Shown: one piece after another, positions 1 through 64,000 of the stretch
How the letters are laid out: each line of letters opens with the position of its first letter
How positions within the stretch are numbered: position 1 is the stretch's first letter
Source of the DNA: Minisyncoccota bacterium
Lineage (GTDB): Bacteria; Patescibacteriota; Minisyncoccia; Phycocordibacterales; UBA5272
Direction: 5' to 3'
Assembly: GCA_018061825.1 (NCBI GenBank)
Contig: JAGOTK010000002.1
Span: 100 to 64,099, forward strand
Length of the DNA stretch: 64,000 nucleotides
The notes under the pieces: model-generated
Databases searched by the model: none
What the model was told of the DNA's origin: nothing
What the model saw: only the letters and a program-made list of their open reading frames with translations
Position numbers and translations under genes: made by a program

Positions 1-82
1 AGTTTCTTTTAGGTAAATGTATGTGTGGAGCAGAAAAACATTTGTATAGTGAAGTGAAGGATAAAAATAAAAAATAATTTTA

Positions 83-114
83 AAAAACTCTGTAAAAATT
101 TTACAGAGTTTTTT
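83..114 (+). terminator. Rho-independent terminator hairpin (ctctgtaaaa/ttttacagag stem followed by T-run) ending the upstream, off-window gene
   Basis: Perfect inverted repeat 88-97/99-108 followed by TTTTTT; seen directly in sequence. Confidence 0.5.
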
Positions 115-125
115 ATTATATATGC

Positions 126-155
126 TTGACAAATAATTATATAGTGCTATACTAT
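126..155 (+). promoter_or_regulatory. sigma70-like promoter (TTGACA, 16-nt spacer, extended -10 TGcTATACT) upstream of the DGR target gene
   Basis: Near-consensus -35 TTGACA at 126-131 and TG-n-TATACT at about 145-155; about 110 nt upstream of the ATG at 267. Confidence 0.45.
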
Positions 156-266
156 ATATAGTTAAATCTGCTCTTTGAAAATTAAGAAAACAAAGGCAAA
201 TTTAAAATTCAAAAATAATAACTAAATATATAAATCTTTTATTTTTCATTTTTAAATTAACAAACA

Positions 267-914
267 ATGACAACTTATCAAAAAGTCGTTTCGCTGTTGG
301 GTAAAGACTTCGCAGCAATTCTTGAGCTTTTAAAAAAGCTCTTTATTACCTGGAATCTTGATTCTAAAAAATTTTTCCACACAATTAACCATCTTAAAAA
401 AGAGGAGATTATTGGTCTCATGGATGGGACTTATGAAATTGTACGTAAAAAAGTTGTAGGAAAGCTTTTCGTATTTTCTGAATTCTTTTTTACCAGACAA
501 GGGCTTTACGTTTGGGATTCTTTAAAAGAAAGAATTGGCTCTATTTACAAAGAGTCGACAGAGTACAAAAGTATCGACGATCTAAAACCAGCTTTTGATC
601 TGAATCGTAATATGTATGATTCAGAAATAATTAAAGAAATGGGCGGAGAAGAAAAAGTAAGAGAAAATGCTGTGACGATGGATCAGATCGAGCAATTGAT
701 TAAAAATCAATGGGAAGGTAAGGCTGGTATTATGCTTAATAATGGCTTTGCAAATATTTTTTACGTTATAGGTAAAAATAACCAGTTGTTTGCTGTGGAT
801 GTGGGCTGGAGCTCTGGTGTTCAGGGGTGGAGCGCGTTTGCTTTCGAGCTTGATGGGCATGGTCGTTGGCGTCAGGGCCGTCGTGTCTTTAGCAACAAGA
901 ACTTTGTCTCTTAA
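267..914 (+). CDS. DGR target (variable) protein, 215 aa; C-terminal ~40 aa encoded by VR (ligand-binding fold presumed C-type-lectin-like); N-terminal domain of unknown function
   Basis: ATG at 267; the C-terminus (AVDVGWSSGVQGWSAFAFELDGHGRWRQGRRVFSNK) is the diversified counterpart of the Asn-codon-rich TR; TAA at 912-914. Confidence 0.75.
   Translation: MTTYQKVVSLLGKDFAAILELLKKLFITWNLDSKKFFHTINHLKKEEIIGLMDGTYEIVRKKVVGKLFVFSEFFFTRQGLYVWDSLKERIGSIYKESTEYKSIDDLKPAFDLNRNMYDSEIIKEMGGEEKVRENAVTMDQIEQLIKNQWEGKAGIMLNNGFANIFYVIGKNNQLFAVDVGWSSGVQGWSAFAFELDGHGRWRQGRRVFSNKNFVS
785..899 (+). repeat. DGR variable region (VR), including the conserved 3' IMH-like segment cgtgtctttagcaacaa
   Basis: About 115-bp repeat matching TR; where TR has A, VR has G/T/C at about 23 positions; one non-A mismatch (835 C vs TR 1278 T). 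Confidence 0.8.
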
Positions 915-921
915 TTCTTTT

Positions 922-979
922 AATCCCTTGGATACTTTGCGCTTTGCGCTTTGCGCTTTGCACTTTGATCCAAGGGATT
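922..979 (+). terminator. Long stem-loop (12-bp stem aatcccttggat/atccaagggatt, 34-nt loop containing (CTTTGCG)x3) immediately 3' of VR, followed by T5; candidate DGR cruciform/homing enhancer and terminator
   Basis: Perfect 12-bp inverted repeat 922-933/968-979; tandem heptamer in the loop; T-run 980-984. Confidence 0.6.
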
Positions 980-1227
980 TTTTATTATATAATTTATTTG
1001 AGTTTGAATATGTAAAAGATTATGGTTTTTTACTGAACTCAAGAAATGTATAAATGAGAATTAATAAAATTATTATTTTATTAATAGGTTTATATAATTT
1101 TTTAATTAAAAATAATATTGTTGGTATTTCATTTTAGTAAATTTTATATTTAGAATTAAATTCAATCTGAAAATTAATAGAAATATTTTTTGACAGATGG
1201 TGGTATAGAAGAAATGAGATACAAAGT

Positions 1228-1342
1228 TTTGTTTGCTGTGAATGTGAACTGGAACTCTGATGATCAGAAGTGGAACGTGAATGATTACAAGCTTGATGAG
1301 AATGGTAATTGGAATCAGGGCAATCGTGTCTTTAGCAACAAA
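1228..1342 (+). repeat. DGR template repeat (TR), non-coding, rich in AAC/AAT (Asn) codons in the VR frame
   Basis: Gap-free alignment to VR at a +443 offset; adenines at the mismatch positions; the ORF-track entry 1190..1429 is a spurious TTG-initiated frame over the TR. Confidence 0.8.
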
Positions 1343-1349
1343 TATTACT

Positions 1350-1377
1350 CTCTCCTAATCTTTAGGAGAGTTTTTTT
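1350..1377. terminator. Hairpin (ctctcct/aggagag) plus T7 just 3' of TR; overlaps the avd stop codon and likely acts as a bidirectional terminator
   Basis: 7-bp perfect stem 1350-1356/1364-1370, loop aatcttt, T-run 1371-1377; the convergent avd ends at 1355. Confidence 0.5.
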
Positions 1378-1717
1378 CTATCTGTCCAAGCCATCCACCA
1401 AGCATTCTTCCTATTTCATCAATCGGTAAAGAAAGTAATTCATATTTTTTAGTATCTATTGATCTTGTTTCCCAGAGCACAAGTAAAAGTATTTTCAGTG
1501 TATCGAGTTTTCTTATCGCTGTCCTTAAATATGGAATCTTATCATCTTTTTTTACAAAGCTTGCACTAGAAATCATTTCTATTATTTCTATAAATAAATT
1601 ATCTATTTTTATTGCTAGAGTATAGCGATGAGTTTTTGGTATCGTGTGATAGACACTATACCAAAATAAATATATACTTTTCACTTTTTGCAAAATTGGA
1701 ATTAATTTTTCTTGCAA
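1355..1717 (-). CDS. avd: Accessory variability determinant (Avd)-like four-helix-bundle protein (23S rRNA-intervening-sequence protein family)
   Basis: 120 aa; sequence pattern typical of the four-helix-bundle family (…LFWYS…IGRMLGGWLGQI…); sits next to the DGR RT; apparent TTG start at 1717. Confidence 0.7.
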   Translation of the reverse strand: MQEKLIPILQKVKSIYLFWYSVYHTIPKTHRYTLAIKIDNLFIEIIEMISSASFVKKDDKIPYLRTAIRKLDTLKILLLVLWETRSIDTKKYELLSLPIDEIGRMLGGWLGQIEKNSPKD

Positions 1718-1759
1718 TTTCGTCGGGGGGGGGTAATATTAGTAGTATTCATATATTTT

Positions 1760-2776
1760 ATGAAATATTATACTACAAGCTATGAAGAAATTATTTCTCT
1801 AGAAAATTTACTTTTAGCATATAAAGAATTTAAAAAAGGAAAAACTAAAAAGAAGGATATGATAGAGTTTGAATTTAATTTAATGAGTAATTTGATATAT
1901 TTACATAATGAATTGAAAAATAAAATATATAAGCATGATAATTATTTACATTTTAAAATAAATGATCCAAAAGCAAGAGATATACACAAAGCAAAAGTGA
2001 AAGACAGAGTTCTTCATCATGCTATATATAGAAAACTCTATCCATTTTTTGATAAGGCTTTCATAAGTGATTCTTATTCTTGTAGAAATGATAAAGGTAC
2101 ACATAAAGCTTTAAAACAATTTGAAAAATATACAAGAAAAGAAAGCAAAAACTATACTCGTCAGTGCTATATTTTAAAATGTGATATACAGAAATTTTTT
2201 GCAAATATTGATCATAATATTTTACTTTCTATTTTAAATAAAAAAATTCTGGATAAGGATATTATTTATCTTTTAAAAAATATTATTGAAAGTTTTAATA
2301 CAAAAGAAAAATTAGAAAAAGGATTGCCTCTTGGAAATTTAACTTCTCAACTTTTAGTAAATATTTACATGAACGAGTTTGATCAATTTGTAAAACACAC
2401 TTTAAAAGTGGAATCTTATATAAGATATGCTGATGATTTTGTATTTATTAATAAAGATAAAATATGTTTAGAAAAATTAAAATATCAAATAGCTGATTTT
2501 TTAAAACAAGAATTAAAACTAAACCTTCATCCAGATAAAGTTTTTATTAAAACAATTTATTCTGGAATAGATTTTTTAGGATTTATATATTTTGCAAAAC
2601 ATAAAGTTTTAAGAACTAATACAAAAAGAAGAATGCTACGAAAATTAAAAGAAAATGATTTTAAGAAAGAAAGTTTAGATTCTTACTTTGGATTATTAAA
2701 GTTTGGAAATACTTTCAAAATTCAATCAAAAATTAAAAAAGAAATGGCAATACTTGTAATAGAAGAAAAGTTTTAA
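1760..2776 (+). CDS. DGR-type reverse transcriptase
   Basis: RT motifs present: SYSCRNDKGTHKA (motif 2), LPLGNLTSQLLVNIYMNEFD (motif 4 with the DGR-specific I/LGxxxSQ), SYIRYADDFVFI (motif 5, YxRYxDD), GFIYF (motif 7). The probable ATG is at 1760; the ORF-track start at 1712 would overlap avd. Confidence 0.85.
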   Translation: MKYYTTSYEEIISLENLLLAYKEFKKGKTKKKDMIEFEFNLMSNLIYLHNELKNKIYKHDNYLHFKINDPKARDIHKAKVKDRVLHHAIYRKLYPFFDKAFISDSYSCRNDKGTHKALKQFEKYTRKESKNYTRQCYILKCDIQKFFANIDHNILLSILNKKILDKDIIYLLKNIIESFNTKEKLEKGLPLGNLTSQLLVNIYMNEFDQFVKHTLKVESYIRYADDFVFINKDKICLEKLKYQIADFLKQELKLNLHPDKVFIKTIYSGIDFLGFIYFAKHKVLRTNTKRRMLRKLKENDFKKESLDSYFGLLKFGNTFKIQSKIKKEMAILVIEEKF

Positions 2777-3001
2777 TTAAAATATAAAAATAAAAATAAA
2801 AAATATTTATAAATTTATTTTTTATAAAATTTTTTTTTAAAAAATAAAAAATATTTTTTGAGTTATCCACAAAATATTTTTTAAAAACTATTGTATAAAT
2901 TTTTTTTGAATGAGATAATAATAATAAGAGAGGCAGACCAAAGGTCCAAGGTCAAAAATTAAAAGCGCACTCTCTAGTATTTAATACTAAAAAACAAAAA
3001 T

Positions 3002-3109
3002 ATGGTAGCAAAGAAAAAAGTAGCAAAGAAAAAAGTTGCTAAAAAAGTAGCACACAAAAAAGTTGCTAAGAAAGTAGCAAAGAAAAAAGTTGCTAAGAAA
3101 AGAAAATAG
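3002..3109 (+). CDS. Possible 35-aa lysine-rich basic peptide (MVAKKKVAKKKVAKKVAHKKVAKKVAKKKVAKKRK), histone H1/Hc1-tail-like; encoded by three tandem ~27-nt repeats
   Basis: ATG 3002, TAG 3107-3109, strong terminator 22 nt downstream; no SD; shorter than the ORF-track cutoff. Confidence 0.25.
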   Translation: MVAKKKVAKKKVAKKVAHKKVAKKVAKKKVAKKRK

Positions 3110-3130
3110 TTTTTACAAATTATTTAAATT

Positions 3131-3168
3131 AAAATCCTCTGCGTCTCCCACGACAGAGGATTTTAATT
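3131..3168 (+). terminator. Rho-independent terminator (aaaatcctctg/cagaggatttt)
   Basis: 11-bp stem 3131-3141/3154-3164 followed by a T-run. Confidence 0.55.
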
Positions 3169-3238
3169 TATCTGAATATAGAGGTATAATATGTATATTA
3201 AAAATAAGTTTTTTTAATAATATTTAAATAAAAATTTT

Positions 3239-3607
3239 ATGAATATAAAAATAAAAGGTGTAGACATTGAAGTGACAGAATCTATAAGAGATTATTCTGA
3301 TAAAAAAGTATACGAAGCCCTTAAAAAATTTAAATATATGGGAGAAAGTAGTGATATTTTTGTAGAAATTGAGCTTTCAAAGACGAATAATCATCACAAC
3401 AATGGTGAACTTTATAATGTGTCTATAAAAGTTTCTGGGACAAAGAAAAATATTTTTGTTGAAGAAAGTAAAGATGATCTATATGCTGCTATAGATGCTG
3501 TAAAAGATAAATTAGAATATAGATTGTCAGAAGATAAAGATAAAAAATTATCAGTTCATCACAAGCTTGCTGTGAAATTTAAAAAGATGTTTAGAAAAGG
3601 AGAATAA
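3239..3607 (+). CDS. hpf: Ribosome hibernation promoting factor / RaiA (YfiA family)
   Basis: N-terminus MNIKIKGVDIEVTESIRDY… and length typical of the HPF/sigma-54 modulation protein family. Confidence 0.7.
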   Translation: MNIKIKGVDIEVTESIRDYSDKKVYEALKKFKYMGESSDIFVEIELSKTNNHHNNGELYNVSIKVSGTKKNIFVEESKDDLYAAIDAVKDKLEYRLSEDKDKKLSVHHKLAVKFKKMFRKGE

Positions 3608-3608
3608 T

Positions 3609-4280
3609 ATGAAAAATGTATCAACTATAGCAATAATATCAATTGTAGTTTTGATTTTACTTGGAATATTTTTATACAAAGGAAAAGATAAAGAAGATAA
3701 TCTTTTGGATAGGGAAATAAATATTCAAGCAAAAGAAACATCTACAAATATTAATACAGATAATCAAAATAAAAATACAACTATGGATAATAATCAAATA
3801 CAGAATTATAAAGAAGCCGTGCTTCATACAAATATGGGAGATATCACATTATCTTTATCTACTGATAAGCCAGACACGACTTCAAATTTTATAAAGCTTG
3901 CTTCAAGTGGATTTTATAATGGTGTAAAATTTCACAGAGTGATAAAAGGATTTATGATTCAGACAGGTGATCCTCTTTCAAAAGATGATACAAAAAAAGA
4001 TTCTTGGGGTACTGGTGGGCCAGGGTATAAATTTGCAGATGAATTAACAGGAAAAGAAACATATACAGTAGGTACTGTAGCCATGGCAAACAGTGGCCCA
4101 AATACAAATGGATCTCAATTCTTTATCATGACAAGTGACACACCTCTTCCACCAAGCTATACAGTATTTGGAAAAGTTATTCTTGGTCAAGAAGTTGCTC
4201 AAAAGATACAAGAAGTAAAAACAGGACAAAGTGATAGACCATTAGAATCTATAATAATAAATTCAGTAGAATTAAAATAA
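3609..4280 (+). CDS. ppiB: Peptidyl-prolyl cis-trans isomerase, cyclophilin type, with N-terminal membrane anchor
   Basis: FHRVIKGFMIQTGDP, GTGGPGYKFADE and MANSGPNTNGSQFFI cyclophilin signatures. Confidence 0.8.
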   Translation: MKNVSTIAIISIVVLILLGIFLYKGKDKEDNLLDREINIQAKETSTNINTDNQNKNTTMDNNQIQNYKEAVLHTNMGDITLSLSTDKPDTTSNFIKLASSGFYNGVKFHRVIKGFMIQTGDPLSKDDTKKDSWGTGGPGYKFADELTGKETYTVGTVAMANSGPNTNGSQFFIMTSDTPLPPSYTVFGKVILGQEVAQKIQEVKTGQSDRPLESIIINSVELK

Positions 4281-4367
4281 ATATTAAATATAAAGAGAAA
4301 AATATTTAATTATTAAAATACTTTTTAGAATAAATCTCATCAAGAGAAAAATTCTAAGAAGTATTTT

Positions 4368-5255
4368 TTATTTTAAGTATCCTTTTTCAAAATCAGTAAA
4401 AGTCATTTCAGATTTTCCTTCTGGAATGACTTTTTTTATTATTTCTTTTGCAGATTTATCTTTTGCAAAATCTTTATCAAGGTTTATTTCTGTTATTTTT
4501 ACTCTTATTTCTCTATCTTTATGATTTATAAAAAAGAATATTGGAATATGTGGTAAAAATGCGCGAAATTTATTTTGCAATTCTTCCGCTTTATCCTCAA
4601 GCTTTATTTCTCCTTCTTTCTTTTCAAATTTTCTTGTGAATGTGGCTTTATTGTGATCTTGATCTAAGAGTTTTAAGTTTCCAGCTATATAATGCTCTAA
4701 AATTTGTGAGATCATCTGTCCTCCCATATTTCCAGCTTTTCTTTCTATTATTTCATTTGTATCTTCATCTTCTAATTGCAATTCAGTTTGTATTAGTATT
4801 GGTCCATGATCTATTTCTTCATCAAGCTTCATTATAGTGATTCCTATTTTATTATCTCCTTTTAATAATGCAGTCTGTATTGGTGAAGGCCCACGAAGAT
4901 TTGGCAAGCTAGATGGGTGAATATTTAAACATCCATATTTTGGTAAATCAAGAATTTTCTTTTTTAAAATTTTTGGATAACTAACTACGATACCAATCTC
5001 AAAATCTTCTTTACCGAGAGGAGATAAATTTATATCTAAATTTTTTAAAGTTTCAGGTTGCCAATAAGGAATATTTTTTGACTCACACCATGTTGCTATT
5101 ATATTTTTTTGTAATTGTAAATTTCTTCCAGATTTTTTATCTCGACTTGTTATAACAAGAGTAGGAAGTATGCTTTCTTTGTAAAGTGAATATAGAGAAC
5201 TCTCAGCAAGTGGACCAGAACCAAAAAAAACAAATTTTATTTTTTTATTTTCCAT
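4368..5255 (-). CDS. fmt: Methionyl-tRNA formyltransferase
   Basis: N-terminal KIKFVFFGSGP; NIHPSLLPNLRG-like motif (NIHPSSLPNLRGPSPIQ); downstream of def on the same strand. Confidence 0.8.
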   Translation of the reverse strand: MENKKIKFVFFGSGPLAESSLYSLYKESILPTLVITSRDKKSGRNLQLQKNIIATWCESKNIPYWQPETLKNLDINLSPLGKEDFEIGIVVSYPKILKKKILDLPKYGCLNIHPSSLPNLRGPSPIQTALLKGDNKIGITIMKLDEEIDHGPILIQTELQLEDEDTNEIIERKAGNMGGQMISQILEHYIAGNLKLLDQDHNKATFTRKFEKKEGEIKLEDKAEELQNKFRAFLPHIPIFFFINHKDREIRVKITEINLDKDFAKDKSAKEIIKKVIPEGKSEMTFTDFEKGYLK

Positions 5256-5261
5256 AATAAT

Positions 5262-5801
5262 TTATTTATCAAAATATATTTCTTCTATATTGTCTGCATG
5301 GTCTATAAAAAGTATGCCATCAAGATGCTCACACTCATGTTGAAATATCTGAGCTATAAGATTTGAAGCTCCAAAAGTAAATTTGACCCCATTAAAATCT
5401 TGAGCTTCTATAGTCACACTTAAATGTCTTGTAGTGGTACCATAAAGTGGTCTAACAGAAAGACAACCTTCTTCTGCGTCTATCATTTTTTTACTTGCTT
5501 TAATTATTTTTGGATTTATGAATATTAATGGCTTCCATTTTGAATCTTTATTATTGACTTTATAAGCTTCCTCTTTTACTACAAAAATTCTTTTTGATAT
5601 TCCAATTTGTGGAGCAGCTATAGCTACACCGTCTTTTTCCTTTTCCATAAGATCTTTCATATCTTCAAGTATTTTTTTTAGTTCTATTTTTCCAAATTCT
5701 GATTTGGATACAACCTTAGCTTCATGTCTTAAGACACTAGTTTCTTCAATAGCTTGCTCCAACTCTTCTTTTTTCCAATCTATTTGTATTATTTTAGCCA
5801 T
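5262..5801 (-). CDS. def: Peptide deformylase
   Basis: Conserved GVAIAAPQIG, EGCLSV and HECEHLDG motifs. Confidence 0.85.
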   Translation of the reverse strand: MAKIIQIDWKKEELEQAIEETSVLRHEAKVVSKSEFGKIELKKILEDMKDLMEKEKDGVAIAAPQIGISKRIFVVKEEAYKVNNKDSKWKPLIFINPKIIKASKKMIDAEEGCLSVRPLYGTTTRHLSVTIEAQDFNGVKFTFGASNLIAQIFQHECEHLDGILFIDHADNIEEIYFDK

Positions 5802-5856
5802 ATTTTTAAAGCTTATTTATACAAAAATTTTAGCATATTCATTTTTTAAAATATAC

Positions 5857-5885
5857 TTGACAAAATATCATAATTTATTATACTA
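5857..5885 (+). promoter_or_regulatory. sigma70-like promoter (TTGACA-16-TATACT) for the ORF at 5969
   Basis: Consensus hexamers seen in sequence. Confidence 0.4.
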
Positions 5886-5968
5886 TCAAGACTTAAATAA
5901 GTTCTTTAAAAAATAAAATTACAACTTTAAATATATAAACATTTTAATCACAATTAAATTTTTAAACA

Positions 5969-6442
5969 ATGAGTAAAATTTCACAAATTTTTAAAATTGA
6001 AATTGATTTAAGGCTTACAAATCGTGAAGCTTTAGAATCAGTTGGTATTGTTAAAGGATATAGAAATATTAAAATAATAGACAAAGCTCCCAGACTAATT
6101 TCTACTCAGAGAGAATTTCTCTCAGGTGCAGATATAGTAGAAAGAGAAGTTTATGTACTTTATGAAAAAGAAAGCTTGTCTTTTACTGAGATAAATGATC
6201 TGTATCAGAAAAATGATTTAGAGCCTGTTGATTTTCAGACTTTTTGTTCTACTCTTAAAAATAAAGCAAAAGATTTTAATAGATCTTGCATTTTATCGTG
6301 GGAAGATTTTTTAAATAATTCTTATGCAGCAGCCTTTTTTTTATTAAGAGAAGTAGAAAACAACAGATTGTCTGTAGGCGAAAGAGGATTCTATTCTTTT
6401 AATGCTTATTATTTAGGTTTTAAAAGAGGAGTGTATGTTTAA
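5969..6442 (+). CDS. Hypothetical protein (157 aa)
   Basis: Intact ORF with coding-like composition; no recognisable motifs. Confidence 0.4.
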   Translation: MSKISQIFKIEIDLRLTNREALESVGIVKGYRNIKIIDKAPRLISTQREFLSGADIVEREVYVLYEKESLSFTEINDLYQKNDLEPVDFQTFCSTLKNKAKDFNRSCILSWEDFLNNSYAAAFFLLREVENNRLSVGERGFYSFNAYYLGFKRGVYV

Positions 6443-6512
6443 TTTCTTTTATTTGGTTTGTCTTTAGCTCTTTGATTATTTCAAAGGGCTTTTGTTTTAT
6501 TAAAAGTGTTAT

Positions 6513-8540
6513 TTATATATGTAAACTAGATGGATTTATTTCTAAATTAAAATCTGAAAAAAGGGTCGCTATTTTTTTTGCAAGATTTGTAGCTATTATA
6601 TTTCCTTCTTTATCAACGCTTTCTAAAATTTTTTTATTTATTATAATGAATCCTAAATACTCTCCATTTTTAGAGTCTTTTTTCCAAATAATATTTTCTT
6701 CTTTTAATTCTTCTTCTTTTAATATTTCAGAAAAAAGATTTTCTATTCTATTTTTATATTTAATATCTTTTATTTTAAGTCTAAAACTTATAATATTTGA
6801 AAAAGGTGGAAGATTTAAATTTTCTCTATTTTGTAATTCTTTTTCTAAAAATGACAAATAATCATTTTCTTCTATATATTTCCACAACTCAGCATCTTTT
6901 AATCTTGTTTCTATAAATAATTTATTTTTTGTTTTACATTTTTCTTTAAACTCTATTATTAAATTTAAAATCTTTTCGTCCATATTTATTTCTGGAATAG
7001 AAAACAAAGTATCTATAGATATTATCCCAGCAAAATCTATCTTATGATTTTCATTTATATTATTAAGTGCTAAATCTGTCCCTACAAGTATGGAAAGTTT
7101 TTCATTTTGCCATTCTTCTAAAATCTTTTTAATTTTTGTCTTAGTATTTGTATTTTTGCTATCTATTAAAAATACTTTAAATCCATTTTCTTTTAAATTG
7201 TTTTCAATTCCTTCAGAACCAATTCCTATGCCTTCCATTCTCCAGCTACCACAATTTTCACAGGATAAATTTTCTTCTTTTGATATTTCTTTTTTATTTT
7301 TACATATAGCACACAAGTATTCTCTTTTTTTATTTATATTTTCTTTAAATAAAATATATGGCTTTTCACAAGTTTTGCATTTTAATACATGATTACAATC
7401 TTTACAGATAGTTTCTCCTGCTATTCCTTTTCTTTTTGTGTATAAGAATATTTTTCCTTCTCCTTTATTTTTATAATCTTCCAATTTACTTATAACTTCT
7501 TGTTTAAAATATACAGAGCTATATTTTGTTTTTATTTTTTGCTCAGATTTTTCTTTTATTAGATCTAAAATTAATATTTTTTTAGTTTCACTTTTATCTT
7601 TAAAATCTGTTAGTTTTATTTTTTTATTTTTTATATCTTTAAAAGTGTTTAAAGATAAGATTTCTCCACCAATAAGCATTTTTAGTTTTAAAGATAATGT
7701 TATATTTTTTATTATTTCTCTTGAATCTATTTCTTTTTTTATTTTATGTGAATAATAGCTAAAAGAATTTTCTTTATCTATTATGACAAGGTTTAGATTT
7801 ATATTTTTTTCTATTAAAAAAGGAAAAATAGAAGGAGTTGATAATATTATTTTAGGTATTTCTTCATTTAATTTATCGAGATTAAAATCTCTTTCTTTTT
7901 TATTTTGCTCTCCATGAAATATTATTATATTTTCATTAAATTTGCTCTCTATACTATTCTGAAGACTTTTTAAGTCATTTGTAGTAGGGGAGAAAATCAC
8001 ACAAGAGTTTTCTTTTTTAATTTCTTTTTCCAATTCTCTTATATATAGCTCAAATCTTTCTTTTTTATTTCCTAGAACAGCTTCATTTTTACCAACTTTT
8101 TCTTCTTTACTTTGCACTTTTGTATTCAAAGATATATTTTTTACTATTTCTAATAAATAATCATTTAAAAATATCTCTATTATGACACTCTCCGTCACGC
8201 CAAATAAAAAGCTGGATTCCATTAAAGCTTTTATAATTTTTTCATCTATAAAATCTTCTTTTAAAAGTTTTTCTATTTTTTTGAGAGAAAATTTTTCACC
8301 TTTTAGATTTATTTTTTCATTTTTTACATCTTTTAATTCTGACACTATTCCAGAAATTTTTCTATTTCTTATTTTTATTTCTACAAGGCTACCAATTTTT
8401 ATTTTAGTATTTGAAAAGTATGAAAAATATTTTTCTGGAAGTTTTGTAGCTATAGGTATTACTTTTAGGAGATACATATTTATATGTCTTATAATATATT
8501 GGATTATATAATAAAAAAGAGATAATGATAATTTTATCAT
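6513..8540 (-). CDS. priA: Primosomal protein N' (PriA) homolog with Cys-rich zinc-binding region but degenerate Walker A/B (GVTESVII for GVTGSGKT; DKEN for DEEH)
   Basis: Colinear similarity to PriA: N-terminal 3'BD-like region, helicase core blocks (FHGEQNKKER, IILSTPSIFPF, LVIIDKENSFSYY), CxxC…CxxC…CxxC…CxxC cluster, C-terminal domain. Confidence 0.6.
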   Translation of the reverse strand: MIKLSLSLFYYIIQYIIRHINMYLLKVIPIATKLPEKYFSYFSNTKIKIGSLVEIKIRNRKISGIVSELKDVKNEKINLKGEKFSLKKIEKLLKEDFIDEKIIKALMESSFLFGVTESVIIEIFLNDYLLEIVKNISLNTKVQSKEEKVGKNEAVLGNKKERFELYIRELEKEIKKENSCVIFSPTTNDLKSLQNSIESKFNENIIIFHGEQNKKERDFNLDKLNEEIPKIILSTPSIFPFLIEKNINLNLVIIDKENSFSYYSHKIKKEIDSREIIKNITLSLKLKMLIGGEILSLNTFKDIKNKKIKLTDFKDKSETKKILILDLIKEKSEQKIKTKYSSVYFKQEVISKLEDYKNKGEGKIFLYTKRKGIAGETICKDCNHVLKCKTCEKPYILFKENINKKREYLCAICKNKKEISKEENLSCENCGSWRMEGIGIGSEGIENNLKENGFKVFLIDSKNTNTKTKIKKILEEWQNEKLSILVGTDLALNNINENHKIDFAGIISIDTLFSIPEINMDEKILNLIIEFKEKCKTKNKLFIETRLKDAELWKYIEENDYLSFLEKELQNRENLNLPPFSNIISFRLKIKDIKYKNRIENLFSEILKEEELKEENIIWKKDSKNGEYLGFIIINKKILESVDKEGNIIATNLAKKIATLFSDFNLEINPSSLHI

Positions 8541-8588
8541 GTTATAAAATTATCATTTGGTCAACTTATGTTTTTTGTGTTAAATTAG

Positions 8589-9611
8589 ATGAAATATATG
8601 TCATTTTTCGTTAAAAGATTGGGGATAGATTTAGGTACAGAGAATACTTTAATATTTGTCCCAGAAAAAGGTATTGTTCTTAATGAGCCTTCTGTAGTAG
8701 CTGTATCCAAGTATGATAATAAAATATTAGCTATTGGAAATAAAGCAAAAGAAATGATAGGAAAAACTCCTGATGAGATTATAGCTTATAAGCCAATTCG
8801 CGATGGTGTGATAGCTGATTATAGAATGACAGAAATAATGCTTCGTTATTATATAAATAAAGCTTTACCTTCTTTTAATATTTTCAAGCCAGACATAATG
8901 GTATCTGTACCCAGTGGTGTGACAAGTACAGAAAGAAGATCTGTCATAGAGGCTACCATCAAAGCAGGAGCTAAAAATGCCTATGTAGTGAAAGAACCAG
9001 TACTTTCTGCTATTGGTGCTGGAATACCAATTCATGAAGCTAAAGGAAGAATAATTGTAGATATTGGTGGAGGAACTACTGATGTAGCTGTGATTTCTCT
9101 TGGAGGTATAGTGTGTGCAAATTCTGTAAAAGTAGCAGGAAATAAAATGGATAAATCTATTATAGATTATATGAAGAAAGCTCACAATCTTATGATAGGT
9201 GAATACACAGCTGAAGAATTAAAAGTTGAGATCGGAAGCGCTTTACCTCTTGAAGAAGAGCTTGTTATGAATGTAAAAGGTAGAGATTTAGCATCAGGAT
9301 TGCCAAGGACTGTAGAAGTACATACAAATGAAATCACTAAAGCTATAGATAAAGAATTGAAACAAATTATTTTGGCTATTCGTAGTGTGCTTCAAGAAAC
9401 TCCACCAGAATTATCAAGAGATATTATAGATAATGGGATAATTATGAGTGGTGGATCTTCTCAGCTTAGACATTTTTCAATACTTGTAGAAAGAAGAACA
9501 GGAGTAAAAGCTGAGATCGCAAAAGACGCTATATTTTGTGTATCAAAAGGTACAGGAATTGCTCTCACTCATCTAGATGTTTACAAAAAATCAATTCTCT
9601 CAAAAAGATAA
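8589..9611 (+). CDS. mreB: Rod shape-determining protein MreB (copy 1)
   Basis: LGIDLGTENTLIF…NEPSVVAV…DIGGGTTDVAVISLGG actin-fold motifs. Confidence 0.85.
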   Translation: MKYMSFFVKRLGIDLGTENTLIFVPEKGIVLNEPSVVAVSKYDNKILAIGNKAKEMIGKTPDEIIAYKPIRDGVIADYRMTEIMLRYYINKALPSFNIFKPDIMVSVPSGVTSTERRSVIEATIKAGAKNAYVVKEPVLSAIGAGIPIHEAKGRIIVDIGGGTTDVAVISLGGIVCANSVKVAGNKMDKSIIDYMKKAHNLMIGEYTAEELKVEIGSALPLEEELVMNVKGRDLASGLPRTVEVHTNEITKAIDKELKQIILAIRSVLQETPPELSRDIIDNGIIMSGGSSQLRHFSILVERRTGVKAEIAKDAIFCVSKGTGIALTHLDVYKKSILSKR

Positions 9612-9623
9612 AGTCTGCATTGT

Positions 9624-10406
9624 GTGCTGTGTTATCATAATATTATGAATAAATTAAATAAAGATTTGAATGAGATTTTTAAAGAGATTACACATTCTTC
9701 TCATCATGCTTTTTTAATAGAAACAGACTCAAGAGAAAAAGTATTTTCTTTTTTTCAAAAAGAATTATCTGAAATTAAAAATAAATCAGATAAAAGTCTA
9801 TTTTTATCTCTTCAAGTTTTTGATATTGCAAAAACAAAAGAAATTTTAAATTATGTAAAGATTACTTTTAGTGACTCTTATTTTATTGTAATTTCTTTTT
9901 ATTCCATAAACAGAGAAGCACAAAATTCACTTTTAAAATTTTTAGAAGAAGCTCCAAATAATTTAAAAATAATATTAATTTCTCATGGTGGAGCTAAGAT
10001 AGTAAATACGGTCTATTCTAGAGTTTATCAATTAGAATATTTTGAAAATAACGAAAAGTTTTTAAATTCTTATAATGATTTAGCAAAAAAATTTTTAGAA
10101 AACGATAAAATATCCCGTATAAGATTAGAAGAAATTGTCGAGCTCTTAAATAGGAAAGACGAATACGCTTTAAATGTAGAAGATAAAGAAAGATCAGATA
10201 GAGAATCTATAGAGCTTTTTCTTTTGGCTTTATATGAAGAATTATTTTTGGAGTTTAAAAAAGAATCAAAAAAAGAAAAAATAAAAATTTTAGAAGACGC
10301 TCTTAAAGAAATAAATATATTTTTGAAATATATAAAAACTAACTCTAGTAGTGGAAAAACTATATTAGAATATTTATCTTTAAAATTACCAAAAATTTCA
10401 AAATAG
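9624..10406 (+). CDS. holB: DNA polymerase III delta' subunit-like protein (HolB family, no Walker A)
   Basis: HHAFLIE…, SINREAQNSLLKFLEEAPNNLKIILIS…SRVYQ matches the delta' sensor/box pattern (aaNALLKtLEEPP…SRC). Confidence 0.5.
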   Translation: MLCYHNIMNKLNKDLNEIFKEITHSSHHAFLIETDSREKVFSFFQKELSEIKNKSDKSLFLSLQVFDIAKTKEILNYVKITFSDSYFIVISFYSINREAQNSLLKFLEEAPNNLKIILISHGGAKIVNTVYSRVYQLEYFENNEKFLNSYNDLAKKFLENDKISRIRLEEIVELLNRKDEYALNVEDKERSDRESIELFLLALYEELFLEFKKESKKEKIKILEDALKEINIFLKYIKTNSSSGKTILEYLSLKLPKISK

Positions 10407-10472
10407 CTTTTCAGGTACATTGTTAAAATATTTGAGTTTTTTTATTAAGAGTGTATAATTATTTTAATTAAA

Positions 10473-10862
10473 ATGAGATTCAAAAGACAACAAAAAAATA
10501 TTTTAATAATAATACTAAACCTAGTAGCTTATATTATTTTTTCCTTGTATATACCAATACACACTTTAAGTATGAATACGGCTCATGAGATGGATATGCC
10601 AAAAGAACAGTGTCCTTTTATTACTAATAATAATTTGGTATGTGGGTCTATTTTTAAAAAAGGTTCTGATCTATTAGATAATTTTATTTTAAATAATTTA
10701 ATAAATAATTCTCTATTAGCTGGTTTAATTTTGTTATCTATTTATATTTATATATTTTATAACTATTTATTAATCAAGTTAAAAAATATCAAACAATACA
10801 AGATTTCTATATTATTAAAAATGATATTTTCAGACGGTATTTTAAATTCTAAAGCTTTTTAA
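10473..10862 (+). CDS. Hypothetical membrane protein
   Basis: Predicted TM segments; no known motifs. Confidence 0.35.
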   Translation: MRFKRQQKNILIIILNLVAYIIFSLYIPIHTLSMNTAHEMDMPKEQCPFITNNNLVCGSIFKKGSDLLDNFILNNLINNSLLAGLILLSIYIYIFYNYLLIKLKNIKQYKISILLKMIFSDGILNSKAF

Positions 10863-10932
10863 ATAATTTATTTTAAACAAATTATTATTGTGTTAATTAT
10901 TATAAAATTTAAAAAACTAACAAAACAAATTT

Positions 10933-11424
10933 ATGTCAATGACACATTACATGGAGCTTTTAGGTACAAATCAACCTTGGAATCTTATTATATTTATGGC
11001 TATACCAGTTATTTTGGCTGAGACTATTGCTATAACAGAGTTGTATATTTTATTTACAAGAAAATTTGATACCATTGCAAATAAAATAAATAAAATTTCT
11101 AGCATTATGGGAGGAATATATTTTTTCGGAGTATTCGTATATTTGATGAAGAATGCTTTTATTCCGATAACTATTACAAATTCATGGAGAGGTCCTTTTG
11201 ATTTTATTGCTGTATCTTCGTATTTACTCGGAGTCATACCTCTAGTAGGAATGGCTTTACTTGAGCTTAAGATAATAGGTAAAAATAAACCTCAAATTGA
11301 AAAATTAAAATTGCATTCAATATTTGTTGCGATATTTCTAGTTGTGGCTCATGTGGCTATGATATTTGGAATGATTAACCCTCAAATCATGAGTCATGTT
11401 TCCAATCCTATAATGGACATGTGA
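10933..11424 (+). CDS. Hypothetical polytopic membrane protein (ends in TGA)
   Basis: Four or five hydrophobic helices; TGA stop at 11422-11424. Confidence 0.4.
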   Translation: MSMTHYMELLGTNQPWNLIIFMAIPVILAETIAITELYILFTRKFDTIANKINKISSIMGGIYFFGVFVYLMKNAFIPITITNSWRGPFDFIAVSSYLLGVIPLVGMALLELKIIGKNKPQIEKLKLHSIFVAIFLVVAHVAMIFGMINPQIMSHVSNPIMDM

Positions 11425-11592
11425 TATTTTTAAATTAATTATCTTTTTAAAAATACTTAAGACTTTTAATTAAAATAAACCTTGTCGATATGATAGGGTT
11501 TATTTTTTTTATTTTAAAAATAATAATATTTCTTATAAATACATGTTTTTATAAATCAAAGACATTGTGTTATAATTTCTAAAAATAAATTT

Positions 11593-12147
11593 ATGTCATA
11601 TGACTTTAAAAAATTCAAAGAAGATAAGGATAAAATAACTGATTATTTGTCTTCTGAATATAAAAGTATTCAAACAGGAGCTGCTTCTCCTCAGGTTTTA
11701 GATTTGATAACGGTAGATTCTTATGGAGCAAAAATGAATATCACACATGTTGCTTCTGTAAGTATTGAAAGTTCAGCAAATCTTTTAGTAAATCCTTATG
11801 ATAAAAATCTCTCTAAAGAAATCGAAAGAGCTATAAATGAAGCAGATTTAGGATTATCAGTATCTACTGACTCATCTGGTCTTCGTGTCTATTTTCCAAA
11901 GCCAACTACAGAATCAAGACAAAAGATGGTGAAAGTGATAAGGGAAAGACTGGAAGAAGCTAGAGTGAAAATAAGAGGAATAAGAGAAGAGAATAAAAAA
12001 GAAATTGAAGCAGCTTGTAAAGAAGGAGAATTTGGAAAAGACGAAGAGTCTAGATATTTAGAAGAATTACAAAATTTAGTATCTTCTTCAAATTTTGAAC
12101 TAGAATCTATTTATTCAAAAAAAGAAAAAGACATATTAGGAATATAA
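11593..12147 (+). CDS. frr: Ribosome recycling factor
   Basis: Length and motifs (…ITVDSYGA…NPYDKNL…LGLSVSTD…RVYFPKPTTESRQ…) typical of RRF. Confidence 0.85.
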   Translation: MSYDFKKFKEDKDKITDYLSSEYKSIQTGAASPQVLDLITVDSYGAKMNITHVASVSIESSANLLVNPYDKNLSKEIERAINEADLGLSVSTDSSGLRVYFPKPTTESRQKMVKVIRERLEEARVKIRGIREENKKEIEAACKEGEFGKDEESRYLEELQNLVSSSNFELESIYSKKEKDILGI

Positions 12148-12150
12148 TAT

Positions 12151-13320
12151 ATGACAATAATAATTTTTATCCTTATACTTTTACTTTTAGTACTTATTCA
12201 TGAGGCTGGACATTTTTTTGCAGCAAAAATATCTAAAGTAAAAGTAGAAGAGTTTGCTTTTGGTTTTCCTCCAAAGATTTATTCCTTTAAAAAAGGAGAA
12301 ACAAATTATGTAATCAATGCTTTACCTATAGGTGGATATGTAAAAATATATGGTGAAAATGGAGAAGATGATAAAGACGAGAAAAAAAAGAGTTTTGTAA
12401 ATAAAAGTCCTCTTATAAAAATATTTATATTGTCAGCTGGAGTAATAATGAATATTTTATTAGCTTATGTACTTATTACTATCTCACTTTATGGGACTTC
12501 TAATTTTCAAGTAGATAGCAATACGACAGAATATCAGACTTTTTTGAAGGATGGCAGAATAAAAGATGAATATCTTGTAGTGGCAAGTGTACTTGAAAGA
12601 TCACCTGCAAAAAATTCAGGCCTTGAGATTGGTGATAGAGTGAATAGTATTTATTTAAATCAAGAAGATAAAGAAGGAAAGATATTGCTTTATAAAAATT
12701 TAAGTCTAGATGATAGTAGTGAAAATATTACAAAAAGTATAGTAGAAAATTCAAATGATATACAAGGTGGCTTTGGAGATTCTGTTACGATAGTCTATAA
12801 AAATAAAAGCGGTTTAGCTACAACAACTATCGCAGGAGTCTATGGTCTCGAAGGGTCAAAAGATAAAAAGTTGTTAGGATTATCTTTTGTAAAATTTGCA
12901 AGAGTAAATCTAAAGCCATCTGAAGCTTTTTATATAGGATTTTTAAAAACAAAAGAAGCCTTATCTGGCACACTTACAGGTTTTTGGGATTTAATTTCAA
13001 ATTTATTTAAGAATGGCAAAGTTTCTGAAAATATTTCTGGTCCAGTAGGAATCTTTAATATGATAGGAGGAGCTAGTCATCTTGGTTTTGATTATTTGCT
13101 TTTATTTGCAGCTATATTATCAATATCTTTGGCTGTATTCAACATACTTCCATTTCCAGCTCTTGATGGAGGAAGAATATTATTTGTTTTAATAGAGTGG
13201 GTCACAGGTAAGAAAATATCTGAAAAATGGCAAGGAATTTTAAACGGGGCTGGATTTATTTTTCTTATTTTACTTATGGTGGTGATTTCTATCAGAGATC
13301 TTATACATTTGATAAAGTAG
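12151..13320 (+). CDS. rseP: RIP zinc metalloprotease RseP (site-2 protease) with PDZ domain
   Basis: HEAGHFFAAK (HExxH) in TM1, central PDZ-like region, C-terminal LDGG motif. Confidence 0.8.
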   Translation: MTIIIFILILLLLVLIHEAGHFFAAKISKVKVEEFAFGFPPKIYSFKKGETNYVINALPIGGYVKIYGENGEDDKDEKKKSFVNKSPLIKIFILSAGVIMNILLAYVLITISLYGTSNFQVDSNTTEYQTFLKDGRIKDEYLVVASVLERSPAKNSGLEIGDRVNSIYLNQEDKEGKILLYKNLSLDDSSENITKSIVENSNDIQGGFGDSVTIVYKNKSGLATTTIAGVYGLEGSKDKKLLGLSFVKFARVNLKPSEAFYIGFLKTKEALSGTLTGFWDLISNLFKNGKVSENISGPVGIFNMIGGASHLGFDYLLLFAAILSISLAVFNILPFPALDGGRILFVLIEWVTGKKISEKWQGILNGAGFIFLILLMVVISIRDLIHLIK

Positions 13321-13442
13321 AAAATTTAAAAAATAAAAAAGTCATTCTTTTACGAATGACTTTTTGTATTGCTTTAAAAAGCAATACTTACTCAGGGGTA
13401 ATATTTATTATTAATAAAAACCTAACAATATAATAGGATTTT

Positions 13443-13477
13443 ATAATTATTTTGTCAAGCATATATTTATATGATAA
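13443..13477 (+). promoter_or_regulatory. sigma70-like promoter (TTGTCA-17-TAATAT) for mreB copy 2
   Basis: The ORF-track TTG 'start' at 13452 is actually the -35 hexamer; the true ATG is at 13506. Confidence 0.4.
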
Positions 13478-13505
13478 TATAGGAAGACATTTACTCTCTT
13501 TTATT

Positions 13506-14570
13506 ATGATAAAAAAATTCTTAAGAAGATTTTCTAATGATATAGGAATTGATCTTGGTACTACAAATACTTTGGTTTCTTTAGCTGGCGCAGGTATAGT
13601 TATCAATGAGCCTTCTGTAGTAGCTATAAACAATAAGACAAATAAAATTATTGCTCTTGGTACAGAAGCAAAAAATATGATGGGTCGTACGCCAGAACAT
13701 ATATCTATTGTTCGTCCTATTATTGATGGAGTAATTTCTGATTATGAAGTGACAGAAGAATTTTTATCTTATCTAATAAATAAAGCTAATAATTTAAATA
13801 AAAAGTTTTTAGGTCCAAGAGTTGTCATAGGTATTCCAATTGGTATTACAGATGTAGAGATTCGTGCAGTAGAAGATGCTGCTATTGCAGCTGGGGCTAG
13901 AGAAGTATTTATAATCGAAGAACCTGCTGCTGCAGCTATAGGCATGGGTCTCTCAGTGCATACTCCTATTGGCTCTATGATAATAGATATAGGAGGAGGA
14001 ACTACAGATATTGCTATACTCTCTTTATCTGGAATAGTTAGAAGAAAAAGTTTAAAAATAGCAGGAGATAAAATGAATCAAGATATTATGTCTTATTTAA
14101 AATCTCAATATAAGATTATCATAGGAGAAAAGACTGCAGAAGAAATAAAATTAGAAATAGGAAGTGCTTTACCAGATGAAGATCCTACACATCACTTGAG
14201 AGAAATGTCTGTAAAAGGAAGAGATTTAGCTACTGGTTTACCAAAAGAAATAATGGTAGGAGAAATAGATATTAGAGAAGCTATGTATGGAAGTGTCTTT
14301 GCTATTGTAGATGCAGTGAAAGAAGTTTTAGAGGTTTCTCCTCCAGAAGTTTTGGGTGATATTTTAAAAAGTGGAATAGTCTTAACAGGAGGAGGAGCTT
14401 TGATAAGAAATATTGAAAAACTTTTTGAAATGCAATTAAAGGTTAAAACGATAGTTTCTTTGAGTGCATTAGTCGATGTAGCTACAGGATGTGGATTTGT
14501 GTTAAATGAGATTGAAAAATATTCAGAGCTTGTGATAAAAAATAGAGATGAAGTCTTTTTTAATAAATAA
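13506..14570 (+). CDS. mreB: Rod shape-determining protein MreB (copy 2)
   Basis: IGIDLGTTNTLV…NEPSVVAI…DIGGGTTDIAILSLSG; start re-assigned to the ATG at 13506. Confidence 0.85.
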   Translation: MIKKFLRRFSNDIGIDLGTTNTLVSLAGAGIVINEPSVVAINNKTNKIIALGTEAKNMMGRTPEHISIVRPIIDGVISDYEVTEEFLSYLINKANNLNKKFLGPRVVIGIPIGITDVEIRAVEDAAIAAGAREVFIIEEPAAAAIGMGLSVHTPIGSMIIDIGGGTTDIAILSLSGIVRRKSLKIAGDKMNQDIMSYLKSQYKIIIGEKTAEEIKLEIGSALPDEDPTHHLREMSVKGRDLATGLPKEIMVGEIDIREAMYGSVFAIVDAVKEVLEVSPPEVLGDILKSGIVLTGGGALIRNIEKLFEMQLKVKTIVSLSALVDVATGCGFVLNEIEKYSELVIKNRDEVFFNK

Positions 14571-14585
14571 GACTTTATATAAATT

Positions 14586-15536
14586 ATGCAATCTAAAGAG
14601 AAAAACTATTTTAAGAATAATTTTATATGGATACTTGTATTTTTGTTTTTCTTACTCTCTTTTCCTAAAATAAAAAGTTTTTTTAATTCTTCAAATCAAA
14701 ATAAAGATAAAAATATTCCAGAAAGTTTTTTATATTCTATAAATAGAAGTATAATTTCTTCTACAGATTTTTTTTATAATATTGGCGATTATTTTTTATC
14801 AAAAAAAACTTTATTAAATAAAATTTCTGATCTTCAGACTCAATTAGAAATACAAAAGTATCACTCAGTAATAAATTCTTCTGACTCTTTGGAAAATTTA
14901 GAAAATAATCCTTTAGAAAATATAGACATATCATTAAAAAACAAATCTCTTATAAACAAAGATTTGCCAGTCGTAGCTAAAAAGATATTTTTAGATTTTA
15001 CTTCTATTTACGACACTATACTATTAGACAAAGGCTTTTCTTCAGGTGTAGAAAAAGGCGATATTGTATTTCTTTATCCAAATCACATTATTGGAGAAGT
15101 CGAAAATATAAACCCAAATACATCTTTGGTGACTTTATATTCTAAAAATAAAAATAAAATAGAAGGTACTTTAAAAGTTTCAAAAAATAATTCTTCTGTT
15201 ATTTTAAATAAGACTTTAGAGGATTTACAAGATTCTAACATTGCTTCTTCTTCTTCTTCTTCATCTTTAATTTTAAATAAAAGTCATAAAGAAAAAAAAG
15301 AAAGTAGTATTCTCATAGACATATATGGAAATGGTAGTGGCGACTTCTTTGCAACACTTCCAAATAATTTAGATATATCTATAGGTACTATTATTTATTT
15401 AAGTAGTGATGAAAATAAAGCTTTAGGAGAAGTTGTGAAGGTGGAAAAACAAGAAGCTTCATTTTACGAAACAGTACTTATAAGAGGTTATTTTAATAGT
15501 AGATTAAATGAGGATTATTATATAATGCATAAATAA
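14586..15536 (+). CDS. mreC: Probable MreC (N-terminal TM, coiled coil, beta-rich C-terminal domain)
   Basis: Position immediately after mreB; architecture only, weak sequence identity. Confidence 0.4.
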   Translation: MQSKEKNYFKNNFIWILVFLFFLLSFPKIKSFFNSSNQNKDKNIPESFLYSINRSIISSTDFFYNIGDYFLSKKTLLNKISDLQTQLEIQKYHSVINSSDSLENLENNPLENIDISLKNKSLINKDLPVVAKKIFLDFTSIYDTILLDKGFSSGVEKGDIVFLYPNHIIGEVENINPNTSLVTLYSKNKNKIEGTLKVSKNNSSVILNKTLEDLQDSNIASSSSSSSLILNKSHKEKKESSILIDIYGNGSGDFFATLPNNLDISIGTIIYLSSDENKALGEVVKVEKQEASFYETVLIRGYFNSRLNEDYYIMHK

Positions 15537-15537
15537 T

Positions 15538-15714
15538 ATGAAAATAATACAAAATAAATTTTTAAAATTTTTGATAGTTTGCATATTTTTGTTTTTCTTT
15601 ATTTTTTCTTTATTTTTTGATATTGCTTTATCAAATTTTGACATTCCTGTATTATCAACTATATTTTTTTTATTTTTTATTTCTTATAGATTTTTAAGGC
15701 CCCATTTAAGATAA
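15538..15714 (+). CDS. Small hydrophobic ORF (58 aa) in the mreD position; possible degenerate MreD or membrane peptide
   Basis: ATG 15538, TAA 15712-15714; two predicted TM helices; synteny mreC-[x]-mrdA. Confidence 0.3.
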   Translation: MKIIQNKFLKFLIVCIFLFFFIFSLFFDIALSNFDIPVLSTIFFLFFISYRFLRPHLR

Positions 15715-15718
15715 TCTT

Positions 15719-17482
15719 ATGGTAAAAATTTTTTTTAGAAAAAATAGAAGAAAGAAAAAAAATATAGGTAGTGGTGAAATTAATCCTGAAGATATATTTT
15801 TAGATTCTTCAAATTTAGATGGCTTTGACATGGATAAAATGGAAGGTTCTCTTCATAAACCAATTTCTAGTTTTTATGAAAAATTTCCTTTTTTCTTACT
15901 AATTTTAATTTTTTCAGTATTTACATTTAGACTTTATTCTCTTGAAGTAGATAACTATGATCTTTATAAAAATAGAGCTGATAATAATAGATACAATACT
16001 CACGTTATTTTAGCTAATAGGGGTCAAATATTTGATAGAAATGGAAAGATTTTGGCAAATAATATAGTCTCTTCATCTTCTGAAATTTTAAAAAGACAGT
16101 ATTTAGAAAATTCAGGTATTTCAAATCTTATAGGGTATATAAATTATCCAAAGTCAGACAGTCTTGGTAATTATTGGCAAGATAATTATATAGGTAAAGA
16201 TGGAGTAGAGCAGATCTATCAAGAAATTTTAACTGGAATAAATGGAAAAAAGATCGTAGAGAAAAATGTAAAATCTTCTATTGAAGCAGAAAATATTGTA
16301 ATTGATTCTATACCAGGAGCCAATTTAAATTTAACTATAGATATAGATATACAAAAAAGATTATTTGATTCTATTCAAGAAGTGGTAAATGAGAGAGGTT
16401 ATATATCAGGTACAGGAATAATAATGAATGTAAATAGCGGAGAAGTTTTAGCTATGATTACATTTCCAGAATATGATAATAATCTTTTGTCTAATGCTAC
16501 AGGAACTTTGGAAAATAAGAAAATTTCTAATCTTTTAAAAGATAAAAGAACTCCTTTTTTAAATAGACCTGTATCCGGATTGTTTACTCCAGGGTCAGTG
16601 GTAAAGCCTTTTATGACTTATGCTGCTTTAAATGAAGGTGTGATAACTCCAGAGAAAAATATATTTTCATCTGGAGCATTAATAATAAAAAATCCTTATG
16701 GTGGACCAGACACAGTATTTCGTGATTGGAAAGCTCATGGGTATGTAAATGCGGTAAGAGCTTTAGCTCAATCGTCAGATGAATATTTTTATCAAGTAGG
16801 TGGAGGTTATAAAGATCAACAAGGGTTAGGAATAGAAAGAATAGATATATATGCAAAATTATTTGGATTAGCTGCTACCACAGGTATAGATTTACCAAAT
16901 GAAGCTTCTGGAGTAATACCAACTCCTGAATGGAAAAGAATAAATTTTATTGATGGAGATTGGAAATTGGGAGATACTTATCACACAGCTATAGGGCAAT
17001 ATGGATTTCAAATTACTCCTGTGGAGCTTATAAGATACATAGCTTCTATAGCAAATAATGGAAAATTAGTCACTCCTCATGTGTTTTTATCTGCATCTTC
17101 TTCAAATATGGAATCTTCAAAAAAAACTCTAATTTATTCTTACAATAATAAAGTTTGGCCAATAGTGGATTTACATTTAAATCAAAATAATCTTAAATAT
17201 GTCCAAGAAGGTATGAAAGAAGTAGTCAGAGGCAATGGTACTGTTCCTCAATTAAATTTTCAAGAATTAAAAGTGGCAGCAAAATCAGGAACAGCAGAAA
17301 TAGGTATTATAAAAGGAAAAGTCAATTCTCTTATCACTGGATATTTTCCTTATGATAATCCAAAATATGCTTTCACTGTTATCATGGAAAATGGAAATCT
17401 TGGAGATTCTTCTGGAGCTGTAGCTGCTATAAGACCAGTACTTGAATATATTTCAAAAAATAAAGAAAAATATATAAAATAG
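15719..17482 (+). CDS. mrdA: Penicillin-binding protein 2 (elongasome peptidoglycan D,D-transpeptidase)
   Basis: SxxK (TPGSVVKPF), SxN (SSD) and KSGTA motifs; N-terminal TM; follows the mreBCD block; TAG stop. Confidence 0.8.
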   Translation: MVKIFFRKNRRKKKNIGSGEINPEDIFLDSSNLDGFDMDKMEGSLHKPISSFYEKFPFFLLILIFSVFTFRLYSLEVDNYDLYKNRADNNRYNTHVILANRGQIFDRNGKILANNIVSSSSEILKRQYLENSGISNLIGYINYPKSDSLGNYWQDNYIGKDGVEQIYQEILTGINGKKIVEKNVKSSIEAENIVIDSIPGANLNLTIDIDIQKRLFDSIQEVVNERGYISGTGIIMNVNSGEVLAMITFPEYDNNLLSNATGTLENKKISNLLKDKRTPFLNRPVSGLFTPGSVVKPFMTYAALNEGVITPEKNIFSSGALIIKNPYGGPDTVFRDWKAHGYVNAVRALAQSSDEYFYQVGGGYKDQQGLGIERIDIYAKLFGLAATTGIDLPNEASGVIPTPEWKRINFIDGDWKLGDTYHTAIGQYGFQITPVELIRYIASIANNGKLVTPHVFLSASSSNMESSKKTLIYSYNNKVWPIVDLHLNQNNLKYVQEGMKEVVRGNGTVPQLNFQELKVAAKSGTAEIGIIKGKVNSLITGYFPYDNPKYAFTVIMENGNLGDSSGAVAAIRPVLEYISKNKEKYIK

Positions 17483-17539
17483 TCTTTCTTTTAAAAAGCT
17501 TAAATCTGTGTTATTATTTAGTTATTAATTCACAAATCT

Positions 17540-18013
17540 ATGACAAAAGAAGTAAAAGAATATTTAACAAATGAAAAGAAACATGAGCTTGAAATAGAGC
17601 TCAATAATTTAAAAACAGTAAGAAGAAAAGAAATAGCTAGCTCTATAGAGTGGGCTAAATCTCTAGGTGACTTAGCAGAAAATGCTGAATATTCTCAAGC
17701 TCGTGAAGATCAAGCAAGATGTGAATCAAGAATTTCTGAGCTTGAAAATATTTTACAAAATGCTGTAATAGCAGAAGTTCATCACTCTTCTAATGGTATA
17801 AATGTAGGCTCTGTCGTAGTAGTAAAGAAATTAGACAATAATGAGATAAATACTTTTACTATCGTCGGTTCCGAAGAAGTTGATTTACCTAATGGGAAAA
17901 TTTCAAATGAATCTCCACTTGGAAATGCTCTTTTAGGAAAAAATACAGGAGATAAAGTTTCTTTTATGGCTCCAAAAGGTGAAATTTCTTACAAGATTGA
18001 AAAAATAAATTAA
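17540..18013 (+). CDS. greA: Transcription elongation factor GreA
   Basis: N-terminal coiled coil with the acidic tip …LGDLAENAEY…, C-terminal FKBP-like domain. Confidence 0.85.
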   Translation: MTKEVKEYLTNEKKHELEIELNNLKTVRRKEIASSIEWAKSLGDLAENAEYSQAREDQARCESRISELENILQNAVIAEVHHSSNGINVGSVVVVKKLDNNEINTFTIVGSEEVDLPNGKISNESPLGNALLGKNTGDKVSFMAPKGEISYKIEKIN

Positions 18014-18048
18014 TTTCTTATATTTAATAAATTTTTCATATTTATTTT

Positions 18049-19515
18049 ATGACTTCAATTTTAGAACTTAAAGAAGAAAGATTAAAGAAATTGCAAAAGC
18101 TTAAAGAGGCTGGATTTAATCCATACACTGCACATTCTGATCGTAATACTTCTATAAAAAAGTTTTTAGCAGATTTTGAAAATGAGAATTCAGAAAAAAT
18201 TATTTTAGCTGGAAGAATAATGAGCTCTCGTGGTCAAGGAAATTTAATTTTTTTTGACCTGTTTGATGGTTCTAGTGAATTAAATGAAGAAAGTAAAGTA
18301 CAATCTATAATAAAAAATCCAGAATCAGATAAAGAAGTATTTGATTTTTATAATGACTATTTAGATATAGGAGATTTTGTTGAAGTAGAAGGTGAGAGAT
18401 TTTTAAGTAAATCTGGTCAAAAAAGTTTTTTGATTAAAAAGATAAAAATTTTGACTAAATCTCTTTTACCTCTTCCAGATAAATATCACGGTCTTGAAAA
18501 TGAAGAATTAAAAATGAGATTAAGATACCTTGATATTTTAACAGATAAAGACTTACGAGAATTATTTTATAAAAAAGCAAAATTTTGGAAAGTTATACGT
18601 GAATTTTTAAATGAAAAAGGAATGCTTGAAGTAGAGACTCCTACTCTTGAATCTACTACAGGAGGAGCGGAGGCTAGACCTTTTAAGACTTTTCATAATG
18701 ACTATGATATGGATGTCTATATGCGTATTTGCATTGGTGAATTATGGCAAAAAAGACTAATGGCAGCAGGATATGCTGGTACATATGAGATAGGCAGAGC
18801 CTATAGAAATGAAGGATCGTCTCCAGAACATTTACAAGAATTTACAAATTGTGAATTTTATATGCCTTATTCAGATTATAAAGATGGTATGAGAGTAGTA
18901 AAAGAGCTTTATATAAAGATAGCAAAAGAAGTATTCGGTAAAACAAAATTTGAAATGAAAGGTTTTGAATTTGATCTTGATAACGAATGGCCAGAAATAG
19001 ATTATGCAGATGAAATAAAAAAGCAAACAAGTATTGATATTTGGAATAGTTCTGACGAAGAAATTAAGAAAAGATTACAAGAATTGGAGGTGAGATATGA
19101 AGGAAACAACAGAGAAAGATTACTAGATACTCTTTGGAAATATTGTAGAAAAAATATTGCAGGTCCAGCATTTGTTATCAATCCTCCACTTATAATTGTT
19201 CCACTTGCAAAGCCAAATGAAGATGGTAAGACAGCTCAAAGATTTCAACCTATACTTGCAGGAAGTGAAATTGGAAATGGATATTCAGAATTAAATAATC
19301 CAATTCTTCAAAAAGAGAATTTTGAAAAACAGAAAGAATTACTTGATGCAGGAGATGAAGAAGCCATGATGCCAGATTATGAATTTGTAGAAATGCTTGA
19401 GCATGGCATGCCTCCAACTTGTGGATTTGGATTTGGTGATAGATTATTTTCATTTTTGGCTGGATTACCACTTAGAGAAACTGTAATGTTTCCACTTGTA
19501 AAAGAAAAGAAATAG
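18049..19515 (+). CDS. lysS: Lysyl-tRNA synthetase, class II
   Basis: OB anticodon-binding N-domain; class II motifs (…FRNEG…, GxGxGxDR at the C-terminus: GFGFGDRLF); TAG stop. Confidence 0.85.
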   Translation: MTSILELKEERLKKLQKLKEAGFNPYTAHSDRNTSIKKFLADFENENSEKIILAGRIMSSRGQGNLIFFDLFDGSSELNEESKVQSIIKNPESDKEVFDFYNDYLDIGDFVEVEGERFLSKSGQKSFLIKKIKILTKSLLPLPDKYHGLENEELKMRLRYLDILTDKDLRELFYKKAKFWKVIREFLNEKGMLEVETPTLESTTGGAEARPFKTFHNDYDMDVYMRICIGELWQKRLMAAGYAGTYEIGRAYRNEGSSPEHLQEFTNCEFYMPYSDYKDGMRVVKELYIKIAKEVFGKTKFEMKGFEFDLDNEWPEIDYADEIKKQTSIDIWNSSDEEIKKRLQELEVRYEGNNRERLLDTLWKYCRKNIAGPAFVINPPLIIVPLAKPNEDGKTAQRFQPILAGSEIGNGYSELNNPILQKENFEKQKELLDAGDEEAMMPDYEFVEMLEHGMPPTCGFGFGDRLFSFLAGLPLRETVMFPLVKEKK

Positions 19516-19574
19516 TATTAAATTATAAAACCTCTTGCTCGTAAAGGATTTTATTTGACTAAATTTCATTTTTA

Positions 19575-20078
19575 GTGTATTATTTTATTTGTATTGTACT
19601 TTTTATATTAACCCAAAAAATATTTTTAATGAAAAATTATTCTTTTTATGGATTTTTTATAAACAGAAATGAAGATTATAAAAAAATCAAAATTGAAGGA
19701 GAATTTAACACTCTTTCAAAAAATGGATTTACAGTTGATAATGACCTAATCTTAGCAAGTATCATTTTCACAAAAGACAAAATTTTAAACTGTAGAGTGT
19801 CTAGTAATATTTTACATTTAAAAGATGAAGCTGTGAATTTTGTTTTTGATAGACAGGATCATTGTTTTGTTGCGGAGGTCTTTGTTAAAAATAATGCTAG
19901 AATCTTTTTATCAGAAGTAAAAAAAGAAGATAATTTGATTGATAAAAATTCTACATCAAAAACGGAAATAGGTGTAATGATTTTGTATGTGCATGATAAA
20001 GATATACAAAATTATGAGCATGTTAAAGATAAATTATTTCTTTTAACAAGAACCACAAGAGATACTGTATTTTCTTGA
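19575..20078 (+). CDS. Hypothetical protein (167 aa)
   Basis: ORF only. Confidence 0.35.
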   Translation: MYYFICIVLFILTQKIFLMKNYSFYGFFINRNEDYKKIKIEGEFNTLSKNGFTVDNDLILASIIFTKDKILNCRVSSNILHLKDEAVNFVFDRQDHCFVAEVFVKNNARIFLSEVKKEDNLIDKNSTSKTEIGVMILYVHDKDIQNYEHVKDKLFLLTRTTRDTVFS

Positions 20079-20141
20079 GATTTTAAAAGCAACCTTTATG
20101 AGGTTGTTTTTTCTTTTCCACAGCCTTTAGACTGTTTTTTC

Positions 20142-20193
20142 TTGTCACAAAATTTCAAGTGGTATATAATGGGATTAGGTGGGATATTGTGGG
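20142..20193 (+). promoter_or_regulatory. dcw-cluster promoter (TTGTCA-17-TATAAT) overlapped by an array of 10-bp-phased GTGGG-type MraZ boxes
   Basis: -35 at 20142-20147, -10 at 20165-20170; GTGGT 20159, ATGGG 20169, GTGGG 20179, GTGGG 20189 at exact 10-bp periodicity. Confidence 0.55.
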
Positions 20194-20219
20194 AGATATC
20201 AATACACCGATAATTTACT

Positions 20220-20654
20220 ATGCTTATAGGTCATTATATACATCAGCTTGATGATAAAAAAAGAATTTCTATTCCTGCAAAATGGAGAGCTATTCTTGGA
20301 AAAAAGATTGTTATTACTAGCGGTCTTGATAAATCACTCTTTGTATATAGTGCTAAAGAATGGCAAAAAATAGCAGATAAACTTTCTGAATTATCTTTTA
20401 CAAATAAAGATGCTAGAAGCTTTACTCGTTTTATGCTCTCGAATGCTTTCGAAGGAGATCTTGATTCTGTGGGAAGAATTTTGATCACAGATAGTTTAAG
20501 AAATTTTGCAGATATTAAAAAGAAAGCAGTGCTTGTTGGAATGCATTCAAGAGTAGAAATATGGGGTGAAGAAGAATGGGAAAAATATTCTAAAGAAAAT
20601 AACAGAAGTGCTGATGTCATAGCATCTAAACTTTCAGATATAGGGGTTTTTTAA
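20220..20654 (+). CDS. mraZ: Transcriptional regulator MraZ
   Basis: Tandem-duplicated MraZ fold, DxxxR-containing halves (LDDKKRISIP… / LDSVGRILI…); first gene of the dcw cluster. Confidence 0.8.
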   Translation: MLIGHYIHQLDDKKRISIPAKWRAILGKKIVITSGLDKSLFVYSAKEWQKIADKLSELSFTNKDARSFTRFMLSNAFEGDLDSVGRILITDSLRNFADIKKKAVLVGMHSRVEIWGEEEWEKYSKENNRSADVIASKLSDIGVF

Positions 20655-20663
20655 ATAAATATT

Positions 20664-21575
20664 ATGCATATCCCTGTATTATTAAAAGAAAGTATTGATA
20701 ATTTGAATCTTAAAGAAAAAGATATAGTTGTCGACGCTACAGTTAATAGAGGAGGCCATTCTTTGTCTATAGCTAAAAAAATTGGTAAAGGTGGGACTCT
20801 GATATGTATAGATCTTGATGAAGAGGCATTGAAAGAAGCTGAAAAATTTTTAGATAAAAATTTAAATTCTAAGAATAGGCCAAATATTTTTTTTATTAAT
20901 AATAATTTTAGAAATCTCAAAAAGATTTTAGAAGATTTGAAAATAAACAAAATAGATGCTTTGATAGCAGATCTTGGAGTTTCTTCACAAGAAATAGATA
21001 TTTCAGGTAGAGGCTTTTCATTTCAAAGAGATGAGCCACTTCTTATGACACTTAAAGATAAAATAGAAAAAGATGATCTTACTGCGAAATATATAGTAAA
21101 CAATTGGCAAGAAGAGACATTGGCTGACATAATTTATTATTATAGCGATGAGAGATATGCTAAAAGAATAGCTAGAAATATTGTCGAAGAAAGAAAGAGT
21201 CAGGAAATAAAAACAACTTTTGATTTGATTGATTTGATTTCTATGTCTGTACCAAACAATTACAAATATGGAAAGATTCATTTTGCGACAAAAACTTTTC
21301 AAGCAATTCGCATAGCAACAAATGATGAAATTGGGGCAGAAGGAGATCTTCTTTCAAGTTTAAAAGATGTCTTAAAAGAAAATTCAAGAGCTAGCATCAT
21401 AACTTTTCATTCTGGAGAAGATAGAGTTTTAAAAAATTTTATAAAAGATAATAAAGAAATATTAAAGTTGGTCAAATTTGAAAATAATAAAGTCTTTTTA
21501 GAACCAACAAGAGAAGAGATAAAAGATAATGTGAGATCAAGAAGTGCAAAATTGAGAATAATAGAAAAAAAATAA
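20664..21575 (+). CDS. rsmH: 16S rRNA (cytosine1402-N4)-methyltransferase RsmH/MraW
   Basis: MHIPVLLKE…DATVNRGGHS…DLGVSS motifs. Confidence 0.85.
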   Translation: MHIPVLLKESIDNLNLKEKDIVVDATVNRGGHSLSIAKKIGKGGTLICIDLDEEALKEAEKFLDKNLNSKNRPNIFFINNNFRNLKKILEDLKINKIDALIADLGVSSQEIDISGRGFSFQRDEPLLMTLKDKIEKDDLTAKYIVNNWQEETLADIIYYYSDERYAKRIARNIVEERKSQEIKTTFDLIDLISMSVPNNYKYGKIHFATKTFQAIRIATNDEIGAEGDLLSSLKDVLKENSRASIITFHSGEDRVLKNFIKDNKEILKLVKFENNKVFLEPTREEIKDNVRSRSAKLRIIEKK

Positions 21576-21577
21576 AT

Positions 21578-21979
21578 ATGCAAATAGCTTCATCACAAAT
21601 AAATAAAGAAAGATTAAATGGTAATAAGCTTTTTTTACATAATTTTAAAGATTTTTCTACAAGTAGTCCAAAGCTTTCTCTTAAAATGCATATAATTCAC
21701 GCTCTTTTATTTATTTTAATTATCCTTTCAGTTTTATATATTTTAACTGTAATATTTATAGTCTTTAATATTATAAATAAAAAAGAGTCTTTAGCAGAAA
21801 TAAATAAGACAAATTTTGCTATAGCTAAAGTAAATAAAGCTTATAGTTCATCAGTTTCTGGTCTTACAAAAGATTATGCGATTAAAAATGGCTATGTAGA
21901 AAGTACAGATAGTTATTTTGTTTCAAGAAAAGACGCTGCAGCAAATCTTTCATTTTTATACGAAAAAAGATCTAATTAG
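21578..21979 (+). CDS. ftsL: Small bitopic membrane protein in the FtsL position
   Basis: Synteny (rsmH-ftsL-ftsI) and single TM; no sequence-level proof. Confidence 0.3.
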   Translation: MQIASSQINKERLNGNKLFLHNFKDFSTSSPKLSLKMHIIHALLFILIILSVLYILTVIFIVFNIINKKESLAEINKTNFAIAKVNKAYSSSVSGLTKDYAIKNGYVESTDSYFVSRKDAAANLSFLYEKRSN

Positions 21980-22003
21980 TTTGTTTTATATTATAATAAG
22001 ACA

Positions 22004-23848
22004 ATGGAAAATTCAAAAGGCAGAACAAATTTTTTAATATTCTTAATATTTTTTATTTTTGCTTTAATTTTATTAAGGCTTTTTTATTTACAGATTTTAC
22101 ACGGAAAAGAATATAAACAAAAAGGTGAAGATCAATATTTTTTTACAACAGGAGATAATTTTAATCGTGGTGCTATAAATTTTACAGATAAAAATGGAAA
22201 TTTTATAACAGCAGTACAAATGACAAATGAATACGATATTGCTGTTGATCCAAAGACAGTGTATTCTAGTTTTGATTCTAAAATTAAAAATGGTAAAGAT
22301 TTATTATCTTTACAAAAAGGTATTTTTACTGATTTATCTGAAGCTTTTAGTAAAAATAACGGAATAATACTTTCGTCAAATTTGTCAGCCACTACGACAT
22401 CTACTTCAAGCAAAATAAGTACTTTGATAGACTTAAATACTTTTCTTTTAAAGCTTAATAAAAAAGATTCTTCATTTGAAATCATAGCAACTAATGTAAA
22501 TGAAGATATTGCAAATAGTATTTTGACATTAAAAATAAGAGGTGTGATAGTAAATAGAAAAAAAAGTAGAGTCTATTTTGAAAAAGAGATAGGCTCTAAA
22601 GTTTTAGGATTTGTTGGCTTTACTGATATTAAAAAGACAGGTTTATACGGTATAGAAAAATATTACAATGATGTTTTACAAAAAGAAGTTAATACAAATT
22701 CTAATTTTTTTGCTGAAGTCTTTTCTGATTTAAGCTCTGAAGCCAAAAGTAATTTAGGTTCTTATAAAAATAAAATTGGAAATACAGAAGGTGATATAAA
22801 TCTAACAATAGACATTAATGTTGAAAAAAATTTGCATAAAGTATTATCAGAGACAAAAGAAAAGTGGAATTCTGATAAAATAGGTGGAATAATTATGGAT
22901 ATAAATGATGGGTCAATAGTAGGAATGGATGAGCTACCTTCTTTTGATCCAAATGATTATAAAAGTGTATCAGATATCTCTTATTATAATAATGATTTAG
23001 TGTCTGGAGTTTATGAGATGGGATCTATTATAAAGCCTCTCACTGTGGCTGCAGCTTTTGATTCAAATACAATCAATGAAAAAACTACTTATTATGATGC
23101 TGGCACTTTAATTTTGAATGGATTAAAGGTCTCAAATTTTGATAAAGTAGCTAGAGGTGCAAATACTCCGATTCAGCAAATACTTTCTCAATCTTTAAAT
23201 GTGGGTACTGCCTATCTTGTTCAAAAGATGGGAGGGGAAACTTTGAGTCAATATTTCCGTAAATTTGGATTGGGTGAATATACTGGTATTGATTTACCAA
23301 ATGAAGCATCAGGCTTAACTGGTAATCTTGATACGCACATATTAGTTGACTCTGTGACCGCAGGATTTGGCCAAGGTATAGCGATAACACCTATACAGAC
23401 AATTCGTGCTCTGGCTGCTCTAGGCAACGGTGGAGAGCTTGTGACACCTCATGTAGTTAAGAGTATAAGCTACGACGACGGCACAATTAAACAAATCGCG
23501 CTAGATGATCCAATACAAGTTTTTGATAATGCTTCTACAAGTCAAAAAGTGAGCAACATGCTTATAAAAGTTGTTGATGAAGGTATGCATGCAAAGAATC
23601 CAAAATATACAATTGCCGCAAAGACAGGTACTGCTCAAATGGTAAATCCAGCAAATGGAACATATTATGACGACAGATATCTACACTCTTTTTTTGGATA
23701 TTTTCCAGCTACAAAACCTAGATATATAGTATTTCTTTATCAGACATATCCAAAAGGAGCTCAATATGCTTCACAAACTCTTAAAGATTCATTTTTTAAT
23801 TTGGTTGACTTTCTTATTAATTATTATGAAATACCTCCAGATAGATAA
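22004..23848 (+). CDS. ftsI: Penicillin-binding protein FtsI-like (divisome D,D-transpeptidase)
   Basis: N-terminal TM, SxxK (GSIIKPL), KTGTAQ; dcw synteny. Confidence 0.75.
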   Translation: MENSKGRTNFLIFLIFFIFALILLRLFYLQILHGKEYKQKGEDQYFFTTGDNFNRGAINFTDKNGNFITAVQMTNEYDIAVDPKTVYSSFDSKIKNGKDLLSLQKGIFTDLSEAFSKNNGIILSSNLSATTTSTSSKISTLIDLNTFLLKLNKKDSSFEIIATNVNEDIANSILTLKIRGVIVNRKKSRVYFEKEIGSKVLGFVGFTDIKKTGLYGIEKYYNDVLQKEVNTNSNFFAEVFSDLSSEAKSNLGSYKNKIGNTEGDINLTIDINVEKNLHKVLSETKEKWNSDKIGGIIMDINDGSIVGMDELPSFDPNDYKSVSDISYYNNDLVSGVYEMGSIIKPLTVAAAFDSNTINEKTTYYDAGTLILNGLKVSNFDKVARGANTPIQQILSQSLNVGTAYLVQKMGGETLSQYFRKFGLGEYTGIDLPNEASGLTGNLDTHILVDSVTAGFGQGIAITPIQTIRALAALGNGGELVTPHVVKSISYDDGTIKQIALDDPIQVFDNASTSQKVSNMLIKVVDEGMHAKNPKYTIAAKTGTAQMVNPANGTYYDDRYLHSFFGYFPATKPRYIVFLYQTYPKGAQYASQTLKDSFFNLVDFLINYYEIPPDR

Positions 23849-23896
23849 TCTGGTTTCGATTTTATTTATATGGTATAATTTTTTATAATAATAAAA

Positions 23897-24649
23897 TTGA
23901 AAATTATGTCACACATCGTCACACATTCTAATGGGTCTAAAAATAAAAAAAGTTCAAATGGTTCAATTGTCATAATAGTATCTTTACTTTCTGTCGTAGC
24001 ACTTTTATTTGGATTAAATTATTTTTTTAGTAAACAAAATAAAAATAATACAGAGTCTGTCACAAAAGTAATAGATAATAGATATACTATCGGTGATCAG
24101 AATGCAAAAATAAAATTAGTAGAGTATGCGGATTTTCAATGTCCTGCTTGTGCTGTATTTTCATCAGTTTTTCCAGAAGTTTTTAATTATATAAATGAAA
24201 AGTACGGATCTACTACTTTATCTTTGACCTATAAATATTTTCCTTTGATCACTATACATAAAAATGCTCTTCTTTCTGCTTATTCTGTAGAAGCAGCAAA
24301 AGAACAAGGAAAATTTTGGGAGATGCATGATATTTTATTTGAAAAACAATCAGAATGGAGTGAAGCATTAGACGCTAAAGCAAAAATAGAAGAATATGCA
24401 AAAGAATTAGGACTTGATATCTCTAAATTTATCACAGACAGGGACAGTGATATTGTAAAAGATACAGTAAATAGAGCATTGATAGAGGCTACAAGGCTTG
24501 AGCTAAATCATACTCCTACTATATTTATGAATGGTGAAGAGATCAAAAATATGTCTCTCTCAGCTAAAGATATAGAAAAGATAATAGAAGATAAATTAAA
24601 TGGTTCATCTTTTAGCTCATCTGTGCCTACAACCTTATTAAATGATTAA
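23897..24649 (+). CDS. DsbA-family thiol:disulfide oxidoreductase (CPAC active site) with N-terminal TM anchor
   Basis: FQCPACAVF thioredoxin-fold CxxC. Confidence 0.7.
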   Translation: MKIMSHIVTHSNGSKNKKSSNGSIVIIVSLLSVVALLFGLNYFFSKQNKNNTESVTKVIDNRYTIGDQNAKIKLVEYADFQCPACAVFSSVFPEVFNYINEKYGSTTLSLTYKYFPLITIHKNALLSAYSVEAAKEQGKFWEMHDILFEKQSEWSEALDAKAKIEEYAKELGLDISKFITDRDSDIVKDTVNRALIEATRLELNHTPTIFMNGEEIKNMSLSAKDIEKIIEDKLNGSSFSSSVPTTLLND

Positions 24650-24666
24650 AATATTAAAATAAAAAT

Positions 24667-24924
24667 ATGGGAATAAAAGATTTTTTTACAAAACAAGCTA
24701 CAAAGTATGCTACAAGAAATCTTCCTGAAGATCAAAAGGAAATGATTCAAAAGTTAGTAGAAGTAGATCCAAAGCTTTTTGAAAAAATAGCAAAAGAGAC
24801 TCAAGAGTTAGTAAAAGCTGGAAAGCCTGAAATGTATGCTTCTTTTGAAATTATGAAAAAATATCAATCAGAACTTCAAGAAGTTGCTGCAAAAGCAGGA
24901 CTTCAAAATACTATACAAAGATAA
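24667..24924 (+). CDS. Hypothetical small protein (85 aa)
   Basis: ORF followed by a strong bidirectional terminator. Confidence 0.35.
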   Translation: MGIKDFFTKQATKYATRNLPEDQKEMIQKLVEVDPKLFEKIAKETQELVKAGKPEMYASFEIMKKYQSELQEVAAKAGLQNTIQR

Positions 24925-24949
24925 AAATAAAAATAAATTATATTAAATA

Positions 24950-24984
24950 AAAAGCGCTTATTTTTAATAAGCGCTTTTTATTAT
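24950..24984. terminator. Bidirectional terminator hairpin (aaaagcgcttat/ataagcgctttt) between convergent genes
   Basis: Perfect inverted repeat flanked by A-run and T-run. Confidence 0.6.
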
Positions 24985-24995
24985 TTTAAGATTAT

Positions 24996-25574
24996 TTAAA
25001 TATTTTCTATCAACATATCTCTCAGTTCTTCTAATTTTACTTTTTTTGTTGAAGAAAAAGAGAAAATAGGATAATCAATTCCAATTACTTTTTTTATTTT
25101 ATTTAAATTATTTTGTTTTTCACTCTGTGTGGCTTTATCTATTTTATTTATTAATACAAATATATTTTTATTATTTTTTTTCAATTCTTCAAACATTATA
25201 ATATCATTTTCTGTTATTCCAACTTTAGCATCAAGAATTAAGACTACTTTATTTTGCTCTATATTTGATTTAAATAAATACTCTGTTATATAACCAAAAA
25301 GTTTATAACGAGCCTCTAAAGACACTCTCGCATAGCCATATCCAGGTAAATCTACAAAGTAAAAACTTTTATTAATAAGGAAAAAATTTATATTTTGAGT
25401 TCTTCCAGCTGTAGAACTAGATCTGACCAGTTTATTATTTCCAGTCAATGCGTTAATAAGAGTACTTTTACCTACATTTGAGCGACCAATAAAAGCTATT
25501 TGAGGTAAACCGTCATTTATTATGTTGTTTTTATTTGTGGCAGACTTTATAAAAGTCGCAGAGGTTATTTTCAT
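24996..25574 (-). CDS. engB: Ribosome biogenesis GTPase EngB/YihA/YsxC
   Basis: G1 GRSNVGKSTLINAL, G3 DLPGYGY, G4 NKIDK. Confidence 0.85.
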   Translation of the reverse strand: MKITSATFIKSATNKNNIINDGLPQIAFIGRSNVGKSTLINALTGNNKLVRSSSTAGRTQNINFFLINKSFYFVDLPGYGYARVSLEARYKLFGYITEYLFKSNIEQNKVVLILDAKVGITENDIIMFEELKKNNKNIFVLINKIDKATQSEKQNNLNKIKKVIGIDYPIFSFSSTKKVKLEELRDMLIENI

Positions 25575-25700
25575 AAAGATAATTATATATGATATTTAGT
25601 ATACAATACTTTTTATAAATAGTAAATATTATATTATTTTAAATTTTAGATGCAATTTAATTTATTTTCTGTTATATTTATTTAATAAAATAATTTAATT

Positions 25701-26822
25701 ATGTCATTATCTATCGGAATCGTAGGTTTACCAAATGTTGGTAAATCAACATTGTTTAACGCATTAACAAAAAATAGTGTTCCTGCTGAAAACTACCCAT
25801 TTTGTACTATTGATCCATCAGTAGGGATAGTAGAAGTACAAGATGATAGACTCTATGCTCTTTCAAGAATGAGCAATACAAAAAAGATAGTTCCAGCAAT
25901 CGTAGAATTTGTAGATATTGCAGGACTTGTAAAAGGAGCGAGTGAAGGAGCTGGGCTTGGAAATAAATTTTTGCAACATATTCGTGATACAGATGCAATA
26001 CTTGAAGTGGTTAGAATATTTGAAGATGACAAACAGATCCATGTTGAAAATAGAATTGATCCATTGCTTGATATAGAGATAATTAATTTAGAGTTAATTC
26101 TCGCTGATCTTTCTACTGTTTCTAAAAGACTTGAGACTATAGAAAAGGATGTAAAAAAAGGAGACAAATCAGCAATTAAATTTAAATCTATTTTAGAAAA
26201 AATAAAAAGTATTCTAGAAAATGAAAAATTGGCAAGGACTATTTTAAATCTTGAAGAGATAATAAAAGATGTAGAAGCTGTTAAGTTATTAAAAGAAATT
26301 CATCTCATTACTATGAAGCCTATACTTTATGCTTTAAACAAAAAAGCAGGAGCAAAAAATATCGATGAAATAAATGATGAGAGGTATGAAAAGCTTTTAG
26401 ACTATTTTAAAGAAAATAATTTTAACTATTGCAAGATAGATGCAAAAGTAGAAGATGAATTAAAAGATTTTGAAGGAGAAGAAAAAGAATTAATGAGAAA
26501 TGAGATTACTGGAGGTGTAGACGATGACGGTATTAAAAGTTTAATAAAAGAAGGATACAAAATGCTAGGCCTTGAGACATATTTTACAACAGGGGAAGTG
26601 GAGACTCGTGGCTGGACAATAAAGAAAAATTCTACAGCTCCGGTCGCAGCTGCTGCGATACACACAGATTTTCAAAATAAATTTATCAGAGCTGAAGTCG
26701 TAGCTTGTGAAGATCTACTCGAAAGTGGAGGCTACAAAGTCGCAAAAGAAAAAGGCTTAGTCCGCACCGAAGGAAAAGAATATATTGTAAAAGATGGTGA
26801 TGTTATAGAGTTTAGAATATAA
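25701..26822 (+). CDS. ychF: Ribosome-binding ATPase YchF/Ola1
   Basis: GIVGLPNVGKSTLFNALT; C-terminal TGS domain; length 373 aa. Confidence 0.85.
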   Translation: MSLSIGIVGLPNVGKSTLFNALTKNSVPAENYPFCTIDPSVGIVEVQDDRLYALSRMSNTKKIVPAIVEFVDIAGLVKGASEGAGLGNKFLQHIRDTDAILEVVRIFEDDKQIHVENRIDPLLDIEIINLELILADLSTVSKRLETIEKDVKKGDKSAIKFKSILEKIKSILENEKLARTILNLEEIIKDVEAVKLLKEIHLITMKPILYALNKKAGAKNIDEINDERYEKLLDYFKENNFNYCKIDAKVEDELKDFEGEEKELMRNEITGGVDDDGIKSLIKEGYKMLGLETYFTTGEVETRGWTIKKNSTAPVAAAAIHTDFQNKFIRAEVVACEDLLESGGYKVAKEKGLVRTEGKEYIVKDGDVIEFRI

Positions 26823-27083
26823 AAAAACCGCAAGATTTTTGTGTCTGATACATCGGTATGTATTTCCAACTTTTCCCTCGCCAGTACTAAGTGGTCGACT
26901 CTTGCAGTTTCAATATCATTTCCCCTCATTAATGATTCTAGACTCATTTAATTGGCTAGAAAGATATTTTATTACTTCCTTTATAAGGAACTAGATACAT
27001 ATTACTATTTTATTAAGATTTATGCAATTTGATTTATTTCTGATTTTATGATAATATTTGGAGATTAAATAAACTATAAATTT

Positions 27084-27314
27084 ATGAAGAAAGACATACA
27101 TGGAGAATATTTTGCTGATGCAGTGATAACTTGCGCTTGTGGTGCAAAGTATACTGTAGGCTCTACAAAAAATGAAATAGAGGTTGAAATTTGTTCAAAA
27201 TGCCATCCGTTCTACACAGGACAAGAGAAAGTTATGGATACAGCAGGAAGAGTTGATAAATTTAAGAAAAGAGTCGCAGCCGCAACAGTTAAAAAGACCA
27301 CAAAGAAAGATTAG
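27084..27314 (+). CDS. rpmE: 50S ribosomal protein L31
   Basis: MKKDIHGEY…CxxC…[10 protein letters not shown] zinc-ribbon L31 signature. Confidence 0.85.
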
Positions 27315-27395
27315 CTATTTTAAATAAAAACATTCACATAATTTTGATGAGTGTTTTTATTTTGCGTAAATAAGTTATAATTATAAAATAATTTT

Positions 27396-28373
27396 ATGGC
27401 ATACGAAGAAGAAGATTTTAAAAATAGTGATAAGACAAAATATACTTCTTATACAGTATATGAAGAGCTACTTAAAAAAGAAGAAGAGGCTAATTTTTTG
27501 CTTTCTGATCCAGAAATGAAAGAAATAGCAGAAGAGGAATTGAGAAATATATCTACACAAAAAGAAAATCTTTGGAAAGAGATGAGTGATGTTTTAGATA
27601 AAGAAAAAGTTGAAGAGGAAAAACCAAAAGCTATGATACTTGAGATTGCAGCAGGAGCTGGAGGTGACGAATCATCCCTTTTTGCAGCTGAGCTTGCAAA
27701 TATGTATCAAAATTTTGCTATTAAAAATAAGACTAGTTTTGAAAAGCTTGATGACAGTGTGTCTGATGTTGGTGGATACAAAGATGTGTCTTTCGAAATA
27801 AAAGGTGCAAATGCTTGGGATAATTTTAAATTTGAAATGGGGGTGCATAGAGTACAGAGAATTCCAGATACAGAAAAAAATGGAAGAGTACATACTTCTA
27901 CAGTCGTAGTGTCAGTCATGCCTATTAGAAAAATAAGAAACACTACTATCAATCCTGCAGATATAGAAATGGAGACTTCTCGTGCTGGTGGTGCTGGTGG
28001 ACAAAATGTAAATAAAGTAGAGACAGCAGTACGTCTTATTCATAAGCCTACTGGTATAGCAGTAAAATGTACGATAGAAAGAAGTCAGCTTAAAAATAGA
28101 GAGCGTGCAATGGAAATGCTTCAAGCTCGTCTTGATCAAATGGAGCAAGAAAAATTTAATAAAGAAAATGTAGACGCAAAGAGAGAGCAAGTTGGTACAG
28201 GAGATAGAAGTGAAAAGATTCGTACATATAATTTTCCTCAAGACAGGATAACAGATCACAGAATAAAAGAATCTTGGCATGGTATTTCAAAAATAATGCT
28301 AGGAGATATGGGATCAATAGTAGAAGCTTTGACAAATTTTAAAGGAGAATTTGGAAGTGATAATGAAGAATAA
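27396..28373 (+). CDS. prfA: Peptide chain release factor 1
   Basis: GGQ motif ([11 protein letters not shown]); RF1-type P-x-T tripeptide region (RIPDTE). Confidence 0.75.
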
Positions 28374-28471
28374 TTCATTTGATTAAAATTTTATTTTAAA
28401 ACCTCATTTTTACAATTTTATATTGTTAAGTTTGATGTTTTTTTATTTAAAACATTTGCTATAATATACAT

Positions 28472-29239
28472 ATGAAAATACTTTTAGTAGAAGACAATGC
28501 AAAATTGAACGAAGCAATAAGAACATACCTTGATGAAAATGGTTTTGAGGTGGATGTTGCTTTTAATGGTGTGCAAGGTATATCAAAAGTAAAAGAACTT
28601 AAAAAAAAAGAAGAAGAATATGACGTTATTATTTTAGACAGAATGATGCCTCTCAAAGATGGTATTGAAGTATTGAGGGATATTAAAGATATAAGTATAT
28701 CTAGTGGGATTATAATGTTGACTGCTAAAGATACTATAGATGATAAAATTTTTGGTTTAGCAGAAGGTGCAGATGACTATATGGTAAAGCCTTTTAATGT
28801 GAAAGAGCTTATAGCGCGTATACATTCTTTATATAGAAGAAATTTAATAAAAAATGAGTTACCTAAAAATTTTTTATCAAAAGATAAGTCTTTTTCAGAT
28901 GATGAGATGAAAGAAAATAATATTCAAAATAAAAGAGAAAATAAAAAATATAATTTTATTTTTGATATAAATAAAAGTGAGATCTTTTTAGAAGATACAA
29001 AAAAAACTATCTGTCTTACAAACAAAGAAGCAAATATATTTGAAATATTATTGGAAAATCAACATGATTCAGTAAGTAAAGATTTTATTTTAGAAAAGAT
29101 ATGGAAAGAATCAGAAAAGCCTAGCAGTAGATTTGTAGATGTGCATGTGCATAATTTAAGAAATAAGCTCATAAAAGATAAATTTTCTGGTAGAATTGAA
29201 ACAATAAGAAGTGCTGGATACAAACTAATATTGGAATAA
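28472..29239 (+). CDS. OmpR-family response regulator (receiver + winged-helix)
   Basis: MKILLVEDN…DVIILDRMMPLKDG receiver; C-terminal wHTH. Confidence 0.75.
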   Translation: MKILLVEDNAKLNEAIRTYLDENGFEVDVAFNGVQGISKVKELKKKEEEYDVIILDRMMPLKDGIEVLRDIKDISISSGIIMLTAKDTIDDKIFGLAEGADDYMVKPFNVKELIARIHSLYRRNLIKNELPKNFLSKDKSFSDDEMKENNIQNKRENKKYNFIFDINKSEIFLEDTKKTICLTNKEANIFEILLENQHDSVSKDFILEKIWKESEKPSSRFVDVHVHNLRNKLIKDKFSGRIETIRSAGYKLILE

Positions 29240-29243
29240 ATAA

Positions 29244-30302
29244 ATGAAATTTAAAAATTACAAAGACAATCTTTTTACTTCCACAAGATTAAAATTAGAT
29301 TTGATAGCTTCTGTCTTTGTGTTTTTTGTCTTATCAACTTTTTCTTTTGTTGTTTATAAATTGTTGACACTAGATATTATTTATCAGATTTCTCCTGTTT
29401 TCAAAAATTCTAATATTGCCAATTATGTTAATGCTGATAAACTTTTTTCAGATTTTAGAGAGCAGACTGTGTTTCTTCTTATTGCTTCAGATTTAGTTAT
29501 ATTTATTTTGTCTATAATATTTTTTGATAGATTTGTAAAAAAAATGTTAGCACCTATTGAATATTTATCCTCAGTACAGAAAAAATTTGCAGAAAATGTA
29601 TCACATGAATTACGAACACCACTTTCTATTATAAATATGCATGGAGAAATATTGTCAGAAAAAATAGAAAAAGAAGAAAAAAATATCTTAGAAGATAAAG
29701 AAAAGTTTTTACCAAGTTTTAAAAAAGGAATAAATACAATTCTTGAAGAGGTGAAAACTATTACAAATCTTATCGACGATTTGCTTTTTGAAGCAAGAAT
29801 AAAATATTCAGAAGTAGAGACGGAAGAAGTGGAATTACAAAGAGTAAGAGAAATTTTAGAAAAAGTAATAGAAAATTTGTCAATCAATAAATCTTTAAAT
29901 GTAGAAATTCTTTTGACTATAAAAATAAAATCTTCTCATAAAGCTAAAATAAAAATGAACCCTCTTCATTTAGAAAGAATATTTAATAATCTTATTTCTA
30001 ATAGTCTAAAATTTACAGAATCTGGAAATGTTGAAATTGTACTTGAAGAATATCAGAAAAAATTTAAAAAAAATTTAAGATTATCTGTAATTGATACAGG
30101 TATAGGTATAAAAGAAAAAGATCTTAAAAGAATAGGCGAAAGATTTTTTAGAGGTGAAAATGCAGAATTTGAGACAGCGGGTACAGGTATAGGATTTGCA
30201 ATAGTGAAAGATTTAGTAAAAGATTATGGTCTAGATATGAGTATGGAAAGTAAAGAAAAAATGGGTACAAAAGTAATTATTCAGAATATTTTAATAGATT
30301 AA
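29244..30302 (+). CDS. Sensor histidine kinase
   Basis: H-box SHELRTPLS, N-box LISNSLKFT, G1 DTGIGI, G2 GTGIGFAIV; N-terminal TM segments. Confidence 0.75.
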   Translation: MKFKNYKDNLFTSTRLKLDLIASVFVFFVLSTFSFVVYKLLTLDIIYQISPVFKNSNIANYVNADKLFSDFREQTVFLLIASDLVIFILSIIFFDRFVKKMLAPIEYLSSVQKKFAENVSHELRTPLSIINMHGEILSEKIEKEEKNILEDKEKFLPSFKKGINTILEEVKTITNLIDDLLFEARIKYSEVETEEVELQRVREILEKVIENLSINKSLNVEILLTIKIKSSHKAKIKMNPLHLERIFNNLISNSLKFTESGNVEIVLEEYQKKFKKNLRLSVIDTGIGIKEKDLKRIGERFFRGENAEFETAGTGIGFAIVKDLVKDYGLDMSMESKEKMGTKVIIQNILID

Positions 30303-30327
30303 ATAATATAAATTACAATATAAAATT

Positions 30328-32055
30328 ATGGAAAATTTAAAAGGGTTTTTAGGACAAAATAATATAGAATATTCTACAGAGGAAGATATATTAGAAAAAA
30401 ATAGTGAAGATACAAGTCTTTTTAAGATTGTTCCAAAAATTGTAGTTTTTCCAAAAAATAAAGAAGAGATAAGTAAAATTTCGAGATTTGCAAATGAAAA
30501 TGTGGGTTTTAATATTACTGGTAGAAGTGGTGGTACAGATATGAGTGGTGGATCAATAAATGATTCTATTATTCTTTCTTTTACAAAGTATTTTAATAAA
30601 ATAATTTCTATAAATAAAAATAATAAAGAAGCAGTAGTAGAGCCCGGTGTATTTTATAGAGATTTTGAAGTGGAGACTTTAAAGCAAAATTTACTTCTTC
30701 CAAGCTTTCCAGCTTCTAGAGATATATGCGCTCTTGGGGGCATGATTTCTAATAATTCTGGTGGAGAATTAAGTCTTCAATACGGTCAGACTAAAAATTA
30801 TGTAGAAGAAATTGAATGTGTACTTTCAAATGGTGAGATTATGACAATAAAAGCTTTAAAAGAAAATGAGGTTATAAAAAAGATTGATGAAGCAAGTGAC
30901 GAATTTAAAAATACTTTAGAATATAAAATATACAATGATATGTATACTTTAATAAAAAATGAAAATAATCAACAAATAATAAAAAGAAATACTCCGATCA
31001 CATCAAAAAATTCTTCTGGGTATTTTCTTTGGGATTTGTTAAAAGAAAAAAAAGGAGAAAATATTTTTGATTTAAATAAAATAATTGTAGGTTCACAAGG
31101 GACTTTGGGGATATTAACAAAAGTAAAACTAAAATTGATAGAGCCTAAAAAACATACAAAAATGCTTTTGATATTTATAAAAGATTTAAAAGATTTAGGA
31201 AAAATAAGAAGTATTGTAATGAGATATAATCCAGAAAGCTTTGAAAGCTATGATGATCATACTTTTAAAGTGGCTATGAAATTTTTTCCAGCTTTAATAA
31301 AAAATATTTTTTTGAAAAATAAAAATAAAGGAAGCTTTGCATTGATAAAAATGGTATTTTCTTTTTGGAAAGAAGCGTTTTTAGTTTTAACATTTGGAAT
31401 GCCTAAACTTATTTTACTTGCAGAATTTACAGGTGATGATGAAGAAGAGATTTTAAACAGAGTAAACAAATGTGATGAAGAGATAAGTGATAATTTTACA
31501 AAGAACGTGAAGACAGAAATAGTGAAGACTGTGTATGAAGAAGAAAAATATTGGACAATGAGAAGGGAAAGCTTCAATCTTCTTCGTGAAAAAGTGAAAG
31601 GACTTCATACTGCTCCATATATTGATGATGTAGTAGTGCCAGGAGAAAAGCTTGAAGAATTTTTAGAAGAATTAATTCCAATTTTAGATAAATATGATTT
31701 ACTTTACACAGTAGCAGGGCATGTAGGAGATGGAAATCTACACATTATCCCTCTTATGAATTTTGACGATCCAAAAGTAAAAGAAAAGAATTTAAAGATC
31801 ATAAATGATTGTGGAATAGAAGTCTATAATCTTGTAAAAAAGTATCATGGATCTATCACAGCAGAGCATAATGACGGACTTATCAGAACTCCATTTTTAG
31901 ATGAGATATTTGATAAAGAAATGCTAGCTTTATTTAGACAAGTTAAAAATATATTTGATCCAAAAAATATTTTAAATCCTAGAAAAAAAGTATCTATACA
32001 TGAAGAAAATAGAAAAGATTTTGATGATAATCTTAAATTTGTAAAGTTTAAATAA
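30328..32055 (+). CDS. FAD-linked oxidase (FAD_binding_4/GlcD-like dehydrogenase)
   Basis: N-terminal FAD-binding domain (…RSGGTDMSGG…); length 575 aa. Confidence 0.6.
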   Translation: MENLKGFLGQNNIEYSTEEDILEKNSEDTSLFKIVPKIVVFPKNKEEISKISRFANENVGFNITGRSGGTDMSGGSINDSIILSFTKYFNKIISINKNNKEAVVEPGVFYRDFEVETLKQNLLLPSFPASRDICALGGMISNNSGGELSLQYGQTKNYVEEIECVLSNGEIMTIKALKENEVIKKIDEASDEFKNTLEYKIYNDMYTLIKNENNQQIIKRNTPITSKNSSGYFLWDLLKEKKGENIFDLNKIIVGSQGTLGILTKVKLKLIEPKKHTKMLLIFIKDLKDLGKIRSIVMRYNPESFESYDDHTFKVAMKFFPALIKNIFLKNKNKGSFALIKMVFSFWKEAFLVLTFGMPKLILLAEFTGDDEEEILNRVNKCDEEISDNFTKNVKTEIVKTVYEEEKYWTMRRESFNLLREKVKGLHTAPYIDDVVVPGEKLEEFLEELIPILDKYDLLYTVAGHVGDGNLHIIPLMNFDDPKVKEKNLKIINDCGIEVYNLVKKYHGSITAEHNDGLIRTPFLDEIFDKEMLALFRQVKNIFDPKNILNPRKKVSIHEENRKDFDDNLKFVKFK

Positions 32056-32089
32056 TTTTTTTAAAAATTGTAATATTTTTGTTATAATT

Positions 32090-32524
32090 TTGTATTATAA
32101 AATATATAAAAATATGAATAAAAAATTAATCTTGGTTTTACTGGTATTAGTAGTTTTGGCTGGTGGTTTTTATTTTTTTAAATCAAAGTCATACAATAAA
32201 AGCTACGATATGTCAGAAAATAAAATTTCTGATTCAAATATGGATAATAACTCTACTAGCTCTTCTACAATAGTAGAAGCCTCATCTACTATTTATACTA
32301 TAGCTGATATATCAATGCATGCTTCAAAAGACAGCTGCTGGTCATCAATTGAAGGAAAAGTTTATGATCTTACAAGTTGGATAGGTAAACATCCAGGAGG
32401 AGATAAGGCTATTTTATCAATTTGTGGTAAAGATGGATCTCAAACTTTTGATGGAAAACATGGAATGGATCCAAAAGCGAAAGGGGTTCTTCCAAAATTT
32501 TATTTAGGAGATCTTGCTAATTAA
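32090..32524 (+). CDS. Membrane-anchored cytochrome b5-like heme-binding domain protein
   Basis: HPGG motif and flanking pattern (…KDSCWSSIEGKVYDLTSWIGKHPGGDKAIL…). Confidence 0.6.
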   Translation: MYYKIYKNMNKKLILVLLVLVVLAGGFYFFKSKSYNKSYDMSENKISDSNMDNNSTSSSTIVEASSTIYTIADISMHASKDSCWSSIEGKVYDLTSWIGKHPGGDKAILSICGKDGSQTFDGKHGMDPKAKGVLPKFYLGDLAN

Positions 32525-32550
32525 TAAAATAATTAATAAAATAAAAAATA

Positions 32551-32583
32551 AAAATCGAAACATAAAAATGTTTCGATTTTTTA
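32551..32583. terminator. Bidirectional terminator hairpin (aaatcgaaaca/tgtttcgattt)
   Basis: 11-bp inverted repeat plus T-run between convergent genes. Confidence 0.55.
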
Positions 32584-32600
32584 AATAATTTTGAATTTAA

Positions 32601-33101
32601 TTATTCAATTATTTCACTTTCTTTTAAATTATTATTTTCATTTTGAAATTCTATTTTTGTAGTATCTTTTATTAATATAAAAAATACTACATAGACTATA
32701 AATCCCACAAAAGCTCCAAAATTAAAATTCAAGATCTTATCACCAAGGGAAAAATAAAAAACAAAAGAAAATAAAATCATAAAGATAAAAGCACCAAGAA
32801 TGTTATCTAAAATACCTTTAGGCGAAAACCAATTTCCAGAAAAATCTTTAAGACTATCATTTTTGATTATTCTTATAATTAATGCCACGGAAATTAAAAT
32901 TATAAATGCGATTATAAAAAAAGAAAAAAGTTCAGCAGAGTTTGCAAAAGTCAATTTTTCATTTTTATTTTTCATCATTCTTATTCCTTCTTCTTCAATT
33001 CTATGTATGCCAGGTATCATTAGTAATGATAAAGATACAAGTGAAGATAAAGACTTTTTGGGATATTTTAAATTACCCCAGTTTTCTAAATTGTTTTCCA
33101 T
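32601..33101 (-). CDS. Hypothetical membrane protein (166 aa)
   Basis: ORF with three TM helices. Confidence 0.4.
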   Translation of the reverse strand: MENNLENWGNLKYPKKSLSSLVSLSLLMIPGIHRIEEEGIRMMKNKNEKLTFANSAELFSFFIIAFIILISVALIIRIIKNDSLKDFSGNWFSPKGILDNILGAFIFMILFSFVFYFSLGDKILNFNFGAFVGFIVYVVFFILIKDTTKIEFQNENNNLKESEIIE

Positions 33102-33238
33102 GTTTTGTCTTTTTATGGGTTTTGGAATGAATTTTTTACTAATATTAATATATCATTTATTTATAAATATGTCAAATCAATTTTGTGAAGGATTTTTTGT
33201 GATAAAATTTATTTATATAAATAATCTAATTAAAAAAT

Positions 33239-34315
33239 ATGAAAAATGTTGCAATAAATGGTTTTGGAAGAATTGGTAGAGCTTTTTTAAAGCTTGCTAT
33301 TACTAATCCTGATGTATTAAAAGAAGTAAATATAGTAGCTATCAATGATCTTGGAGATATCGAAAACATGATTTATCTTTTAAAACATGATTCTGTATAT
33401 AGACAGAAAGTATTTAAAAATATTGAAAGTAAAATAGTGAATGATGAAGAAAAATATCTAGTAGTCACACTTTTATCTGGTGAAGCAAAAGAAATTAGAT
33501 TTATAAGTGAAAAAGATACAGCTAAATTTGTTGAAAATAAAATCTGGGAAAAGTTGTCAGTTGATATAGTGGTAGAGTGTACTGGATTATTTATAAGCTA
33601 TGATAAATCTGAATTTCATTTAGACGCTGGAGCAAAGAGAGTTGTGATATCTGCTCCAAGTAAAGATGATAAAAACGCAATGCATAAATCTGAGACAGTA
33701 CTAATGTCTATCAATGAAGAAAAATTAAAGGATTGCAAGATAACAAGTAATGCATCTTGTACCACAAACGCATCTTCTCCTATCATTGCGATATTAGATG
33801 AAGCAATTGGAATTGAAAAAGCAATTTTAAATACAGTACATTCTTATACAGCTTCTCAATCAATCGTAGATGGTCCAAATAAGAAAGATTGGCGTGAAGG
33901 GAGAGCTGGGGCACAAAATATAGTGCCTTCTACCACAGGAGCAGCTATAGCTGTCACAAAAGCAATCATAAAAATGGAAGGATTGTTTGATGGTATTTCA
34001 ATTCGTGTCCCAAGTGTAGCAGGAAGTATTGCTGATATCACTTTTATTTCAAAAAGAAATACTAGTGTAGAAGAAATAAATAGAATTTTAGAAAACGCAT
34101 CTCACACAGACAAATGGAAAAATATTTTCGCAGCATCAAATGAAGAATTGGTAAGTACAGATATTTTAGGATTAAAATATGCAAGTATAGCAGATCTAAA
34201 AATGACAAAAGTAGTAGATGGAAATCTTGTAAAAGTACTTGCTTGGTATGATAATGAAATTGGATATACAAATACTCTTGTAGAGCATGTGATGAAAGTT
34301 TCTAGAATAATTTAA
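33239..34315 (+). CDS. gap: Glyceraldehyde-3-phosphate dehydrogenase
   Basis: NGFGRIGR Rossmann motif, catalytic SNASCTTN. Confidence 0.85.
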   Translation: MKNVAINGFGRIGRAFLKLAITNPDVLKEVNIVAINDLGDIENMIYLLKHDSVYRQKVFKNIESKIVNDEEKYLVVTLLSGEAKEIRFISEKDTAKFVENKIWEKLSVDIVVECTGLFISYDKSEFHLDAGAKRVVISAPSKDDKNAMHKSETVLMSINEEKLKDCKITSNASCTTNASSPIIAILDEAIGIEKAILNTVHSYTASQSIVDGPNKKDWREGRAGAQNIVPSTTGAAIAVTKAIIKMEGLFDGISIRVPSVAGSIADITFISKRNTSVEEINRILENASHTDKWKNIFAASNEELVSTDILGLKYASIADLKMTKVVDGNLVKVLAWYDNEIGYTNTLVEHVMKVSRII

Positions 34316-34381
34316 AAAATTAACTATGTAAAATATAAGGTATTTTTTATAGTATAATAAATATATAAACTTAAAAACATT

Positions 34382-34993
34382 ATGAAAATATATTTAGCTA
34401 CAGATCATGCTGGATTTGAATTAAAAGAAGCTATAAAGCTTTTTTTAGAAATTGAGAAAGATGAATTAAAAGATAATATTGAAAAATCTGGACAGGTAAT
34501 TTCAAATATAGAAATAGTAGATTTTGGAGCATACAAATACGAAGAGACTGATGATTATCCAAATTTTATTTCAGTATGTGCTGGAGCTTTATCTTCTGAT
34601 ATTTATACAGGGATAAAAAACAATATGGCTATTGTCTTTGGAGGATCTGGAGAAGGAGAGGTTATAGTGGCTGATAAATACAAAGGTATCAGAGCTGGAG
34701 TATTAAATAATGAAAATATGGAAATTGTAAGATTGCTTCGTGAGCATAATAATGCAAATATTCTTTCTATTGGAGCAAGATTTGTGAGTGAAGCTTTTGC
34801 AAAAGAAGCTGTAAAGGCTTTTTTGATAACAAAATTTGAAGAAAAAGATTCTGATAGTAAAATCTCAAGACATGAGAGAAGAATAGACGAGATAGAAGAT
34901 ATAGAGATTAGTGTAAATGCAAAAATAAATAAAGAAGAAATTGAAGAATTAAAAATATTTCAAGAAATGAGAGATGTTCGTAATGATAATTAA
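34382..34993 (+). CDS. rpiB: Ribose-5-phosphate isomerase B (RpiB/LacAB family) with ~55-aa acidic C-terminal extension
   Basis: MKIYLATDHAGFELKE N-terminus characteristic of RpiB. Confidence 0.65.
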   Translation: MKIYLATDHAGFELKEAIKLFLEIEKDELKDNIEKSGQVISNIEIVDFGAYKYEETDDYPNFISVCAGALSSDIYTGIKNNMAIVFGGSGEGEVIVADKYKGIRAGVLNNENMEIVRLLREHNNANILSIGARFVSEAFAKEAVKAFLITKFEEKDSDSKISRHERRIDEIEDIEISVNAKINKEEIEELKIFQEMRDVRNDN

Positions 34994-34997
34994 AAAT

Positions 34998-35723
34998 ATG
35001 AAAATAATACCAGCTATATTAGAATTAGAAAAAGAAAATATAAAAAATAAGATAAATTATCTTTCTACACTTAAAGAAAAATATGTTTTAGATTTTAATC
35101 TTATACAAATTGATTTTTGTGACGGAGATTTTGTGGAAAATAAAAATTGGCTACCACAAAATACTGCTGAATTAAAAGAAATTGTAGATTTAGAAAAGAA
35201 TTTCAATATAGAGGCACATTTGATGTGTAAAGATACAAAAAAATACTTTGATATCTGTAAAGATGCTGGTATTAAAAATATCATTATACATGTAGATAAT
35301 TTTTTAGATTCAGATAGAGAAACTTTTTTAAGTATTTTAACAGAAAGTGCAGATACTAAAATAAATCTAGGATTATGTTCAAAGTTGCCTTTAATGAGAG
35401 AAAGAGGGGAGGAAATATTATCCTTATTTGGAAGTAATAGATCTCAATTTACTGAAAGTGATTTTTATTTACAAGTGATGGGCATAGAAAATATAGGAAG
35501 ACAAGGAGAGCCTTTTGCAAAAGAAAGTATATCTGTGATACAAGCAGCTAGAGATTTATTTCCTGAAGAAGAATTAAAAATAAGTGTAGATGGAGCTGTA
35601 AATGAAAATACTTTTAGTATATATAAGCAAGCAGGAGCTAGCTCTATTGTAGTAGGTTCTTATTTTTTGAAAGCTGAAGATGAAAATCAATTGATAGAAA
35701 GATATAATAAATTAAAATCTTAA
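34998..35723 (+). CDS. rpe: Probable ribulose-phosphate 3-epimerase
   Basis: TIM-barrel pattern (IIPAILE…QIDFCDGDFV…HLM…IIIHVD); start re-assigned to the ATG at 34998. Confidence 0.45.
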   Translation: MKIIPAILELEKENIKNKINYLSTLKEKYVLDFNLIQIDFCDGDFVENKNWLPQNTAELKEIVDLEKNFNIEAHLMCKDTKKYFDICKDAGIKNIIIHVDNFLDSDRETFLSILTESADTKINLGLCSKLPLMRERGEEILSLFGSNRSQFTESDFYLQVMGIENIGRQGEPFAKESISVIQAARDLFPEEELKISVDGAVNENTFSIYKQAGASSIVVGSYFLKAEDENQLIERYNKLKS

Positions 35724-35758
35724 TTTAGGATTTTTTATTATGATATAATATCTTCATT

Positions 35759-36415
35759 ATGAAGACTTTGAGTGAAGATGAGTTTGATATTTTAAATAGA
35801 ATAGTCCAAGATGTAAATATCACTATAGATAGTAATTTTTTGTATTCTAAATTTTCAGACTCATTAAAGTCTTTATCTCCTATACTTGTATCTATTTATT
35901 TTAAAATCATGAATCATGATTCAAAAAATAGAAATTGGAAGAATAGAGACATGGTAATTCCTTTAAATGAAAAAGCAAATATAGTAAAAAATATTGTAGA
36001 AGTGCATGGAGATTACGCCTCACTTTCAGAGCTTAAAAACTATTTAAAAGATTATCATTTTCAGAATATTCCAAATACTTTGAGTGAAGCTATAGGATAT
36101 TATATTGCTCAAAAAGATATGAATGACAATCATAAAAAGTATTTTTTTACTTTAATGAATGAAAAAGATTTATTAAATAATTTTTCAACTCTTGAATATA
36201 TAGCTAAAAATAAGATAAAAAGAATAATTTCTATTGTTTACACAAGTCTAAGTAATAAAGAGTTAAATATAGAAAATAAAATAAATGGAAGACTTATGAA
36301 TATAGGATTTGATACTCTTGTGATAAATGGAAGCTCAGTATCTTCTGTGTGTGATGCTTTGATTTTTGCTAAAAAATTAGATAAGCCTACAATTATTTTA
36401 GCTAATTTAAACTAA
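35759..36415 (+). CDS. Highly divergent transketolase N-terminal-subunit-like protein
   Basis: Weak colinear similarity (…NRNWKNRDMV…, …GFDTLVINGSS…KPTIILANL); directly upstream of the transketolase C-terminal subunit. Confidence 0.35.
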   Translation: MKTLSEDEFDILNRIVQDVNITIDSNFLYSKFSDSLKSLSPILVSIYFKIMNHDSKNRNWKNRDMVIPLNEKANIVKNIVEVHGDYASLSELKNYLKDYHFQNIPNTLSEAIGYYIAQKDMNDNHKKYFFTLMNEKDLLNNFSTLEYIAKNKIKRIISIVYTSLSNKELNIENKINGRLMNIGFDTLVINGSSVSSVCDALIFAKKLDKPTIILANLN

Positions 36416-36418
36416 TTT

Positions 36419-37408
36419 ATGATAAATGAACATATATTTAATAATGGTAAAATGGAAAATCAAGTAGAAAAGTCTTTGCATACTATACTTTCTTTTTCTA
36501 AAGAGAATGTAAAAATTTTTAGGATAGATGATTTTAGTGAAGCTGAAGGACTTGAAAAAAATATTTTCAATGAAGAAGATGCTGTAGAGATTTCTAGTAT
36601 AGTGTCTAATTTGGAAGATAAAAATGTATTTTTACTTAATGAATTTATAAATAAAGATTTTTTTAAGTTAATCAGAGGATTATCAAATATGATACCAAAA
36701 TATGGTAAAAAAGATTCTTTAAAGACTAGTGTGGCTATATTAAATAACATATCTTCAAATTTTGAAGATGAATATATAGATAATTTTAAGATTAGAAATG
36801 ATATTTCATTATTAAGAAGTCTTGGAAATATCAATATATTGGCTCCAGCAGATGCAAATGAGACAGAATATTTATTAAGAGTATATGAAAAGACTTTATT
36901 TAAAAATGTCATAAATAGATTTTCTTATTTTAGATTATCTTCTTTAAATTCTAGTAAGATTTTTAAAGATGATTATTTTATTAAAGAAGGTAATTTAAAA
37001 GAATATACAGGTCTTCCAGAAATAATCTATTTGTCTAAAAATATAAATTCTCCATTTGAAGTAGCTATAATATCTTATGGTCCAATAATTCATAATGTCT
37101 TATACGCCGCAAAAGAATTGGAGGCTAAAAATTATAAAGTCTCGGTATTAAATTTTTCACTAATATCATCTAATAATGAAAATGTAAATCAAAAAATAAA
37201 ACATTTTATAAATAATTTTTCAAATAATAATAAAAATATATTAGTAGTAGAAGAGCATTCAAAAATAGGAGGGCTTGGTAGCTTTATAGCTGAGACTATT
37301 TTAGAAAATAGAAATGACAAACATATAAGACTTGAAAGAATGGGTATAGAAGATGATCTTTCGCCACGCAATATAATATCTAAAGCTGAAGAGATTATTA
37401 GTTTATAA
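36419..37408 (+). CDS. Transketolase C-terminal subunit (pyrimidine-binding + C-terminal domains)
   Basis: ILAPADANETEYLLR (RPADANET-like), EEHSKIGGLGSF. Confidence 0.55.
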   Translation: MINEHIFNNGKMENQVEKSLHTILSFSKENVKIFRIDDFSEAEGLEKNIFNEEDAVEISSIVSNLEDKNVFLLNEFINKDFFKLIRGLSNMIPKYGKKDSLKTSVAILNNISSNFEDEYIDNFKIRNDISLLRSLGNINILAPADANETEYLLRVYEKTLFKNVINRFSYFRLSSLNSSKIFKDDYFIKEGNLKEYTGLPEIIYLSKNINSPFEVAIISYGPIIHNVLYAAKELEAKNYKVSVLNFSLISSNNENVNQKIKHFINNFSNNNKNILVVEEHSKIGGLGSFIAETILENRNDKHIRLERMGIEDDLSPRNIISKAEEIISL

Positions 37409-37442
37409 AATAATATTTTATGTCATTTTTATCAATATATAT

Positions 37443-38720
37443 ATGAATAAAAAAAATAACCTTTTTTATTATTTCAAGATTTTATTTTTTTTAGTTTTTG
37501 TATTTTTAATATTTTATATATCTTACTTTTCAGTGGAAAATTTATTTTTTACAAAAAGATTTTTTAATAATTTAAATGAGGTACAAAAAGTAGAAATATC
37601 TACTTCTACAAATACAGTATTAGAAAATGCGACTACATCATCAAATGTTTTTCATATAAGTACTCCAAAATCTGTGAGAGGCGTATATGTGTCTTCTTGG
37701 GTTATAGGCACACCTAGTGTTAGAAATAACTTTTTTAAAGTTTTTGATAACACAAAACTAAACGCAGTACTTATAGACGTAAAAGATTCATCAGGAGTTA
37801 TAACTTTCGATATAAAAGATCCAATATTAAAAGAGGAGTCTATAATAGAAAACAGAATAAGAGATATAGACTATGTGATAGATTATTTTCATAAAAAAAA
37901 TATTTATGTAATAGGAAGAATAGCTGTGTTTCAAGATCCAGGAGCTGTAAAAAAATTTCCTGAAAGGGCTATAAAAAATAAAAAGACTAATCTGGCATGG
38001 AAAGATTCAAAAGGGCTTTCATGGATAGATGCTGGAAATAAAGAACAGTGGAAATATGCAGAAGATGTAGCTAGTTATGTATATAGTATTGGCTTTGATG
38101 AGGTAAATTTTGATTATATAAGGTTTCCTTCTGATGGGATTTTAAGAGATATGTATCTCCCAAATTCTGAAGGCAAAAATAAGGTAGAGATTGTAAATAG
38201 TTTTTTTTCTTATATAGGTAATGCTATGAAAGAAAAAAATATTCCCACTTCTGCAGATATTTTTGGTCAGACTACTTCAGATGATTCTGGGATGGGTATA
38301 GGACAAACTATTCAAGCAGCATTAAGGTCTTTTGATTATGTGTCACCTATGAGTTATCCTTCACATTATGTTAAAGATTATAATGGTATAAAAAATCCAG
38401 ATGCGAGTCCGTATCAGACTATTCATTTTAGTTATCGAGATGCTATGACAAGAATAGATAAGATGGCAAAAGAAGACGCGACAATTGAGACAAAAATTGG
38501 TACTACTACAAGTTTAGTAATAGATGATATAAAGTACAAATCACAAAAAGATTTATATATAAAAAAATTAAGACCATTCTTACAAGACTTTTCACTACAT
38601 GTTGTTTATGGTAAAAAAGAAATCCTTGATCAAATAAGAGGAATAGAGGAATATGGTATAGATTCATATTTGTTTTGGAATTCTGCTAGCAGATATACAA
38701 AAGAAGCTTATACAAATTAA
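37443..38720 (+). CDS. Putative secreted glycoside-hydrolase-like TIM-barrel protein (COG1306/GHL10-type)
   Basis: RGVYVSSWVIGTP…LNAVLIDVKDSSGVITFD pattern. Confidence 0.4.
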   Translation: MNKKNNLFYYFKILFFLVFVFLIFYISYFSVENLFFTKRFFNNLNEVQKVEISTSTNTVLENATTSSNVFHISTPKSVRGVYVSSWVIGTPSVRNNFFKVFDNTKLNAVLIDVKDSSGVITFDIKDPILKEESIIENRIRDIDYVIDYFHKKNIYVIGRIAVFQDPGAVKKFPERAIKNKKTNLAWKDSKGLSWIDAGNKEQWKYAEDVASYVYSIGFDEVNFDYIRFPSDGILRDMYLPNSEGKNKVEIVNSFFSYIGNAMKEKNIPTSADIFGQTTSDDSGMGIGQTIQAALRSFDYVSPMSYPSHYVKDYNGIKNPDASPYQTIHFSYRDAMTRIDKMAKEDATIETKIGTTTSLVIDDIKYKSQKDLYIKKLRPFLQDFSLHVVYGKKEILDQIRGIEEYGIDSYLFWNSASRYTKEAYTN

Positions 38721-38757
38721 AACCCCTAATCTTTAAATCAAAGAGTAAGGGGTTTTT
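38720..38757. terminator. Bidirectional terminator hairpin (aaacccctaatcttt/aaagagtaaggggttt)
   Basis: Long inverted repeat with G/C core plus T-run. Confidence 0.55.
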
Positions 38758-38776
38758 AAAAAGTAAAGTAAATAAT

Positions 38777-39043
38777 TTAATAGCCTATACTATATCTGTT
38801 AAGGGTAAATATTGTATCTACAATAGCAAGAATACCAAAAGAGTCTTTACGTAAGATATATTCAGACATATTAATATTTTCTAAATAAATAGTATCACCA
38901 CGTTTTTTTATTATTGTGGAGTTTTTGAATGTTACAAATTTATTTTCTTTAATTAAAAAACATTTAATATTTATTTTATTTCCACAGCTTGTAAAGGCAA
39001 GAGATAAAAATAAAAGAACGGCTAATAGAGATAACTTTCTCAT
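38777..39043 (-). CDS. Small lipoprotein (signal peptide + lipobox FTSC)
   Basis: MRKLSLLAVLLFLSLAFTSCGNK. Confidence 0.45.
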   Translation of the reverse strand: MRKLSLLAVLLFLSLAFTSCGNKINIKCFLIKENKFVTFKNSTIIKKRGDTIYLENINMSEYILRKDSFGILAIVDTIFTLNRYSIGY

Positions 39044-39136
39044 TTTAATGGGTTTTTTGTTTTAAAAATATTTTTAAGCTATTTTTATGCTAACAAATTA
39101 AAATATTATGTCAAGTTGTGTTATATTTTTAAAAAT

Positions 39137-40630
39137 ATGAATAATTTTGAATTTAAAATTATAAAAAAATCAACAGAAGCACCAATGGCAAGAATTGGAA
39201 TAATACACACAGCTCATGGAGATATTGAGACTCCTGCATTTATTCCTGTAGGCACAAAGGCTACTGTTAAAAGTATTCTTCCTGAAGACTTTGTTAAATA
39301 TGTAAAATCTGATGCTTTACTTGCAAATACTTATCATCTTTATTTGGAGCCTGGAAATGAGATTGTAAAAAAGCACGGTGGATTTCAAAAAATGATGAAT
39401 TATAATGGGCCATCTTTTACAGATTCTGGAGGATTTCAAGTATTTTCACTTGGTGCTGCGATGGGTGTTGGAGTTTCTAAAATCGCAAAACGTGAAGATC
39501 TTACAAATGAAAATATAGATAAAAATCTAGCTAATAATTTAGAAATAAAAAGTATTTTTTCTAAATTAAAAGATTTTTTTATTATAAACAAAATTCTTTT
39601 TATAGAAATTTTGATTGTTTTGTATGTAGGATTTCTTGTAAGATTTTTAGGGGAAGACATGAACCTATTAGTTAATCTTATAATTATGTTTTTCACTTTT
39701 GTGTTTATAGAGATTTTATTTTTCAAAAAATATAGAATTAAAAATAATTTAGAATTATTAAATTTTAAAAACATTGATAATCAAGAACAGAAATCTCTTG
39801 TAAAAATCTCAGATGAAGGTGTAGAGTTTAGAAGTATAATAGATGGTAGTAAACATTTTTTTACACCAGAAAAAAGTATGGAAATTCAACATGATCTTGG
39901 TGCTGATATATTTTTTGCGTTTGATGAATGTACAAGTCCACTTGCAAATAAAGAATATCAAATAAAATCTTTAAATAGGACACATGAGTGGGCTAAGAGA
40001 TCATTGTTTCACCATCAAAAGCTTGGAAAAAGTGAAGCTACAGGAAAAATGCAAGCCCTATTTGCTGTGGTGCAAGGTGGATCATTTGATGACTTGAGAA
40101 AAGAAAGTGCAAAAACTTTAGGTGAAATGAATGTGGAAATAAATGGAGAAAGAAAGTATTTTGATGGATTTGGAATTGGTGGAAGTTTTACAAAAGAAGA
40201 TATGGCAAAGACGGTAAAAATCTCTACAGAAAACCTTCCTGAAAATAAACCAAGACATCTGCTAGGTATAGGTGAAATAGAAGATTTATTTTTAGGAGTG
40301 GAGTATGGTATAGATACTTTTGATTGTGTCTCTCCTACTAGACTTGCCAGAAATGGATCTCTTTATACAAAAAAAGGAAGGATAAATATTTTTAATAGTA
40401 AATATAAAAATGATTTTTCTCCTGTGTGTGACGATATAGACTGTTATGCACATCAATATACAAAATCTTACTTAGCACATTTATTTAGAAGTAAAGAAAT
40501 GGTCGCCGCTACTATTGCTTCAATACATAATTTGCACTTTATCGTACATTTAGTAAAAGATATTCGTAAGTCAATAATAGATGATAGATTTTTTGAATTC
40601 AAAAAAGAAGTTTTAGAAAATTATAAATAA
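39137..40630 (+). CDS. tgt: Queuine tRNA-ribosyltransferase (tRNA-guanine transglycosylase) carrying a ~125-aa hydrophobic insertion
   Basis: TAHGDIETPAFIPVGT, FTDSGGFQVFSLG, FAFDECT, zinc site CxC…C…H near the C-terminus; the insertion runs 39454-39808 between FSLG and ISDEGVEFRS. Confidence 0.75.
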   Translation: MNNFEFKIIKKSTEAPMARIGIIHTAHGDIETPAFIPVGTKATVKSILPEDFVKYVKSDALLANTYHLYLEPGNEIVKKHGGFQKMMNYNGPSFTDSGGFQVFSLGAAMGVGVSKIAKREDLTNENIDKNLANNLEIKSIFSKLKDFFIINKILFIEILIVLYVGFLVRFLGEDMNLLVNLIIMFFTFVFIEILFFKKYRIKNNLELLNFKNIDNQEQKSLVKISDEGVEFRSIIDGSKHFFTPEKSMEIQHDLGADIFFAFDECTSPLANKEYQIKSLNRTHEWAKRSLFHHQKLGKSEATGKMQALFAVVQGGSFDDLRKESAKTLGEMNVEINGERKYFDGFGIGGSFTKEDMAKTVKISTENLPENKPRHLLGIGEIEDLFLGVEYGIDTFDCVSPTRLARNGSLYTKKGRINIFNSKYKNDFSPVCDDIDCYAHQYTKSYLAHLFRSKEMVAATIASIHNLHFIVHLVKDIRKSIIDDRFFEFKKEVLENYK

Positions 40631-40702
40631 TTTTGTGGATAAGTATTTAATATTAAAAATATTCGCATGATATAATAAATAAAATTATTAAGAAATTAAA
40701 TT

Positions 40703-41146
40703 ATGTTAAAAATTATTTTGTTAAGTTTCATTGGTGCTTTTATAAGTATGCTGATAACTACAATATGGCATTCTTCTAAATTGTTTGGAAAAGTACGCAT
40801 GGACTATCATGCAAAGCAAGCACTTTCTTTTGAGGAGCATATAAATAAAATCCAAGAAAAAAAGCCAGAGCTAATGAAAATTTACTTGATACAATTTTTA
40901 TTTTCTTTTATAACAAGCTTTTTTCTCGCTGTAGTGATGAAAGGAGGCTATGGATTTATTTATAGTAAATATTTATTTATTTTTATAGGTCTTGTTTGGA
41001 TTTCTTTTACTGTTCCAGCTATAGGTACAGATGTGCTATGGAGTGATGCAAAAGGAAAAATAGCTTTTAAAAAGTTTTTGTCTGAGATATTTTCAAGCCT
41101 TTTGACTTTTATCGTCATAATATATGTTTATATTTTGATTTTATAA
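40703..41146 (+). CDS. Hypothetical membrane protein
   Basis: Four TM helices. Confidence 0.4.
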   Translation: MLKIILLSFIGAFISMLITTIWHSSKLFGKVRMDYHAKQALSFEEHINKIQEKKPELMKIYLIQFLFSFITSFFLAVVMKGGYGFIYSKYLFIFIGLVWISFTVPAIGTDVLWSDAKGKIAFKKFLSEIFSSLLTFIVIIYVYILIL

Positions 41147-41289
41147 TTTTAGTTTATATAAAACAGATATAAATTTAAAAAATAAAAGATACTTATTGAT
41201 AAGTGTCTTTTATTTTTTAAATACTTTATTTGACATATTGTTCTATTTTATGTATTATTTAAACATTGTTCATTTAAAAAAAATAAATT

Positions 41290-41748
41290 ATGCAAAGCAA
41301 AAAAATTCACAATTTTAACAAAGAGTCTGGGTTAGAATTTTTTTTTAACGAAAAGAATAGAGAGTTAGAAATATTTTTTACAGGCACATATACTAAAGAG
41401 TGTATGTTAGTAGTAAATAATTATTCTTTTTTGGAAGCCGTAAAACAATTTCTACAAGATCCAAATTTTAAATCTATAAACAAAAATGGAAACATTTTAG
41501 ACTTTGGTGATTTAGAATTTCGATATTTTGGAGAAAAGGTTATGATTTTAACTAAAGAAAAACTTCAGGAAAAATATTATTTCCACAAAAAAGTTTATTT
41601 AAGTTCAGAAAATGATTTGATTTTATGGCTAATCGCCACAGCTGAAAATGATTTTTCTCTTAGAAGAACAAAAAAAGAACTCTCAAAGGGGAACGTAAAA
41701 TTTAAAGATTGGAAATTAGATCATTTAGTAAAAATTGGTACAAATTAA
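41290..41748 (+). CDS. Hypothetical protein (152 aa)
   Basis: ORF followed by the terminator at about 41768-41800. Confidence 0.35.
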   Translation: MQSKKIHNFNKESGLEFFFNEKNRELEIFFTGTYTKECMLVVNNYSFLEAVKQFLQDPNFKSINKNGNILDFGDLEFRYFGEKVMILTKEKLQEKYYFHKKVYLSSENDLILWLIATAENDFSLRRTKKELSKGNVKFKDWKLDHLVKIGTN

Positions 41749-41825
41749 ATTTATTTTTGATTATCAAAAAAAAGGAGTAAAAGCTCCTTTTTTTATTTTT
41801 TCTGTTTTTCTGTTATTATTTAAAT

Positions 41826-43883
41826 ATGAATAAGCTTCCAAATAAATTTGAAATTAAGTCAAAATTAAAGCCAGCTGGTGATCAGCCAAAGGCTATTTTA
41901 GAATTGGTGAAAAGTCTAAAAGAGAATAAATCTAAAAATAAAAGATTAACTCTTCTTGGTGCTACAGGAACAGGAAAGACTTTTACAATGGCAAATGTAA
42001 TAGAAAAAATACAAAAGCCAACACTCGTGATAGCTCACAATAAGACTTTAGCTGCTCAACTTGCTCAAGAATTTAGAACTTTTTTCCCAGATAATGCTGT
42101 GCATTATTTTGTATCTTATTATGATTATTATCAACCAGAAGCATATTTACCAACGACTGATACTTATATAGAAAAAGACGCACAAATAAATGAAGAGATA
42201 GATAGACTTCGTCATGCTTCCACTCAGTCTTTGCTTACAAGAAATGATGTGATTATTATAGCTTCCGTTTCTTGTATTTATGGTCTGGGATCTCCTATAA
42301 ATTATGAAAAAGTGAATAAAAAATTGTACATAGGACAAAAGATTTCAAAAGTTGATTTGATGAAAATGTTTATAGAAATTCATTATGAAAGAACAAATGC
42401 AGATTTATCATCTGGAACTTTTAGAGCTATTGGAAACAGAATAGATATCATGCCAATGAGTGAGACTACGATGCTTCAAATAGATATAGAAAATTCTGTG
42501 ATAAGTAAATTGATTATCACTGATCCTGTATCAATGAGAGAAATAAAAGAAGTGGAAGACTATTTTATTTTTCCAGCAAAACATTTCATTTCTGATAAAT
42601 TTGCACAAGAAAAAGCTTTAAAGACTATTCAATCAGAATTAAAAATTAGAATAAAAGAGTTAGAAAAGGAAACAAAAAATGGTAATAATAAACTTTTAGA
42701 GATAGAAAGACTTAAAAGAAGAACACAATATGATCTAGCTAGTATAAAAGAATTTGGATATTGTTCTGGAATAGAAAATTATTCAAGACATTTTTCAGAA
42801 AAGATGACAGGTGAGCCTCCAGATACTTTGATAGAATATTTTGGAATGAATGGAAGAGAATTTTTGACAATGATAGACGAGTCACATGTTACTCTTCCAC
42901 AAATTCGTGCAATGTATAATGGGGATCAAGCAAGAAAACAAACTCTTGTAGATTTTGGTTTTCGTTTACCTAGCGCTAAAGATAATAGACCTTTAAAATA
43001 TGATGAATTTGAAAAAAAGGTTCAAGATGTTGTGTATGTATCAGCTACACCATCTATTTATGAAAAAGAAAACTCAGAAAAGATCATTCAACAAATAATT
43101 CGTCCTACAGGTCTTATTGATCCAAAATTAGAAATAAAACCCATAATGGAAAAAGGAAAATACAAAGGTCAGGTACATGACTTTATTTCTGAAGCAGAAA
43201 AAGAGATAAAAAAAGGTAATAGAGTATTAGCTACTACGCTTACAAAAAAAATGGCTGAAAGTTTATCAGAATATTTGAAAGAGAAAAAGATAAAATCTGA
43301 GTATTTACATAGTGGAGTAGAAACTTTGGAAAGAATAGAAATTTTAACAAGATTAAGAAAGGGAGATTTTGATTGTCTTGTAGGAGTAAATCTTTTAAGA
43401 GAGGGACTTGATTTGCCTGAGGTCACTCTTATTGGAATTCTTGATGCTGATAAAGAAGGCTTTTTGAGAAGTGAGACATCGCTGATACAGACGATTGGTC
43501 GTGCTGCAAGAAATGTTGATGGTAGAGTTATTCTTTATGCAGATAGAATGACAGGCTCTATGGAACGTGCAATAGGTGAGACGGAAAGAAGAAGAAAAAT
43601 TCAAATTGAATATAATGTAAAAAATAATATCACCCCAACTACAATTTCTAAACATATTAAAGATATTACAGAAGAATTAAAAAAAGATCATCAAAAATCT
43701 GTAGAATTTGAACTTAATATAGATAGGAAGTTATTTGCAAAAAATCCAAATAAACTTATAAGATTAAAAGAAAAGCAAATGTCTGAAGCTGTAAAGTCTC
43801 TTGATTTTGAGACAGCTGCCATACTTCGTGACGAGGTAAAGATTTTAAAAGAAAAGACTGTCAAAGAATCTTTAGAAAAATAA
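41826..43883 (+). CDS. uvrB: Excinuclease ABC subunit B
   Basis: GATGTGKTF Walker A, DESH, beta-hairpin region, C-terminal UVR domain. Confidence 0.9.
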   Translation: MNKLPNKFEIKSKLKPAGDQPKAILELVKSLKENKSKNKRLTLLGATGTGKTFTMANVIEKIQKPTLVIAHNKTLAAQLAQEFRTFFPDNAVHYFVSYYDYYQPEAYLPTTDTYIEKDAQINEEIDRLRHASTQSLLTRNDVIIIASVSCIYGLGSPINYEKVNKKLYIGQKISKVDLMKMFIEIHYERTNADLSSGTFRAIGNRIDIMPMSETTMLQIDIENSVISKLIITDPVSMREIKEVEDYFIFPAKHFISDKFAQEKALKTIQSELKIRIKELEKETKNGNNKLLEIERLKRRTQYDLASIKEFGYCSGIENYSRHFSEKMTGEPPDTLIEYFGMNGREFLTMIDESHVTLPQIRAMYNGDQARKQTLVDFGFRLPSAKDNRPLKYDEFEKKVQDVVYVSATPSIYEKENSEKIIQQIIRPTGLIDPKLEIKPIMEKGKYKGQVHDFISEAEKEIKKGNRVLATTLTKKMAESLSEYLKEKKIKSEYLHSGVETLERIEILTRLRKGDFDCLVGVNLLREGLDLPEVTLIGILDADKEGFLRSETSLIQTIGRAARNVDGRVILYADRMTGSMERAIGETERRRKIQIEYNVKNNITPTTISKHIKDITEELKKDHQKSVEFELNIDRKLFAKNPNKLIRLKEKQMSEAVKSLDFETAAILRDEVKILKEKTVKESLEK

Positions 43884-43923
43884 TTTAAGATTAAAAATAA
43901 ATAAATTGTGATAAGATATAATT

Positions 43924-44538
43924 ATGAAAAATATTAATCTAAAAAGTAAAAAAGGAATTATTTTAGGAATGATTTTCTTATTTATTATTTTGTTTCTTAT
44001 TATTATTTTAAATAAAGGATTAAAAGAAAAAGCTTTAAATATATTAGGAGAAAAAAAAGAATCTTTAATTGATACAGTGAGTGATAATGATTATGAAAAA
44101 TTCTCAGGAGAGATAGTTGCCTATTTTGAAGGAAAATGGATCTTGTCTTTTTCTTTTTTGCATAAAAAAGATTTAAAGATAGAGCAAGGAAAAGGTGAAG
44201 AATCCAGATGGTTTAGAGTTTTAGATTCTGAAAACAAAAATAAAATAATAATATATTTTACTTATGAAGGTGGTAGAGGGTGGAAAGCTGAAGATTATAT
44301 AAATAATATTACGAACGGTCAAAAGGATCTAAAAATCCTTGATGTCAGATTTTTAGACAACAGCACTTCATCTATAAAATATATATCTATGGAAGATAAA
44401 AATCTAGAATATTTTATAGAAGAGGTTAAAAATGAAAAAGGAGAGCCTTGGCTAGTGATAGTAGAAAATACTGACGCAAAAGATGAAGTCTCACAAAATG
44501 TCACAAGAGATATTATTAGAAGTTTTGAAGGGAAATAA
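43924..44538 (+). CDS. Hypothetical membrane-anchored protein (204 aa)
   Basis: N-terminal TM; no motifs. Confidence 0.35.
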   Translation: MKNINLKSKKGIILGMIFLFIILFLIIILNKGLKEKALNILGEKKESLIDTVSDNDYEKFSGEIVAYFEGKWILSFSFLHKKDLKIEQGKGEESRWFRVLDSENKNKIIIYFTYEGGRGWKAEDYINNITNGQKDLKILDVRFLDNSTSSIKYISMEDKNLEYFIEEVKNEKGEPWLVIVENTDAKDEVSQNVTRDIIRSFEGK

Positions 44539-44677
44539 AAGATAATTATTTTGTAAAACTAAAATGTAAAAAAGCTCCTGCTGTTAATATTATTATTACT
44601 ATTGCAACAATAATTATATTAGTTTTGAAATTTAATTTCATATTTTAAATTTTAAGTAAAAATGTTATCATAAGCAA

Positions 44678-47350
44678 ATGTCTAAAGAAATAATTAAAAC
44701 TAAAAAAGAAGGGAAAAAAGAATTTGAGATGAGTGATAAGATTATAGTAAGAGGTGCTAGGACTCATAATCTTAAAAATATCACAGTAGAAATGCCTCGC
44801 CACAAAATGATTGTAATGACAGGATTATCTGGAAGTGGAAAATCTTCCCTTGCTTTTGATACTATATTTGCAGAAGGTCAGAGAAGATATGTAGAGAGTC
44901 TTTCTGCTTATGCTCGTCAATTTTTAAACCAAATGCAAAAGCCAGATGTGGATGAGATAATTGGTCTTTCTCCAGCCATTTCTATTGATCAAAAATCTGC
45001 TGGTAGAAATCCGAGAAGTACTGTAGCCACCATCACTGAAATTTATGATTATCTTCGTGTACTTTATGCAAGAATTGGTAAACCTTACTGTATCGATTGT
45101 GGACATAAAATAGAAAAATTGAGTAACGAAGAAATAATTAATTTTATTTTAGAAAAAGTTAAAAAAATAGATTATAGAAAATTTGAAAAAGATGTAAAAA
45201 GTATAAAAGGTGTAAAATTTTCAGATTTAGGAATTCGTATTCTTTCGCCTATGGTGAGAGGAAGAAAAGGGGAATATTATCAAATGCTTTATGACATGCT
45301 AGGCAAAGGGTACAAAGAAGTGATAATAGATGGAGAAAAATATAATCTTAGAGATAGAATAGAGCTTTCAAAGACTAAAAAACATAATATTTCTTTTATT
45401 GTAGATTTTATTTTAATAGATGAATTGAAACTTTTGGAAAGTAAAAAAGACGCAATGATTAGACTTTCAGAATCTATAGAGAGAGCGCTTCATGAGTCAG
45501 ACGGATTGGTAGAAATAGAATCTGTAGATGATAAAGGAAATATAGAAAAGACTATTATGAGTAATAAATTTGCGTGTAGCAAATGTGGTTTTTCATTTCC
45601 AGAAATAGAACCAAGATTATTTTCTTTCAATTCTCCATACGGTGCTTGTGAGACTTGTAATGGACTTGGAACAAAATATTTTGGAGCACTCGATGAATGT
45701 GAAGATTGTAAAGGTAAAAGACTTCGTAAGGAATCCTTAAATATTTTTTTAAGTGATAAAAAAGAAGACAAATTAAACATAGTAGATATCACTAATTTAA
45801 CAATAGAAGAAGCGAGAAAATATTTTGAAAAGTTACAAAATATTTTTACAAAAAAGGAATTAGAAATTACAAATGTGATTATAAGAGAGATAGAGTCTAG
45901 ATTAGAGTTTATGTTAAATGTGGGTCTTAATTATTTAACTCTTAATAGAAAAGCTGACACTTTATCAGGAGGTGAAGCTCAGAGAATTCGTCTTGCTTCA
46001 CAGCTTGGTTCAAAATTAGTAGGTGCTTTATATGTTTTAGATGAGCCTACGATAGGGCTTCATCAAAAAGATAATGATAAACTTATAAAAACACTTACTC
46101 AGCTTCGCGATATGGGAAATACTATAATAATAGTAGAGCATGATGAGGATACTATTTATGCTAGTGATTATATTATTGATATTGGTCCTAAAGCTGGAGT
46201 CCATGGAGGAGAAATAATAGTGTCAGGATATCTTGATGAGCTTTTGATGGCAAAAACAAATAAGTCAAAATCGTTAACTTTGGCATATTTAAGAGGAGAA
46301 GAGCAAATATCAATTCCGAAAAAAAGAAGAGAAGGAAATGGCGGTTTTATATCTGTAAAAAATGGAAATGTTTTTAATATTAAAAATTTAAACACAAAGA
46401 TACCTCTCGGAAAATTTAATGTTATTACTGGAGTTTCTGGATCTGGAAAATCTAGTTTTATGTATGAGATTCTTTATAAAAATCTCTTAGGAAGACTTGA
46501 AAGAAAACACAGGACTGCAAAAATTTACAATTGTGAAGAATTTACAGGTACAGAATATATATCAAGAGTGATAATGATAGATCAGTCACCAATAGGTAGA
46601 ACTCCAAGAAGTAATCCAGCTACATATACAGGAGCTTGGACTTTTATTCGTGAGCTTTTTGCAAACACTGAAGAAGCAAGAATTCGTGGTTGGACTCATT
46701 CTAGGTTTTCTTTTAATAGAAAAGGTGGTAGATGTGAAGCTTGTGAAGGAAATGGTGAGATTGCAGTAGAAATGCATTTTCTTCCAACTGTGTATGTCAC
46801 TTGTGATGTATGTAATGGTAAAAGATTTATGAAGGAGACTTTGGAAGTAAAATATAAAAATAAAAGCATATACGATATTTTGACAATGACAGTAGAAGAT
46901 GGATTAGATTTTTTTTATAGTATTCCAGCAGTTTATGACAGAATGAAAAGTCTCAATGATGTAGGATTAGGATATCTTACTCTTGGTCAAAGTGCTACAA
47001 CTCTCTCAGGAGGTGAAGCTCAAAGAGTAAAAATATCTAGTGAGCTTTATAGGCAACATGTAGAAAAAACTATTTATCTATTAGATGAGCCTTCTATTGG
47101 ATTACACTACGAAGATGTAAAAAAGCTTTTAGAAATATTGAATAGACTTGTTGACCATGGAAACACTGTAGTACTTATTGAGCATAATCTTGATATTGTT
47201 AAGAATGCAGACAATATTATTGATATTGGTCCAGAAGGGGGAGTAAATGGTGGAAAAATCTTGTGTACAGGAACCCCAGAGTATATTGCAAATGTAAAAG
47301 AGTCTTTTACAGGTCAATATTTAAAGAAAGTATTAAAAAGAAATAAATAG
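44678..47350 (+). CDS. uvrA: Excinuclease ABC subunit A
   Basis: Two ABC ATPase modules ([27 protein letters not shown] x2) and zinc-finger cysteine clusters. Confidence 0.9.
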
Positions 47351-47430
47351 ATAATTTGACTATTTCTCTATATTGTGATAAATATAATATGGTATAAACG
47401 TTATTTATAAAAACATTAAATTAGTTAAAA

Positions 47431-47898
47431 ATGCAAAACAAATTAGAGTCTAGTATTAGAAAAGAGGATTTAGATTTATTATTTTTTTTTAAAAATAAAA
47501 GTACATTATTGTCTCACGTTGAATTAGGTAATGCACAAGTTATTTTTGAAAGAAACAAAAACTTTCCAAAAAGAGATGATTATTTAAATTTATTTTTAAC
47601 AGAAATTTCTACTAAACATTTAGATTCAAAAGGTTGGATTTTGAGAGATTATTTTATTTTTTTTGAAAAATTATTTTTTCAAGTAGAAAAAATAAGCATT
47701 AAAAATAACTTTTACATATTTTTAGTTAATTTTTATGTTAATAAAAGTAGTAATAAAAAGATTTCAAAAGAAAAATTATTCAAATTACAAGAATTTATGA
47801 GTAAAGATTTTTCTGAGAAAGAAATAAAAGTTTTAGAAAAGATTAAGAAAAAGACTATTTTAGATTTATTGTTATTTTTCTTAAATAAGTCACAATAA
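47431..47898 (+). CDS. Hypothetical protein (155 aa)
   Basis: ORF followed by the terminator at 47931-47964. Confidence 0.35.
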   Translation: MQNKLESSIRKEDLDLLFFFKNKSTLLSHVELGNAQVIFERNKNFPKRDDYLNLFLTEISTKHLDSKGWILRDYFIFFEKLFFQVEKISIKNNFYIFLVNFYVNKSSNKKISKEKLFKLQEFMSKDFSEKEIKVLEKIKKKTILDLLLFFLNKSQ

Positions 47899-47930
47899 AG
47901 CTTTTTAATTAAGAAATAGTTAAAATTTTA

Positions 47931-47964
47931 AAAAAGACCAGTTTAAACTGGTCTTTTGTTTTTT
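47931..47964 (+). terminator. Rho-independent terminator (aaaagaccagttt/aaactggtctttt + T-run)
   Basis: 13-bp inverted repeat. Confidence 0.6.
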
Positions 47965-48035
47965 GATTTATTTTGTGTTATAATTTTGAAATCTAAATAT
48001 TCTAATTAAATTTATTTAATATGATTTTTAGATAT

Positions 48036-48119
48036 GCGTCGGTGGTAGAGTGGTCAAATACAACAGACTGTAAATCTGTCGCCCATCGGGCTACGTTGGT
48101 TCAAATCCAACCCGGCGCA
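48036..48119 (+). tRNA. tRNA-Tyr (anticodon GTA), type II with long variable arm, discriminator A, no encoded CCA
   Basis: Acceptor stem gcgtcgg/ccggcgc (one G-U), anticodon stem acaga/tctgt with loop ctGTAaa, variable arm cgcccatcgggctacg, T-arm gttgg-ttcaaat-ccaac. Confidence 0.85.
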
Positions 48120-48168
48120 CATTTTGTTTTTTAATAATATTAGAATATTTTTCTATATTTAACCAATC

Positions 48169-48555
48169 ATGACGTCAATTTTTACAAAAATTATAAATAG
48201 AGAAGTTCCTGCTAATATTTTTTATGAAGATGAAAAATTTATTTCTATTTTAGATATTAAACCTGTTCGTGATGGACATATTTTAGTAATTCCAAAAAAA
48301 GAGATTGATTATATTTTTGATTTAGACGATCATGAATATTTAGAATTAATGTCTGTGTCAAAAAAAGTAGCATTATTATTAGGTGAAAAATTAAAAGGAA
48401 AGTTGGATTTTTCTAGAATAGCGATAGTGGTAGAAGGTATAGAGGTTTCTCATGTGCATGTACATTTAATCCCAGTTTTAAATGCTGAAGGTTTAGCCAT
48501 AGGTAGAGTAAATAAAATGACTCTCGATGAAGTAAGAAAAATACTTTTTGATTAA
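48169..48555 (+). CDS. HIT-family (histidine triad) nucleotide hydrolase
   Basis: VSHVHVHLIP histidine triad. Confidence 0.75.
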   Translation: MTSIFTKIINREVPANIFYEDEKFISILDIKPVRDGHILVIPKKEIDYIFDLDDHEYLELMSVSKKVALLLGEKLKGKLDFSRIAIVVEGIEVSHVHVHLIPVLNAEGLAIGRVNKMTLDEVRKILFD

Positions 48556-48578
48556 TTTAATGATAAAATAATTTCGTA

Positions 48579-49520
48579 ATGAAAAAAACTTTTAAAAATA
48601 TTTTTAAGATTTGCATTTACTTATTTGCAGTATGGGGTTTTGTTTTAACTGTAGTTTTTTTTGCTATGAAATTAGGATTAACAAAATCAAATAGTCTTAT
48701 AGATAGTCAATCTGATTATTTTAAAAAATTAACAATAGATTCTAAAAATGGTGATGATGAAAGATCTGTGGTAGCTCAAAAAGATTGGATAAAAATAAGG
48801 TATATGCCAGAATGGCAAGTTATTAAAGTTGGATTAACAAATGAGTCTTCAATTATAAATAAAGTCTCACAAGAAACTGGAATAAATCCTAGACTCTTAA
48901 TAACTCCATTGATAGCTGAGCAATTGCGACTCATGACGAGTGAGAGGGAAACTTTTAAAAAATATTTTGCTCCACTTGGTGTTCTTGGAAATCAAACTCA
49001 ATTTAGTCTTGGAATTTTTGGTATAAAAGAAAATACAGCGAAAGAAATTGAGATGAATTTAAAAGATCCTTCAAGTGTTTATTATTTAGGAAGTGAATAT
49101 GAAAATGTACTGGACTACGGTGACACTTCTTCAAGCACTATAATAGTAGATAAAAATTCTCTCGATATAATTAAAAATTCTTCTTCTACAAATTCATCTA
49201 CTACAAAGCTCTTATCTGGAAATGATGCAGAAAGAATCAAGAGATTAACAAATAGTAAAGATCATTATTATTCTTATCTTTATGCTGCGATATATTTAAA
49301 AGAAATAATGTCAGCATGGGAAAGATCAGGATACAGTATTTCAGATAGGCCAGAAATAGTAGCAACTGTCTATAATCTTGGTTTTCAAAAATCAAATCCT
49401 AACTCTGATCCAAAAGTTGGTGGAGCAGAGATTGATCTTAATGGAAATAAGTATTCTTTTGGATCTATTGCCTTTTATTTTTATTTTTCAAATGATCTTA
49501 TAGATATCTTTCCAAGATAA
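48579..49520 (+). CDS. Hypothetical secreted/membrane-anchored protein (313 aa)
   Basis: N-terminal TM/signal; no motifs. Confidence 0.35.
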   Translation: MKKTFKNIFKICIYLFAVWGFVLTVVFFAMKLGLTKSNSLIDSQSDYFKKLTIDSKNGDDERSVVAQKDWIKIRYMPEWQVIKVGLTNESSIINKVSQETGINPRLLITPLIAEQLRLMTSERETFKKYFAPLGVLGNQTQFSLGIFGIKENTAKEIEMNLKDPSSVYYLGSEYENVLDYGDTSSSTIIVDKNSLDIIKNSSSTNSSTTKLLSGNDAERIKRLTNSKDHYYSYLYAAIYLKEIMSAWERSGYSISDRPEIVATVYNLGFQKSNPNSDPKVGGAEIDLNGNKYSFGSIAFYFYFSNDLIDIFPR

Positions 49521-49552
49521 TTTTTTATAATTTATAGGTTATAATATTTATT

Positions 49553-50125
49553 ATGAAAACAGCAATTATTATTCATGGCATGCCTTCAAAAGAGTCTTAT
49601 TTTGATATTACAAAAGATAGTCAATCTAATTCTCATTTTATACCTTGGATTCAAAACCAATTAGTGGTAAATAATATATTAGCACAGACTCCAGAGATGC
49701 CAACTCCATATCTTCCAGATTATGAATCTTGGAAAAAAGAATTTGAAAGATTTGATATCAATGAAAATACTATTTTAGTTGGACATTCTTGCGGTGCTGG
49801 ATTTATTATTCGATATCTTTCAGAAAATAATGTAAAAGTAAATAAAGTCGCATTGGTTGCTCCATGGATTAACGTAAATTACGAAGAAGATATAAATTTT
49901 TTTGATTTTGAAATTGATAAAAATTTATTAGAAAAAGTAAAATATATAAAAATATTTTCTTCTAAAGACGATACGGAAGATATTATAAATAGTATAAAAA
50001 AGATAAAAGAAGAAATAATTAATATTGAATCTAAAATTGTAGAGTTTGAGAATAGAGGACATTTTACTTTTGGAGATATGAAAACTAGAGAATTTCCAGA
50101 GCTTTTAGAATATTTAATTTCATAA
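49553..50125 (+). CDS. Small alpha/beta-hydrolase (YdeN/RBBP9-like serine hydrolase)
   Basis: GHSCG nucleophile elbow (ILVGHSCGAG); about 190 aa. Confidence 0.55.
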   Translation: MKTAIIIHGMPSKESYFDITKDSQSNSHFIPWIQNQLVVNNILAQTPEMPTPYLPDYESWKKEFERFDINENTILVGHSCGAGFIIRYLSENNVKVNKVALVAPWINVNYEEDINFFDFEIDKNLLEKVKYIKIFSSKDDTEDIINSIKKIKEEIINIESKIVEFENRGHFTFGDMKTREFPELLEYLIS

Positions 50126-50128
50126 AAT

Positions 50129-51412
50129 ATGCAAAATATCAAAAACAAATTTTCTATATTTGAAAATTATAAAAAAGATAATGAGGAAGAATTAATTTAT
50201 TTAGATTCTTCTGCTTCTTCACTCACTCCAGACTCTGTTGTCAAAAAGATGAATGAATATTATTTTGATTACAGATCAAATATTGATAGAGCTATATCAA
50301 AAATTGCAATAAAGGCGACAGATGAATTTAATGAATCAAGAAAAATTCTTTCTAGATATTTAAATTGTGAAGAGGACGAATTGATTTGGACCGGTGGTGC
50401 TACCTCTAGTAGTAATATGCTAATAGATATGATCTCTATTCATGATGACGAGCATAATTTTATAGAAAAAGGAGATGAGATTTTGACTACTATAATGGAG
50501 CATCATTCATCATTGCTTCCATTACAGAAATTGGCAAAAGAAAAAAAAATGAATATTAAATTTATAGAATTAGATCAAAATTTAGAGCTTTTTTATACAA
50601 GAGTAAAAGAAATTGTTACTAAGAAGACAAAAATAGTCTCCATATCACTTGCTTCAAATATACTTGGAAATATAAACGATGTTAAAAAAATAATAGAAGA
50701 AGTGAAGAGCGTTAATAAAGATATTTTTGTGATTTGTGATATGACTGCAGCTTTTGGACATATAAATATAGACTTAAAAGAAATGAGGAAATATATAGAT
50801 GCGGGATATTTTTCATTTCATAAAGCTTTTGGTCCAACAGGAGTAGGAGTTTTGTTTTTAAAAAGAGATTTTTCTAGAAATATGACTCCTAGCATGGTAG
50901 GTGGTGGAATCATCTCTCATGTGGAAAAGGAAAGTGCAGATTTTCGAAGTGATATCAAAGTATTTGAAGCAGGAACTGCAAATATTGCTGGAATAATAGG
51001 TGCTGGAGAAGCTGTCAATTTTTTAGAAAGTATTGAAGATATATCATTTATTCATTCTAAAAATCTTGTAAGAATATTTCTAGAAAAATTAAATTTATTA
51101 AATGACAATTATAAGCAAAATAAAAATCTTGAAATAAAAGTCTTCGTAGGAGATTTTTCTAAGAATATAGGCATAGTTTCTTTTCAGATTTTTGTAAATG
51201 AAAAAGAAGTTCATCCACATGATGTGGCAGATATTTTTGCAAGAGACAATATCTCAGTCCGTGCTGGACATCATTGTGCAGAACCACTTATTAAGTATTT
51301 AAATATTCCAAATGGATTAACTAGAGTTTCTTTTCATATTTACAACACAGAGAAAGAGATAGAAAAAATAATCAATACTATAGAAAAAATAAAAGATATT
51401 TTTGGGAAATAA
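50129..51412 (+). CDS. sufS: Cysteine desulfurase, SufS-like (class V aminotransferase)
   Basis: PLP lysine SFHKAFGPTG; catalytic cysteine RAGHHCAEP. Confidence 0.75.
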   Translation: MQNIKNKFSIFENYKKDNEEELIYLDSSASSLTPDSVVKKMNEYYFDYRSNIDRAISKIAIKATDEFNESRKILSRYLNCEEDELIWTGGATSSSNMLIDMISIHDDEHNFIEKGDEILTTIMEHHSSLLPLQKLAKEKKMNIKFIELDQNLELFYTRVKEIVTKKTKIVSISLASNILGNINDVKKIIEEVKSVNKDIFVICDMTAAFGHINIDLKEMRKYIDAGYFSFHKAFGPTGVGVLFLKRDFSRNMTPSMVGGGIISHVEKESADFRSDIKVFEAGTANIAGIIGAGEAVNFLESIEDISFIHSKNLVRIFLEKLNLLNDNYKQNKNLEIKVFVGDFSKNIGIVSFQIFVNEKEVHPHDVADIFARDNISVRAGHHCAEPLIKYLNIPNGLTRVSFHIYNTEKEIEKIINTIEKIKDIFGK

Positions 51413-51446
51413 AAAAAGCGTTGTATCATTACAACGCTTTTTTAAA
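51413..51446. terminator. Bidirectional terminator (aaaaagcgttgta/tacaacgcttttt)
   Basis: Inverted repeat between convergent genes. Confidence 0.55.
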
Positions 51447-51460
51447 AATAGCTAAAGCTT

Positions 51461-52501
51461 TTACAGTACTTCAAAAATCTTTGACTCTTCAGGATAAAGT
51501 TTCTTTATTTTATCTGTCACTATTCTTATGTTCTCTACATAATTATCATGTGTTACAATATAATAAAAAAAAGATAAAAGTTCTTCAAGGGTTAATTTTC
51601 TGTCCCTTCTTTCCGCCATCTTTAAAGAGTGGTTAAGATTTCCTGATGCTATAGCTTTAATCAAAGCTTCTTCTTTTTTGGCTAATACAAGACTACTTTT
51701 AAAATGAATTTCTAGATTTTTTAAATCCTTTTTTTCTTTGTCTGAGAGATGTGTACTTTCTATCAACTTGTTGAGCATGGTTTCTAATTCTTTTCGAGTT
51801 AACTTTTTATCAGATAGTCTTGATAAGATCATAGCTTCACTATAATTGCCTTTTTTTATAGCATCAGCTCTTTCTTTTAAAAACCATTCTTCTTTCAATT
51901 TTTTTCTGTAAATATTTTCCAATATTAATACGTCTTCCAATTTACAGCAATGAGAATATTTTAAAAGTGTGGATTTTTCTTTAGGCTTTAAAGTCCTATC
52001 CAGCATCTTTAAAATCTCAGCCACATCTTCTAGATTATAATATCCGATTTGCATTTCCAGTGACTTTTCCAAAACTTTAGCTGAAATTTCTCTTTCTAAT
52101 TTTTTAGAAAAAAATCTAATACATTGCTAGGATTTTATTTTTGCTGATAACTCTAAAAGAATTTCTAACATTTCAGAAGCAGAACATTCAGGGAAAAGCT
52201 CTTTAAATATCTTTTCTGAATATTCTAAATGACCATTCCTTAATTCTGCTTTTATTAATAGTCTTTTTTCATCTTTACTCAAATCTTTTTTGAGAAAATT
52301 TGCAATTTCAATTGCAGAATCTTTGTGACCATTGTTTAAGTATCTCTGTTTTTCGTTTTCTAGCTCCTGCATCATTGCATCTTTTTGTGTGGCATTCAAA
52401 GAGTTTAAGAGAAAAATAGCTAGATCAAATTTTTGATTTAAAATTAAGCTTTTTATTTTTTCAAATAATTTTTCGATGTTTAAATCTAATGTTTTTTGCA
52501 T
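51461..52501 (-). pseudogene. Alpha-helical-repeat protein gene interrupted by a single in-frame TAG (52127-52129); the two ORF halves (124 aa and ~197-203 aa) are in the same frame
   Basis: Frame arithmetic: both minus-strand ORFs have their highest codon coordinate ≡ 1 mod 3; the 54-nt 'gap' reads through as …AKIKS*QCIRFFSKKLEREISAKVLEKSLEMQIGYY…. Confidence 0.45.
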
Positions 52502-52644
52502 TGTAAAAAGTTTTAAGTTTTTGAAATATTGTTTTTGAATGAATTTTATACCCCTTATGTTAAGGTGGTAGCTTTTTGTATACTATTAAAAAGAAGGCAA
52601 TATGTCAAGGTTGCGATATTTAATAATTGTGTTATTTTTAAATT

Positions 52645-53031
52645 ATGAATAATGATTTTTTATACGAAGAAAATATCTTAGAGCATTACAGAAATCCAAA
52701 AAATAAAGTTGAGAAAGATTTTGGTGTATGTGAGACTTGTGGAATTGGTGAAAATGTAGATTGTGGAGATAAAGCAGAGCTATTTCTTGATATTGAGGAA
52801 GGTAAGATAAAAAGTCTGTCCTGGAGCGGAAATGGCTGCGCTATATCGCAAGCAGCAATGAGTATGATGACAGAAAAGATAAAAAATGGTAGATTGAGTA
52901 TTCAAGATTTAAAACTGTGGACTCCTGCTGTGATTTATGAGTTATTAGGAGTAAAAATTTCTCCATCAAGAGTGAGTTGTGCATTACTCTCCTATAAATG
53001 TTTAGAAGATTTATTAAAAAAGATAAAATAA
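52645..53031 (+). CDS. sufU: Fe-S cluster scaffold, SufU/IscU (NifU N-terminal) family
   Basis: Conserved Cys/Asp ligand pattern (…CGD…GNGCAISQA…C…). Confidence 0.7.
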   Translation: MNNDFLYEENILEHYRNPKNKVEKDFGVCETCGIGENVDCGDKAELFLDIEEGKIKSLSWSGNGCAISQAAMSMMTEKIKNGRLSIQDLKLWTPAVIYELLGVKISPSRVSCALLSYKCLEDLLKKIK

Positions 53032-53035
53032 AATT

Positions 53036-53740
53036 ATGAAATTAAAAGTAAAAAATTTAAAAGTTAAATTAAATGAAAAGGATAAAGAAGTAATATCTGA
53101 AGCTAGCTTTGAATTACTTTCTGGAGAAATAATTCTTTTAAATGGAGAAAATGGAAGTGGAAAATCTTCTCTTCTTTCTGCTATTTTTAAACATCCAAAT
53201 TATAGTATAGAAAAAGGGGAAATTATTTTAGAAAATGAAAATGAAAAAGAAGAAATAGATCTTACTAATTTAAAGACTTTTGAAATTTCAAAGTATGGAT
53301 TTTATCTTTCACTTCAACATGTGCCAGAGATTGAAGGAGTAAATCTTTTACAATTTCTTTTTAGATCTTATAAAAATATGAGTGAAGAAAATACTTTAGG
53401 AGTATTGGAATTTAATAAAACTTTAGAAGAATTTTGTAATAAATATGAAATAAATAAAGAGTTTTTAAAAAGAGATTTAAATGTTGGATTTTCTGGAGGA
53501 GAAAAGAAACAAGCTGAAATGCTTCATCTTTTTGCACTTGCGCCAAAATTTGTATTTATGGATGAGATAGATTCTGGAGTTGATAAAGAAGCTATTAAGA
53601 AAGTATTTCAAATTATAAATGATTTTAATAAAGATTTTGGTACATCGTTTTGTATAATCTCTCATAGAGAAGATATAAAAGACTTTTTAAAAATTGATAG
53701 ATTTTATGAAATGAAAGAAGGTAGACTAAAATTAATTTAA
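53036..53740 (+). CDS. sufC: Fe-S cluster assembly ATPase SufC
   Basis: Walker [14 protein letters not shown] signature FSGGEKKQ, Walker B FMDEIDSGVD. Confidence 0.75.
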   Translation: MKLKVKNLKVKLNEKDKEVISEASFELLSGEIILLNGENGSGKSSLLSAIFKHPNYSIEKGEIILENENEKEEIDLTNLKTFEISKYGFYLSLQHVPEIEGVNLLQFLFRSYKNMSEENTLGVLEFNKTLEEFCNKYEINKEFLKRDLNVGFSGGEKKQAEMLHLFALAPKFVFMDEIDSGVDKEAIKKVFQIINDFNKDFGTSFCIISHREDIKDFLKIDRFYEMKEGRLKLI

Positions 53741-53744
53741 ATCT

Positions 53745-54065
53745 ATGTTAGATCAAAAAGAAATTGAAATAAAAGTCTTGGAATCATTAAAAAAAGTTAT
53801 AGATCCAGAATTGGGTATTGATATAGTAGAGCTCGGTCTTATTAGAAAAATAGAGATCGGTGATTATTTAGAAGATTTTAAAGTTTATGAATATATAAAG
53901 GTTGTCATGACTTTGACTAGTGTGATGTGTCCATTTGCAGATGAGATTATTTCTCAAGTAGAAAGTCAGACAAATATTTTGAATTTTGGAGAAGCGCAAG
54001 TAGAGCTTGATTTTACAGAGCCTTGGGAGCCAAGTGAAGAATTAAAAATGAAATTGGGTATATAA
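53745..54065 (+). CDS. sufT: DUF59/MIP18-family Fe-S assembly protein (SufT-like)
   Basis: …VIDPELGIDIVELGLI… signature. Confidence 0.6.
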   Translation: MLDQKEIEIKVLESLKKVIDPELGIDIVELGLIRKIEIGDYLEDFKVYEYIKVVMTLTSVMCPFADEIISQVESQTNILNFGEAQVELDFTEPWEPSEELKMKLGI

Positions 54066-54102
54066 TAAAAATAAAAAAAAGACCTTAATGAAGGTCTTTT
54101 TT

Positions 54103-54894
54103 TTATTTTATATTTAATAATTTATTTATTATTTTTTCAAAATACAATACATCTTTTGCTCCTGAAACTTTATTTATTATTATATTATCATCACCATCTC
54201 TAAATAATATAAGTGTGTATGGAGTACCATCAAGTCCAGCTTCTATAGCGTCTTGAGTATCAGATTCAAATTCTTGATTGTAAACCTTATTGTTTACACA
54301 AGTCATAAATTCATCTTTATTAAAATCTTTTTTTATTTCTGATTTTGATTGCTTTGCTTCTTCAACAGCAAAAAATGCTATATCTGGTAAAGTGCTTTGA
54401 TCTAGGCCATTATTTGTAGGAGACACAGAGTATATTCTGTTTATGAAATTTATATAAGCATTTTGTCCATAAAGCTCTCTTGTACAAAGAGATGCATTTA
54501 TTTCATTTGGAGCTTTATCATGATAGCTTTGTGCAAAATGTCTATAAACAATACCAATCTGTGCTTCTGAATAATTGTTTAGATTTAAAGCGTATTCTTT
54601 TTGTAGGATTTGAATAGTATTTTCTTGAAGCATTTTACAAAAAGGGCATTCAAAATCAGAATATACTAATATTGTAATTTTGTTTTTATTATTCCCCAAT
54701 ATATATTCATTGTCTTTAAATTCTTTTCCTTGAAACATTTTGTCAGCATTTATTATTTTAGAAAGAGAATCATCTTTTTTTGGACTTTTATTTAAAAAAT
54801 ATCCATAAGATACTATAGATATACCTATGATTAAAGATCCTATTATTATTGATAAATTTGTCTGGTTTTTAAAAAATTTCTTTATACTATTCAT
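54103..54894 (-). CDS. DsbA-like thioredoxin-fold protein (CPFC) with N-terminal TM
   Basis: DFECPFCKML CxxC. Confidence 0.65.
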   Translation of the reverse strand: MNSIKKFFKNQTNLSIIIGSLIIGISIVSYGYFLNKSPKKDDSLSKIINADKMFQGKEFKDNEYILGNNKNKITILVYSDFECPFCKMLQENTIQILQKEYALNLNNYSEAQIGIVYRHFAQSYHDKAPNEINASLCTRELYGQNAYINFINRIYSVSPTNNGLDQSTLPDIAFFAVEEAKQSKSEIKKDFNKDEFMTCVNNKVYNQEFESDTQDAIEAGLDGTPYTLILFRDGDDNIIINKVSGAKDVLYFEKIINKLLNIK

Positions 54895-54969
54895 ATTTTT
54901 GTATTAAAAAGATTATAACATAGTATTTTTTAACCTAGTTTTGCGATGCTTTTTAAGTAAATTTTTTTA

Positions 54970-55320
54970 ATGTTATACTTTATTTATATGATTAATCTTA
55001 TTTTCACTTTTGTTTCTGTATTTTTAGCTGTCAAAGTAGTAGGTGTATATTATTCTGGATGGGTAGCCTTGATAATTTTTTCAGTTATTTTAACTATTAT
55101 AAATTCTACAATAAAGCCTATTGTTAATTTTCTTACTTGGCCTATAAATTTTTTAACATTAGGTTTTTTTAGATTAATTTTAAATGTTTTGTTTTTGGAA
55201 TTAGCAAGCTATTTAACTCCAGGTTTTTTCTTTGCAAGTATTTGGCAAACAATGATTTTTGTATTGATACTCCATGTTATAGAGTGGATTTTATTTAGGT
55301 TTGAAATTAATAAATATTAG
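54970..55320 (+). CDS. DUF360/YvlD-like 4-TM membrane protein (holin superfamily IV-like)
   Basis: GW…N…P…LTLGFF…N pattern. Confidence 0.45.
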   Translation: MLYFIYMINLIFTFVSVFLAVKVVGVYYSGWVALIIFSVILTIINSTIKPIVNFLTWPINFLTLGFFRLILNVLFLELASYLTPGFFFASIWQTMIFVLILHVIEWILFRFEINKY

Positions 55321-55411
55321 TGTATACTAGTTTTAGTTAAATACTTTTTTATGAAAAATTTAAATTAAAAGGAGGTATTTCAGATCTAGATAGCCAATTT
55401 TTCTAAATTGG

Positions 55412-55867
55412 CTATTTTATTTTTTTAATATCTTCATCTTCGTTCAATTCTTCAATATCTTCCTGTATTCCTTCTACGTCTTCACTTATTTCTTCAATAT
55501 TTTCTTGTATCCCTTCCATATCTTCACTGAGCTCTTCTATGTCTTCACTGATCTCTTCTATGTCTTCTTGTATATCGTCTACGTCTTCACTAATTTCTTC
55601 TATATCTTCTTGTATATCATCTACGTCTTCTGCGATTTCAGCAATATCTTCTGAATGTTTGTTTACGGTCATTTGTATAAAAAGTGAAAGATAAATAGCT
55701 TCAAGAGATACTATGGTAGTCAGTATTAGCATTACTTTATCTGCATTGTATCCTAATATTATCAATACTATAAAAAATAAAAATATTATAGTATGAATAA
55801 CTATAGACCATATAGATCCTATCCAATTTGTTATTTTCATTGCAAAATTTTCTAGATTATTTTTCAT
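55412..55867 (-). CDS. Membrane protein with C-terminal tandem acidic repeats (…EDVDDIQEDIEEIS… about 5 times)
   Basis: Two N-terminal TM helices; DNA-level ~42-nt tandem repeats across about 55425-55665. Confidence 0.5.
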   Translation of the reverse strand: MKNNLENFAMKITNWIGSIWSIVIHTIIFLFFIVLIILGYNADKVMLILTTIVSLEAIYLSLFIQMTVNKHSEDIAEIAEDVDDIQEDIEEISEDVDDIQEDIEEISEDIEELSEDMEGIQENIEEISEDVEGIQEDIEELNEDEDIKKIK

Positions 55868-56063
55868 AGTATTTATTTTTTCTTTTCAAATTTTAATAAA
55901 GTTTAGATGTTTAATTTAAAAGTATTCTAACATGATTATTTATAAATATAAAAATTTAGTATTTATGTCACAAAAGACAGTTCTTTTTAATTAGTTTTTT
56001 ATTTGATATAGTATATATATTAGTATCTTATTTAGATTTGGTAAATTATTATTATTTAAAATT

Positions 56064-58991
56064 ATGAGCAAATTAAATTACAGTGAAATAGAAAATAAAT
56101 GGCGTAAATATTGGTCAGATAATAAAGTAAACAAAACTTTAGATAATTTTGATAATGATAAAAAAAAGTTTTATATTTTAGACATGTTTCCTTATCCATC
56201 TGGAGAAGGATTACATGTGGGTCATCCAAAAGGATATATTGCTACAGATATATATTCTAGATTAAAAAAAATGCAAGGATATAATGTGCTTCACCCTATG
56301 GGTTGGGATGCTTTTGGATTACCTGCTGAACAATTTGCTATAAAAAATAAGATCAATCCAAATATCGGCACTGAAATAAATGTTAAGAGATATAAAGAAC
56401 AAATTGAAATACTTGGTCTTAATTATGATTGGGATAGAGAGATAAATACCACTGATCCAAAATATTATAAATGGACACAGTGGATGTTTAAACAAATGTA
56501 TAAGGATGGGTTGGCTTATGAATCTTTTGAGCCTATAAATTGGTGTCCAAGTTGTAAGACTGGTCTTTCAAATGAAGATCTTGATGGGAATGCTTGTGAG
56601 AGATGTTCTACAATAGTAGAAAAAAAGCCACTCAGGCAATGGGTTATAAAAATCACAGATTATGCTGACAGACTTTTAACTGATCTTGATAAACTTGACT
56701 GGGAGCCACACATAAAAGAGCTTCAAAGAAATTGGATTGGAAAAAGTGTCGGTAGTGAAATCGATTTTGAAATAAAAAACTTTCAAGAAAATAAATTAAA
56801 AATATTTACGACCAGAGCCGACACTCTTTTTGGTTGTACATTTATGTGTATTTCTTATACTCTTGCAAAAGAGTGGATTGGTAATGGTTGGAACGCAAGT
56901 GATGAAATAAAAAATTTTATTGAGAAACTCGAAAAAGAAGAAAAAGAAAGAACTATAGACTTTGATATGTCTAAACTTGAGAAAGAAGGAATTGATACAG
57001 ATATCAAAGCTATCAATCCTACAAATGATGAAGAAGTGACGATTTTTATTGCAAATTATATTTTGAGTGATTATGGCACTGGAGCAATCATGGCTGTCCC
57101 AGCACACGATGAAAGAGATTATGAATTTGCAAAGAAATATAATTTAGAGATCAGAGAAGTTATAGCTAAAAAAATAGGAAACTATAAAGAGGAAACAAGA
57201 AGAGTAGTTAGATCCGGTGTTGTCATAATTAAAGATGGAAAAGTTTTGTGTGAGAAATTAGGTCCGACTAGATTTAATGGAAAATATTTATTAGTCGGCG
57301 GATCCGTAAAAGAAGATGAGTCTGTAGAAGATGGATTGCTAAGGGAAATAAAAGAAGAGCTTGGTACAGAAGCTAAAAGTTTTTCTAAAATAGGAACTTA
57401 TGATGTTAGCTGGAACAATAATACTAATAATAATTCACAAAATACTTTACATAATATTTTTACTATAGATATAGATTTAGAAAAGATAAATGATTATAAT
57501 CATTTTGATAATGTTGAAATGGTTTGGGTACCAGTAGATGAATTTATTAAAGATTGTGAAGAAAATCAAAAACAAGATCAATCGGATGCTATTAGAAAAG
57601 TTTTAGAAAATAAATTTAGTCTTTTTGAAGACGAAGGTGTATTGATTAATTCACAAGATTTTTCTGGAATGAATAGTGAAGAAGCTCGCGAAAAGATCAC
57701 AGAAAAAGTTGGAGGAAAAATTGTAAGTAAATATAAGTTGAAAGATTGGGTATTTGCAAGACAAAGATATTGGGGAGAGCCTTTTCCAATTGTTTTTGAT
57801 GCTGATAATAATATAAAAGACAGAAAAAGCTATCTAGTAGCTGATAAAGAATTACCAGTGATTCTTCCAAATGTGGAAAATTACGAGCCAACAGATAATG
57901 GACAGTCACCACTCTCAAATATAAAAGATTGGGTGGAAGTATTTGGGTTTATAAATAATGAAGGGGAATTTGAAAGTGTAGAAAATCAAGATGTAAAAAT
58001 CGAAGGTAAAGAAATCAAAAAGTTTTTTAGAGAGACAAATACAATGCCACAATGGGCTGGAAGCTCTTGGTATTATCTCAGATATATTGATCCAAAAAAT
58101 GAGGATATATTTGTAGATAAAAATTTAGAAAAAAGTTGGAATCCTGTAGATTTTTATGTTGGAGGTGCAGAGCATGCGACAAGACATTTAATATATGCGA
58201 GATTTTGGCATAAGTTTTTGTTTGATAAAGGATTTGTATCTTTTGATGAGCCGTTCAATAAACTTCAGACTGTGGGGCTCATAATGGCTGAAGATGGAAA
58301 GAAAATGAGTAAGAGATACGGAAATGTTGTGAACCCTGATGGTGTAGTAAAAGAATTTGGAGCAGACGCAATGAGAACTTATGAAATGTTTATGGGTCCA
58401 TTTGAAAAAGCAATTTCTTGGAATACAAATAGTATGGCTGGAGTGTCTAGATTTCTTGAGAGAGTTTATAATCTGACAGAAAAAATAAATCTAAACAATG
58501 ACATAGATAGTAAAGAAATAGAAAGAACAATAAATGAAACTATTAAAAAAGTCGGTGAAGATATAGAAGCTTTTAAATTCAATACTGCTATATCTCAACT
58601 TATGATTTGTCTAAATACATTCGAAGAAGAAATTAAAAAAGAAAATAATATTTCTAAAAATACTTTTTCAAATTTCATTCAGATTCTTTCACCTTTTGCA
58701 GTACATATATCAGAAGAGATTTGGCAAAATATTTTAGGAAATAATTCTTCTATTCATTTATCTTCTTGGCCAAGCTTTGATGAGGCAAAAATTATTAAAG
58801 AAGAAATAGAAATGAGTTTACAAATTTCTGGAAAATTTAAAGGTTCATTTTTAGTTAAAAATAATCTTGAAGATGAAGAATTAAAAGAATTTATAAAGAA
58901 TTTAGATTTATACAAAAAACACATAAGTGAAGAAATTCAAATAAAAAAAATAATAGTCGTCAAAAATCGCTTGATAAATATAGTTATTTAA
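56064..58991 (+). CDS. leuS: Leucyl-tRNA synthetase with an inserted Nudix hydrolase domain
   Basis: HVGH, CP1 editing domain (TTRADTLFGCTF…GTGAIMAVPAHDERDYEFAKKY), KMSKRYGN; residues ~376-495 (nt 57189-57550) contain the Nudix box GSVKEDESVEDGLLREIKEELGT (Gx5Ex7REUxEExGU). Confidence 0.85.
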   Translation: MSKLNYSEIENKWRKYWSDNKVNKTLDNFDNDKKKFYILDMFPYPSGEGLHVGHPKGYIATDIYSRLKKMQGYNVLHPMGWDAFGLPAEQFAIKNKINPNIGTEINVKRYKEQIEILGLNYDWDREINTTDPKYYKWTQWMFKQMYKDGLAYESFEPINWCPSCKTGLSNEDLDGNACERCSTIVEKKPLRQWVIKITDYADRLLTDLDKLDWEPHIKELQRNWIGKSVGSEIDFEIKNFQENKLKIFTTRADTLFGCTFMCISYTLAKEWIGNGWNASDEIKNFIEKLEKEEKERTIDFDMSKLEKEGIDTDIKAINPTNDEEVTIFIANYILSDYGTGAIMAVPAHDERDYEFAKKYNLEIREVIAKKIGNYKEETRRVVRSGVVIIKDGKVLCEKLGPTRFNGKYLLVGGSVKEDESVEDGLLREIKEELGTEAKSFSKIGTYDVSWNNNTNNNSQNTLHNIFTIDIDLEKINDYNHFDNVEMVWVPVDEFIKDCEENQKQDQSDAIRKVLENKFSLFEDEGVLINSQDFSGMNSEEAREKITEKVGGKIVSKYKLKDWVFARQRYWGEPFPIVFDADNNIKDRKSYLVADKELPVILPNVENYEPTDNGQSPLSNIKDWVEVFGFINNEGEFESVENQDVKIEGKEIKKFFRETNTMPQWAGSSWYYLRYIDPKNEDIFVDKNLEKSWNPVDFYVGGAEHATRHLIYARFWHKFLFDKGFVSFDEPFNKLQTVGLIMAEDGKKMSKRYGNVVNPDGVVKEFGADAMRTYEMFMGPFEKAISWNTNSMAGVSRFLERVYNLTEKINLNNDIDSKEIERTINETIKKVGEDIEAFKFNTAISQLMICLNTFEEEIKKENNISKNTFSNFIQILSPFAVHISEEIWQNILGNNSSIHLSSWPSFDEAKIIKEEIEMSLQISGKFKGSFLVKNNLEDEELKEFIKNLDLYKKHISEEIQIKKIIVVKNRLINIVI

Positions 58992-59086
58992 TTGTGGATT
59001 ACTTATTTTGACTTTTTTGTCAAGTTGTAGTAGTATAGAATTAATAAACTAACAAGTTTAAAGTGGGATTTATTAGAAGGATAATT

Positions 59087-60145
59087 ATGAAAAATAAAAA
59101 TATGACAGAATCAACAATTTTATCTTTCAAACCAAAGCAAATCTCAAAAAAGTTTCTTTCATCTCTTAACCCAAGAATGAGAGACATTGTTTCAAATCGC
59201 TACGGTCTTGAAAATGAAAAGAGAATGACACTTGAAGCTATAGGGAAAAATTATGATATCACTCGTGAAAGAGTGAGACAAATTGAAAATTTTGCTTTAG
59301 CTACAATAAAAAAATCTACAGAATATAGAGAGAATATTTTTGTATTTGATGAGCTAAAAGAAATTGTAAAAAAATTAGGCTCTGTGACAAAAGAAGAAAC
59401 TTTGATGGACCATATATCAAAAGATAAAATAGTCCAAAACCACATAAACTTGTATTTAGTAATCGGAGGTCATTTTACAAAAGTAAAAGAATCTGACAAT
59501 CTTCATTCTCATTGGAGCGTAGATGATTTGCTTTCAGATCACATTAAAGACTCTATAAATAAACTTCACAATGAAGTAGAAGATACAGAATTATTAGGAG
59601 AAGAAGAAATTTTAGAAAAATTTGTATCAAATCTTGATCAGCTTGTAGATGAATATAAAAACAATAGAAATATTATTCATAAATATCTTTCTATTTCTAA
59701 GCTTATAGATAAAAATGATCTTGGTGAATGGGGAAGAGTTACCTCTCCTCATATTAGAGCTAGAGGAGTCAAAGATTACGCTTATCTTGTTGTAAGAAAA
59801 AATGGAAAGCCTATGCATTTTAGAGATGTGGCTGGAGAAATTACAAAAATATTTAAAAAGAAAACAAATGTCGCCACTTGTCATAATGAGCTTATAAAAG
59901 ATAAAAGATTTGTCCTTGTAGGAAGGGGAATGTATGGACTAAAAGAGTGGGGTCATGCAGCAGGAGTAGTCAAAGATGTAATAGTGGAAACTTTAAGAGA
60001 ATCTGGAAAACCTTTATCAAAAGCTGAGATAGTAGAAAAGGTACTTTTAAAAAGAATGGTAAAGACAAACACAGTTATTATCAATCTTCAAGATTCAAAA
60101 TTATTTAAGAAAGATAAAGATGGAAAATATAGTTTAGTAAAGTAG
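59087..60145 (+). CDS. Sigma-70 region-4 (HTH) domain protein with an uncharacterised ~270-aa C-terminal domain
   Basis: …RMRDIVSNRYGLENEKRMTLEAIGKNYDITRERVRQIENFALATIKK resembles RpoD region 4.2; AAGGA SD 8 nt upstream of the ATG at 59087. Confidence 0.45.
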   Translation: MKNKNMTESTILSFKPKQISKKFLSSLNPRMRDIVSNRYGLENEKRMTLEAIGKNYDITRERVRQIENFALATIKKSTEYRENIFVFDELKEIVKKLGSVTKEETLMDHISKDKIVQNHINLYLVIGGHFTKVKESDNLHSHWSVDDLLSDHIKDSINKLHNEVEDTELLGEEEILEKFVSNLDQLVDEYKNNRNIIHKYLSISKLIDKNDLGEWGRVTSPHIRARGVKDYAYLVVRKNGKPMHFRDVAGEITKIFKKKTNVATCHNELIKDKRFVLVGRGMYGLKEWGHAAGVVKDVIVETLRESGKPLSKAEIVEKVLLKRMVKTNTVIINLQDSKLFKKDKDGKYSLVK

Positions 60146-60211
60146 TACAAAATATTAAAACACTTCTCAATTTGAGAAGTGTTTTATGTTATAATTTTTA
60201 TATATAAATAT

Positions 60212-61801
60212 ATGCCTCTTCAACTTTTGATAGATATTGGATTATTTTTAATATATTGTGGAGTGTTTGTTTTACTTTTAGCTTGGACTTGGAAATTTTG
60301 GATGCTTTATGTAAATAATACTTGGGTGAAAAGTATTAAATGGACAACTATAGAAATAAAGCTACCAAGAGAGATAAATAAAAGCCCAGAAGCTGCAGAA
60401 ATCTTTTTAAGAAGCTTGATAGAAGGTGGGGGGTTAGGTAGTTGGTATAAGGAAAAATGGGAGGGTAGAATCCCAAATTATGCATCACTTGAGATTGCTT
60501 CACTCGAAGGAGTGATACATTTTTATATTCGTCTTGAAAGTAAATTTAGACCAAGAGTCGAGGCTGCAATTTACTCTCAATATCCAAATGTAGAAGTAAT
60601 AGAGCTCGCAGAAGATTATATGGAGAAAATTCCATACACTGTTAAACGAAATGAAAATACAGGAGTAGGATTTTGGGCTACAGAATGGGTACTTGCAAAA
60701 ACTCAAAAAATAGAAATTGGTAATAAAGATAAAAAAGGAAAAGTGGATGATACTTTAGATAAGTTGGAATATTCTGGAGATATGTATCCATTAAAAACTT
60801 ATAAAGATTGGGGGCTTGATAAAGATCCAAAAGAAATGTTTAAACATGACCCATTAACTTATGTACTTGAGCAAATGGGTAGTATTGGAAAAGGCGAATA
60901 TTTTGTATATCAAATTCTTTTAAGAGATGCTGGTAAATGGAATGAGATTTACAAAATCACTAAAAATGGAGACGATAAAAATCCTGAAAAAGGTAAAAAA
61001 TTATCGGATCTTGTAAAATTAGAATTGGATAATTATAAAATAAAATGGTCTTTAAAAAAGAAAGGGGATTTATTAGGATTTGATGAGTATGGAGATCCAA
61101 AGCAAAAAGAAATTTTAAAGACAATAGAAGAAAAAGATAAAGATGGAAAAATAATTAAAAAAGAAGTTAAAGAAAAAATTAACGCTGTATTTAATAGAGA
61201 CTTGGTAGAGTCAAAACCAATACCTTTAACTGAGAGAGAAGATGATTCTAAAAAGAATATTGAGCTTATACAAAGAAAAACTAGTAAGACACAAGTATTT
61301 TCTACTGTCCGTACAGTATATGTAGCAGAATCTGGAAAAGAGTTAGGAAGTAGAATACCAATGGTAATGGGTCTCATGAAGCCTTTTAATGAAGATGGTT
61401 TTAATACTTTTAGACCTGAAAATGTTACAGATCCATATGATTTTCCATGGCAAAATACAATGAAAAGATTGGTACCTTGGAGAAAAGAAAATATGTTTGG
61501 AGATTTACAAGGAAGAGATGGATTTTTTAGTTTTGTTTCTGGTATGGGAAAGAAAGGAAAGGAGGCAATGGATATTTTTTTCTTTAATCGTTCCAATATT
61601 AGTAAAAAACTTTTTTCTACATTTTATAATATTTTATTTTATCCTTTTAAACCGACAATTAATCTTTCAGGATTTACTTTAAATATAGAAGAGCTTGCTA
61701 CTTTATATCACTTTCCAGGAGAGGTCGCAGCCACTCCTTCAATACCTAGAATTGATTCTGTTAAAGGTTCTTCACCTTCAAATCTTCCAGTAGAAAGGTA
61801 A
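60212..61801 (+). CDS. Hypothetical large membrane-anchored protein (about 530 aa)
   Basis: N-terminal TM; no motifs; start taken as the internal ATG at 60212. Confidence 0.4.
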   Translation: MPLQLLIDIGLFLIYCGVFVLLLAWTWKFWMLYVNNTWVKSIKWTTIEIKLPREINKSPEAAEIFLRSLIEGGGLGSWYKEKWEGRIPNYASLEIASLEGVIHFYIRLESKFRPRVEAAIYSQYPNVEVIELAEDYMEKIPYTVKRNENTGVGFWATEWVLAKTQKIEIGNKDKKGKVDDTLDKLEYSGDMYPLKTYKDWGLDKDPKEMFKHDPLTYVLEQMGSIGKGEYFVYQILLRDAGKWNEIYKITKNGDDKNPEKGKKLSDLVKLELDNYKIKWSLKKKGDLLGFDEYGDPKQKEILKTIEEKDKDGKIIKKEVKEKINAVFNRDLVESKPIPLTEREDDSKKNIELIQRKTSKTQVFSTVRTVYVAESGKELGSRIPMVMGLMKPFNEDGFNTFRPENVTDPYDFPWQNTMKRLVPWRKENMFGDLQGRDGFFSFVSGMGKKGKEAMDIFFFNRSNISKKLFSTFYNILFYPFKPTINLSGFTLNIEELATLYHFPGEVAATPSIPRIDSVKGSSPSNLPVER

Positions 61802-61876
61802 AAATATATTTAAAAACAGAATATAATTATTCTGTTTTTTGTTTTAGTTTTTTATGATATTATAGGATAATTATAT

Positions 61877-63025
61877 ATGGGATCTGGAGATGAATTTAAA
61901 AATTTTTTAATAATAAAAAAAATAGAAGAAGATAATGAAAAAAAGTCTTTTTTAGAATCTGTTATAGAAAACAAATTACCTATTTTTATTATTTTTATAG
62001 CTTTAATTATATTTATATTTTTTTATAATATATTTTTTGCAGATGTAAATTTATCTAGTTTGAAAAATAAAAATTATTTATTTCAAATAAATAATGGAGA
62101 AAGTGTCAGCTATGTAGCAGAAGAGTTAAAAAAAGAAAATGTGATAAATTCTGTATTTGCTTTTAAAGCATATTTGAAACTTTTTGGAAAGTCAGGAAAT
62201 GCACAAGCTGGTATTTATAGATTTGATGAAAAAGACTCACTTATCTCTGTCGCAAACAAAATAAAAAATGCAAACTACGCAATTCCTCCAGTTAGAATAA
62301 CTATTCCAGAAGGAATGAAAAATTTAGATACAGCAAATATAATAAGTAAATCTTTTTTGGAAAATAAGGAATTTGTTTATAATTCTGAAAGTTTTGATAT
62401 TTCAAATATAGTTTCAATGTTTAACAATTCTAATTCTTTTATATGGCCTGATACATATTTCTTTTTACCAAATACAGCCTTGTCGGATGTTATTTCTGAT
62501 ATGCAAAATAATTTTTATTTAAATTTAAAAAATATTTTTATATCTTTCAGCGACTCAAACGTTGGTCCAGCTGATAATATAAAGATTTATTCTTTAAATA
62601 TGGACAAATTAAAAATCTCTGACTTTTTTAACGAAAAAGATAAAACTATAAATCTGGATAAAAGGTTAACAATGGTAAATGATATAGGTACTACTACAGT
62701 AACAATAAGAAATATTGTCACAATGGCTAGCTATCTTGAAGGTGAAGCAAATAATGAAAAAGACATGCGTATTGTAGCTGGGGTACTTTGGTCAAGATTA
62801 AAAATAGGTTTTCCTTTACAAATAGACGCTGCGACAAGTACATATAAAATAAAAGGTATGACTAAAAATCCTATAAACAATCCTGGAGCAATAGCTATCA
62901 AGTCTGCAATAGATCCTATAAGTACAGGAAATATTTACTACATTACAGGAAATGATGGAAAAATGTATTATGCAAAAGATTATAATACTCATTTACAAAA
63001 TATCAAAAAGTATTTAAAAAATTAA
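61877..63025 (+). CDS. mltG: Endolytic murein transglycosylase MltG (YceG family)
   Basis: N-terminal TM; WPDTYFF and …MASYLEGEA…RIVAGVLWSRLKIGFPLQIDAATSTY matching the YceG catalytic region. Confidence 0.65.
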   Translation: MGSGDEFKNFLIIKKIEEDNEKKSFLESVIENKLPIFIIFIALIIFIFFYNIFFADVNLSSLKNKNYLFQINNGESVSYVAEELKKENVINSVFAFKAYLKLFGKSGNAQAGIYRFDEKDSLISVANKIKNANYAIPPVRITIPEGMKNLDTANIISKSFLENKEFVYNSESFDISNIVSMFNNSNSFIWPDTYFFLPNTALSDVISDMQNNFYLNLKNIFISFSDSNVGPADNIKIYSLNMDKLKISDFFNEKDKTINLDKRLTMVNDIGTTTVTIRNIVTMASYLEGEANNEKDMRIVAGVLWSRLKIGFPLQIDAATSTYKIKGMTKNPINNPGAIAIKSAIDPISTGNIYYITGNDGKMYYAKDYNTHLQNIKKYLKN

Positions 63026-63057
63026 TTTTTTATTATGCTATAATCATTTAAATAATT

Positions 63058-63612
63058 ATGAAAGTACACAATTTAGCATTTGTCGATGTAGAGACAACAG
63101 GAACAAATTTTGAAAAACATGAAATCATAGAGTTGGCACTTATTGTAGTTAAACAAGTAGAAAGAGAAGGTAAAGGACCAAAGATAGAAATGATAGGTGA
63201 ATATGAATGGAAAATAAAGCCAGAACATTTAGAAACCGCAGAAGAGCAAGCTTTAAGAATAAATGGATACAATGAGACAGATTGGCTTTTTGCATCCTCA
63301 CTTAAAAATGTCATGGAAGAATTTAATAAAAAAGCGGAAAGTTGTACTTTTGTGTCTCACAATCTTGTATTTGATTATGGTTTTGTTTCTAAAGCTTATG
63401 AAAAGACAGGTATAGAAAGCAATATGCATTATGGAAAATTGGATACGATTTCTATCGCTTTTGCTCGTCTTTATGATGCGCCACAGGCTGATAAATTTTC
63501 TTTAAAATATTTATGTGAACTTTTAAAGGTTGAAAATTCTAAAGCTCACACAGCTCTTGCAGATACTAGAGCTTTAGTAGAAGTGTATAAAAAATTGATG
63601 AGAGCTGTATAG
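63058..63612 (+). CDS. DEDDh 3'-5' exonuclease (DnaQ/epsilon-like)
   Basis: Exo I FVDVETTG, Exo II SHNLVFDYGF, Exo III HTALADTRAL. Confidence 0.75.
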   Translation: MKVHNLAFVDVETTGTNFEKHEIIELALIVVKQVEREGKGPKIEMIGEYEWKIKPEHLETAEEQALRINGYNETDWLFASSLKNVMEEFNKKAESCTFVSHNLVFDYGFVSKAYEKTGIESNMHYGKLDTISIAFARLYDAPQADKFSLKYLCELLKVENSKAHTALADTRALVEVYKKLMRAV

Positions 63613-63684
63613 AATTAAAATAATTAGGCATATTTGTTTATGTGTGATATATTATAAAGATTATTCGTTTAATTTGAAAAAAAT

Positions 63685-63819
63685 ATGCAAGAAGAAACAA
63701 AAGTAGAAGGAGTTGAAGAAATTCCTGCTGTTACAGAAGAGGTTACTCCAACTGTATCAGAAGAAGTTGTAGAATCAGCAGAAGTGGCATCAGAGGATCA
63801 TACAGAAGCCGCAGCATAA
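63685..63819 (+). CDS. Possible small acidic protein (44 aa)
   Basis: Short ORF followed by a terminator. Confidence 0.25.
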   Translation: MQEETKVEGVEEIPAVTEEVTPTVSEEVVESAEVASEDHTEAAA

Positions 63820-63824
63820 ATATA

Positions 63825-63855
63825 AAAATCCCCCGTTAAAAGGGGATTTTTATTT
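63825..63855 (+). terminator. Rho-independent terminator (aaaatcccc/ggggatttt)
   Basis: GC-cored 9-bp stem plus T-run. Confidence 0.6.
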
Positions 63856-63890
63856 ATCTAATATATGGGTCTTGTTTTAGTATATATAAT

Positions 63891-64000
63891 ATGAAGAAAA
63901 TTAAAGATAACTTAAAAAATAAAAAAGTATTTATTGGAATGAGTGGAGGAGTGGACTCTTCTGTTTCGGCATTACTTTTAAAAAAGCAAAAATACGATGT
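63891..64000 (+). CDS. mnmA: tRNA-specific 2-thiouridylase MnmA (5' fragment, runs off the window)
   Basis: PP-loop GMSGGVDSSV. Confidence 0.7.
   Translation, partial: MKKIKDNLKNKKVFIGMSGGVDSSVSALLLKKQKYD

Follow-up and report, generated by a model that had tools for sequence, protein, structure and literature searches.

All parts of a diversity-generating retroelement (DGR) are found within positions 267-2776 of the window, by which we mean the whole 64-kb stretch of DNA that was analysed: a target gene with a variable repeat (VR), a template repeat (TR), an avd accessory gene and a reverse transcriptase (RT) gene (Table 1). Profile and phmmer scans of all ORFs of the 64-kb window identified one target and one RT only. 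We are highly confident that this is a chromosomal DGR of Patescibacteria (CPR), with the order target, TR, avd (on the reverse strand) and RT, and that it works by the mechanism proposed below. A first-pass annotation had put forward a complete DGR with adenine-specific TR-to-VR mismatches, and the repeat, the RT and the Avd components were each borne out by the tests described here.

Table 1 Features of the retroelement and their positions in the window
Feature	Position	Strand	Description
Target gene (variable protein)	267-914	+	215 aa; ORF with VR at its 3' end
VR	786-898	+	Codons 174-211 of the target; from alignment to TR
Seven CTT[T/G]G copies	902-967	+	Starts at 902, 927, 935, 942, 949, 956 and 963; after the stop codon
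Inverted repeat and T run	922-984	+	AATCCCTTGGAT (922-933) and ATCCAAGGGATT (968-979), then T run (980-984); encloses the heptads
Long-range duplex	1113-1119 with 1341-1347	+	TAATATT with AATATTA; brackets the 5' RNA domain and TR
Structured RNA domain	1121-1228	+	Directly 5' of TR; from covariation and covariance model R1
Helices of the 5' RNA domain	P1 1124-1135/1211-1222; P2 1139-1141/1149-1151; P3 1165-1169/1194-1198	+	
TR	1229-1341	+	35 adenines; identical in five assemblies
Stem-loop and U tract	1350-1370 and 1371-1377	+	CTCTCCTAA-TCT-TTAGGAGAG, 9 bp, followed by the U tract; 3' of TR; overlaps the avd stop codon
avd	1355-1717	-	120 aa, TTG start; PF22296 bAvd, NF033474, phrog_3206
G9 homopolymer	1725-1733	+	Within the 42 bp that separate avd and RT; reads as C9 just upstream of avd's start codon
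DGR reverse transcriptase	1760-2776	+	338 aa; RVT_1 8e-22; bRT 8ub7_A 3.8e-41; phrog_1423 1.6e-101

VR and TR align without gaps over 113 bp, at an offset of 443 and with 80% identity. The repeat had been placed at 785-899/1228-1342; it is real and lies there, with limits now refined to those of Table 1. Rather than being spread over all four TR bases, 22 of its 23 mismatches fall at TR adenines, the remaining one being a T-to-C change at 835. As 35 of the 113 TR bases are A, the hypergeometric probability of finding at least 22 of 23 mismatches on A is 2e-13, and 77 of the 78 non-A positions of TR are unchanged in VR. The earlier count of 23 adenine mismatches out of 24 was essentially right: over 785-899, where the extra two mismatches are boundary columns, 23 of 25 are at A and 2 at T. 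Thirty of the 35 TR adenines are located at or before the last variable site observed. The identical 3' end of both copies, previously estimated at about 17 bp, measures 18 bp (881-898), divergence setting in from 899/1342 on, and no GC-rich IMH is present at the 3' end of VR. TR lies outside any real gene: the target gene and avd are separated by a 440-bp spacer, which contains it. A scan of both strands of the 64 kb, in which each A of TR was treated as N, found only the copy at 786 and no second VR-like copy. The proposal that TR is designed from AAC/AAT codons so as to avoid stops holds for nine variable codons, which are AAY, but not for two AAG codons (K187 and K194), which can mutate to TAG.

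The best PDB match of the RT (over residues 8-298) is bRT, the DGR RT of a Bordetella phage, which is nearer (E = 3.8e-41) than the GsI-IIC group II intron RT (3.9e-23) or a retron-type RT (1.3e-19). The motifs LPLGNLTSQ and YIRYADD, noticed earlier, are both present, and the alignment with bRT matches LGNLTSQ with IGSLTSQ, YADD with YMDD and R73 with R74. Judged from its sequence, the RT belongs to the DGR lineage; 559 relatives were confirmed, and those listed are almost all labelled as Patescibacteria/CPR MAGs, with 55-77% identity. The 120-aa minus-strand ORF is indeed of the Avd type, as had been suggested: PF22296 bAvd scored 55.8 bits, above its cutoff of 40, and phrog_3206 ('Avd protein of DGR') matched at 3e-18, NF033474 DivGenRetAVD reaching 73.9 bits, just under its cutoff of 80.

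We considered the possibility that the locus is an ordinary partial gene duplication beside an unrelated RT, from a retron, a group II intron or a defence system. The best named NCBIfam match of the RT is in fact a group II intron RT/maturase model, with 147 bits, far under the 300-bit cutoff. Yet the mismatches are adenine-specific, with the P value given above, the same adenine pattern is seen in 63 related loci, an Avd gene is present, the best solved relative of the RT is bRT, and Rfam found no intron RNA or retron msr/msd family. Such a fortuitous association therefore has a negligible probability. The gene order of the DGR is shared by 63 of the 64 related loci that have a TR/VR pair (the exception being L015), and it equals the TR-(avd)-RT arrangement published as 'B3', which is typical for DGRs of CPR and makes up 90% of these (Wu et al. 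2018, PMC5758913). A CPR-restricted DGR clade 2 has also been delineated (Roux et al. 2021, PMC8144416). The window element resembles these B3/clade 2 DGRs in gene order, strands, a small target with a C-terminal VR and a chromosomal context of housekeeping genes, and differs from them in nothing essential. It is thus an ordinary example of a type already common in ultra-small Patescibacteria (CPR).

Activity of the system, which had also been claimed, was assessed by comparing four independent public samples: the window, L085, L086 (=L001) and L087. Their TRs are identical and their four VRs all differ, with 15-22 pairwise differences, of which 15/15 to 20/22 are at TR adenines. Over 5.9 kb, L001 and the window are otherwise identical save for 3 SNPs and one patch in the RT. 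Since the TR is the same and all the VRs are different, almost only at TR adenines, the VRs of these near-identical genomes have turned over recently, and the system is active or was so until recently. One could still suppose that this is a fossil, in which VR was diversified in the past by a machinery that no longer works. In L003, the target gene stands at the same syntenic site without the cassette and the contig contains no TR; two VRs carry one non-adenine substitution each (835 T>C in the window and 843 T>G in L001); and the RT bears a 170-bp mosaic patch. Against this, RT, Avd and TR are intact, with the same TR in five assemblies, the RNA structure flanking TR is kept with all its pairs standard, and four unrelated VRs in four near-identical genomes require turnover after a very recent divergence. 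We consequently view a decayed element as improbable, and a DGR that is active, or was so until recently, as the appropriate reading.

The target protein consists of an N-terminal helical module of about 62 aa (267-452), followed by a C-terminal domain of about 150 aa that carries VR. It has no sequence match in Pfam, NCBIfam, PHROG or PDB (the latter also searched with a 104-sequence profile); the N-terminal domain, described earlier as having no recognisable function, likewise belongs to no family recognisable in profile and sequence searches. The C-terminal domain family comprises 1562 representatives at E<=1e-3, and close relatives of this particular target, with both the N-terminal module and the VR domain, number only about 10. 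Variation among the target homologues is confined to the VR columns, and up to 19 codons can be changed, which makes about 4e17 protein variants possible.

The C-type lectin (CLec)/FGE-sulfatase fold is the usual scaffold of DGR VRs. An AF2 model of target residues 61-215 (pLDDT 95.6) provides the large unnamed family of VR-bearing domains with a confident structure, and, according to the secondary structure, VR covers the three beta-strands with which the C-terminal domain ends. A Foldseek search of the target against viral models returned nothing at E<=0.001. We asked if the VR-bearing domain might be a distinct fold that tolerates hypervariation independently, rather than a variant of the fold that C-type lectins have. 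This appears rather unlikely: the highest-ranked long alignments (105-112 residues) are consistently with FGE-sulfatase/CLec proteins (PorK, pFGE, EgtB, OvoA, PvdO and TvpA, the last a DGR target), animal C-type lectins are also among the matches, VR is on the C-terminal strands as it is in the CLec-fold DGR targets Mtd and TvpA (2y3c), and Roux et al. 2021 (PMC8144416) expect VR domains that lack annotation to represent new variants of CLec. By analogy with the Bordetella phage system, the domain would most probably serve as a surface that binds a ligand. Inspection of the target by eye revealed neither a signal peptide nor a membrane segment, so its location and a role in surface binding are uncertain.

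A conserved RNA structure is found directly 5' of TR. In 45 relatives, 96% of the cells of this domain were paired, as compared to 75% in shuffled and 32-54% in slid controls, with 257 versus 74 double-change cells. Covariance model R1, from whose construction the window's sequence was excluded, had a single significant match in the 64 kb (1121-1229, 42 bits, E=7e-7), in which all pairs are standard. The conserved single strands of the domain include GGUGGUAUAGA (1199-1209), and the window's copy has an AT-rich 14-nt insertion in P3. No known RNA family accounts for the TR flanks: at gathering thresholds, the Rfam matches were limited to tRNA and, in one relative, a group I intron. RT-16, a candidate RNA motif near RT genes (RF03019; Weinberg et al. 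2017, PMC5737381), had no match in the window at E<=10 and one match directly 5' of TR in the relative L074 (one of seven loci searched), which at 34.1 bits is below the gathering score of 50. The L074 region and RT-16 share the order outer stem, AUAAAAUACA, inner hairpin and GGUG, the inner hairpin being longer in the Rfam model. This one sub-threshold match, with none in the window, was insufficient to assign the 5' domain to RT-16, an uncharacterised motif to which it may be related.

The 5' domain and TR are bracketed by a long-range duplex. Position-equivalent duplexes in 59 loci have a mean energy of -7.1 kcal/mol for cognate and -5.2 kcal/mol for non-cognate partners (permutation p<0.0005); the window's own duplex is weak (7 A-U pairs, -3.2 kcal/mol) and is similar to what Handa et al. 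(bioRxiv 10.1101/2023.10.23.563531) call the 'cPRT Stop duplex'. The stem-loop 3' of TR scored as a terminator-like site. Nearly all of 60 loci have a hairpin plus TTTTGTTTT after TR, and per-sequence inspection shows compensating changes in the stem; MAFFT/RNAalifold recovered only 4 pairs of this 3' hairpin, whose loop lengths vary. As 207 of 278 DGRs, CPR included, are reported by Handa et al. to carry an Avd-binding stem-loop of about 9 bp just 3' of TR, the stem-loop at 1350-1370 is, by analogy, a candidate Avd-binding element and/or terminator of the TR RNA. Overall, the RNA elements around TR are consistent with those reported for DGR RNAs, including those of CPR (bioRxiv 10.1101/2023.10.23.563531). 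As for promoter-like sites that might serve the TR RNA, avd or RT, 22 were predicted when 20.9 are expected by chance, such prediction being uninformative in AT-rich DNA.

Two further non-coding features stand out. The first is the series of CTT[T/G]G copies after VR, of which the last five are exact 7-nt heptads (CTTTGCG/CTTTGCA). Across 62 loci, the CTTTG motif reaches a density of 2.76 per 80 nt after VR, against a background of 0.25, and this enrichment is strand-specific; of 109 spacings, 63 measure 7-8 nt, and the number of heptads varies by one between samples. These repeats are a candidate cis element on the target side. The 12-bp inverted repeat around them is AT-rich with a 34-nt loop and, to judge from its sequence, is together with the T run probably the terminator of the target gene. 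It sits where other DGRs have a post-VR hairpin, a post-IMH inverted repeat having been described for DGRs (PMC5758913), and related loci show comparable GC-rich hairpins after the VR tail. The second is the poly-G tract in the gap from avd to RT; no other G/C run in the 64 kb reaches a length of 7. A G6-G13 tract is present at the equivalent position in 58 of 63 related loci, the flanks containing 0.065 such runs per kb, and G9 is replaced by G8 in one sample whose Avd and TR are identical. The 5' RNA domain, the 3' stem-loop of TR, the CTTTG heptads and the poly-G tract are all conserved across the clade.

We also evaluated, and rejected, a targeting code in which the VR tail would pair with the DGR RNA. 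Duplex energies of cognate and non-cognate pairs gave p = 0.03-0.08, with long gappy duplexes, and the longest exact complement averaged 6.72 versus 6.51 nt (p = 0.06). As cognate and non-cognate pairs did not differ convincingly, a 32-nt, 78% inverted repeat in the window (891-922/1206-1237) was not treated as meaningful. Of note, UCAAAGG, the conserved strand of P3, shows a general complementarity to CCTTTGA, a kind of pairing that covariation cannot test.

In the mechanism that we propose, TR would be transcribed inside a structured RNA of about 270 nt, made of the 5' domain, TR and the 3' stem-loop with its U tract. RT and Avd would bind this RNA and copy TR to cDNA, inserting random nucleotides opposite template adenines, and the cDNA would replace VR at the 3' end of the target gene. 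The changed codons would fall on the three final beta-strands of the target's C-terminal domain, most likely a ligand-binding surface. Priming in cis, binding of Avd to the 3' stem-loop, cDNA integration and ligand binding by the target are all proposed by analogy with the Bordetella phage system. The element resembles the DGR of Bordetella phage BPP-1 in the adenine-specific transfer from TR to VR, in Avd, in the RT motifs [I/L]GxxxSQ and Y[A/M]DD, and in having structured RNA that flanks TR, a stem-loop just 3' of TR and a duplex between upstream and downstream segments. In contrast to BPP-1, where the order is mtd-VR-avd-TR-brt, avd here is inserted between TR and RT in the reverse orientation, so that a long TR-RT spacer RNA of the Bordetella kind is lacking; in its place, a conserved structure of about 100 nt is found 5' of TR. 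Also unlike BPP-1, the window has CTTTG heptads and a large-loop hairpin after VR and no GC-rich IMH, and the element is cellular rather than phage-borne.

No description of the 5' RNA domain, the CTTTG heptads or the poly-G tract as DGR elements was found in the literature searched. We raise, tentatively and as the less probable reading, the possibility that the Patescibacteria B3 clade uses a set of cis elements undescribed in studied DGRs. If so, the RNA of about 100 nt 5' of TR would take the roles of the Bordetella phage 3' spacer RNA, making a permuted DGR RNA; the strand-specific heptad arrays after every VR would be a target-recognition signal replacing the GC-rich IMH and cruciform; and the length-variable poly-G would be a slipped-strand on/off switch for hypermutation. 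Together, the three features lead to testable hypotheses on cDNA priming, target recognition and regulation in B3 DGRs. As a DGR, the element is one more well-documented and evidently active example in an abundant CPR clade, which alone changes little; its non-coding features and the model of the VR domain are more useful. It is compact, being fully delimited within about 2.6 kb, and four samples supply natural variants of its VR, which makes it convenient for the reconstitution of a CPR-type DGR. Finally, the relative L005 has one TR to which two VRs correspond, each on its own contig of a single MAG; 24 of 25 mismatches are at A for one VR and 23 of 23 for the other, a pattern that points to action in trans in this relative.

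The two copies of the 113-bp direct repeat, of which the upstream one (VR) makes up codons 174-211 of the 215-aa ORF (267-914) and the downstream one (TR) lies in a spacer, differed at 23 positions. Twenty-two of these are occupied by A in the downstream copy, the remaining one being a T>C change at 835, and 77 of the 78 non-A positions were conserved. Given 35 A in 113 bases, such a bias has a hypergeometric probability of 2e-13; the window as a whole is AT-rich (GC about 27%). This confirmed the adenine-specific mismatches described in the first-pass annotation, as well as the identical 3' end of both copies, which it had put at about 17 bp and which we found to extend over 18 bp, divergence starting at 899/1342. 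Its description of TR as a stop-avoiding array of AAC/AAT codons held only in part: nine variable AAY codons are present, besides GAT, CAG, TAC and GAG, but there are also two AAG codons, which can mutate to TAG. The diversity theoretically possible from the TR codons amounts to ~4e17 proteins. No further VR-like copy was found within the 64 kb of the window.

Coordinates of the retroelement's genes, repeats and non-coding features in the window
Feature	Position	Strand	Remarks
VR/TR direct repeat	786-898 / 1229-1341	+	ungapped
CTT[T/G]G motifs (n = 7)	902-967	+	after the target stop codon
5' structured domain	1121-1229	+	only significant match of the covariance model in the window (42 bits, E=7e-7)
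3' stem-loop and U tract	1350-1377	+	9-bp stem, directly after TR
avd	1717-1355	-	Pfam bAvd, NCBIfam DivGenRetAVD, PHROG
G9 homopolymer	1725-1733	+	in the 42-bp avd-RT spacer
RT	1760-2776	+	RVT_1 match

The best solved relative of the reverse transcriptase was bRT, the RT of the Bordetella phage DGR (8ub7_A, 3.8e-41, residues 8-298). A group II intron RT came next, at 3.9e-23, ahead of retron-type RTs at about 1e-19. In the alignment with bRT, LGNLTSQ corresponded to IGSLTSQ and YADD to YMDD. The minus-strand ORF scored above the cutoff for Pfam bAvd and slightly under it for DivGenRetAVD, and also matched the PHROG family 'Avd protein of DGR'. The assignments of these two ORFs as a DGR-type RT and an Avd protein were thus borne out, and so was the larger claim of a complete DGR at 267-2776, both as an observation and in its interpretation.

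Scanning a single genome for each species yielded 559 confirmed relatives of the RT, the best 80 of which were 55-77% identical to it and almost all labelled as Patescibacteria/CPR MAGs. A TR/VR pair was detectable in 64 loci, and 63 of these shared the layout of the window: VR, about 450 nt, TR, avd in reverse orientation and RT. This layout equals architecture B3, TR-(avd)-RT, which accounts for 90% of CPR DGRs (Wu et al., PMC5758913), and the element corresponds to the CPR-restricted DGR clade 2 of Roux et al. (PMC8144416). It thus counts as a standard representative of an established group, a textbook CPR B3 DGR; any novelty would lie in how the VR-bearing domain folds and in what the 5' RNA domain, the heptads and the poly-G tract do. 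The surrounding genes are housekeeping ones (hibernation factor, peptidyl-prolyl isomerase, fmt and def), which places the element on the chromosome. One related locus carried a group I intron (L040 7487-7692; Rfam RF00028, 56 bits), which lies some 2.5 kb downstream of its RT gene.

The first-pass annotation had also proposed that the system is active. Over 5.9 kb, a public MAG contig (L001, GCA_020047435.1) departed from the window in three respects only: 3 SNPs, 22 VR positions, of which 20 lie at TR adenines, and an RT patch of 170 bp. Three further samples were retrieved by looking up the exact Avd protein. TR was identical in all five assemblies; VR was present in four of them, in four different versions with 15-22 pairwise differences, 94-100% of which fell at TR adenines. 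A constant TR facing four unlike VRs is good evidence of recent activity: VR has been replaced several times after the divergence of these genomes. The RT patch (1835-2005) contained 44 substitutions between the window and L001 or L085, another assembly with the same element (74% identity); outside the patch these two are otherwise identical. L001 was closer to the more distant locus L005 inside the patch (87% identity) than in the rest of the gene (75%), which suggests recombination between RT alleles.

In MAG GCA_030837425.1, one TR (L005 3470-3582) paired with two VRs on different contigs, one beside the cassette (L005 3038-3150; 24 of 25 mismatches at A) and one in a paralogous target by secE/nusG (L002, approximately 1525-1637; 23/23). 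The match of a single TR to both a local and a remote VR indicates that trans action on a paralogue occurs in this lineage. In an activated-sludge relative (L003 243-1480), the target stood among the same syntenic neighbours (HPF, PPIase, fmt, def), but TR, avd and RT were all missing from between these genes, and the 5-kb contig contained no TR at all. The VR of L003 has the look of a diversified one and is still followed by the CTTAG/CTTTG tail and the hairpin; the cassette either lies elsewhere in the genome or has been lost.

Full-length relatives of the target numbered only about 10. Its C-terminal domain of ~150 aa was shared by 1562 cluster representatives (profile of relatives, E<=1e-3), mostly proteins of 150-230 aa with VR-like tails at their end. 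None of 104 members of this domain family matched Pfam, and profile search found no PDB sequence relative. The VR-bearing domain also occurred in tandem (P0011, P0086 and P0112): a 926-aa protein has five copies, and a protein with an apparent Sec signal peptide has two, which hints that the domain may act outside the cell in some lineages. The N-terminal ~60 residues were predicted with low structural confidence. This helical module (267-452) recurred, at up to 80% identity, in three proteins (P0010, P0063 and P0121), fused to other C-terminal domains with VR-like ends, and so may serve them in common for docking or localisation. The RT clade comprised at least 8 unrelated-looking target C-termini, the window's type being found in 11-14 of 62-64 loci; this diversity matches the 'unknown VR' classes of Wu (PMC5758913).

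Four non-coding features inside 267-2776 had been missed in the first-pass annotation. The ~100 nt directly 5' of TR were conserved across the clade and form three helices, with 96% of cells paired as compared to 75% in shuffled and 32-54% in slid alignments, and 257 double-change cells versus 74 in shuffles. The window and its close relatives were left out of the building of the covariance model for this domain. Against Rfam, nothing reached threshold; the domain of one relative matched RT-16, which is a motif found near RT genes (Weinberg et al. 2017, PMC5737381), with a score below threshold. About 9 nt directly upstream of the domain pair with about 9 nt directly 3' of TR in a long-range duplex, the mean energy being -7.1 kcal/mol for cognate versus -5.2 for non-cognate pairs (p<0.0005); in the window it consists of 7 A-U pairs only. 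Handa et al. (bioRxiv 10.1101/2023.10.23.563531) derived RNA elements from the Bordetella cryo-EM structure and reported them in many DGRs, including those of CPR. The duplex resembles their 'cPRT Stop duplex', and the 3' stem-loop resembles their 'Avd-binding stem-loop'.

Downstream of VR, the motif CTT[T/A/G]G was 11-fold enriched, strand-specific, spaced by 7-8 nt and found clade-wide. The window's CTT[T/G]G copies include five exact 7-nt heptads, located between the arms of a 12-bp inverted repeat; L085 and L087, which carry the same element, have one heptad fewer. The remote VR of GCA_030837425.1 has the same CTT[T/A/G]G tail. A search for locus-specific complementarity of the repeats to the DGR RNA found none.

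The G9 tract is the sole G/C run of at least 7 within the 64 kb. In 58 of 63 related DGR loci, the equivalent position held a G6-G13 tract, and one sample, identical in Avd and TR, had G8 instead of G9. Possible roles are those of a slipped-strand switch or of an element regulating avd/RT; we found no description of it in the literature searched.

Beyond the RT, a perfect DnaA-box-like site (TTATCCACA) was present at 2863-2871, and a conserved sequence of ~60 nt, GAGAGGCAGACC...GCGCACTCTC (2927-3109 region), preceded a 35-aa Lys/Ala-rich ORF (3002-3109) made of 12/15-nt tandem repeats. All three were kept in L003 despite its overall divergence.

Follow-up and report, generated by a model that had tools for sequence, protein, structure and literature searches.

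How does a DGR operate when its template repeat (TR) lies between the variable repeat (VR) and an avd gene that runs in the opposite direction to the reverse transcriptase (RT)? A large fraction of all DGRs is found in CPR and DPANN organisms. To our knowledge, the DGR mechanism has been worked out only for one phage element, in which the RNA scaffold is located 3' of TR; here the space of that scaffold is filled by an inverted gene, and the interest of the locus may lie in how this layout, Architecture B3, works. The stretch of DNA analyzed (the window) comprises 64,000 nt of a Minisyncoccota bacterium (contig JAGOTK010000002.1, assembly GCA_018061825.1, positions 100 to 64,099 of the forward strand) with a G+C content of 27%. 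With a probability of roughly 0.8, we read the locus as an active chromosomal DGR of a CPR/Patescibacteria bacterium that has the known B3 layout and likely four transcription units, the RNA model described below included.

Genes, repeats and layout

The genes, repeats and flanking elements of the cassette are as follows.

126-153, +, promoter-like site of the target gene, TTGACA-16-TATACT with TG (11/12 consensus matches)
267-914, +, target gene, 215 aa (ORF; stop codon 912-914)
786-898, +, VR, within the last 43 codons of the target gene (codons 174-211 of the 215-codon ORF)
922-983, +, post-VR hairpin, 12-bp stem 922-933/968-979 followed by a T-run (from the sequence)
1229-1341, +, TR (alignment with VR)
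1355-1717, -, avd, 120 aa from TTG 1717 (Pfam bAvd, NCBIfam DivGenRetAVD)
1725-1733, no strand assigned, G9 homopolymer in the 42-bp divergent avd-RT gap, followed by a palindromic TAATATTA box (1734-1741)
1760-2776, +, DGR reverse transcriptase, 338 aa (RVT_1, 78 bits)

The target protein has no Pfam, NCBIfam or meaningful PDB match. The minus-strand ORF of 120 aa had been taken for Avd-like in a first-pass annotation of this DNA, and its product scores 55.8 bits against Pfam bAvd (cut-off 40) and 73.9 bits against NCBIfam DivGenRetAVD, narrowly missing the cut-off of 80. The RT translation carries the DGR-type motifs LGNLTSQ ([I/L]GxxxSQ, motif 4) and YADD (YxDD), and among solved structures it is closest to bRT of the Bordetella phage (8ub7_A, 3.8e-41), which scores 145 bits where a group II intron RT in PDB reaches 86 bits and retron RTs 65-74 bits; motifs and best PDB relative together point to the DGR clade. 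The start codons of avd (TTG 1717) and RT (ATG 1760) diverge and are separated by 42 bp, in agreement with the spacing of about 42 bp read earlier.

The order of the locus is target-VR, TR, avd (reverse strand) and RT, with avd as the sole accessory gene, and VR, TR, the hairpin after TR, avd and RT are all found where the first-pass annotation had placed them. No second VR, RT or avd is present elsewhere in the 64-kb window. The layout had been called non-canonical, and it does differ from the Bordetella-phage order, but it is not new: comparison with the catalogued CPR architectures, as the annotation had proposed, gave a match to Architecture B3, TR-(avd)-RT, whose core order and reverse-strand avd are reproduced by the window coordinates and which makes up 90% of the DGRs from CPR in the set of Wu et al. 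2018 (NAR 46:11, PMC5758913). The B3 DGRs described there have the same order, strands, host group (Patescibacteria) and Avd-only accessory, with no layout difference, and the requirement of B3 for separate transcription units is already noted there. The window is one more instance of B3, with nothing new in its arrangement.

A structured leader upstream of TR

The stretch at 980-1228, a "spacer" in the earlier annotation, is modeled as a promoter-like box followed by a structured leader RNA of about 230 nt (998-1222). Together with two elements that flank TR, its parts are:

965-993, +, promoter-like site of the DGR RNA, TTGATC-17-TATAAT, -10 at 988-993 (10/12 matches)
998-1096, +, leader 5' domain (RNAalifold consensus, pair counts, single-sequence fold)
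998-1006/1034-1042, +, helix P1, enclosing hairpin P1a (1012-1020/1025-1033)
1047-1055/1088-1096, +, helix P3, enclosing hairpin P2 (1060-1070/1075-1085)
1113-1119, +, 5' strand of helix LR (UAAUAUU), putative analogue of the primer strand, pairing with 1341-1347
1124-1222, +, leader 3' domain (covariation, fold)
1124-1135/1211-1222, +, 12-bp helix P4, enclosing P5 (1138-1142/1148-1152) and P6 (1163-1173/1190-1202)
1341-1347, +, 3' strand of helix LR (AAUAUUA), beginning at the last base of TR-VR homology
1350-1377, +, post-TR hairpin, 9 bp (1350-1358/1362-1370), then U7 (1371-1377) (terminator-like score, covariation)

TR had been said to need either a promoter of its own or read-through from the target gene. 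The former is favored by a -10-like box that recurs at one aligned position in 57 of 62 loci (in the extended form TGnTAnnnT in 37/62), located 6-8 nt upstream of the first conserved helix, and TR most likely has its own promoter near 988-993, with a start site placed from consensus and conservation. Promoter scanning of the AT-rich window was at chance (22 found vs 20.9 expected); the site upstream of the target gene is a consensus match only, the whole scan being not above shuffles.

The consensus structure of the leader comprises 56 pairs, of which 51 have changes on both sides; 92.6% of cells are paired (38-51% in slid controls) and double-change cells number 800 (149-202 in slid controls). 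The structure was derived from and first tested on a single MAFFT alignment, which the slid controls and an out-of-sample set only mitigate; in that set, 47 unseen metagenome loci that are 56-84% identical to the training set, 95.2% of cells are paired vs 36-49% when the model is slid. Helix P4 (helix 8) has 12 pairs, 10 of them changed on both sides, and is 96.4% paired. Folded as a single sequence, the window leader has z = -3.5 and the model helices are recovered, and TR is not more structured than its shuffles (z = -0.25). An Rfam scan of 700-2000 (E <= 10) returned only chance-level snoRNA and CRISPR-DR matches and none of RT-1 to RT-19, and the available part of Wu et al. 2018 (PMC5758913) makes no mention of an upstream structured RNA. 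The leader RNA appears to be undescribed, and further literature may hold an earlier description.

Helices LR and P4 bracket TR. With cognate partners, LR duplexes average -6.27 kcal/mol; permuted partners give -4.03 +/- 0.2, and none of 2000 permutations does as well. LR variants are compensatory wholesale. Across loci, TR-VR homology starts a median of 2.5 nt after P4 and ends a median of 4 nt before LR; in the window, P4 ends 6 nt upstream of TR. Both helices have their 5' strands on one continuous stretch of the leader, separated by 4 nt and lying some 95-115 nt 5' of TR, and TR is predicted to be held as a loop between them. In the DGR RNA of the Bordetella phage, a single strand runs without a break from the template:primer duplex into the cPRT Stop duplex (Handa et al., bioRxiv 10.1101/2023.10.23.563531). 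By analogy, this primer/stop topology appears to be reproduced here with the strand order permuted, and from topology and position we infer that LR plays the part of the template:primer duplex and P4 that of the Stop duplex. A partner strand 5' of TR fits a layout in which the 3' side is occupied by the inverted avd.

Compared with BPP-1 (Handa et al. 2018; bioRxiv 10.1101/2023.10.23.563531), the element is alike in having bRT as its closest solved RT, in the presence of Avd, in adenine-specific mutagenesis, in a stem-loop immediately 3' of TR, and in a TR bracketed by 3'-end and 5'-end duplexes with one partner strand. In BPP-1, the order is avd-TR-RT on one strand and the partner strand lies in a 140-nt spacer 3' of TR. 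In the window, avd is inverted and its antisense strand fills the TR-RT interval; the partner strand is found in the 230-nt leader, 5' of TR, and the RNA apparently ends at the terminator right after the stem-loop. A structured spacer of about 140 nt of the BPP-1 type (Rfam RT-10) was not found between TR and RT, there being no Rfam match in 700-2000. Retron ncRNAs (msr-msd) offer a second likeness, as dedicated structured RNA genes beside an RT that contain the template and, here, a putative priming structure; unlike the present element, they have no VR/TR pair, Avd or adenine mutagenesis.

The post-TR hairpin and alternative transcripts

The avd stop codon (1355-1357) falls within the 5' arm of the post-TR hairpin, the last avd codons being overprinted on it, and a T7 run follows on the plus strand, just as expected from the earlier reading of 1350-1377 as a hairpin-terminator overlapping the stop of a convergent avd. 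In 59/62 loci, the 9 nt that follow the hairpin on the plus strand include six or more T; on the minus strand this holds for 0/62. Hairpin and U-tract are a predicted one-way intrinsic terminator of the plus strand; because no T-run follows on the minus strand, the hairpin is no terminator for avd. Among relatives whose RTs are 55-77% identical, the stem base CUCUCC/GGAGAG is conserved and the inner stem covaries, and the hairpin begins about 1 nt after LR at a fixed spacing. Table S3 of Handa et al. gives CUCUCC...GGAGAG, 13-36 nt after TR, as the putative Avd-binding stem-loop of CPR DGRs, which is the same element as 1350-1370 of the window. By position, covariation and this match, the post-TR hairpin is a putative analogue of the Avd-binding stem-loop. 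The earlier suggestion that the hairpin might be the spacer/priming structure of the DGR holds to the extent that it is an element of the DGR RNA; on its own it is not the priming scaffold, as the covarying partners of both TR ends are upstream, within 980-1228. Candidate CA...UG pairs flanking the hairpin were dropped, showing no clear covariation by eye in alignment A3.

The hairpin could also be a mere terminator between convergent units with no DGR-specific role, and its anatomy of stem and U-tract is canonical. We regard this as unlikely: the sequence CUCUCC/GGAGAG is kept, whereas ordinary terminators have no sequence conservation; the distance of about 1 nt after LR is fixed; the minus strand has no T-run, hence no terminator for avd; and the stem-loop was independently scored as Avd-binding by Handa et al. 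The two roles can, moreover, coexist.

A less probable alternative concerns the extent of the transcript. The first-pass annotation had excluded co-transcription of TR with either neighbor. This stands for avd, which is on the opposite strand and cannot share a transcript with TR, but not for RT: TR and RT are both on the plus strand, so that the geometry does not bar a common transcript, and their co-transcription is made unlikely only by the conserved U-tract of the predicted terminator (59/62 loci). The functional DGR RNA might accordingly be a read-through product of TR, antisense avd and RT, with the spacer-like (Sp) functions downstream of the hairpin inside antisense avd, as in an RNA of the Bordetella type, and the hairpin serving only to bind Avd. 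The cPRT Stop duplexes of CPR DGRs in Handa et al. (Table S3), which pair -30..-21 upstream with about +48..+57 downstream of TR, would need such antisense avd RNA, and the leader has a conserved GGUGG that could pair with a CCACC conserved within antisense avd, a pairing beyond covariation analysis because neither side varies. Besides the U-tract, several results count against read-through into RT: duplexes between the upstream 40 nt and +50..+150 are equal for cognate and non-cognate pairs (rank 0.48), whereas the P4 control is clearly cognate-specific; no covarying antiparallel run connects the leader with the columns after the hairpin; and neither RT-10 nor any other Rfam match lies in 700-2000. 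The 40 nt upstream of TR, the only upstream input to the Handa et al. prediction, already form part of P4 and P6, two strongly covarying helices, pairing with sequence further upstream rather than with downstream sequence. With no cognate preference and no covarying diagonal, the Handa-type upstream:downstream Stop duplex was rejected for this clade, bar the invariant GGUGG/CCACC.

Somewhat more doubtful still is the idea that TR has no promoter of its own and depends on transcripts of the target gene that read through the 922-979 hairpin. Target and TR are on the same strand, and in Wu et al. 2018 (PMC5758913) only a minority of DGRs has a terminator after the IMH. Here, however, the hairpin and its T-run are followed by the -10-like box conserved in position in 57/62 loci, and it is 6-8 nt past this box, rather than at the stop codon of the target, that the conserved covarying RNA starts. 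The post-VR hairpin is a terminator-like end of the target gene at the IMH-proximal inverted-repeat position; its loop carries (A/G)CTTTGC heptamer repeats at 934-967, in 4 or 3 copies among assemblies. A 17-mer, AAATGAAGATACTTGGT, occurred in 36 IMG/VR contigs, with avd/RT downstream in 0 of the 33 that had enough flank, and these were set aside as chance matches.

The preferred reading is a dedicated DGR RNA among four transcription units. The first would be the target gene transcript, ending at the 922-983 hairpin and T-run, and the second a DGR RNA of about 380 nt that starts after the -10-like box at 988-993, contains the leader (998-1222) and TR (1229-1341), and ends at 1350-1377. The third (avd, from the minus strand) and the fourth (RT, from the plus strand) would both diverge from the 42-bp gap with its G9 tract. 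A template located in its own small structured RNA gene would explain how the DGR can work without co-transcription of TR with avd or RT. The leader strand pairs just 3' of TR (LR) and, four bases on, just 5' of TR (P4). The analysis shows the parts and their conservation, the RNA pairings and the diversification of VR in nature, and from these we infer the transcript ends, protein contacts, priming site and stop function: RT-Avd would, by analogy, bind the DGR RNA, with the post-TR hairpin as a possible Avd grapple; the LR duplex would be the priming site of cDNA synthesis, in which TR would be copied with errors specific to adenines and P4 would be the stop; and the cDNA would then replace VR. 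Such a compact RNA of promoter, scaffold, template and terminator, supported by covariation, provides a defined construct, about 1000-1377 of the window plus RT and Avd.

VR diversification and the avd-RT gap

VR and TR align gap-free over 113 bp at an offset of 443. Of their 23 mismatches, 22 are on TR adenines, namely 13 A>G, 4 A>T and 5 A>C; the remaining one is T>C. The 35 TR adenines occupy, in the target frame, codon position 1 (14) or 2 (21) and never position 3. Among the first four assemblies compared, 24 of 26 variable VR columns are on TR adenines and the target gene outside VR is invariant. Six assemblies have five distinct VRs with 31 variable columns, TR and avd are identical in all six, and the sole difference outside VR in 701-1405 is a 7-nt repeat indel. 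TR is invariant in all assemblies compared. This population evidence indicates that the element is active, with ongoing mutagenic retrohoming.

The same order and strands are found in eight other assemblies of the lineage (L081-L088), and the same arrangement in 47 further metagenome loci. In 75/75 GTDB relatives with enough flank, avd lies immediately upstream of RT and runs the other way, and in 61 of those 75 TR(+) lies beyond the avd 3' end. The layout is not an assembly artifact, because it recurs in those eight assemblies and 75 relatives, and the inversion of avd is genuine. That the inverted avd is an assembly inversion, which the first-pass annotation had named as a possible error, or marks a degenerate, inactive cassette is scarcely credible, given the agreement of nine independent assemblies, 75/75 relatives and 47 metagenome loci and a VR that diversifies at TR-adenine positions with all else identical.

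The G9 tract between avd and RT is the sole G or C run of at least 8 in the 64-kb window. A repeat tract is present in this gap in 73/76 loci, other repeat types substituting in some relatives. Across nine assemblies of the window lineage its length is G8, G9 or G10; a second lineage is also polymorphic (C7 and C9) and a third invariant (5/5 C9), and a fourth (3/3 C7) is uninformative because its tract lies inside the called ORF used for exact-protein look-up. The locus has what characterizes a contingency locus, a length-variable tract in a control/5' region among otherwise identical genomes.

Contingency loci with repeat tracts in promoters or 5' regions include the poly-G/poly-C tracts of Neisseria porA/opc and Bordetella fim. 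The present tract is like them in being a long homopolymer in a short divergent control region, polymorphic in length among otherwise identical strains; it differs in that an in-frame upstream ATG is inconsistent (17/70 loci), and it may act on transcription, on translation or on neither. The tract suggests on/off control of hypermutation; if it switches RT/Avd, hypermutation would itself be phase-variable. We found no literature link between repeat-tract contingency loci and DGRs, a word search of the text of Wu et al. 2018 (PMC5758913) found no promoter, homopolymer tract or phase variation, and a metagenome scan with the flanks of the window tract gave no match; the repeat tract appears to be undescribed.

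These observations are compatible with a tentative proposal, to which we give somewhat less than even odds: the TR-(avd)-RT DGRs that predominate in CPR bacteria would run on a circularly permuted, self-contained RNA gene of about 380 nt, perhaps undescribed, with its own promoter and terminator and with primer strand, stop duplex and probably an RT-binding scaffold 5' of the template, and expression of RT and/or Avd would be switched stochastically by the hypermutable tract in the shared 42-bp region.

As to how a tract might act, a hypothesis is that it sets the spacing of an RT promoter across G9 (TTGCAA-16-TAATAT in the window); as a general rule this -35/-10 model was rejected, since it fails in some relatives, e.g. 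with a spacing of about 11 in L007. A translational frameshift switch of avd via the C tract is likewise not supported as a general mechanism: the in-frame upstream ATG is found in only 17/70 loci, at a position that is not conserved, and in the second polymorphic lineage both alleles are out of frame. Within the window lineage, G10 alone puts an upstream ATG in frame, giving an avd of 132 aa from ATG 1752. More probably, avd starts at a conserved TTG located 7 nt past the tract.

Layout of the cassette

All elements named in the first-pass annotation of this diversity-generating retroelement (DGR), namely VR, TR, hairpin, avd, RT and the divergent 42-bp gap, were confirmed by alignment, profile matches and sequence:

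786-898, plus strand: variable repeat (VR) of the target gene, in a gapless 113-bp alignment with TR
1229-1341, plus strand: template repeat (TR), the partner in that alignment
1350-1370, plus strand: post-TR hairpin followed by T7, terminator-like score
1355-1717, minus strand: avd, Pfam bAvd 55.8 bits (cut-off 40)

1760-2776, plus strand: RT, with LGNLTSQ and YADD motifs

VR and TR differ at 23 of 113 bp; in 22 of these the TR base is an adenine, replaced in VR 13 times by G, 5 times by C and 4 times by T. Each of the 35 TR adenines occupies the first or second codon position in the reading frame of the target. The 120-aa minus-strand ORF is Avd by its bAvd match and scores slightly below the cut-off of NCBIfam DivGenRetAVD (73.9 against 80 bits). 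The nearest solved structure to the RT is the Bordetella-phage bRT 8ub7_A (3.8e-41, 145 bits), with a group II intron RT at 86 bits. The start codons of avd and RT diverge with 42 bp between them, and the 5' arm of the post-TR hairpin contains the avd stop codon.

The inverted avd is not an assembly inversion. The same Avd, or a 132-aa form of it, occurs in the same arrangement in 8 further assemblies from different samples. Eighty GTDB relatives of the RT were compared, every one from a Patescibacteria/CPR MAG (55-77% identity). In 75/75 having upstream sequence, avd sits immediately upstream of RT in the opposite orientation; 61 of the 75 carry an adenine-biased TR on the RT strand just past the avd 3' end, and the distance from TR back to VR is 239-463 bp, with a median of 336. 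The layout had been called non-canonical, but it matches Architecture B3, TR-(avd)-RT with parentheses for the reverse strand, as defined by Wu et al. 2018 (PMC5758913); DGR cassettes with parts on both strands are stated there to require at least two transcription units. The headline of the first-pass annotation thus correctly describes an arrangement that was already known, and the locus is a fresh instance of a catalogued architecture.

A 79-aa plus-strand ORF (1190-1429) runs across TR and is very unlikely to be a gene, because it exists solely through TR preserving the VR codon frame; comparable gene-caller ORFs occur in relatives (e.g. the 69-aa ORFs of loci L089-L098). Downstream of RT, a 35-aa ORF (3001-3108) consists almost entirely of (V/A)AKK repeats (MVAKKKVAKKKVAKKVAHKKVAKKVAKKKVAKKRK); it is called as a gene in the other assemblies too, and a hairpin terminator comes after it.

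A structured leader RNA between VR and TR

When the VR-TR intervals of 62 loci were aligned with plain MAFFT (A2), blocks conserved in all relatives emerged, with compensatory changes visible, and RNAalifold predicted 11 helices (56 pairs) from this alignment. Standard pairs fill 92.6% of the cells at these pairs, against 70.9 +/- 0.5% when shuffled (0/500 as high) and 38-51% after sliding by 1-3 columns; both sides have changed in 51/56 pairs (slid, 37-41) and in 800 cells (slid, 149-202). Since this structure was derived from the alignment first used to test it, the same 56 pairs were scored in 47 unseen metagenome loci, found by a 17-mer, confirmed by downstream avd(-) and RT(+), and 56-84% identical to the closest training sequence. 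There, 95.2% were paired, against 36-49% slid. The window leader (996-1228) folds with z = -3.5 (0/200 shuffles as stable), recovering the helices. The Rfam search gave no family match to the leader/DGR RNA region. On this comparative evidence, the VR-TR stretch is no mere spacer and is predicted to hold the main RNA scaffold, with these helices (plus strand; P1-P6 from consensus and window fold):

998-1006 / 1034-1042: P1
1012-1020 / 1025-1033: P1a
1047-1055 / 1088-1096: P3
1060-1070 / 1075-1085: P2
1124-1135 / 1211-1222: P4
1138-1142 / 1148-1152: P5
1163-1173 / 1190-1202: P6

The linker immediately 5' of P4 (consensus AAAUGAAGA) is complementary to the sequence from the TR end to the hairpin (consensus UCUUCAUUU), giving helix LR (1113-1119 with 1341-1347). 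Its strands are UAAUAUU/AAUAUUA in the window and AUUUAGU/ACUAAAU in relative L017, both sides being altered together; paired changes on both sides also occur in L031 (AACGAAGA/UCUUCGUU), L040 (AAAUAAAGA/UCUUUAUUU) and L061 (AAAUGAGGA/UCCUUAUUU). Cognate LR duplexes average -6.27 kcal/mol, compared with -4.03 +/- 0.2 for permuted partners (0/2000 permutations as good). TR-VR homology starts a median of 2.5 nt past the P4 3' strand and ends a median of 4 nt ahead of LR, and the hairpin starts about 1 nt past LR. One leader strand is thus positioned, as predicted from these alignments, to form both helices bracketing TR (LR and P4).

In the Bordetella-phage RNP, Sp residues 53-56 and the TR 3' end form the template:primer duplex, while the adjoining Sp 58-70 and the sequence just upstream of TR form the cPRT Stop (Handa et al., bioRxiv 10.1101/2023.10.23.563531). 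The topology is alike, except that the shared strand lies 5' of TR here and within the spacer (Sp) in the phage. By analogy, we infer that LR corresponds to the template:primer duplex, P4 to the Stop and the hairpin to the Avd-binding stem-loop. For CPR DGRs, Table S3 of Handa et al. predicts a Stop duplex of sequence upstream of TR with sequence downstream of it; cognate-partner and covariation tests left this duplex unsupported in this clade.

The post-TR hairpin had been proposed as the spacer/priming structure. It is indeed a DGR-RNA element: it covaries (85.8% paired vs 36-62% slid) and is the same CUCUCC...GGAGAG stem-loop entered for CPR DGRs in Table S3. The main scaffold, however, lies elsewhere, in the presumed VR-TR spacer, and TR plus hairpin is not more stable than shuffles (z = -0.25).

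The P1a and P2 hairpins, in the leader 5' domain, share a near-identical conserved loop in most relatives (approximately GAUUACGGUU) and may be duplicated protein-binding modules; the window P1a loop (1018-1027) is GAUUAUGGUU and its P2 loop is degenerate. An invariant leader GGUGG(U) (1197-1204) has its complement in antisense avd, in the likewise invariant CCA.CC.CC (1390-1398), which on the coding strand specifies the GGW motif of Avd; because both sides are invariant, covariation does not discriminate pairing from coincidence.

Transcription of TR

Upstream of TR come the post-VR hairpin, a T-run and then a -10-like box:

988-993, plus strand: TATAAT, scored together with TTGATC at 965-970

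The box holds the same aligned position in 57/62 loci (extended TGnTAnnnT in 37/62), and the first conserved leader helix starts 6-8 nt past it. TR therefore appears to have its own promoter, one of two options originally proposed. At least 6 T within 9 nt follow the post-TR hairpin on the plus strand in 59/62 loci and on the minus strand in 0/62, which points to a one-way terminator of the TR transcript and not of avd. The avd ORF mostly reads through the hairpin, stopping a median of 13 nt past the TR end.

The post-VR hairpin loop (934-967) is made of (A/G)CTTTGC heptamers, with 4 copies in the window and L081 and 3 in L082 and L083, other assemblies of the same lineage. CTTnG motif arrays lie at the corresponding place downstream of VR in relatives (alignment A2), and the heptamers could be related to target-site recognition.

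Repeat tract and activity

The 42-bp avd-RT gap contains a G9 tract (1725-1733); the 64-kb window (27.1% G+C) has no other G or C run of 8 or longer. A repeat tract occupies this position in 73/76 loci, mostly as G6-G13, with (GA)n in L005, L048 and L069, (TG)n in L018 and L057, and (GGCT)9 in L062; 41/47 extra metagenome loci have at least G6. A TA-rich palindromic box follows (tract plus box, 1725-1741). Otherwise identical assemblies of the window lineage carry G8 (x1), G9 (x4) or G10 (x4), and a second lineage C7 (x8) or C9 (x2). A third is uniform (C9 in 5/5); the fourth (C7 in 3/3) is uninformative, since there the tract is part of the very ORF call by which the exact protein was looked up. 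In the window lineage only G10 gives an in-frame upstream ATG, and thereby the 132-aa Avd; such an ATG is present in only 17/70 loci, so this effect is not general. A contingency-type (phase-variable) switch of RT and/or Avd expression by the tract is a plausible hypothesis.

The B3 layout is known; neither a permuted-topology leader RNA, a polymorphic tract, nor any DGR linked to homopolymeric or phase-variable tracts was found in the literature searched; the novelty of leader and tract is uncertain, as that search did not extend to Paul et al. 2017 or to the final version of Handa et al.

The window and the first 3 other assemblies are identical across the 519 bp of target gene outside VR, the 243-bp VR-TR interval, TR, the post-TR hairpin and avd. 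Their VRs have 26 variable columns, 24 at TR-adenine positions; six assemblies give 31 variable columns and 5 distinct VRs. This pattern indicates that the DGR is active. L083 (SRR33541902) and L088 (SRR33541910) have identical VRs with G8 and G10, respectively, so a change in tract length does not require a further round of VR diversification. The window RT gene differs from L081-L084 by 44 substitutions, all in a 171-bp patch (1835-2005, 26% divergence) outside which the genes are identical; the patch is higher in A+T in the window and has the appearance of a tract of recombination or gene conversion.

Follow-up and report, generated by a model that had tools for sequence, protein, structure and literature searches.

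The tRNA-guanine transglycosylase Tgt, a drug target, is a textbook example of a soluble enzyme. We know of no membrane-bound bacterial Tgt, nor of any membrane-anchored bacterial tRNA-modification enzyme of such a kind, and nothing relevant came out of literature searches on membrane-bound forms of the enzyme or on Tgt in Patescibacteria. The eukaryotic TGT (QTRT1/QTRT2), which reportedly associates with the mitochondrial outer membrane, offers a precedent for a member of the family that acts at a membrane surface and salvages an imported base, but this association is peripheral, and the enzyme is a heterodimer without a transmembrane insert that has queuine as its substrate. Other described systems bear on the parts of the locus presented here. 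Small helical-hairpin membrane proteins, such as the M13 procoat and subunit c of the F-ATPase, are inserted by YidC; the amphipathic membrane-targeting helices of the MinD and FtsA type are C-terminal; and the palindromic elements of Rickettsia are said to be in-frame selfish insertions in protein genes. The Tgt described below carries a hydrophobic helical hairpin in a surface loop of its barrel. The explanation that we favour, with a probability of roughly 0.55, is that a divergent Tgt has a hairpin which serves as a membrane tether with both ends inside the cell (N-in/C-in), and that this hairpin arose once and has been deleted repeatedly.

The gene lies in a stretch of 64,000 nucleotides (the window), and its product is a genuine but divergent Tgt of Paceibacteria (Patescibacteria/CPR). 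It matches PF01702 of Pfam with an E-value of 1.8e-125 and scores 418.7 bits against the NCBIfam equivalog TIGR00430, for which the cut-off is 306.75. The reading frame is open upstream of the ATG from a TTG at 39116 on the forward strand. In the AF2 model (pTM 0.76) the barrel is modelled well, and the core superposes on Zymomonas mobilis TGT (1q2r_A) with a target-normalised TM-score of 0.91 and an rmsd of 2.3 Å, which indicates that the TIM-barrel and C-terminal subdomain fold are present. Both catalytic halves had been described as intact in the initial annotation, and they are: D102, D156 and D280 of Z. mobilis correspond to D96 (DSGG), D263 (FDEC) and D396 (FDCV), which are invariant in 48 sequences. 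A substrate-type tRNA-Tyr(GUA) gene is present within the window. The genes downstream of tgt differ between the window (DUF1761) and a related locus, L001 (DUF1653, PGA_cap), and no conserved adjoining transporter was seen near tgt when the neighbours at these two loci were compared. In some of the relatives UGA is apparently a codon for Trp.

The C-terminal zinc site, which had also been taken to be intact, is of another form. Here it reads VCDDIDCYAH...IHNL, that is C-x4-C-x2-H...H (with Y-A between the second Cys and the His), and not the canonical CxCxxC...H; the third ligand is H or N inside the clade, and in many Paceibacteria Tgt the region reads S...W-Y-T-H with no Cys at all. The pocket motif GIGGSFTK[ED]D occurs in 48 of 48 aligned sequences and matches neither of the reference motifs, GGLAVGE for the preQ1 type and GG[LS][AS]G for the queuine salvage type (PMC11570991), and because it is unlike both, the substrate is uncertain. 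Judged from these motifs, neither the zinc site nor the substrate pocket is canonical. The protein is like Tgt of Escherichia coli and Z. mobilis in its fold, in the equivalents of the catalytic Asp triad and in an equivalog score above the cut-off, but it differs in having GGSFTKE where they have GGLAVGE, in its zinc ligands, and in a 113-aa insert that includes the hairpin. With other Tgt of Paceibacteria and Patescibacteria it shares an expansion of 28-48 aa that starts from LG.A.G.GVSKIA, the pocket motif and the degenerate zinc site, but most of those are without a hydrophobic segment.

Searched with phmmer against PDB, the protein aligns as two blocks, aa 14-106 and aa 220/222-492, and aa 107-219 have no counterpart in E. 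coli or Z. mobilis Tgt. G108 and I113 of E. coli correspond to G106 and I224 here, with 117 residues between them against four in E. coli. The extra segment inside Tgt that the initial annotation reported is real, its coordinates were right to within a codon, and both of the hydrophobic strings that it quoted are found in the tgt translation, but the net length is about 113 aa (nt 39455-39793) and not about 125. Nor is the segment a single insertion, as which it had been treated. It is layered: the loop expansion, present in nearly all Paceibacteria-type Tgt examined, makes up about a third of it; K/N-rich linkers, restricted to one subclade, form a second layer; and a helical hairpin of about 50 aa, found in only part of the linker-bearing subclade, is the third. 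At the base of the insert G106, A108, G112, K115 and A117 are invariant (alignment A2). The local GC content is 0.19 in the insert, compared with about 0.32 in the remainder of tgt. The hairpin is bounded by two copies of a 19-nt direct repeat (family D3), which are 84% identical and spaced exactly 105 nt (Table 1).

Table 1. Features of the tgt gene and its insert; positions are those of the window, residues are counted from the ATG.
Feature	Position	Strand	Evidence or remark
tgt CDS, 497 aa	39137..40630	+	Profile matches and fold superposition
Whole insert relative to E. coli/Z. mobilis Tgt, aa 107-219, located in the turn that follows strand FQVFSLG	39455..39793	+	PDB alignment
Conserved insert base, aa 107-130, AAMGVGVSKIAKREDLTNENIDK	39455..39526	+	Common to nearly all Paceibacteria-type Tgt examined, as LG.A.G.GVSKIATS...
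K/N-rich N-side linker, aa 131-152, with basic end SKLKDFFIINK	39527..39592	+	Length varies among relatives
Hydrophobic helix 1, aa 153-171, ILFIEILIVLYVGFLVRFL, invariant E157 and R169	39593..39649	+	KD, Hessa sum, AF2
Short acidic turn, aa 172-176, GEDMN, invariant D174 and N176	39650..39664	+	Alignment, AF2, charge count
Hydrophobic helix 2, aa 177-196, LLVNLIIMFFTFVFIEILFF	39665..39724	+	KD, Hessa sum, AF2
Basic C-side flank KKYRIKNN and linker returning to the barrel, aa 197-219	39725..39793	+	K/R count
Imperfect direct repeat, left copy, TTCTTTTTATAGAAATTTT, encodes LFIEI	39594..39612	+	Repeat family D3
Direct repeat, right copy, TTGTGTTTATAGAGATTTT, encodes VFIEI	39699..39717	+	Repeat family D3
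105-nt (35-codon) unit, the segment absent in near-identical hairpin-less alleles (P0018-P0035, L003, L009)	39593..39697	+	Protein alignment; DNA alignment of L001 and L003

Hydrophobicity was scored in 19-residue windows as the Kyte-Doolittle (KD) mean and as the summed Hessa free energy. Helix 1 reaches a KD of 2.54 and a borderline Hessa sum of -0.36, and helix 2 reaches 2.62 and -1.67; both fall in the range covered by evident membrane segments or signal anchors encoded elsewhere in the window. About 40 of the 62 other window ORFs never have a Hessa sum below +5 or a KD above 1.7, and five borderline ones lie at +1.1 to +4.0 and 1.8-2.1. Since most other ORFs stay outside the range, AT-rich composition does not account for the hydrophobicity. 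Helix 2 has 20 residues, mostly apolar. Against a function as tether it can be said that helix 1 is only 16-19 residues long, contains a Glu and has no more than 16 apolar residues from K152 to R169, and that conserved positions in both helices are acidic or Asn, residues which, if unpaired, carry a high cost in a bilayer. AF2 predicts helices at 152-171 (pLDDT about 75-80) and 177-211 with a turn between them; the confidence is moderate for the hairpin (pLDDT about 67-80) and low for the linkers, below 50 in places and with block means of 48-62 on the N side.

The charges are distributed in the same way in all of the 11 hairpin sequences, with three to four K/R in the last 10 residues upstream of helix 1, three to five in the first eight residues downstream of helix 2, and a loop region that has one R and one or two D/E and a net charge of zero or below, which is the asymmetry of the positive-inside rule. 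The turn itself is acidic and measures 5-8 residues. Among about 190 classifiable relatives the number of hydrophobic segments is two or none, never one. Two helices are an even number, and both barrel halves would thus remain on the same side of a membrane; the segment count is, at the level of sequence, what a barrel confined to one side would require. With its two apolar helices joined by a short loop and its positive charges towards the cytoplasm the predicted hairpin is like M13 procoat and F-ATPase subunit c, the latter also with an intrahelical carboxylate, but these are free-standing small proteins, whereas here the hairpin is grafted in a loop of a 45-kDa soluble enzyme, and the search with the hairpin profile gave no sequence similarity to small hairpin proteins of the YidC type.

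Some of these features would also suit a translated hairpin that stays outside the membrane, where it could pack on the barrel or pair with the hairpin of a second subunit, as a bundle of four helices with a stabilising or regulatory effect on the dimer. Tgt works as a homodimer (PMC3660597). Polar contacts between helices could be made by the conserved E157, R169, D174, N176 and E/D192, the insert has four helices in a row in the AF2 model, and helix 1 is short for spanning a bilayer. We think that such an arrangement is unlikely, however, as the helices are uniformly apolar and not amphipathic, with KD values above 2.5 like the membrane segments of the window, as the charges fit the positive-inside pattern, with K/R clustered at either flank and an acidic loop, and as long linkers of low AF2 confidence separate the hairpin from the barrel.

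At a dS of about 1 the dN/dS of the hairpin is 0.10-0.48, compared with 0.05-0.10 for the core; this is two to five times the core value in most pairs and roughly equal to it in the closest pair. The substitution pattern of the hairpin is that of a translated segment kept by purifying selection. Its invariant positions are K152, E157, R169, D174, N176 and the LFF of residues 194-196, at an overall hairpin identity of just 41-81%. The Spearman correlation between hairpin and core similarity, computed to tell vertical from lateral inheritance, is -0.06, a value that is uninformative given the narrow range of core identity (77-91%). An antisense ORF at 39436-39774 was set aside as a product of chance in AT-rich DNA, since it is the sense frame on which selection acts.

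The hairpin is present in at least 17 independent Paceibacteria assemblies, and the about 17 clusters or species that carry it all belong to one subclade. The carriers include P0001-7, P0011, P0015 and P0016 as well as the GTDB species representatives L004-L007, L010 and L015, and it is also present in the fragments P0121, P0122, P0124 and P0125. A word-index search with the insert and its flanks gave mostly short fragments and only P0124 and P0125 as new carriers; the same kind of search with the hairpin profile returned one fragment and missed known carriers, and no negative was drawn from it. In the Tgt tree the carriers are monophyletic in 0 of 200 bootstraps. They are instead mixed with relatives that lack the hairpin, in a clade of P0006 and others with P0020 and P0027 (100% support), in one of P0002 and others with P0008, P0009 and P0014 (100%, or 96% once the query is added) and in one of P0011 and others with P0043 (82%). 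P0006, with the hairpin, and P0027, without it, are 98.6% identical in the core.

How the hairpin has been lost is seen most clearly at the syntenic loci L001 and L003, which differ by a clean 105-bp indel flanked by 21-nt direct repeats homologous to the 19-nt repeats of the window. A clean deletion can be demonstrated only for the L003/L009 type; the hairpin-less loops of L008, L011, L012, L013 and L018 give unconvincing DNA alignments to the hairpin. What remains at this place varies among the hairpin-less relatives (FFFIDIFFFKK, LLNSLFSFFKK, FLNFLLNVIMK), and that the remnants are unlike each other between lineages indicates repeated loss and not repeated insertion. Together the patchy distribution on the tree and the clean indel between repeats point to a hairpin that is accessory and repeatedly lost, and its sequence, homologous throughout, to a single origin. 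The frequent loss, even at about 99% identity of the Tgt core, shows that Tgt can perform its basic function without a tether. Hairpin-less relatives have an amphipathic, Lys-flanked motif of 11 residues at the same spot of the loop, for instance IINFFKSLFKK and FLQFIKNIFKK, with a hydrophobic moment of 0.72-0.76, and such a motif is compatible with a weaker, peripheral membrane binding. The predicted motifs are similar to the helices of MinD and FtsA, but they are internal, and their moment is higher than that of MinD (0.38).

A hairpin that comes and goes in this manner could also be a functionless insertion tolerated in a permissive loop, left as the footprint of a selfish element like those of Rickettsia or grown by AT-biased low-complexity expansion, with slippage between short repeats and a hydrophobicity that is incidental. 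This would agree with a discrete 105-bp unit, present or absent, that has direct repeats of 19-21 nt at its bounds, with its patchiness among near-identical genomes that differ by the hairpin only, with the low local GC content, with a dN/dS above that of the core in most pairs, and with an RNA fold of the insert whose stability is a little above that of shuffled sequences (z = -2.0). The Rickettsia elements are also short in-frame units (about 100-150 bp) in surface loops of conserved proteins that differ in presence between close relatives, but they are multi-copy in many unrelated genes. The inverted repeats at the insert are 71-84% complementary, in AT-rich DNA, and the clear feature is the direct repeat. 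A multi-copy in-frame element was rejected: searches with tblastn and blastn for a second copy of the hairpin in the 64 kb return the self-match only, and an exhaustive HMMER profile search of 1.84 billion representatives for the hairpin in non-Tgt proteins found Tgt fragments only. The inserted element that the initial annotation had offered as one of two alternatives is thus right as to a discrete, patchy unit between direct repeats, but the unit is single-copy in the window, confined to Tgt, and behaves as ancestral and repeatedly lost. A single origin, a dN/dS well below 1 at saturating dS with four charged or polar positions invariant, the lineage-specific remnants, and the fact that variants with a single hydrophobic helix are never seen all argue against a lack of function, which we find improbable.

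An artefact of assembly or annotation, or an intein or intron whose removal leaves a normal soluble Tgt, is effectively refuted: apart from the precise placement of the insert in a loop and its deviating composition there is essentially nothing in its favour, while the same insert, sought in related genomes as had been proposed, is found in many independent assemblies (NCBI, JGI, ENA, Logan), the frame is kept with dN/dS below 1, a Pfam search with the insert alone matched no family, intein/Hint domains included, an Rfam search across 38700-41300 gave no intron or other RNA family (none better than E = 0.3), and 35-113 aa, with no junction residues, are far too small for an intein.

Of the two earlier alternatives, a tether is to us better supported than an inserted element by the two predicted helices, the K/R flanks, the short acidic loop, the helix-turn-helix of the AF2 model and the purifying selection. 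The hairpin is probably an accessory membrane tether that pins a normally soluble Tgt to the cell membrane, and the following course of events can be proposed. The turn following the FQVFSLG strand has grown into a long excursion, the tip of which is a translated helix-turn-helix (aa 153-171 and 177-196) with K/R clusters and flexible K/N-rich linkers on both sides. The hairpin would insert in the cytoplasmic membrane with both ends inside, leaving the basic end of the N-side linker (SKLKDFFIINK) on the cytoplasmic side, and the TIM barrel, itself intact, would remain cytoplasmic on its membrane tether. The hairpin may have arisen once in a subclade of Paceibacteria, to be maintained by purifying selection where it is present and lost on several occasions, of which at least one was a clean 105-bp deletion between short direct repeats located at the start of helix 1 and at the end of helix 2. 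As to its purpose we can only speculate that tiny, biosynthetically poor cells scavenge a 7-deazaguanine base, and that the tether puts Tgt beside the site of uptake.

A more far-reaching version of the tethered enzyme, which we hold to be quite doubtful, is an integral membrane Tgt in which the two hairpins of a homodimer give four helices with conserved intramembrane carboxylates (E157 and E/D192). It would dock at, or even contribute to, the uptake route of a scavenged 7-deazaguanine base, which, given the unusual GGSFTKE pocket, may not be preQ1, and would be a case of tRNA modification coupled directly to salvage at the membrane of an episymbiont, in which the 105-bp unit would be a natural switch that makes Tgt tethered in some strains and soluble in others.

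The hairpin is patchily distributed and dispensable in many lineages, which suggests that its physiological weight is probably modest. Matched alleles with and without it, about 99% identical in the Tgt core, are natural controls for localisation and activity. Should the tether prove real, it would show how a TIM barrel can take up a two-helix anchor in one of its loops and remain unbroken, and it would point to ultra-small auxotrophic CPR cells in which the membrane is where base salvage and tRNA modification are organised.

The tgt gene of this very AT-rich window (GC ~0.27) encodes a tRNA-guanine transglycosylase by profile, fold and catalytic aspartates. The AlphaFold2 model (input alignment of 48 sequences) has a pTM of 0.76, and its core matches Z. 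mobilis TGT (1q2r) with a target-normalised TM-score of 0.91 and an rmsd of 2.3 Å. Searching the PDB with phmmer gave one aligned block at aa 14-106 and a second at aa 220-492, and aa 107-219 have no counterpart in E. coli or Z. mobilis Tgt; G106 and I224 correspond to G108 and I113 of E. coli, and 117 residues stand where that enzyme has four. The initial annotation of a hydrophobic insertion inside Tgt is confirmed by this gap and by the Kyte-Doolittle and Hessa scores, and its coordinates were right, although the proposed ~125 aa is slightly too many. The insert alone has no Pfam family match, nor does any Rfam family match here.

Features of the tgt locus, its neighbourhood and the related loci (Hessa sums use what we take to be the Hessa scale values)
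Feature	Position	Strand	Description
tgt ORF	39116/39137-40630	+	Pfam PF01702, E 1.8e-125; NCBIfam equivalog TIGR00430, 418.7 bits (cut-off 306.75)
Whole insert	39455-39793	+	net ~113 aa
Hydrophobic helix 1	aa 153-171		19-residue Kyte-Doolittle mean 2.54; summed Hessa free energy -0.36
Hydrophobic helix 2	aa 177-196		19-residue Kyte-Doolittle mean 2.62; summed Hessa free energy -1.67
Indel-bounding direct repeat, window copies	39594-39612 and 39699-39717		exactly 105 nt apart
Second direct repeat	39533-39556 and 39743-39766		24 nt; 79% identity; copies 210 nt apart
Substrate-pocket motif	40178-40198 (aa 348-354)		GGSFTKE
Zinc site	40427-40453 (aa 431-439) and IHNL histidine near aa 464		CDDIDCYAH; C-x4-C-Y-A-H...H, non-canonical
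DUF4015 gene	37443-38720		putative glycosyl hydrolase with N-terminal anchor; between transketolase gene and tgt
Small ORF	38777-39043	-	start MRKLSLLAVLLFLSLAFTSCG resembles lipoprotein signal; between transketolase gene and tgt
DUF1761 gene	40703-41146		147 aa, three hydrophobic segments; directly downstream of tgt
tRNA-Tyr(GTA)	48036-48120		anticodon GUA; sole tRNA gene of window; canonical Tgt substrate type
TGA-bearing tgt	L084:943-2385; L085; L007:3001-4449		two lineages; rest of gene intact
DUF2238 gene	L084:2413-3024		next to L084 tgt; five in-frame TGA codons

Both helices score on a par with the window ORFs that are obviously polytopic or N-terminally anchored. About 40 of the 62 ORFs never have a Hessa sum below +5 or a Kyte-Doolittle mean above 1.7, and five borderline ones (+1.1 to +4.0 and 1.8-2.1) fall short of the Tgt segments, whose hydrophobicity exceeds what composition gives. 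No other ORF of the window encodes an otherwise soluble enzyme interrupted by a pair of hydrophobic segments. The model has helices at 152-171 and 177-211 separated by a five-residue turn (pLDDT ~67-80), with low-confidence linkers on either side of this hairpin.

Eleven hairpins align gap-free, with K152, E157, R169, D174, N176 and the L194-F195-F196 run invariant at an overall identity of just 41-81%. The ten residues preceding helix 1 hold 3-4 K/R and the eight following helix 2 hold 3-5, while the loop region between them has a single R with 1-2 D/E. Charges are expected to lie this way in an N-in/C-in hairpin, a topology in which the two barrel halves would stay cytoplasmic. Among ~190 classifiable relatives the number of hydrophobic segments is two or zero and never one, exactly the rule to be expected if the barrel cannot be divided between the two sides of a membrane. 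In the proposed arrangement the two helices would span the cytoplasmic membrane, the short acidic loop between them facing outward, and the hairpin would tether an otherwise normal cytoplasmic Tgt via flexible linkers of ~45 and ~25 residues. We consider such a tether plausible, at slightly better than even odds (about 0.55); the hydrophobic pair, the charges and the segment rule are in keeping with what was first proposed. The literature searched describes no bacterial Tgt anchored in a membrane. Patescibacteria generally cannot make such cofactors and have to import them, and we infer from this that a membrane-located Tgt could be better placed to capture a scavenged base. Alternatively, the two helices could form a non-membrane hydrophobic bundle within the Tgt homodimer.

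The protein collection supplied 120 homologues and GTDB a further 80 species representatives; all these relatives are Patescibacteria, mostly labelled Paceibacteria or Nomurabacteria, and the insert is layered among them. Nearly every readable one has an expansion of 28-48 aa starting LG.A.G.GVSKIA, one subclade has 56-80 aa of K/N-rich low-complexity sequence, and the helices are confined to some of its members (the query, homologues P0001-7, P0011, P0015 and P0016, loci L004-L007, L010 and L015, and fragments P0121, P0122, P0124 and P0125). The hairpin has no second copy in the window at protein or DNA level, and an exhaustive HMMER search of its profile over 1.84 billion representative proteins found no non-Tgt family: apart from one spurious repeat protein, it matched two fragments, both of Tgt; the hairpin is neither a shared module nor a multi-copy element.

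When an NJ tree of the core columns was bootstrapped, carriers formed a single clade in 0 of 200 replicates, and well-supported clades mixing them with non-carriers join the P0006 group to P0020 and P0027 (100%), the P0002 group to P0008, P0009 and P0014 (100%; 96% with the query added) and the P0011 group to P0043 (82%). P0006 and P0027 share 98.6% core identity. The corresponding loci, L001 and L003, are syntenic with 94.6% identity of upstream DNA; the two tgt genes differ by a single clean 105-bp indel, flanked by imperfect direct repeats of 21 nt (TTTCTCTTCATAGAAATTTTA and TTTTTCTTTATAGATATTTTA), present once in the short allele. Translated, the repeats give the FIEI/FIDI motifs with which helix 1 begins and helix 2 ends. 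In further relatives without the hairpin the remnants differ, e.g. LLNSLFSFFKK and FLNFLLNVIMK, which point to independent deletions from a hairpin-bearing ancestor and not to repeated insertions. Together this argues for an accessory hairpin that has been repeatedly lost, although for several hairpin-less relatives the DNA is too diverged for proof.

The second direct repeat (AATAATTTAGAA..., encoding NNLEIKSI and NNLELLNF) brackets the entire hairpin. Its first copy lies within a segment found in the query and P0001 but gapped in every other aligned sequence, and suggests that the loop has grown further by a slippage-type process. At the same loop position (equivalent to window 39527-39793) the hairpin-less homologues among P0008-P0045 all have an 11-residue Lys-flanked amphipathic motif (e.g. 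IINFFKSLFKK, ILSFIKNLFAKK, FLQFIKNIFKK; hydrophobic moment 0.72-0.76), reminiscent of membrane-targeting helices and compatible with a residual peripheral membrane affinity of the short form.

The in-frame inserted element first offered as the other explanation holds insofar as the hairpin is a discrete, repeat-bounded and often-deleted unit, but not otherwise. That it is a tolerated unit without function is weakened by pairwise dN/dS values of 0.10-0.48 (dS ~1) versus 0.05-0.10 in the core; judged from these, the hairpin is translated and under purifying selection, relaxed relative to the core, and it is also single-copy in the window and limited to one family. Misassembly as the source of the insert is rejected, because the hairpin recurs in many independent assemblies.

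The neighbours of tgt differ between the window and L001. In L001 and L003 tgt lies directly next to a transketolase C-terminal-domain gene (Pfam Transketolase_C), and in the window two genes separate the pair; the tgt-DUF1761 pairing is absent in L001, whose tgt has DUF1653 and a PGA_cap gene after it. No queuosine genes were found among the immediate tgt neighbours searched.

By sequence, this Tgt departs from the family in two of its hallmarks. The zinc site had been called intact, which is inaccurate: the canonical site is CxCxxC...H and the query has C-x4-C-x2-H...H, the third ligand being H or N within its clade. In many Paceibacteria Tgt the site is Cys-free, Ser and Trp replacing both Cys, and these probably bind no zinc. 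The pocket motif, GIGGSFTK[ED]D in 48 of 48 aligned Paceibacteria Tgt, matches neither GGLAVGE of preQ1 enzymes nor GG[LS][AS]G of queuine salvagers (PMC11570991), which makes the substrate base uncertain, and these enzymes may insert a base other than the known ones.

Outside the window, in L084/L085 and L007, an invariant tgt Trp codon (W285 in the query) is TGA, with the frame open to the normal stop. The DUF2238 protein of L084 scores 151.3 bits in Pfam (full-length match) with TGA as Trp versus 136.6 bits as Gly, and 8 of 118 short Tgt fragments end exactly ahead of the W285-equivalent Trp. In some of the Paceibacteria relatives UGA seems to stand for Trp; recent papers place this reading in only four bacterial phyla, Patescibacteria not among them, and within Patescibacteria describe only UGA-to-Gly. 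The window uses the standard code (138 TGG codons), and the stops of its 62 likely genes are TAA 49, TAG 11 and TGA 2, a rarity of TGA that is the usual precondition for the reassignment seen in relatives.

The Tgt of this bacterium is a variant of a known enzyme, and we give it moderate weight because the hairpin is dispensable in many lineages; the apparent UGA-to-Trp reading in its Paceibacteria relatives merits separate attention.

Follow-up and report, generated by a model that had tools for sequence, protein, structure and literature searches.

A gene for leucyl-tRNA synthetase (LeuRS) in this DNA carries a Nudix domain within its reading frame. The locus raises the question of whether this domain is a genuine part of the synthetase, how widespread the arrangement is among relatives and what the domain would act on. 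The window is the whole stretch of DNA that was analysed, 64,000 nucleotides (64 kb) in length, and all features described below are on its + strand.

The synthetase and the inserted module

The LeuRS gene (56064..58991) is a single, continuous open reading frame of 975 amino acids that runs from ATG to TAA. The whole protein matches the curated equivalog TIGR00396 (leuS_bact) with 914.4 bits against a cutoff of 548.4, which identifies it as a bacterial-type LeuRS. Its full-length AF2 model (pLDDT 84.7) superposes on the E. coli and T. thermophilus LeuRS with a TM of ~0.84. In an alignment of 103 relatives, the columns of the HIGH motif of the synthetic site (HVGH, aa 51-54; 56214..56225) are nearly invariant, and all residues of the KMSKS motif (KMSKR, aa 747-751; K747, M748, S749, K750 and R751; 58302..58316) are invariant. 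The editing motifs are also intact: the T-rich motif reads TTRADT (aa 249-254) and the Asp motif reads AHDERD (aa 347-352), with H348, D349, R351 and D352 invariant in the same alignment. The anticodon-binding domain (aa 817-938; 58512..58877) matches PF08264 with 78.8 bits. By alignment to T. thermophilus LeuRS, this LeuRS lacks the leucine-specific domain that precedes KMSKS there (T. thermophilus residues 581-637). An Rfam scan returned neither a T-box nor any other leader RNA, and promoter-like matches are fewer than the shuffle expectation. Judged from its sequence, the host is a housekeeping LeuRS with intact synthetic and editing sites, and the cell is an ultra-small bacterium of the Paceibacteria (CPR/Patescibacteria).

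Comparison with two empty-site relatives, L015 and P0004, bounds the inserted module at aa 368-519 (152 aa; 57165..57620). In these relatives (...REVI-RDKEEKESKE-LFEDEG...), the 10-aa loop RDKEEKESKE stands where the query has the module. L015, which is 89% identical over residues 1-630, was considered as an insert carrier and was ruled out when direct alignment revealed an empty site. The insert begins with AKKIG, 16 residues past the catalytic Asp motif of the editing domain, and ends with NKFS, after which LFEDEG follows. In the alignment to T. thermophilus LeuRS, the insertion point falls between residues 364 and 376, in a surface loop of CP1 (about residues 224-417).

The Pfam editing-domain profile PF13603 scores 194 bits on this LeuRS, split in two stretches. 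The first (aa 222-385) corresponds to profile positions 1-160 of 185 and marks the N-terminal part of the CP1 editing domain (aa 222-367; 56727..57164). The C-terminal part resumes after the insert (LFEDEGVLINSQDF... to YKLKDW; 57621..57743), as indicated by the second stretch and by the alignment to T. thermophilus LeuRS from residue 376 on. An earlier note on this DNA placed the insertion after the end of CP1; instead, the module interrupts the editing-domain profile at ~position 160 of 185. The coordinates given in that note, 57189-57550 (aa 376-496), capture the Nudix core but not the whole module, which includes two C-terminal helices beyond the core. In an insert-only AF2 model (pLDDT 90.8), the segments that lead into and out of the module (aa 367-371 and 525-527) are modelled as beta-strands.

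The window comes from a metagenome-type organism, where an assembly chimera or a frameshift artefact could make the arrangement spurious; nothing in favour of either turned up. The reading frame is unbroken, and the insert recurs at 82% aa identity in L046, an independent assembly from ENA whose upstream genes are in the same order. The architecture is also present across NCBI, JGI, ENA and Logan data. In the comparison with L046, the insert has an NG86 omega of 0.14 (bootstrap 0.075-0.25); the Nudix core and the LeuRS body each have 0.09. By this measure, the junction-spanning module is under purifying selection and is selectively maintained. These sequence comparisons effectively refute a chimera, which the earlier note had named as a way in which its reading could fail.

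Signature and conservation of the Nudix domain

The Nudix domain, as bounded by Pfam PF00293, covers aa 385-498 (57216..57557). PF00293, whose gathering cutoff is 21.1 bits, scores 42.4 bits within the whole protein and 46.9 bits when the piece is excised. With the continuous reading frame and the intact HVGH and KMSKR motifs, these scores bear out the earlier description of an in-frame Nudix domain in an otherwise intact LeuRS. The predicted structure has the alpha/beta/alpha sandwich of the Nudix fold. The catalytic and metal-binding helix is formed by the Nudix box GSVKEDESVEDGLLREIKEELGT (aa 413-435; 57300..57368), which is an exact match to GX5EX7REUXEEXGU and had rightly been called perfect.

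Among 55 sequences with a Nudix domain at the same insertion site (site B, defined below), five residues never vary (G413, E428, E431, E432 and G434) and two more, E419 and R427, reach 90% conservation or higher. In 23 diverse inserts drawn from five sites, all seven are invariant, although the inserts are just ~20-30% identical to one another (mean column identity 29%). Variant Nudix boxes still retain RE-x2-EE. The invariant catalytic residues, together with the purifying selection on the insert, suggest that the domain is catalytically active. It would be a Mg2+-dependent pyrophosphohydrolase that works as an autonomous module.

The query insert reaches no family-specific cutoff; for NudI, for example, it scores 29.7 bits against a cutoff of 95. 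A match to PADLOC PDC-S07 (37.8 bits) was considered as a sign of a defence role and was rejected as a generic Nudix match. A phage origin was considered because of a 65-bit match to phrog_1198 (phage MutT/Nudix) and was set aside when a scan of viral contigs returned merely distant (27-34%) free-standing Nudix genes.

Embedded domains among related synthetases

Among the 120 closest LeuRS, from Paceibacteria/Parcubacteria MAGs, 61 carry PF00293. This count, too, speaks against an assembly artefact. Pfam-verified Nudix inserts occur in five LeuRS loops, near reference residues 237 (site A), 371 (site B), 445 (site C), 497 (site D) and 661 (site E). The query's Nudix is at site B, and one of the five sites is within the anticodon-binding domain. 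Some relatives carry two Nudix modules in their LeuRS. The nearest relatives of a module can sit at other sites: the site-B Nudix of the query and the site-C Nudix of P0099 are 43% identical, and the site-B Nudix of P0003 and the site-E Nudix of P0110 are 63% identical. Because Nudix domains occur at five loops and the closest relatives are at different sites, selection would keep the tether itself, meaning co-localisation and 1:1 co-expression with LeuRS, with no fixed geometry to either active site.

This distribution bears on the suggestion in the earlier note of a cis-acting proofreading module that hydrolyses aminoacyl-adenylates, here taken as pre-transfer editing of non-cognate ones. 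Its place inside the editing domain, close behind the catalytic Asp motif, is what such proofreading would lead one to expect. However, the canonical editing site is kept in full whether or not a LeuRS has an insert, and related modules in other members are outside CP1, one of them in the anticodon-binding domain, which does not fit a geometry-dependent module. Aminoacyl-AMP is a mixed acyl-phosphate anhydride without a P-O-P bond, and Nudix enzymes cleave P-O-P bonds. Hydrolysis of Leu-AMP is therefore not supported, since by established chemistry it has no pyrophosphate linkage, and cis proofreading is scarcely credible.

The distribution of the insert is patchy. In the tree of LeuRS bodies, insert-bearing and empty LeuRS are interleaved. 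The site is empty in close relatives with 90% identical bodies, so the insert is dispensable or replaceable, and relatives with more than 80% identical bodies have differing insert types at one site. Some inserts are more alike than their hosts (P0111 and P0090, 83% for the insert and 61% for the body; P0006 and P0118, 76% and 64%). Site A of P0110 has a DUF559 endonuclease-like domain (110 bits), and the insert at site A of P0118 is homologous to it (50% identical; PF04480 precomputed). These observations are consistent with a selfish or neutral in-frame mobile module that spreads via tolerant loops without benefit to the host. Such a module is nevertheless highly unlikely here. The insert is under purifying selection that equals in strength the selection on the synthetase, and its catalytic residues are invariant. 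Intein-like ends (N-terminal Cys/Ser; C-terminal His-Asn then Cys/Ser/Thr) were not found on the insert. When the junction DNA was checked for target-site duplications and terminal (inverted) repeats, it contained just short AT-rich matches that are consistent with chance. The GC content of the insert is 0.279 against 0.300, which is no compositional anomaly, and no near-identical insert copies occur in different backgrounds.

In an exhaustive HMMER search, the best match is a LeuRS fragment that has a Nudix at the same site, followed by tandem-Nudix proteins (E ~1e-11); the search found no close free-standing relative or parent gene of the embedded Nudix. When the insert by itself was compared by a word-index homology search, a 98-aa fragment was the only match. 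One sequence (P0122/L047) was considered as a free-standing CP1+Nudix protein and was ruled out, as its open reading frame runs off the 5' end of the contig and is derailed at its 3' end, making it a fragment. The module belongs to a LeuRS-associated Nudix group with a history, in this lineage, of repeated gain, loss, replacement and movement between five or more permissive loops of LeuRS.

The LeuRS loops of this lineage also host ASCH, methyltransferase, alpha/beta-hydrolase and DUF559 inserts, and a single LeuRS may contain up to three embedded small hydrolases. ASCH domains occupy the same loops as Nudix. In the isoleucyl-tRNA synthetases (IleRS) of Paceibacteria, an embedded histidine phosphatase (His_Phos_1) is present in 120 of 120 relatives. 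LeuRS-Nudix is common in Paceibacteria and part of this wider pattern of embedded domains, not the rare oddity that it had seemed. A literature search turned up no account of either fusion, LeuRS-Nudix or IleRS-histidine-phosphatase; one apparent match was a mere reference-list entry. The earlier note knew of no description of the fusion, which agrees with this search; in public databases the Pfam match is already present, uncommented. Across the lineage, tRNA synthetases tend to have small hydrolases embedded in them, an apparently undescribed habit of which LeuRS-Nudix is one case.

A broader and doubtful extension is that, in Paceibacteria, class-Ia synthetases are platforms on which interchangeable enzyme cassettes dock: in LeuRS these would be Nudix, ASCH, methyltransferase and alpha/beta-hydrolase, and in IleRS histidine phosphatase. 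Such cassettes would be swapped across permissive loops and lineages and would act on the synthetase's own products or on the ends of bound tRNA. If true, this would add an unrecognised modular layer of control over aminoacylation-linked nucleotide signalling, or of tRNA-end repair or antitoxin activity, in organisms with minimal genomes.

Candidate substrates and comparison with known systems

Sequence is a notoriously poor guide to the substrate of a Nudix enzyme. On balance, we lean towards reading the module as an active, autonomous pyrophosphohydrolase tethered to LeuRS, with compounds of the ApnA/ApnN type as its likeliest substrates. The predicted substrate class is thus dinucleoside or nucleoside 5'-polyphosphates. 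Compounds of this type arise as synthetase side products when ATP or another nucleotide attacks the aminoacyl-adenylate. The fused enzyme would destroy its own alarmone-like by-product at the source and would have no part in proofreading Leu-AMP. Synthetases are established as producers of Ap3-5N (PMC7705103); that review gives LeuRS no special place among Ap4A producers.

The X-loop that follows the Nudix box offers one indication of substrate class. A Tyr in this loop ~16-18 residues after the box correlates with diadenosine-polyphosphate (ApnA) hydrolases (Dunn et al. 1999, as summarised in PMC5389931). A Tyr is found at +15 to +19 in 47 of 58 embedded Nudix domains. In the query, Trp450 (57411..57413), 15 residues past the box, falls in the consensus Tyr column of the HMM alignment, and Tyr446 is at +11. 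The Pro of ADP-ribose pyrophosphatases (~15-16 residues after the box) is present in none of the 58 inserts, query included, and the SQPWPFPxS motif that follows the box in NADH pyrophosphatase (NudC) is likewise present in 0/58.

In a search of the PDB with the family profile, the best characterised matches are the Ap4A hydrolases 1f3y (50.3 bits) and 3i7u (45.6 bits). NudI, MutT, RppH, Dcp2 and DIPP score 33-41 bits. The margin of the Ap4A hydrolases over other classes is just ~5-10 bits. The top match overall is 2azw, a protein without known function. The hydrolysis of ApnA by-products, which the earlier note offered beside adenylate hydrolysis, gains modest support from the X-loop Tyr and from these profile matches, tempered by the Trp of the query.

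A possible, though less probable, reading is that the insert is a hitch-hiking housekeeping Nudix. It would be a (d)NTP-sanitising or RNA 5'-end enzyme of MutT/NudG/NudI or RppH type with no chemical link to leucylation. In a streamlined genome, its fusion into an essential, constitutively expressed gene would serve retention and co-expression and nothing else. When the query's insert is searched as a single sequence, it matches enzymes of the NudI, NudG, MutT2, Nudt16 and BsRppH types best, with no Ap4A hydrolase among them, and its Foldseek neighbours are MTH1, BdRppH and NudG. The LeuRS insert is the only Nudix in the 64-kb window. The variable insertion site is also consistent with hitch-hiking, and the unrelated enzymes embedded in LeuRS and the histidine phosphatase in every IleRS fit a general fusion habit without LeuRS-specific chemistry equally well. 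Nudix domains occur at five LeuRS loops, yet in 0 of the 120 IleRS relatives examined, and the closest kin of the module are other LeuRS-embedded Nudix domains, not free-standing genes. These two points and the X-loop Tyr and profile ranking, which favour the ApnA over the MutT class, argue against a hitch-hiker.

It is quite unlikely that the module acts on RNA ends. LeuRS binds tRNA(Leu), and the Nudix, like the co-occurring ASCH, methyltransferase and hydrolase inserts, might process or repair the acceptor or 5' end, for example by removing a 5'-triphosphate, a non-canonical cap or a toxin-added 3'-pyrophosphate. In LeuRS structures, the 3' CCA end is received by CP1, which is compatible with such a role. 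The match to the RNA-decapping, Nudt16-like PF22327 is borderline (23.0 to 26.6 bits for the query, under the GA of 27; 29.2 bits for the related site-C module of P0099), and BdRppH and BsRppH are among the neighbours. The ASCH domains found in the same loops have a PUA-like, RNA-associated fold. Against this, the Nudix inserts are acidic, with a median net charge of -6 and a pI of 5.2, the sites include the anticodon-binding domain, distant from the acceptor end, and the idea of toxin repair is purely inferential.

Dinucleoside polyphosphates of the Ap4A type come mainly from synthetases in the cell, and there is continuing debate over what they do as alarmones and RNA caps. A natural synthetase-Nudix fusion that is under purifying selection and re-invented at five positions of one enzyme offers a ready-made test of whether by-product destruction at the source is needed. 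More generally, small hydrolases are routinely found inside essential translation enzymes in one of the largest uncultured lineages of bacteria. Genome annotation is affected, since these embedded activities are hidden beneath the label 'leucine--tRNA ligase', and so is the metabolic reconstruction of CPR bacteria. For protein engineering, the five sites are naturally validated permissive LeuRS loops for domain insertion.

The LeuRS of E. coli (4AQ7/5OMW) and T. thermophilus (1H3N/2BTE) share with this LeuRS the overall fold, the HIGH and KMSKS motifs, the ZN1 cysteines, a CP1 domain with T-rich and Asp motifs, and the anticodon-binding and C-terminal domains. Unlike them, this LeuRS has the 152-aa Nudix module in place of a short CP1 loop (T. 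thermophilus 365-375) and lacks the leucine-specific domain.

The Ap4A hydrolases (lupin 1F3Y/1JKN and Aquifex aeolicus 3I7U; NUDT2 class) have a single-domain fold and a full Nudix box, as does the insert, and share with the embedded-Nudix family an X-loop aromatic ~15-17 residues past the box. They are free-standing and have a Tyr, whereas the query domain is embedded and has a Trp, and sequence identity is low. MutT, NudG (Orf135), NudI and MutT2, as well as RppH and Nudt16, have the same minimal Nudix architecture as the query insert but are free-standing enzymes. The Enterococcus faecalis MutT/Nudix protein 2AZW is a free-standing structural-genomics entry without known substrate, with 17-18% identity.

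Two other systems resemble LeuRS-Nudix in that one polypeptide combines a class-Ia synthetase with a small enzyme unrelated to it: NF040702 'isoleucine--tRNA ligase, N-acetyltransferase domain-containing' (NCBIfam) and the IleRS-His_Phos_1 of Paceibacteria. Both differ from it in guest and host. The IleRS-phosphatase fusion is fixed (120/120), whereas LeuRS-Nudix is patchy and shifts between sites.

A Nudix domain within the LeuRS editing domain

The leucyl-tRNA synthetase (LeuRS, leuS) of the window is a single uninterrupted ORF at 56064-58991 on the forward strand (975 aa, ATG to TAA). It scores 914 bits against NCBIfam TIGR00396 (cutoff 548), which identifies it as a bacterial-type leucyl-tRNA synthetase. 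Pfam matches cover the class-I catalytic domain, the LeuRS editing domain (PF13603), the anticodon-binding domain and NUDIX (PF00293). The HVGH (aa 51-54) and KMSKR (aa 747-751) motifs are present, as are the T-rich editing motif TTRADT (aa 249-254) and the editing motif AHDERD (aa 347-352). The NUDIX match at aa 385-498 scores 42.4 bits in the whole protein and 46.9 bits when excised (gathering threshold 21.1). The Nudix box GSVKEDESVEDGLLREIKEELGT (aa 413-435, nt 57300-57368, forward strand) fits GX5EX7REUXEEXGU exactly. The identity and integrity of the embedded domain are thus as the earlier note had proposed, with a Nudix domain in frame within an intact LeuRS. The interval suggested there, aa 376-496, covers the Nudix core; with empty-site relatives as the reference, the full module spans aa 368-519 (nt 57165-57620, forward strand).

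The module lies inside the CP1 editing domain and not after its end, where it had been placed. The PF13603 match (194 bits) is split over two stretches, and the profile is interrupted by the insert at about position 160 of 185. In the alignment, the insertion point corresponds, in Thermus thermophilus LeuRS, to the loop that joins residues 364 and 376. We take CP1 to span about residues 224-417 of that enzyme, so this loop falls within it.

The full-length AlphaFold model (103-sequence alignment) has a pLDDT of 84.7 and a pTM of 0.80. It recovers the LeuRS fold, with a TM-score of about 0.84 to both the E. coli and T. thermophilus enzymes, normalised to the target. Modelled by itself, the segment aa 352-540 reaches high confidence (pLDDT 90.8, pTM 0.85). 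This second model places a compact domain between beta-strands at aa 367-371 and 525-527, with the Nudix-box helix at aa 421-433 and two additional C-terminal helices at aa 491-515.

Recurrence, insertion sites and module movement

The 120 closest LeuRS were taken from a collection of 5.8 billion proteins (NCBI, JGI, ENA and Logan assemblies), and 61 of them have a precomputed PF00293 match. In a scan of genome collections, the closest relatives belong to Candidatus Paceibacterota, Paceibacteria, Parcubacteria, Nomurabacteria and Elulimicrobiales MAGs. The same insert, 82% identical in amino acids, is present in an independent assembly (L046, ENA ERZ18668657). Upstream, this contig shares with the window the gene order ABC ATPase, FeS-assembly protein, thioredoxin/DsbA, holin-like protein and coiled-coil protein. 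The insertion recurs across orthologs; the embedded Nudix domain is neither rare nor an artefact, and an assembly chimera as its origin is effectively excluded, with a negligible probability. The L046 LeuRS (L046:3822-6762) is called as two ORFs (285 and 706 aa). A truly split gene is rejected there, as the break falls at ambiguous bases (XXXX) that mark an assembly gap.

The window has the gene content of an ordinary chromosome (UvrA, UvrB, PriA, SufS, MltG/YceG and a sigma-factor-like protein) and one tRNA gene. It contains no Nudix ORF besides the leuS insert, and no leader RNA is found 5' of leuS. The insert shows no compositional anomaly (GC 0.279 vs 0.300), and nothing in the DNA marks it as a transposable element or intein. 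At 55412-55867 on the reverse strand, a predicted membrane-anchored protein of 151 aa has a highly acidic, repetitive coiled-coil tail (E-D-V/I-D/E-D/E-I-Q-E-D-I-E-E-I/L-S/N-E-D) and weak DUF948 and SLATT_4-like matches; its synteny is kept in L046. Directly 3' of leuS, a 360-aa protein (59063-60145, forward strand) has the unusual combination of Sigma70 region 4 (aa 32-84) and HARE-HTH (aa 236-296). Just downstream is a 540-aa ORF (60179-61801, forward strand) with a hydrophobic N-terminus and no Pfam match at an E-value of 1e-4 or better.

Pairwise alignment of each relative to an insert-free reference LeuRS (P0004, 829 aa), with flank inspection and a Pfam scan, identifies at least five insertion sites. 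Site A, at the CP1 start (about reference residue 237-249), hosts Nudix, ASCH, alpha/beta-hydrolase and DUF559 endonuclease-like modules. Site B (about 371-387), the site used in the window, hosts a Nudix domain in about 60 of the 120 proteins and an unrelated module in one (P0106). Nudix modules also occupy site C (about 441-445, after RQRYWGEPFP), site D (about 496-508, before RETNTMPQW), which additionally hosts ASCH and methyltransferase modules, and site E (about 661-672, anticodon-binding domain). A single LeuRS contains up to three guests, for example two Nudix domains and ASCH in the 1212-aa LeuRS of locus L011, or DUF559 and two Nudix domains in P0110. By Pfam, the non-Nudix guests are ASCH (PF04266) at sites A and D, Methyltransf_23 at site D, and an alpha/beta-hydrolase and a DUF559 endonuclease-like module (110 bits) at site A. 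These in-frame guests occur in P0006, P0011, P0014, P0016, P0021-24, P0035, P0041, P0047, P0110 and P0118 and at loci L003 and L011.

In an all-against-all comparison of excised inserts, modules from different sites are each other's closest relatives. The window's site-B Nudix is 43-45% identical to the site-C Nudix of P0099 and 40% identical to that of P0002; its identity to other site-B inserts, excepting its orthologue in P0028/L046, is at most 35%. The P0003 site-B and P0110 site-E Nudix domains are 63% identical. Distinct types can be told apart among the site-B inserts. Members of one type are at least as conserved in the insert as in the body, the LeuRS without its insert (e.g. 94% vs 83%), and inserts of different types are only 22-35% identical even for bodies above 80% identity. 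There are also pairs of inserts more alike than their hosts (P0111/P0090, 83% insert vs 61% body; P0006/P0118, 76% vs 64%). In the neighbour-joining tree of LeuRS bodies, empty and insert-bearing proteins interleave, and L015, whose body is 90% identical to that of the window's LeuRS, has an empty site (REVI-RDKEEKESKE-LFEDEG). This pattern shows a history of repeated gain, loss, replacement and relocation, and not of a single old fusion that then drifted.

Queried exhaustively with the insert in HMMER, a set of 1.84 billion representative proteins yields only 348 matches at an E-value of 1e-3 or better. The top match (38% identity) is a LeuRS fragment with a Nudix domain at site B, and the next are tandem-Nudix proteins at about 1e-11; there is thus no close free-standing parent among the proteins searched. 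The top match, P0122 (L047:1-1527, JGI 3300045384), is the closest relative of this Nudix domain outside its own orthologue. The contig end truncates this ORF, which derails at its 3' end. Its LeuRS core motif RDWGISRQRYWGTPIP resembles typical bacteria and not Paceibacteria, which hints that the insertion may extend beyond Paceibacteria. The nearest free-standing relatives (P0123-P0126, P0129 and P0139; 260-400 aa) have two or three tandem Nudix domains, and several LeuRS likewise host two embedded ones. Among other matches, P0261 (871 aa) is a phage portal protein (PF06381, 255 bits) with a C-terminal Nudix domain, and the portal family phrog_15528 matches the insert weakly; together they imply that Nudix domains may be packaged with virions.

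Selection and probable function

Comparison of the window with L046 gives a Nei-Gojobori omega of 0.14 across the insert (bootstrap 0.075-0.25); the Nudix core and the LeuRS body both stand at 0.09. Among the site-B inserts (n=55), G413, E428, E431, E432 and G434 never vary, and conservation of E419 and R427 is 90% or more. Across diverse embedded Nudix domains from all sites (n=23), whose mean column identity is 29%, none of the seven box residues varies. RE-x2-EE or KE-x2-EE persists in the few members whose box departs from the strict motif. These comparisons show an embedded domain that is selectively maintained, and the conservation of box residues is the signature of presumably retained catalysis. 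These selection data run counter to a module that is purely selfish or neutral, a reading that is very improbable.

The best-supported reading is that the embedded Nudix domain would be an autonomous, active pyrophosphohydrolase tethered to LeuRS. Related modules occupy five different loops, which suggests that the tether, and not a fixed geometry, may be the property under selection. Hydrolysis of Leu-AMP, raised in the earlier note, is unlikely. Aminoacyl-adenylates have no P-O-P bond, the linkage that Nudix enzymes cleave, and the canonical editing site is conserved whatever the insert state; adenylate proofreading is so improbable as to be effectively excluded. An action on tRNA or RNA ends is possible but doubtful, as the acidity of the embedded domains (median net charge -6) speaks against their binding RNA directly.

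ApnA hydrolysis, the other activity that had been suggested, fares better for the family than for the window's own domain. The Pro (ADP-ribose) and SQPWPFP (NADH) pyrophosphatase motifs occur in none of 58 embedded domains, and 47 of the 58 have a Tyr 15-19 residues past the Nudix box. In the work of Dunn et al. (1999), summarised in PMC5389931, a Tyr at this X-loop position is correlated with diadenosine-polyphosphate hydrolases. The best characterised matches to a profile of the 23 diverse domains are Ap4A hydrolases (lupin 50.3 bits, Aquifex 45.6 bits), vs 33-41 bits for NudI, MutT, RppH, Dcp2 and DIPPs. The window's domain has Trp450 in the Tyr column and by itself is closest to MutT2, NudG, NudI, Nudt16 and BsRppH-type enzymes, always under family cutoffs. 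A hitch-hiking housekeeping MutT/RppH-type enzyme, unconnected to leucylation, is a serious alternative, if an unlikely one. Aminoacyl-tRNA synthetases are established makers of Ap3-5N and related compounds (PMC7705103). The tethered enzyme would most plausibly clear ApnA-type by-products where they are made, a substrate assignment with modest support from the Tyr and profile matches.

Other synthetases and known systems

A parallel is present in IleRS. In Candidatus Elulimicrobiales MAG CA_14 (JAYFPW010000004.1; L045:6001-9207, forward strand), a histidine-phosphatase domain (PF00300 His_Phos_1, 104 bits, aa 507-658) is embedded within the IleRS catalytic domain. All 120 of its closest IleRS relatives (P0271-P0390, 1127-1254 aa), from Parcubacteria, Nomurabacteria and 'Pacebacteria', share this guest, and none of them has a Nudix domain. 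Together with the LeuRS guests, this indicates that the lineage generally embeds small hydrolases in class-Ia synthetases. Within this pattern, LeuRS is the specific and repeated destination of Nudix.

Neither the LeuRS-Nudix fusion, with its multi-site mobility, nor the IleRS-histidine-phosphatase fusion is described in the searchable full text, which omits most subscription journals, so this absence is not proof. A comprehensive Nudix clan review mentions no synthetase. The LeuRS-Nudix fusion is widespread, kept by selection and amenable to experiment, with a bearing on the debated biology of the dinucleoside polyphosphates that synthetases make.

Nudix hydrolases and synthetases with appended or inserted domains are already known. 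NCBIfam has a model for 'IleRS with GNAT domain', and the PF00293 match is precomputed in public collections, where the proteins are labelled merely leucyl-tRNA synthetase. The window's LeuRS also differs from that of T. thermophilus, in which a leucine-specific domain (residues 581-637) precedes KMSKS. This domain is absent here, and a short AEDGKKMSKR link (aa 743-751, window 58290-58320) stands in its place. Its absence is reminiscent of the Mycoplasma mobile LeuRS described in PMC3643597.
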